From: Opitutus sp. GAS368
GTDB lineage: Bacteria; Verrucomicrobiota; Verrucomicrobiia; Opitutales; Opitutaceae
Length of the DNA stretch: 12,277 bases
Direction of reading: 5' to 3'
NCBI GenBank assembly: GCA_945861645.1
Contig: CAMAVZ010000053.1
Coordinates: forward strand, 1 to 12,277
The position numbers were made by a program, and so were the translations under genes. Position 1 is the stretch's first letter. Every line of letters starts with the position of its first letter. Below, piece by piece: positions 1-12,277 of this stretch. Below the pieces are notes generated by a model. The model saw only the letters and a list, made by a program, of their open reading frames with translations. It had not been told where the DNA came from and made no database searches.

Positions 1-4
1 AAAG

Positions 5-80
5 TGGTGGGCCCACTCGGACTTGAACCGAGAACCAAAGGATTATGAGTCCTCTGCTCTAACCATTGAGCTATAGGCCC
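5..80 (-). tRNA. tRNA-Ile2 (anticodon CAU, lysidine-modified type), CCA encoded
   Basis: The reverse complement reads GGGCCTATAGCTCAATGGTTAGAGCAGAGGACTCATAATCCTTTGGTTCTCGGTTCAAGTCCGAGTGGGCCCACCA (76 nt). It folds as a cloverleaf with acceptor GGGCCTA/TGGGCCC, anticodon loop CT-CAT-AA (anticodon at 45-47), T-loop TTCAAGT, discriminator A and CCA. G1-C72 is paired and there is no GGG/CCC anticodon stem, so it is not the initiator. The C4-G69 and C5-G68 pairs match known TilS determinants and favour Ile2 over elongator Met. Confidence 0.95.
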
Positions 81-355
81 TGACTAATAGGGCGGAGCAT
101 GGAGGAGGGAGCACGGCGCGGGGAAGTCCAAACTTACTGGCACGCGCCCGGCTTGACCCACAAAAGGGCCGGCTTAAATCGTAGGACGACTGTTTCAACC
201 AGCTCCGCCTCGCGCCTATGCGGCGGACAGCAAACTCATCTCACCGCCAACCAATTTCCATACGCTGAGAGGGTTTCTGGTTGCTCTTAGTTAAAGCCCT
301 CGACGAAAATTCCGCGGGACTACCTCTTCTGATCCGCTAATTGGATTAATTATTT

Positions 356-2035
356 ATGCCTACTCAAACTTATGATGCGATCGTGGTTGGCTCTGGCATT
401 AGCGGCGGCTGGGCCGCCAAGGAGCTCACGGAAAAAGGGCTCAAGGTTTTACTCCTCGAGCGCGGCCGCAATATTGAGCACATCAAAGATTATCCGAGCG
501 CCCTTAAGGCTCCGTGGGAATTGCCGCACCGAGGCAAAAGCTCCTTAGCGCTGCGCGAAGCCCATCCCGTGCTGCGCCGCGATTATATTCTCAATGAATC
601 GAATGTGAATTACTGGGCCGATGAAACCACCTGCCCCTATCGTGAAGACAAACCCTTTGACTGGTTTCGGGGCTATCACGTCGGGGGCCGCTCACTTTTG
701 TGGGGACGGCAAAGCTACCGCTGGAGCGACCTCGATTTTGCGGCCAATGTCGAAGAGGGGATCGCGGTCGATTGGCCGCTGCGTTACGCCGAAATGGCCC
801 CGTGGTACGATCACGTAGAGCGCTACGCTGGGATTAGTGGATCCCTCGAGGGCCTACCGCAATTACCCGATGGTCAATTCTTGCCCCCCATGGAACTCAA
901 CTGCGTGGAGCAGGAAGTTGCCCAGCGAATTAAGTCTCACTATGCCGACCAACGCCGGCTCATCATCGGCCGCGTCGCCAATTTAACGGCCCCCCATGCC
1001 GATCGCGTTAACTGTCAGTATCGCGACAAATGCTGGCAAGGGTGTCCCTTCGGCGCCTACTTCAGCACGCAGTCATCCACCCTGCCCGCGGCGGTAAAAA
1101 CCGGCAACCTCACGCTCCGGCCGTTTTCGATCGTCACAAAATTGCTATACGACCGCGATGCGCGCCAAGGAACGGGCGTCGAAATCATCGATGCCGAGAC
1201 CAAACAAGTCCGTGAGTTCAAGGCGCGCATCATCTTTCTCTGCGCCTCTACTTTTCATTCCACGGCCATTTTGATGAACTCGGCCACGGAGACCTGGCCG
1301 GATGGACTCGGTAGCAACAGCGGTGAGTTAGGGCACAATGTGATGGACCACCACTTTCGCGCCGGCGCCTCCGGGACGATGGAAGGCTTCGATGACAAAT
1401 ATGTTTTTGGGCGGCGCCCGAACGGCTTTTATATTCCCCGTTTTCAAAACTTATTAAAAGACCGTCGTGATTATCGACGGGGCTTCGGTTACCAAGGATC
1501 AGCCGGCCGCCTCGGCTGGGAGCGCGAAATTGCAGAATTAGGCATTGGCGCGGAACTCAAGGCCGCGCTGACCGAGCCAGGCCCGTGGAAAATCGGCATG
1601 ACCGGCTTTGGTGAAATCCTTCCCGATCACGCCAACCGGATGTATCTTGATCGCAGCAGCCATGATGCCTGGGGCCTCCCGATTTTCGCGTTCGATTGCG
1701 AACTCAAAGCCAACGAACGCCAAATGCGGCCCGACATGGTAAACGAAGCGGCTGAAATGTTAAGCGCGGCCGGCGCAAAAAATGTGGAGGGTCGCGATAG
1801 CGGCTACACCTTCGGCCGCGGGATTCATGAAATGGGTACGGCGCGGATGGGCCGCGAGCCGAAGACCTCGGTTCTCAATGCGCACAACCAAGTGTGGGAG
1901 GCGAAAAATGTTTTTGTTACCGACGGGGCCTGCATGACCTCCGCCGCCTGCGTTAACCCCTCCCTCACTTACATGGCCCTCACTGCGCGCGCCGCCAGTT
2001 TTGCCGCGGACGAAATGAAAAAAGGAAATTTATGA
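356..2035 (+). CDS. GMC-family FAD oxidoreductase, large subunit of a glycoside/sugar dehydrogenase (glucoside 3-dehydrogenase-like), 559 aa
   Basis: N-terminal FAD-binding Rossmann motif DAIVVGSGISGGWAAKEL, GGRSLLWG, a Cys cluster C220-x5-C226-x3-C230-P (1013-1045), and the C-terminal GMC catalytic His/Asn motifs IHEMGTARMG and VNPSLT. No signal peptide is visible. Confidence 0.93.
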   Translation: MPTQTYDAIVVGSGISGGWAAKELTEKGLKVLLLERGRNIEHIKDYPSALKAPWELPHRGKSSLALREAHPVLRRDYILNESNVNYWADETTCPYREDKPFDWFRGYHVGGRSLLWGRQSYRWSDLDFAANVEEGIAVDWPLRYAEMAPWYDHVERYAGISGSLEGLPQLPDGQFLPPMELNCVEQEVAQRIKSHYADQRRLIIGRVANLTAPHADRVNCQYRDKCWQGCPFGAYFSTQSSTLPAAVKTGNLTLRPFSIVTKLLYDRDARQGTGVEIIDAETKQVREFKARIIFLCASTFHSTAILMNSATETWPDGLGSNSGELGHNVMDHHFRAGASGTMEGFDDKYVFGRRPNGFYIPRFQNLLKDRRDYRRGFGYQGSAGRLGWEREIAELGIGAELKAALTEPGPWKIGMTGFGEILPDHANRMYLDRSSHDAWGLPIFAFDCELKANERQMRPDMVNEAAEMLSAAGAKNVEGRDSGYTFGRGIHEMGTARMGREPKTSVLNAHNQVWEAKNVFVTDGACMTSAACVNPSLTYMALTARAASFAADEMKKGNL

Positions 2036-2646
2036 ACCCCGTCCCACTCGCCCCCGCTCTGATGCACCGCCGAGAAGCCCTCGCCCGCCTCGCGCTCGTC
2101 TTGGGCAGCACCCTCGTGGGGGCCGAGTTCTTTCTCAACGGCACGCGCGCGGTGGGCCAGGAACTTGGTCCACGGTTTTCCGCCGCCGACCAAACCCTGC
2201 TCGATGCCATCGGCGAAACGATCATTCCCGCAACCGACACGCCTGGCGCCCAAGCCGTGCAGATTGGCGCGTTCATGATTATGATGGCCGGGGAATGCTA
2301 CACCCTCCCGCAGCAGCAAATCTTTCACGCTGGTCTCACCACGGTGGATGCGGCCGCCAAAAAATTAACCGGAAAGACTTTTCTGGCGGCATCAGCTACC
2401 GAGCGCACCACGCTGCTTAATCAGTTGGATGCGGAGGCTCGTTTATACTCCAAAGAAAATTCCGCCGAGGCCCCGCCGCATTACTTCAAACTCTACAAGC
2501 AGCTAACCTTGCTGGGTTATTTCACTTCGGAAATCGGGGCTACCCAAGCGCTGCGTTATCTCGAAGTGCCCGGTGCATATCGCGGCAATGATCCTTACCG
2601 CAAAGGCGACCGAGCCTGGTACACGCCCACTGGCGCGAGCCTTTGA
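2032..2646 (+). CDS. Gluconate 2-dehydrogenase subunit 3 family protein (small Tat-signal partner of the GMC enzyme)
   Basis: ATGA start/stop overlap with the GMC gene and an AAAGGA RBS-like sequence at 2021-2026. Twin-arginine signal HRREALARLALVLG (RR at 2068-2073). Family motifs ETIIPATDTPGA and LTLLGYFTSEIGATQALRY..VPG.Y.G. An alternative start exists at ATG 2062. Confidence 0.9.
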   Translation: MNPVPLAPALMHRREALARLALVLGSTLVGAEFFLNGTRAVGQELGPRFSAADQTLLDAIGETIIPATDTPGAQAVQIGAFMIMMAGECYTLPQQQIFHAGLTTVDAAAKKLTGKTFLAASATERTTLLNQLDAEARLYSKENSAEAPPHYFKLYKQLTLLGYFTSEIGATQALRYLEVPGAYRGNDPYRKGDRAWYTPTGASL

Positions 2647-2710
2647 CGGGGGCCTGCGGGGCCGAAGCAAAATCTGCAAACCACCAAGCGGCGAGCCGTC
2701 GTGGAAAGGC

Positions 2711-2741
2711 AAAAAAAGAGCCGGTCAAATTGACCGGCTCT
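2711..2741 (-). terminator. Rho-independent terminator of the pfp-like gene (possibly bidirectional)
   Basis: Perfect 11-bp inverted repeat AGAGCCGGTCA (2717-2727) / TGACCGGCTCT (2731-2741). An A7 run at 2711-2717 gives a U-tract on the minus strand. It sits about 20 nt after the pfp-like stop and between convergent genes. The plus-strand tail (TGCTTT) is weaker. Confidence 0.9.
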
Positions 2742-2763
2742 GCTTTAAAACTGTTTAGCTAAC

Positions 2764-4011
2764 TTAAGCCTCGTGGCTAGGGAGCATCTTATCGACCCGC
2801 GACTTGGTGAGCCGCACGTAGGAGGGCAGCCCATTGTCGTAAGGCACGGCAACTTCGCCTTGGATTAACGGCGTGGCATAGCGGAAGAACTGGAAGTTCA
2901 AGCTAACCCCATCTTCGTTGACCCACTCAGCCGGGAGCTTCTTCAAATTACCCACGACATCGCTCAACGCGGAGAGTCCGGTCTCGCAGGTGTAGATTTC
3001 GCCATCACCCCGCACCAAGGTGACCAGCTTATCGCTCTCGCCATTCACCGCGGCCTTGACCGCAGCTTGGCCCACGAGGAAAGCCTCGTCGGTATCGGTC
3101 TTGGAAACCAAGTGAGCGGCGGCGCGCTGCGCGACACCGAGACGAGCCACCCGGGTCTTCGCCGCGAGTTGGGACTCCACGAGATCTTTCATGAACTCGC
3201 CGACGCCACCGAGCTGTGCTTCCGTGGTGCCACTCTCAACGGAGACGTAATTGCTATCCTTGTCGATCAGGCCTTCGCTGGCGACGACGACGCAATGCTT
3301 TTCCCGTTTGAGAACCTTGCGCACGTCTTCAATGAATTTTTCGCTGCTGAAGGGAACCTCCGGCAGATAAACTAAGTGCGGTGGGTCGTTCGGATGGTCG
3401 CGGCGCTTAGCGAGCGAAGCCCCCGCGGCGAGCCAGCCTGTGTTGCGACCCATAACCTCAATGATGGTCACGAGATCGCCTTGGCCCATGGCATCGGCAT
3501 CGAGCGACAGCTCTTTAACCGTAGCTCCAATAAATTTTAGGGCGCTGCCATAACCAGGGCAGTGGTCGGTCGCCGGCATATCATTCTCGACCGTCTTAGG
3601 TAAACCCATAACGCGCAGATCGTAGCCCTGCTCTTTGGCTAGCTCGCTGATCTTAACCGCAGTTTCCAAAGAGTCGGCATCACCGATATGGAAATAAAAG
3701 CGAATATTGTGCTCCTTGAAGACCGCGAGCACGCGCTCAACGTCTTGGGCTTTCTTCAATTTGGTCCGGCAAGTCCCCAACGCCGCACCGGGCGTAAAGC
3801 GCAGACCACGAATGACCTGCTGTGACTCAGCGGCGAGATCGATGAAATCCTCGTTCAGGAGGCCAAGCACGCCATTCAGCGAGCCATATACTTCCTCAAT
3901 ACAGGAATGATTAAGCGCTTCGGCGACAACACCGGCAACGCTAGCGTTGATGACGGCGGTGGGGCCGCCGGATTGGCCGATCAAACAATTACCGACTAAT
4001 TCTTCTGCCAT
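2764..4011 (-). CDS. Phosphofructokinase family protein, PPi-dependent Pfp-like clade, with substituted active-site motifs, 415 aa
   Basis: Motifs GQSGGPTAVIN, TPGAALGTCR, PKTVEND, TDHCPGYGS, EVMGR..GW, YLPE..F, VASEG, QR.A.H..S..D..EA and PLIQGE place it in the PFK family. Lys in PKT and Asp in xxxDS are PPi-type determinants. Several catalytic positions deviate (see findings), so no gene symbol is given. Confidence 0.92.
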   Translation of the reverse strand: MAEELVGNCLIGQSGGPTAVINASVAGVVAEALNHSCIEEVYGSLNGVLGLLNEDFIDLAAESQQVIRGLRFTPGAALGTCRTKLKKAQDVERVLAVFKEHNIRFYFHIGDADSLETAVKISELAKEQGYDLRVMGLPKTVENDMPATDHCPGYGSALKFIGATVKELSLDADAMGQGDLVTIIEVMGRNTGWLAAGASLAKRRDHPNDPPHLVYLPEVPFSSEKFIEDVRKVLKREKHCVVVASEGLIDKDSNYVSVESGTTEAQLGGVGEFMKDLVESQLAAKTRVARLGVAQRAAAHLVSKTDTDEAFLVGQAAVKAAVNGESDKLVTLVRGDGEIYTCETGLSALSDVVGNLKKLPAEWVNEDGVSLNFQFFRYATPLIQGEVAVPYDNGLPSYVRLTKSRVDKMLPSHEA

Positions 4012-4061
4012 GATATAGGTTGGTTTAAAGCTGGGAAAGAAACGAAACGAACGGTCAAAAA

Positions 4062-4090
4062 AGGCTGCCGCCCGAGTGCTGGCAAATCAA
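4062..4090 (-). promoter_or_regulatory. Candidate sigma70-type promoter of the pfp-like gene
   Basis: On the minus strand TTGATT (4090-4085), a 17-nt spacer, then CAGCCT (4067-4062), which keeps the A and final T of TAnnnT. It lies 50 nt upstream of the ATG. Pattern match only. Confidence 0.35.
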
Positions 4091-4271
4091 ATCTCCCTAA
4101 ATAATACCGGTAGCGCTGACTGGTCAGATCTGGAGCAGGCGCGGCTTGAGCCACTCGGCACTTAGTCCAGCTCGGGTTGAGGACGCGTCCCACCTTCTGC
4201 TGAAAGGATTTACGCGGGCGGCAGATATGCCCGCTGGCGTGAGGCGGGCTAACAGATCCCTCTCATTTTAC

Positions 4272-5711
4272 TTACAACAGCTTGGCTGGCTGGTAGTCAG
4301 CGGCACCCTTATGTTTTTTGGCGAGCGGCTGCACCGCAGCCACAAAAGCATCTACTTGATGCGGGGCGGCGCCGACAAAGCGTTCATTCTGGGCCAAGAC
4401 CTCCAATAATTTCTTTTTGCCCAGCCCAACGCGTTTATCGCCCGCTAGCCGGCTGAGCAAATCGACCTCGCCGCCCGAACGCAGCGCTTTGGCCGCGGCT
4501 AAAGCATGTTCCTTGATCGCTTCGTGCGCAGTCTCGCGGCCGGCCCCCGCCTTCACCGCTTCCATTAAAATCGTGGTGGTCGCCAAGAAAGGGAGATTGC
4601 GCTCGTTTTCTGCGATGATGGCCGCAGGGAAAATCTCCATCTGCCGCAGCACGTTCAGGAAGGTCTCCAGCAAACCATCGATTGCGTAAAACGCATCGGG
4701 CAACGCGACGCGACGCACTACCGAACAGGAAACATCGCCCTCGTTCCACTGATGCCCAGCCAAGTTAGCGGTCATGGTTACGTAGCCTGCAATGATCGTA
4801 GAAAATCCACAGATTCGTTCGCAGTTCCGCGCATTTACTTTGTGCGGCATCGCGGAAGAACCAACCTGCCCCGCCTGAAAACCTTCGGTGAGGAGACCGG
4901 CCCCCGCCATCAAGCGTAACGTCATCGCGCAACTCGCCGCCGCCGCCCCCGCTTGGTGCAGGGCGCTCACGACATCAAAATCAAGCGAACGGGGATAAAC
5001 CTGCCCCACCGCTCCCAGTGATTGCCGAAAGCCCAGATGCTTTACGATCCGCGCTTCCAATTGGTCCACCTTCGTCGTGTCACCACCTAAGAGCGTGAGC
5101 TGATCCAATTGCGTCCCGACCGCACCTTTAAGTCCGCGCACTGGATAACGCACCAATAAATCGGTGATCCGAGCCTGCGCAATTAACAGCTCCTCGCCAA
5201 ACATCGCCAACCGCTTGCCGAGAGTCGTGGGCTGCGCCGGCACATTATGCGTCCGGCCAGTAATCATCACGTCGCGATGCGTCGCCGCTTGCCGGCTCAG
5301 CGCCAGCAGCGCCGCCGCCACTTTAAATTGCACCAACTGCAACGAACGGGCGACCTGCAACTGCTCAACATTTTCGGTTAAATCCCGACTGGTGAGCCCT
5401 AAATGAATAAATTGACGCTTGGCCAAATCTGAAAATTCCTCGATGCGGGCTTTGACGTCATGCAGCGTCACCCGCTCCCGCTCCTTGATGTGGGCGACAT
5501 CGACGTCGCTCCGGACGCGCTCATAATCCTTAATCGCCTCACTGGGAATAGCGACGCCGAGATCTTTCTGGGCCTTCATTACGGCGATCCAAAAATCGCG
5601 CTCTAATAAGATGCGGCCGTGGGCCGACCAGGTCTCTTTCATTGCCGCCGAAGCATAGCGTTCAGCCAGCACATTGGGCGTAGTTTCAGGAGCGGAGACA
5701 TTCGGCTTCAC
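4272..5711 (-). CDS. purB: Adenylosuccinate lyase, about 479 aa
   Basis: Fumarase/ASL superfamily signature GSSAMPHKVN, plus TLHDVKA, HLGLTSRDLTEN, GRTHNVPAQPTT.GKR, KGAVGT and WNEGDVSCSVVRR. The start is placed at the in-frame GTG at 5711, near the conserved PNVLAERYAS. The ORF-track TTG start at 5747 is probably too long. Confidence 0.96.
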   Translation of the reverse strand: MKPNVSAPETTPNVLAERYASAAMKETWSAHGRILLERDFWIAVMKAQKDLGVAIPSEAIKDYERVRSDVDVAHIKERERVTLHDVKARIEEFSDLAKRQFIHLGLTSRDLTENVEQLQVARSLQLVQFKVAAALLALSRQAATHRDVMITGRTHNVPAQPTTLGKRLAMFGEELLIAQARITDLLVRYPVRGLKGAVGTQLDQLTLLGGDTTKVDQLEARIVKHLGFRQSLGAVGQVYPRSLDFDVVSALHQAGAAAASCAMTLRLMAGAGLLTEGFQAGQVGSSAMPHKVNARNCERICGFSTIIAGYVTMTANLAGHQWNEGDVSCSVVRRVALPDAFYAIDGLLETFLNVLRQMEIFPAAIIAENERNLPFLATTTILMEAVKAGAGRETAHEAIKEHALAAAKALRSGGEVDLLSRLAGDKRVGLGKKKLLEVLAQNERFVGAAPHQVDAFVAAVQPLAKKHKGAADYQPAKLL

Positions 5712-5794
5712 GCCAACAACCGTTAGGCAGCGCCTCGTAGTTGCCAATGGAAAAGCGTGTCACCACGCCGACGGCCGCTACCCCCCAGCGGCGA

Positions 5795-6913
5795 TTAAGT
5801 CAGGCACCGCACCGCCATGTCGCGCAAGACCGCTTCCTGCTCATGGGGCCGGCGGATAATCTCTTCAAAGACACGCACGAATTCCTGCTGATTATCAATC
5901 AAGCGCCGGAGCGGTGGAAGTTTGGCGTTACTCACCAACTTGCCCACGTACCATTGGTTCTGCGTAAAGAAATTGTAGGAGCTTTTTTCGGCATCCCCGC
6001 CAAAATGTTTCGCATAGGCCGCCTGCGTCCGCGCCCAGGCGGCTTTATCAAAGCCATACGGCCCGGGTGCGCGCAAATCACCCGCATCGAGCAGCACCCG
6101 ACCCTGCAGTAAAATGCGATTCCGGTTTTGAAAGGCGCTAATGATGGGCCGCGCATCCCCGCCGGCAAAAAAATGCCGCTGGAGTTCGACCAGTGTACCG
6201 GGAAGATCCCCCGCAAAAAACCGATCGGCGGCCGCAAAAAAATCTCCTTCCGCAAAATTAGGCGTCAATTCCTCCACGTGCGCTTCTGCAATCACCGCAG
6301 CCGTAGCCCCGCCGCTCGCATAAGTTGACAGCTTGCGCGTCTCTTCGGTTAACAGCCGAGTATTCGGGCCCACTTTCTGCAGCAACAACTCGATCGCACC
6401 GGATGCAAAACTGGCGCCGAAGCTACGCGCTTCCTCTTGCACAATCGCCGCTAAAGTTGCGCCAGCCTCCTCACTATCTCCGCCCGCTAGAGTGAAATCA
6501 GCCTGCGCTTCACTCCATTTAGCAAAAGCCCGGCGCCGGTCAACCGGCGCCGCGGTGACGATTACCGCCACCTCGGCCGGATTGATCTGCGTCAGCAATT
6601 CCTGCAGCGCGGCCACTTGCTGCAGGGTGCCTTCCGCGCGGCCAGTGATACTATCCGCCAGAAAATTCACATCCTTAAACCAAATGATCCGCTGCCCCCC
6701 AAACATCGGCATCGTCTGCACCACTTCGCGGAAACGAGCGACCGCCGTCTCCACCTCGGCAACGTTGCCGGCAAACCCGCTAATAATTTCTCGCGAGAAT
6801 TCGTCCGCCTTCGTCGCCAACGCCAAAGCCTCAAAACGCTCCCGCCCGAGCCGGTTAACAATAAAGTCGTCCGGCCCGCAGATGAACGTAAAATTTTTAG
6901 CCGCCGCGGACAT
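5795..6913 (-). CDS. holA: DNA polymerase III subunit delta, about 372 aa
   Basis: HolA pattern: N-terminal FICG.DDFIV, T.PMFGG.RIIW.K, VDRRRAFAK, AIELL..KVG.N...L..E..KL..Y, I...HVEEL and F...D. The start is placed at ATG 6913 (MSAAAKNF). Confidence 0.88.
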   Translation of the reverse strand: MSAAAKNFTFICGPDDFIVNRLGRERFEALALATKADEFSREIISGFAGNVAEVETAVARFREVVQTMPMFGGQRIIWFKDVNFLADSITGRAEGTLQQVAALQELLTQINPAEVAVIVTAAPVDRRRAFAKWSEAQADFTLAGGDSEEAGATLAAIVQEEARSFGASFASGAIELLLQKVGPNTRLLTEETRKLSTYASGGATAAVIAEAHVEELTPNFAEGDFFAAADRFFAGDLPGTLVELQRHFFAGGDARPIISAFQNRNRILLQGRVLLDAGDLRAPGPYGFDKAAWARTQAAYAKHFGGDAEKSSYNFFTQNQWYVGKLVSNAKLPPLRRLIDNQQEFVRVFEEIIRRPHEQEAVLRDMAVRCLT

Positions 6914-7002
6914 GGCCGTGATTTGCCCATGAAACGACCGAAAGCGCACGAAAAAAGTTACGGCTACTACCAGCGGCCCATGATTATTACCTCAGCCCAA
7001 GA

Positions 7003-8304
7003 TCAATTCGCCAGCGGCGCCGGCGCCTGCCAAGCCTCGCGCGCGAGTTCCCGGCGCAACCAATCAATCGCGGCGGTCACCGCCCGCTGCTTCACGGCCC
7101 CCCGGGGACCAGGATAATTTAACTTGCGCGACCAACTGCCATTGGGGCCATGTAGCCCGAGATAAATCGTACCAACCGGGTTCTCCCCAGTGCCACCAGC
7201 GGGTCCCGCAAATCCGGTGACGGCCACCCCATAATCAGCACTCAATTTCTCGGCCACCCCCGTCGCCATCGCCACGGCACACTCCGCACTCACCGCCCCG
7301 TGCTGCGACAGCAAACACTCCGGGCAATCAAGCAGCAGCATCTTCGCATCATTGCTGTAGGAAACAATGCCGCCGTGAAAAAATTTAGAGGCCCCACAAA
7401 TATCAGTAAAATTATTAGACAATAATCCCCCAGTACAGGACTCCGCCACCGCCAACGTGCGACCCGCGGCCCGTAACTGATCGGCGACCACTTTGGTCAG
7501 CGTATCGTGACCAAAGCAGACAAAGTTATCGCCCAATAGCACCGCACATTCTTGCGCGATAGCCTGTAACTGCCCCATCGAATAGACCTGATCGGGCGAA
7601 CTCACGCGGCAATCGACCTGCCCTTGATGCGCACAATAAGCGATACTAAGCGCAGGATAGCGTGGGAAAATAGTCTGAAATTGTGTCTCCAACAGCGACT
7701 CCCCAACCCCCGCGGTCCGGATTTGCACGTAAGCCTCGCGCGCACTTAATAATCCTAATTGGGCTAAACGCGGCACCACTTGCTCAATAAAAATGGGCTG
7801 CAATTCATTCGGCGGCCCCGGCAACATGATGAGCACCTTCCCCGCCTGCTCCACCCACAGACCAGGCGCGGTGCCATTAGCATTAGGCAGCACCTCGCCG
7901 TGCTCAAAACGATAAGCCTGCTTAAGATTATTCGCCGTCATCGGACGATTCAGCCGAGCGAACCGTTGGGCGATGGCTTGCTCGGTCGCCTCATCTAAAA
8001 TCAATTGCTGCCCGAGCGCCTGCGCGAGCACCTCCCGCGTGCGATCATCACACGTCGGCCCCAATCCCCCCGTCGTAATAATAACATCAGCCTGCGCCCA
8101 ACTCTCGCGGAATTGCGCGGCAATAGCGTCCGCCTCATCCGTAATCGTGATATTACGCTGCAACAAAACTCCCCGCCGACCGAGCTGTGCACCGATAAAA
8201 GTTAAGTGCCCATTGGCAGTCAACCCGAGCAGCAGCTCATCTCCCAGCGTGAGTAATTCATAACGGAGGGCGCGCGGTGAAGAAGATGATGCTGCGGTGA
8301 CCAT
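7003..8304 (-). CDS. cinA: Competence/damage-inducible protein CinA (MocF-like ADP-ribose pyrophosphatase domain fused to PncC NMN deamidase), 433 aa
   Basis: N-domain GDELLLG, TTGGLGPTCDDRT, N.NGTAPG, LPGPP.EL and G.GES. C-domain LAVAESCTGG, GAS.FF.GG.V.YSN.AK, HGAVS, TGFAGP.GG...PVGTIY. Confidence 0.95.
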   Translation of the reverse strand: MVTAASSSSPRALRYELLTLGDELLLGLTANGHLTFIGAQLGRRGVLLQRNITITDEADAIAAQFRESWAQADVIITTGGLGPTCDDRTREVLAQALGQQLILDEATEQAIAQRFARLNRPMTANNLKQAYRFEHGEVLPNANGTAPGLWVEQAGKVLIMLPGPPNELQPIFIEQVVPRLAQLGLLSAREAYVQIRTAGVGESLLETQFQTIFPRYPALSIAYCAHQGQVDCRVSSPDQVYSMGQLQAIAQECAVLLGDNFVCFGHDTLTKVVADQLRAAGRTLAVAESCTGGLLSNNFTDICGASKFFHGGIVSYSNDAKMLLLDCPECLLSQHGAVSAECAVAMATGVAEKLSADYGVAVTGFAGPAGGTGENPVGTIYLGLHGPNGSWSRKLNYPGPRGAVKQRAVTAAIDWLRRELAREAWQAPAPLAN

Positions 8305-8457
8305 GCCAAAGAGTCGTGTAACCTATCCCGTTTTTATTAAAATGCCAGCTTCCCGCTAATTATGGGGATTTTTCTATCATTGCGAGAAACCGGCAACCCA
8401 GCAATTCAGCTAGCCGCAGTCGCTCACCGGTTATTCGGCCAAGGGCGGCTCAACTCC

Positions 8458-9936
8458 ATGTCCGCTTCTGCCCACTCCGATGATCTCAAGGCCAAAGTCC
8501 GCGCCCTGCCGGACGGCCCGGGTGTTTATTTAATGAAAGATCGCCTCGGCCGCATCATTTACGTCGGCAAGGCGAAGAATCTAAAAAAGCGCGTCGGCTC
8601 CTATTTTCAGCCCGGCCGCGCCCGCGCTTTGCGCCATCAGCCGAAAATTCGGACCCTGATCGAAATGATCACTGATTTAGAAATTCTCGAAGTAAAATCC
8701 GAACCCGAAGCCCTGCTCCTCGAAGGTAAACTGATCAAACAATGGCGGCCGAAATATAACACCGACTTTACGGATGATAAACGCTTCCTGCTCGTCCGCC
8801 TCGACCTGGAGGCCCCTCTGCCTCGTTTCGTGCTCACTCGTTTCCGCAAGGATACGCGCTCGCGGTACTTCGGCCCTTTTGTGCATTCCGGCCTCCTGCG
8901 CAAAACCCTGACCTCAATGCGCCAACGCTTCGGGATTATGCTCGCCGATGCTGCGCCAAAAAAAATCACCGCCGATACCTGGGAGTTATACGGCGACGCC
9001 CGGGCCGAACTGACGCCTTGGCCCAATGTGGTCACCGCAACAGAATACCGCACCCGCGTGGACGCCGCCGCTGAGTTTCTCGACGGCAAAAGCCGCGAAT
9101 GGCTCACCACGCTGCGGACCGAAATGAGCGCCCGCGCCGCTAAACAAGAATACGAAAGGGCGGCCGAATTACGCGATGTGGTCTTGGCGCTGGAACAAAC
9201 CTTGGCGCGCACCCGCAAATTTACCCGCGACCTCACCCAACTACGGTCCGACGACGCGGGTCTCCAGCAATTACAAACGGCCCTTGGGCTTTCGGCTCCG
9301 CCCACTCATATTGAGTGTTTTGATATCTCGCATATCTCCGGAACTTTTGTCGTCGCCTCGCTGGTGCATTTCACGAATGGCCGCCCCGACCGCGCCCAGT
9401 ATCGCCGCTTTGCGATTAAAAGTTTTATCGGCAATGATGACTTTAAGGCGATGGAAGAAGTCGTCGCGCGGCGTTATCGCCGCTTACTCCAGGAGCGAAA
9501 AACCTTCCCTGATTTAGTCGTGATTGATGGCGGCCGGGGTCAGATTGGGGCGGCCCTAAAATCTTTTGTGGAACTCGCTTGTCCGCCCCCGCCGCTGATC
9601 GGCCTCGCCAAGAAAATGGAGACGATCATTTTTCCCGATGCCCGTCCGCCGCTAAATTTACCCCTCAATCACGCCGGCCTGAATATTCTGCAACGTCTGC
9701 GCGATGAAGCGCATCGCTTCGCCAACACCTATAACGCCGACCTCCGTTCGCGGAAAATTAAAGAAAGCGTCCTCGACGATTTCCCCGGACTTGGCCCGGT
9801 GCGGCGCCGCGCGTTGCTCGCCCACTTTACGTCCCTCGCTAAATTGCGCACCGCCACCTCCGACGAAATTAGCGCGGTGCCTGGCTTTGGCGGGAAAATT
9901 GCCACCGAATTATACCAATTCCTGCAAACGAGCTGA
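8458..9936 (+). CDS. uvrC: Excinuclease ABC subunit C (compact form, about 492 aa)
   Basis: GIY-YIG domain (PGVYLMKD..IIYVGKAKNLKKRV.SYF, EALLLE.KLIK..PKYN), UVR motif (QEYERAAELRD), RNase H-like domain (IECFDISH, DDFKAM, DLVVIDGGRGQ, LRDEAHRFA) and tandem HhH (PGLGP, VPGFG). The start is placed at ATG 8458, just before LKAKVRALP. The ORF-track start at 8362 adds a non-homologous extension. Confidence 0.96.
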   Translation: MSASAHSDDLKAKVRALPDGPGVYLMKDRLGRIIYVGKAKNLKKRVGSYFQPGRARALRHQPKIRTLIEMITDLEILEVKSEPEALLLEGKLIKQWRPKYNTDFTDDKRFLLVRLDLEAPLPRFVLTRFRKDTRSRYFGPFVHSGLLRKTLTSMRQRFGIMLADAAPKKITADTWELYGDARAELTPWPNVVTATEYRTRVDAAAEFLDGKSREWLTTLRTEMSARAAKQEYERAAELRDVVLALEQTLARTRKFTRDLTQLRSDDAGLQQLQTALGLSAPPTHIECFDISHISGTFVVASLVHFTNGRPDRAQYRRFAIKSFIGNDDFKAMEEVVARRYRRLLQERKTFPDLVVIDGGRGQIGAALKSFVELACPPPPLIGLAKKMETIIFPDARPPLNLPLNHAGLNILQRLRDEAHRFANTYNADLRSRKIKESVLDDFPGLGPVRRRALLAHFTSLAKLRTATSDEISAVPGFGGKIATELYQFLQTS

Positions 9937-9982
9937 AAGCTGATCGGGCGGGCGGAGCGCCAACCCGCACTGAGTCGGGCTT

Positions 9983-10471
9983 CTAATTCAGCCACACAAT
10001 CGCGAGATTAAGCGCCGTGGCAAAACTGACCCATAACAGATAGGGTAACCACAGCCAACCCGCGAGCCGATCCGTTCGCCGTATATTGATCTGCAGTGCA
10101 ACCAGCAAAGCCCAGAGCACAATAATATCAACGAGCGCCCAAGCTGGTTGCTTGAGGCCAAAGAAAATAATCGACCAACCCGCGTTTAAGGCTAGCTGCC
10201 CAAAATATCCGATCACCAGCCTTGACCGCACGGCGTCACTCGAGCTCGCGCGACAAGCGCGCCAGATGGCGACCGCCATCAGCACATATAAGACCATCCA
10301 GACCGGCCCAAAAATCCAACTGGGCGGATTCCATGATGGTTTATGCAGCAGCGGATACCAGGTTCGCACATTCGCGAATGTAGCGAGGGAACCAATGGCT
10401 CCCGCGGTGAAACTGGCTGCCATAAAACCGACGAGCCTTAACCCTGATCGCGATGCCTTAACGCTGCTCAT
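9983..10471 (-). CDS. tspO: TspO/MBR family tryptophan-rich sensory membrane protein, 162 aa
   Basis: WY..L.KPSWNPP.WIFGPVW..LY.LM, QL.LN..WS.IFFG and LPYLLWVSFAT.LN motifs, with about five hydrophobic segments. Confidence 0.95.
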   Translation of the reverse strand: MSSVKASRSGLRLVGFMAASFTAGAIGSLATFANVRTWYPLLHKPSWNPPSWIFGPVWMVLYVLMAVAIWRACRASSSDAVRSRLVIGYFGQLALNAGWSIIFFGLKQPAWALVDIIVLWALLVALQINIRRTDRLAGWLWLPYLLWVSFATALNLAIVWLN

Positions 10472-10486
10472 GAAGATTGCGGGGGG

Positions 10487-11329
10487 CTAGCGCCGAAGCC
10501 GAAGCATTAAATCCATGATTCGGTCGGGTAAAATCCATTTTAAAAATAAAAAAATCTTGGCGTGCAACGGCCCACTATAACGCGGCGCCGGATGATCACT
10601 CGCGAGCGCCTGGGCAATGAGCCGCGCCATGTCATCAGGCACCCCCGCCACCCGGCGCAGTTTTTTATACCCAACGCGGAACCCAGCCATAAAGGGCGCA
10701 TAAGGGCCCGGGTGATCCGTATATTGGTCTGAGGCTTTATCGGCGGCCGCAATAAACTCCGTCAAAATAAAACCGGGCTGAATCAACGCGACGCGAATTC
10801 CGAAAGGCTGCAACTCGCCGCGCAGTCCATCCGTGATGGCTTCCAGCGCATGTTTAGTGGCGTCGTAAATCGATGAGAGTGGGCGCGCAATCCGCCCTGC
10901 CACGGAGCCAATATTGACGATGCAGCCGCTGCCCTGTGCGCGCATCACGGGAACCACCAACTGCGTTATGGCAATGAGGGCGAAAACATTGGTCTCAAAA
11001 TTTTTCCGGATCGCTTCCACCGGCACGATTTCAAGCGGGCCGCGCGTGGCATAGCCCGCATTGTTAACTAACCCGTCGATGCGTCCGAATTTTTTTAAGG
11101 TCGCTTCAATTAAGCGCCGTCGATCGAGGTCGCTGGTCACATCGCCGGCCACGGCTAACACCCGCTCCCCCGTCGCATCGAGCTCGGCCGCAAGAGCCGC
11201 TAGGCGCTCAGCGCGCCGCGCGGATAACACGACCCGCGCGCCGGCCTTTACTAGCCACCGCGCCGCCGCCGCGCCGATTCCGGAGGAAGCGCCGGTGATG
11301 ATGATCACTTGCTGGGCTAAAGCGGGCAC
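10487..11329 (-). CDS. Classical short-chain dehydrogenase/reductase, probably NADP(H)-dependent, about 280 aa
   Basis: TGASSGIG, SARR (basic residues suggest NADP), GDVT, RID.LVNNAG, the catalytic Ser in NIGSVAG, YDATK (YxxxK) and PGFI.T. The start is placed at GTG 11329, 5 nt after the dabb stop. The ORF-track start at 11446 overlaps the dabb gene. Confidence 0.93.
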   Translation of the reverse strand: MPALAQQVIIITGASSGIGAAAARWLVKAGARVVLSARRAERLAALAAELDATGERVLAVAGDVTSDLDRRRLIEATLKKFGRIDGLVNNAGYATRGPLEIVPVEAIRKNFETNVFALIAITQLVVPVMRAQGSGCIVNIGSVAGRIARPLSSIYDATKHALEAITDGLRGELQPFGIRVALIQPGFILTEFIAAADKASDQYTDHPGPYAPFMAGFRVGYKKLRRVAGVPDDMARLIAQALASDHPAPRYSGPLHAKIFLFLKWILPDRIMDLMLRLRR

Positions 11330-11334
11330 CGGGA

Positions 11335-11634
11335 TTACTGCGAATCGTAAATTTGTACGCGCGTCCAATGGGACTTGAACTGCGCGACAAAGGCTAAATG
11401 AATCGGGTCGATTTGGTAAGCCGCCTCCGCCGCCACATCCCGACACTGGACGATCAAGGCGACATCAAAGCTGTGATCGATAACTGGGCGCGCGGTGGTG
11501 GCGGCCGGACCGCCGATTGAAGTGGCCACGACGGACTTAATCGCAGTCAGACTTTCCACTCCGCGACGGAAGTCCGCCCGTTGTGCGGCGGTGAGCTCAG
11601 GTTTTAGCCAAAAATACACACAATGAAATAGCAT
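11335..11634 (-). CDS. Dabb family (stress-responsive dimeric alpha/beta barrel) protein, about 99 aa
   Basis: HCVYFWLK at the N-terminus, L..I..V....G.P...R.VID.SFD, YQ.DP.H..FV and V.IYD, all typical of Dabb. The start is placed at ATG 11634. Confidence 0.88.
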   Translation of the reverse strand: MLFHCVYFWLKPELTAAQRADFRRGVESLTAIKSVVATSIGGPAATTARPVIDHSFDVALIVQCRDVAAEAAYQIDPIHLAFVAQFKSHWTRVQIYDSQ

Positions 11635-11734
11635 AGGCCGCCAAAGAATCATTCCGGGCGCCTGAGGCAATTACTGATTAGCCGCCGAGCACTCCCCCGC
11701 AGGGCCGCCAGGCTTTTTCCGGTTACCAAAAAGG

Positions 11735-11762
11735 TTGCTCGCGTGCGCGCCTTACGTAGCAT
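11735..11762 (+). promoter_or_regulatory. Candidate sigma70-type promoter giving a leaderless or very short-leader rrf2 transcript
   Basis: TTGCTC (11735-11740), a 16-nt spacer, then TAGCAT (11757-11762). The ATG is 9 nt further on at 11772 and there is no Shine-Dalgarno sequence. Pattern match only. Confidence 0.4.
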
Positions 11763-11771
11763 GCGCAATCA

Positions 11772-12185
11772 ATGAAGGTTTCTGTTAAGATTGATTACGC
11801 CTGCCGCGTCATGGCCGAACTCGCCCGCTTGCATGGCTCGGGAACGCTCGCGCAGATTGATCACCTCGCCCAAACCGAAGCGGTGCCCGCTAATTTTCTC
11901 GCGCAAATTCTGGGGAAACTCCGCACGCATGGCCTCATCACCAGCCGCCGCGGCAGCCTAGGCGGCTATGTCCTCGCGCGGAGCCCTGAAGAAATTTCCC
12001 TCTATGATATCTTGCTGGCGGTCGAAGGTGAGTGCCTTCATCTCAGCGGCAACTTCCAAGGCCGGAGTGGCCGACGCCTTAAGCAAGTCTGGGGCGAAAT
12101 CAGTGCTGATTTGGTCAAAAAAACCAAGAGCTACACGCTCAACCAGCTCGCCACGAAGAACCCGACGGAAATGTATTATATTTGA
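11772..12185 (+). CDS. Rrf2 family transcriptional regulator, CymR-like, 137 aa
   Basis: MK.S.K.DYA.R.M..LA, a winged HTH (LA....VP..FLAQIL..L...GLI.SRRG..GGYVLARSPEEISLYDI..AVEG), VW, TL.QL and a C-terminal EMYYI. It lacks the IscR/NsrR three-Cys cluster. Confidence 0.93.
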   Translation: MKVSVKIDYACRVMAELARLHGSGTLAQIDHLAQTEAVPANFLAQILGKLRTHGLITSRRGSLGGYVLARSPEEISLYDILLAVEGECLHLSGNFQGRSGRRLKQVWGEISADLVKKTKSYTLNQLATKNPTEMYYI

Positions 12186-12249
12186 GCCACCCACCGCGGT
12201 GAGCTGCGTCCACTTGCCAACCAACGCAACCTGAGTAGGCTACCAGCTC

Positions 12250-12277
12250 ATGAAATTAACCACTGCCCTTCTTTTCT
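12250..12277 (+). CDS. Probable start of a downstream gene (MKLTTALLF...), signal-peptide-like, truncated by the window edge
   Basis: ATG at 12250, 64 nt after the rrf2 stop and on the same strand. Met-Lys followed by hydrophobic residues. Only 9 codons are visible. Confidence 0.4.

Follow-up and report, generated by a model that had tools for sequence, protein, structure and literature searches.

The window, that is the whole stretch of DNA analysed here, comprises 12,277 nucleotides from Opitutus sp. GAS368, and carries on its reverse strand an open reading frame at positions 2764-4011 with the adenylosuccinate lyase gene purB directly upstream. The features on which the argument depends are listed below.

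2707..2741, reverse strand: intrinsic-terminator-like hairpin (2741-2717; 11-bp stem, seven GC pairs) with a T-run, about 23 nt past the stop codon
2764..4011, reverse strand: coding sequence (P0001; 415 aa) of a remodelled PRK14072-type PPi-phosphofructokinase homologue, assigned from its frame, profile and structure matches
3124..3141, reverse strand: LGVAQR (residues 291-296), with Gln295-Arg296 invariant; the normal state for the clade
3205..3237, reverse strand: shortened loop ESGTTEAQLGG (residues 259-269), with a four-residue deletion relative to canonical ..TDAFGHAQLGG
3271..3279, reverse strand: SEG (residues 245-247), with Glu246 invariant
3445..3453, reverse strand: MGR (residues 187-189) of the fructose-6-phosphate (F6P) site, retained and invariant
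3580..3600, reverse strand: PKTVEND (residues 138-144), with PPi-signature Lys139 kept and Glu142 (3586-3588) at the general-base Asp position
3670..3684, reverse strand: donor/metal loop G110-D-A-D-S (residues 110-114), canonically GGNDS, with PPi-signature Asp113 kept
3964..3975, reverse strand: QSGG (residues 13-16), the N-terminal phosphate-binding loop, retained
4272..5747, reverse strand: purB, on the same strand directly upstream; a synteny anchor shared with canonical pfp genes

The frame runs from an ATG start codon through 415 codons with no internal stop. Its product matches Pfam PF00365 over the full length of the profile (193.1 bits, cut-off 30.9; residues 9-319 on positions 2-275 of 277) and the PRK14072 model NF010675 from end to end (498.5 bits against the NCBIfam curated cut-off of 273; residues 7-411 on positions 4-414 of 416), which bears out the view of an earlier note on this DNA that an intact, full-length PPi-phosphofructokinase (PPi-PFK) homologue is encoded here. 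The gene is a freshwater Verrucomicrobia version of the glycolytic PPi-dependent phosphofructokinase. The closest solved relatives by sequence are PDB 3K2Q from Marinobacter aquaeolei (E = 8e-94) and 3HNO from Nitrosospira multiformis (1.2e-89), which are unpublished structural-genomics entries according to the accessible text of a 2025 review of the superfamily (PMC12203962). The AlphaFold2 model (pLDDT 92.6, pTM 0.91) has the two-domain PFK fold, its sole low-confidence part being residues 260-265 in the shortened loop; a Foldseek search aligned it to 3HNO chain A with TM scores of 0.91/0.95, and PFKs filled the match list. Both solved enzymes superpose on the model with TM 0.90-0.91 and rmsd 1.5-1.6 Å over about 409 columns; they share only 38-39% identity with the query, however, and both have GGGDS, KTVDND, D(A)FGH and DYLQR at the key motifs.

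The flanking signals were likewise assessed. The earlier note had reported a strong terminator and a candidate promoter, and of these the terminator-like hairpin was found. The promoter was set aside: the single sigma-70-like match (4037-4010) overlaps the start codon, and 0.7 such matches are expected from shuffled sequences. Two RNA libraries from a single study (X9 and X10) yielded contigs that cover 2752-4011, a presence that is not in itself proof of transcription. Those contigs have no sequence for 2700-2746 and 4016-4100, where DNA contigs run on, which gives no evidence of transcript ends.

The codon positions given earlier for GDADS, PKTVEND, ESGTTEAQLGG and LGVAQR were all confirmed, as was the retention of QSGG, MGR, SEG and the PPi-type Lys and Asp (Lys139 and Asp113). 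Two readings of these motifs needed correction. The Asp of the GGD motif (E. coli Asp103) had been taken as lost, but the family loop is GGNDS or GGGDS, so that Ala112 replaces Asn; and LGVAQR had been counted as a lineage-specific substitution, but LG[IVLM]xQR is normal in canonical Opitutaceae orthologues too. PPi-dependent enzymes are marked by the Asp of GGxD and the Lys of PKTIDxD, and the general base is the first Asp of the TIDND motif, Asp127 in E. coli (PMC12203962, accessible text). Judged in this way, the present protein has both PPi-signature residues and an invariant F6P site (Met187-Gly188-Arg189, Glu246 and Gln295-Arg296); it has Glu142 for the general-base Asp, and G-D-A where the donor loop should have Gly-Gly followed by Asn, Asp or Gly. 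Among the catalytic and ligand residues, change is confined to the base, where Glu stands for Asp, and to the Gly-Asn pair of the loop; it is conservative in both places, and the remaining residues are kept. Further differences from canonical orthologues are F106Y, Y108H and D116E. At positions conserved among canonical orthologues, 172 of 188 residues are retained, and five of the 16 that have changed fall within the donor loop (residues 104-117; post hoc hypergeometric p = 0.0013). Together with the confident model and its close fit to 3HNO, this agrees with the earlier view that the scaffold is preserved and the changes gather around the active site.

The PRK14072-type enzyme is canonical in most Opitutales, and is often their only PFK. 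Gene order identifies the frame at 2764-4011, next to purB, as the positional orthologue of the canonical Opitutaceae enzyme (GGNDS, KTIDND, TDAFGH): of the family loci searched with 1.5-kb flanks, 32 of 61 have purB immediately upstream in the same orientation, as do 28 of 36 named loci, in canonical and variant cases alike. The canonical proteins have the same length and share the 172 retained positions, including QSGG, Asp113, Lys139, Asn143, Asp144, MGR, Glu246 and Gln-Arg; unlike them, the query has GDADS for GGNDS and KTVEND for KTIDND, has lost four residues at TDAFGH, and belongs to a group that never provides the sole PFK of a genome. Its identity to family orthologues is 73-80% within its own variant subclade and 58-73% outside it. 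The variant motifs are nested, in an order with which the trees agree: one lineage (L008/L091) has GGSDS with KSIDND, a second (L005/L086/L090/L092) has GD.D[AS] with K[TS]IDND, and the clade containing the query, here called the E clade, has GD.[DE]S with K[TS][IV]END. Asn112 is still found beside Asp111 in GDNES (L059) and GDNDA (G095), and has been lost from further Asp111 forms, GDADS and GDSDS among them, a distribution that fits the idea that Asp111 makes Asn112 dispensable.

The earlier note had suggested asking whether the altered motifs define a conserved subclade, and they do: K[TS][IV]END is present in 117 of 120 database homologues and Asp111 in 119. Among the 137 members of the E clade, Glu142 is found in 100%, Asp111 in 99% and Glu116 in 98%; Lys139, Thr140, Asn143, Asp144, MGR, Glu246, Gln295-Arg296 and QSGG are invariant, and Asp113 is nearly so. 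In canonical orthologues (n = 130, from 24 families) Gly111, Asn112 and Asp142 are each 100% conserved; of the 133 rows of the wider family, 110 have Gly111 and 112 have Asp142. Across the E clade and both canonical groups 96 positions are invariant, including Gly110, Ser114, Lys139, Asn143, Asp144, MGR, Glu246 and Gln295-Arg296. The codons of the new residues have turned over synonymously (Glu142: 20 GAG, two GAA; Asp111: 18 GAC, four GAT). By the NG86 method, the median dN/dS comes to 0.162 for the E clade (231 pairs, 202 of them usable) and to 0.201 for canonical orthologues (1431 pairs, 1296 usable), the closest pairs giving 0.02-0.1; the 25 strain differences listed from public runs all fall at third codon positions. 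The region of the TDAFGH loop shows three different deletion lengths inside the variant clade.

These results show that the gene is maintained, as the earlier note had proposed, and not in random decay; the variant residues are clade-wide, not private to one assembly, and selection has kept them since the replacement. Two DNA contigs from other runs that span the whole stretch, and the RNA-library contigs, show no difference at the GDADS and Glu142 codons; independent assemblies (L064, L065, L066-L085) also have these residues, and the cultured species Oleiharenicola lentus (L076) carries GDADS/KTVEND. Assembly error is thereby excluded. A decaying gene or an artefact might have been suspected from the unusual residues, and from the interrupted frame of one orthologue in a metagenome-assembled genome (L073), but the intact 415-aa frame, the 117-119 of 120 homologues sharing the residues, the independent DNA and RNA-library contigs and the selection data refute it.

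A second canonical pfp, for which the earlier note proposed a search, is present in the same genome (L002:1318-2565, reverse strand). It matches NF005121 at 678 bits (cut-off 395) and is a fully canonical PRK06555-type PPi-PFK, with GGDDT, PKTIDND, MGR and SEG. This protein belongs to the same superfamily as the query and shares its PPi signatures, but it is of another subfamily, with about 31% identity over the matched part. The 21 PRK06555-type sequences examined, from as many genomes, were identical in their motifs, all of them canonical, and a candidate division of this type into subtypes tracking the variant (Pfam alignment ends of 1-275 against 1-253) was dropped for that reason.

An order-wide survey took in 120 Opitutales genomes; the PRK14072-type copy is variant or degenerate in 39 of them and canonical in 81. 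At least two PF00365 matches were found in 39/39 of the former against 54/81 of the latter, and all 27 genomes with a sole PFK have the canonical form (variant, 0/27). The raw Fisher test (p = 9e-6) overstates the evidence, since the gene tree holds only about five independent transitions, and a test on phylogenetically independent pairs, with 4-5 usable pairs, is powerless (p = 1). The partner is not of one universal type, for one variant genome (G059; GDHDT/KTIEND) has an ATP-type PFK and, at 84% completeness, no PRK06555-type match. Asp111 is present in 30 of the 39 variant genomes and in none of the 81 canonical ones, and Glu142 occurs also in families f4, f31, f37 and f40; each of these two hallmark changes is seen again in lineages of the order that later lost Lys139, MGR and the rest. 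Full-length but strongly degenerate copies are kept in genomes of 0.8-1.0 Mb beside a PRK06555-like PFK (5/5 checked), and family f2 keeps Arg189, Glu246 and Gln-Arg and has lost the catalytic Asp residues. Compared with the query, the degenerate proteins of reduced-genome Opitutales (f4, f8, f37, f39 and others; P0124-P0134) show 43-50% identity, have Asp at 111 and always stand beside another PFK; they differ in having lost Lys139, the DND Asp residues, MGR and often Gln-Arg, all of which were counted as kept in the query. A PDB search with a degenerate representative (P0125) returned only 3K2Q, 3HNO and trypanosome PFKs. Four families of FBPase were searched for in five Opitutaceae genomes and none was found; these bacteria appear to have no known FBPase, which would make reversible PPi-PFK capacity valuable there. 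A proposed link to sedoheptulose 7-phosphate through a missing transaldolase was rejected: PF00923 has no match in the source genome (G000) and is matched in 56 of 61 family genomes, including one of the same genus (G043, 99% complete), so the gap is best explained by the 84% completeness of the source genome, and no link to the variant was seen.

The explanation that we favour, at a probability of roughly 0.45, is that sequence change has produced a sub- or neo-functionalised enzyme, probably still catalytic, with a rebuilt metal/donor site. In the Lacunisphaera/Oleiharenicola lineage the donor/metal loop would have passed from GGNDS through GGSDS to GD.DS, in company with F106Y, Y108H and D116E; after this change the general-base Asp would have given way to Glu142, constraint on the TDAFGH loop would have been lost, and the new residues would then have been frozen by purifying selection. 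The canonical PRK06555-type PPi-PFK could carry the housekeeping interconversion of F6P and FBP. The remodelled protein would keep its putative binding of sugar phosphate and of PPi/Mg, and phosphate transfer is probably retained, with Asp111 serving as a relocated metal ligand in place of Asn112 and Glu142 as a longer base. The outcome may be altered kinetics, altered metal use or a different acceptor, the role of main PFK having been given up. The invariance of the other ligand and catalytic residues, with the new residues frozen, is no less compatible with a working site that has been rebuilt than with a dead one. Against retained catalysis it must be set that three normally invariant active-site elements have changed together and that the TDAFGH loop is decaying; that the hallmark changes recur in lineages which went on to lose the remaining motifs; and that variants occur only beside another PFK, as expected if PFK activity were impaired. 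We know of no active enzyme in which the general base is Glu, or in which Asp replaces the second Gly of the Gly-Gly loop. Nor does the accessible text of PMC12203962 mention such a variant.

The same observations lend themselves to a different reading, possible if not the one we prefer, in which the protein is a non-catalytic pseudoenzyme that keeps its sugar-phosphate/PPi pocket and serves either to sense metabolites or, as a partner, to regulate the PRK06555-type PPi-PFK, at an early stage of a path from enzyme to pseudoenzyme that other Opitutales lineages have completed. Replacement of the general-base Asp, a carboxylate at the second Gly of the loop and the decaying TDAFGH loop would all be expected on such a path, as would the restriction of variants to genomes with at least two PF00365 matches, the recurrence of Asp111, and the presence in the same genome of a PFK with motifs fit for catalysis; retention of full-length degenerate copies in very small genomes argues for a non-catalytic role in this protein lineage, and family f2 has kept sugar-phosphate residues without the catalytic Asp residues. 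What tells against it is that the 137 E-clade sequences show no further drift at catalytic or ligand residues and a dN/dS no higher than that of canonical orthologues, the replacements being conservative, carboxylate-preserving and frozen, unlike the scatter seen in degenerate lineages. The association with a second PFK, moreover, amounts to only about five state changes on the gene tree, for which the independent-pairs test has no power, and the genome with an ATP-type PFK (84% complete) lacks a match to the proposed partner. That the changes are simply near-neutral and mutually compensating, leaving an ordinary PPi-PFK with normal F6P/FBP activity as a redundant or differently regulated isozyme, is improbable. 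Retention of Asp113, Lys139 and all F6P-binding residues, strong purifying selection, the frequency of two or more PFKs among canonical genomes of the order (54/81) and the value of a reversible enzyme where FBPases were not found would all accord with it; complete conservation of Gly111, Asn112 and Asp142 in 130 canonical orthologues, and their high conservation in the wider family at Gly111 and Asp142, the concentration of changes in the donor loop, deletion of the conserved TDAFGH loop and the lack of any genome in which the variant is the sole PFK do not.

In textbook accounts of PFK the general-base Asp and the Gly-Gly donor loop count as invariant, and here a whole cultivable clade, Lacunisphaera/Oleiharenicola, has both replaced, with the replacements held by selection no weaker than that acting on the canonical enzyme. 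Should the protein prove active, a relocated metal ligand and a Glu base would be shown to be tolerated in a PFK active site; should it prove inactive, it would be a bacterial PFK pseudoenzyme. The literature search found no paper on the variant clade or on non-catalytic bacterial PFKs; the terms 'non-catalytic', 'catalytically inactive' and 'regulatory subunit' are absent from the accessible text of PMC12203962, and the accessible parts of PMC7589939 and PMC12306168 contain nothing on replaced residues. The series from canonical through remodelled to degenerate forms, in which every variant is accompanied by a second PFK, is a natural experiment in how a central metabolic enzyme comes to be released from its job.

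A broader proposal, rather unlikely as it stands, is that conversion has recurred within the Opitutales: where a PRK06555-type PPi-PFK is present, the PRK14072-type protein would gain Gly111 to Asp (at least four origins), then lose its catalytic Asp and become a regulator or sensor that binds sugar phosphate and PPi, the frame at 2764-4011 representing an early, well-ordered stage. Such a role would be important enough to be retained in 0.8-Mb genomes, and would be a bacterial parallel to the alpha subunit of plant PFP and to the regulatory C-terminal halves of eukaryotic ATP-PFKs, in which catalytic residues are replaced while the fold and the sugar-phosphate pocket are kept, and which act beside a catalytic PFK. 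The query differs from these in that its substitutions are few and conservative and its putative partner comes from another PFK subfamily, not from a recent paralogue. The donor-loop motif of the eukaryotic C-terminal halves resembles the '..EA' ending (GD.EA) of the degenerate Opitutales copies.

The window gene encodes a full-length PPi-phosphofructokinase (PPi-PFK) homologue. Its product matches PF00365 in Pfam (193 bits) and is covered end to end by the NCBIfam model for the PRK14072 PPi-PFK subfamily (NF010675; 498.5 bits against a cut-off of 273), and the nearest solved structures are the PPi-PFKs 3K2Q (E = 8e-94) and 3HNO (E = 1.2e-89). An AlphaFold2 model, obtained from an input alignment of 31 sequences, has a mean pLDDT of 92.6 and a pTM of 0.91, and superposes on 3HNO_A with TM scores of 0.91/0.95 and an rmsd of 1.6 Å; its sole low-confidence part, residues 260-265, lies within a shortened loop. 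The features of the gene are as follows:

2764-4011, minus strand: PPi-PFK homologue, intact reading frame, 415 aa
2741-2717, minus strand: strong terminator-like hairpin, 3' of the pfp stop codon
residues 110-114, minus strand: GDADS, the donor loop
residues 138-144, minus strand: PKTVEND
residues 259-269, minus strand: ESGTTEAQLGG
residues 291-296, minus strand: LGVAQR

The strong terminator proposed in the earlier note corresponds to the hairpin past the stop codon, while its candidate promoter is a single consensus match that overlaps the ATG, where 0.7 such matches are expected by chance, and is discounted. The four motifs it quoted were each found at the codons assigned to them, and the elements it described as retained (QSGG, MGR, SEG, Lys139 and Asp113) are all present. 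Two of its interpretations required correction. The canonical donor loop of this subfamily is GGNDS (GGGDS in 3K2Q and 3HNO), not GGDDS, so that Ala112 stands in place of Asn rather than of a GGD-type Asp; what sets the loop apart in the alignments is the replacement of the second Gly by Asp111. Nor is LGVAQR a lineage-specific loss, since LG[IVLM]xQR is also the ordinary state of canonical Opitutaceae orthologues and Gln295-Arg296 is invariant. According to the 2025 review PMC12203962, the GGDD Asp fills the place of the ATP alpha-phosphate and fixes the PPi register, and the Lys of PKTIDxD binds a PPi phosphate; the window protein keeps both of these PPi-signature residues.

The substitutions are not private to this assembly but define a clade. 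Among the best 120 database homologues (75-100% identity), 117 carry K[TS][IV]END and 119 have Asp at position 111; names attached to them include Lacunisphaera, Oleiharenicola, the cultured Oleiharenicola lentus 23ND54W-5 and Candidatus Didemnitutus (Opitutaceae, Verrucomicrobiota). The one homologue with a GGNDS loop, P0078 (82% identity), combines a canonical FFYAGGNDS with KT.END, which could reflect recombination or chimeric assembly. In a survey of Opitutaceae with one genome for each of 60 genera (61 genomes with the window's own), the orthologue was present in 60, of which 51 showed canonical GGNDS, KT[IV]DND and TDAFGH and nine were variant. Six of the nine belong to the window's lineage (G000, the window's own genome, with G043, G046, G059, G029 and G011); G013, G010 and G021 form a second variant lineage with GDNES, GDSDS and GDSES, and KTINND in two of the three. 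Canonical and variant genes alike have purB as their immediate upstream neighbour, in the same orientation, at 32 of 61 family loci (1.5-kb flanks) and at 28 of 36 named loci. By position, then, the window gene is orthologous to the canonical enzyme and not an extra paralogue. One Glu142-clade MAG has an interrupted frame (L073, orthologue at 4001-5236; the ORF from its start is just 165 aa), the result of either misassembly or true pseudogenisation, and genome G033 has two canonical copies or fragments at contig ends (L057 and L063), reflecting either duplication or split assembly.

The clade (137 sequences) was compared with 54 canonical Opitutaceae orthologues and 76 canonical orthologues from other Opitutales families. 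It differs at 16 of the 188 positions conserved in the canonical groups, and nine of these changes are fixed at ≥95%: I51L, F106Y, Y108H, G111D, D116E, D142E, I194L, I214V and M329L. Five of the 16 fall in the donor loop, residues 104-117 (hypergeometric p = 0.0013, for a segment picked post hoc), which bears out the suggestion that changes cluster at the active site on a preserved scaffold. Ninety-six positions are invariant across all three groups, among them Gly110, Ser114, Lys139, Asn143, Asp144, Met187-Gly188-Arg189, Glu246 and Gln295-Arg296. Canonical enzymes show hardly any variation in the TDAFGH loop, which within the clade is variable and carries deletions of three different lengths.

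Neither decay nor artefact can explain the variant gene. By the Nei-Gojobori method, whose values are rough here owing to saturation and codon bias, median dN/dS is 0.162 in the clade (22 coding sequences, 202 of 231 pairs usable; 0.02-0.1 for the closest pairs) and 0.201 among canonical orthologues (n = 54, 1296 of 1431 pairs). Codons turn over while residues are kept at Glu142 (GAG 20, GAA 2), Asp111 (GAC 18, GAT 4) and Glu116 (GAA 9, GAG 12). In contigs of four public runs over 2700-4100, all 25 listed strain differences are at third codon positions (phase counted from the start at 4011) and none is in the GDADS or Glu142 codons, which answers the concern over assembly error. The source of the window itself may be among the two DNA runs. 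RNA-library contigs (two runs, one study) span 2752-4011, coverage that alone is no proof of transcription.

FastTree trees (local support only, with long-branch warnings on degenerate rows) and motif tables give a nested series: GGSDS with KSIDND (L008, L091), then GD.D[AS] with K[TS]IDND (L005, L086, L090, L092), then GD.[DE]S with K[TS][IV]END in the window's clade. Remodelling of the active site was thus stepwise rather than a single burst. Asn112 still stands beside Asp111 in GDNES (L059) and GDNDA (G095); other forms with Asp111, GDADS and GDSDS among them, lack it.

A search for a second canonical PFK, as the earlier note had proposed, was successful: the window's genome (84% complete) has one further PF00365 gene, a 415-aa PRK06555-type PPi-PFK that scores 678 bits with NF005121 (cut-off 395) and carries GGDDT, PKTIDND, MGR and SEG. 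O. lentus carries these two PFK genes and no others, and all 21 genomes examined for the PRK06555-type PFK have it in canonical form. Across Opitutales, 120 of 121 genomes searched, from 41 families, have the orthologue, classed by a motif rule as canonical in 81 and as variant or degenerate in 39. All 39 variant genomes have at least two PF00365 matches, against 54 of 81 canonical ones, in counts that may include fragments; conversely, sole-PFK genomes are canonical in 27 of 27 cases (raw Fisher p = 9e-6), and in 19 of 19 in the Opitutaceae survey. No other result argues as strongly that the substitutions came at the expense of housekeeping PFK function, but its force is less than it seems, because the variant state changes only about five times on the gene tree, an independent-pairs test of the association is powerless, and fragments may be counted.

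Asp111 is found in 30 of the 39 variant genomes and in none of the 81 canonical ones, with at least four origins: two in Opitutaceae, one in family f36, and at least one in the degenerate grade, whose loci include:

L100-L103, L193, L198, L199, L201, L204, L208-L212 and L214-L217: degenerate PRK14072-like genes of families f4, f8, f37 and f39 (representative proteins P0124-P0134)

In these proteins nearly all catalytic motifs are gone (for example GD.EA, PxSxxNx, loss of MGR). Families with genomes of 0.8-1.0 Mb keep a full-length copy without Lys139, the DND Asp residues or MGR, alongside a PRK06555-like PFK in 5 of 5 checked; retention of motif-stripped full-length copies in such strongly reduced genomes suggests that this lineage has a non-catalytic function.

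Normal PFK activity of the window protein is unlikely, because three invariant active-site elements are changed and the variant is never the sole PFK. We favour, at a probability somewhat below one half (roughly 0.45), a sub- or neo-functionalised enzyme that would still be catalytic: the carboxylates are preserved (Gly-Asn to Asp-Ala, and Asp to Glu twice), the replacements are frozen as tightly as the residues replaced, and, in contrast to the truly degenerate lineages, the clade keeps all other ligands of PPi, Mg and sugar phosphate invariant. Asp111 may stand in for Asn112 in contacting metal or phosphate, and Glu142 may act as a longer base; these roles would alter metal geometry, kinetics or acceptor. 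That Asp111 and Glu142 arise again in degenerate lineages, and that the loop is decaying within the clade, points instead to a non-catalytic binder or regulator, early on a path that those lineages completed, a possible but more doubtful account. A literature search found no paper on a variant PPi-PFK with substitutions of the GDADS/KTVEND type.

Five Opitutaceae genomes (G178, which is O. lentus, G043, G046, G002 and G015), four of which are 99% complete, contain no fructose-bisphosphatase of four families (PF00316, PF03320, PF06874, PF01950), and neither class I nor class II was found in the window's own genome; PPi-PFK probably serves gluconeogenesis too. G002 and G015 have a single PFK. 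In the representative library, six distinct stretches of the 2620-residue protein P0178 align with the query (294.9 bits, 26% identity), and P0178 appears to be a giant protein with multiple PFK domains. Two further loci in the window were noted:

356-2646, plus strand: GMC-family FAD oxidoreductase (559 aa) and gluconate 2-dehydrogenase subunit-3-like protein (204 aa), overlapping by 4 nt
8362-9936, plus strand: UvrC homologue, 524 aa, matched by UvrC models in two separate stretches

The oxidoreductase pair is convergent with the pfp terminator; of the loci searched, only those of the nearest relatives (L064, L065, L089) have the pair next to pfp. The UvrC homologue exceeds the TIGR00194 cut-off, falls under that of NF001824, and seems to lack the central segment of a typical UvrC.
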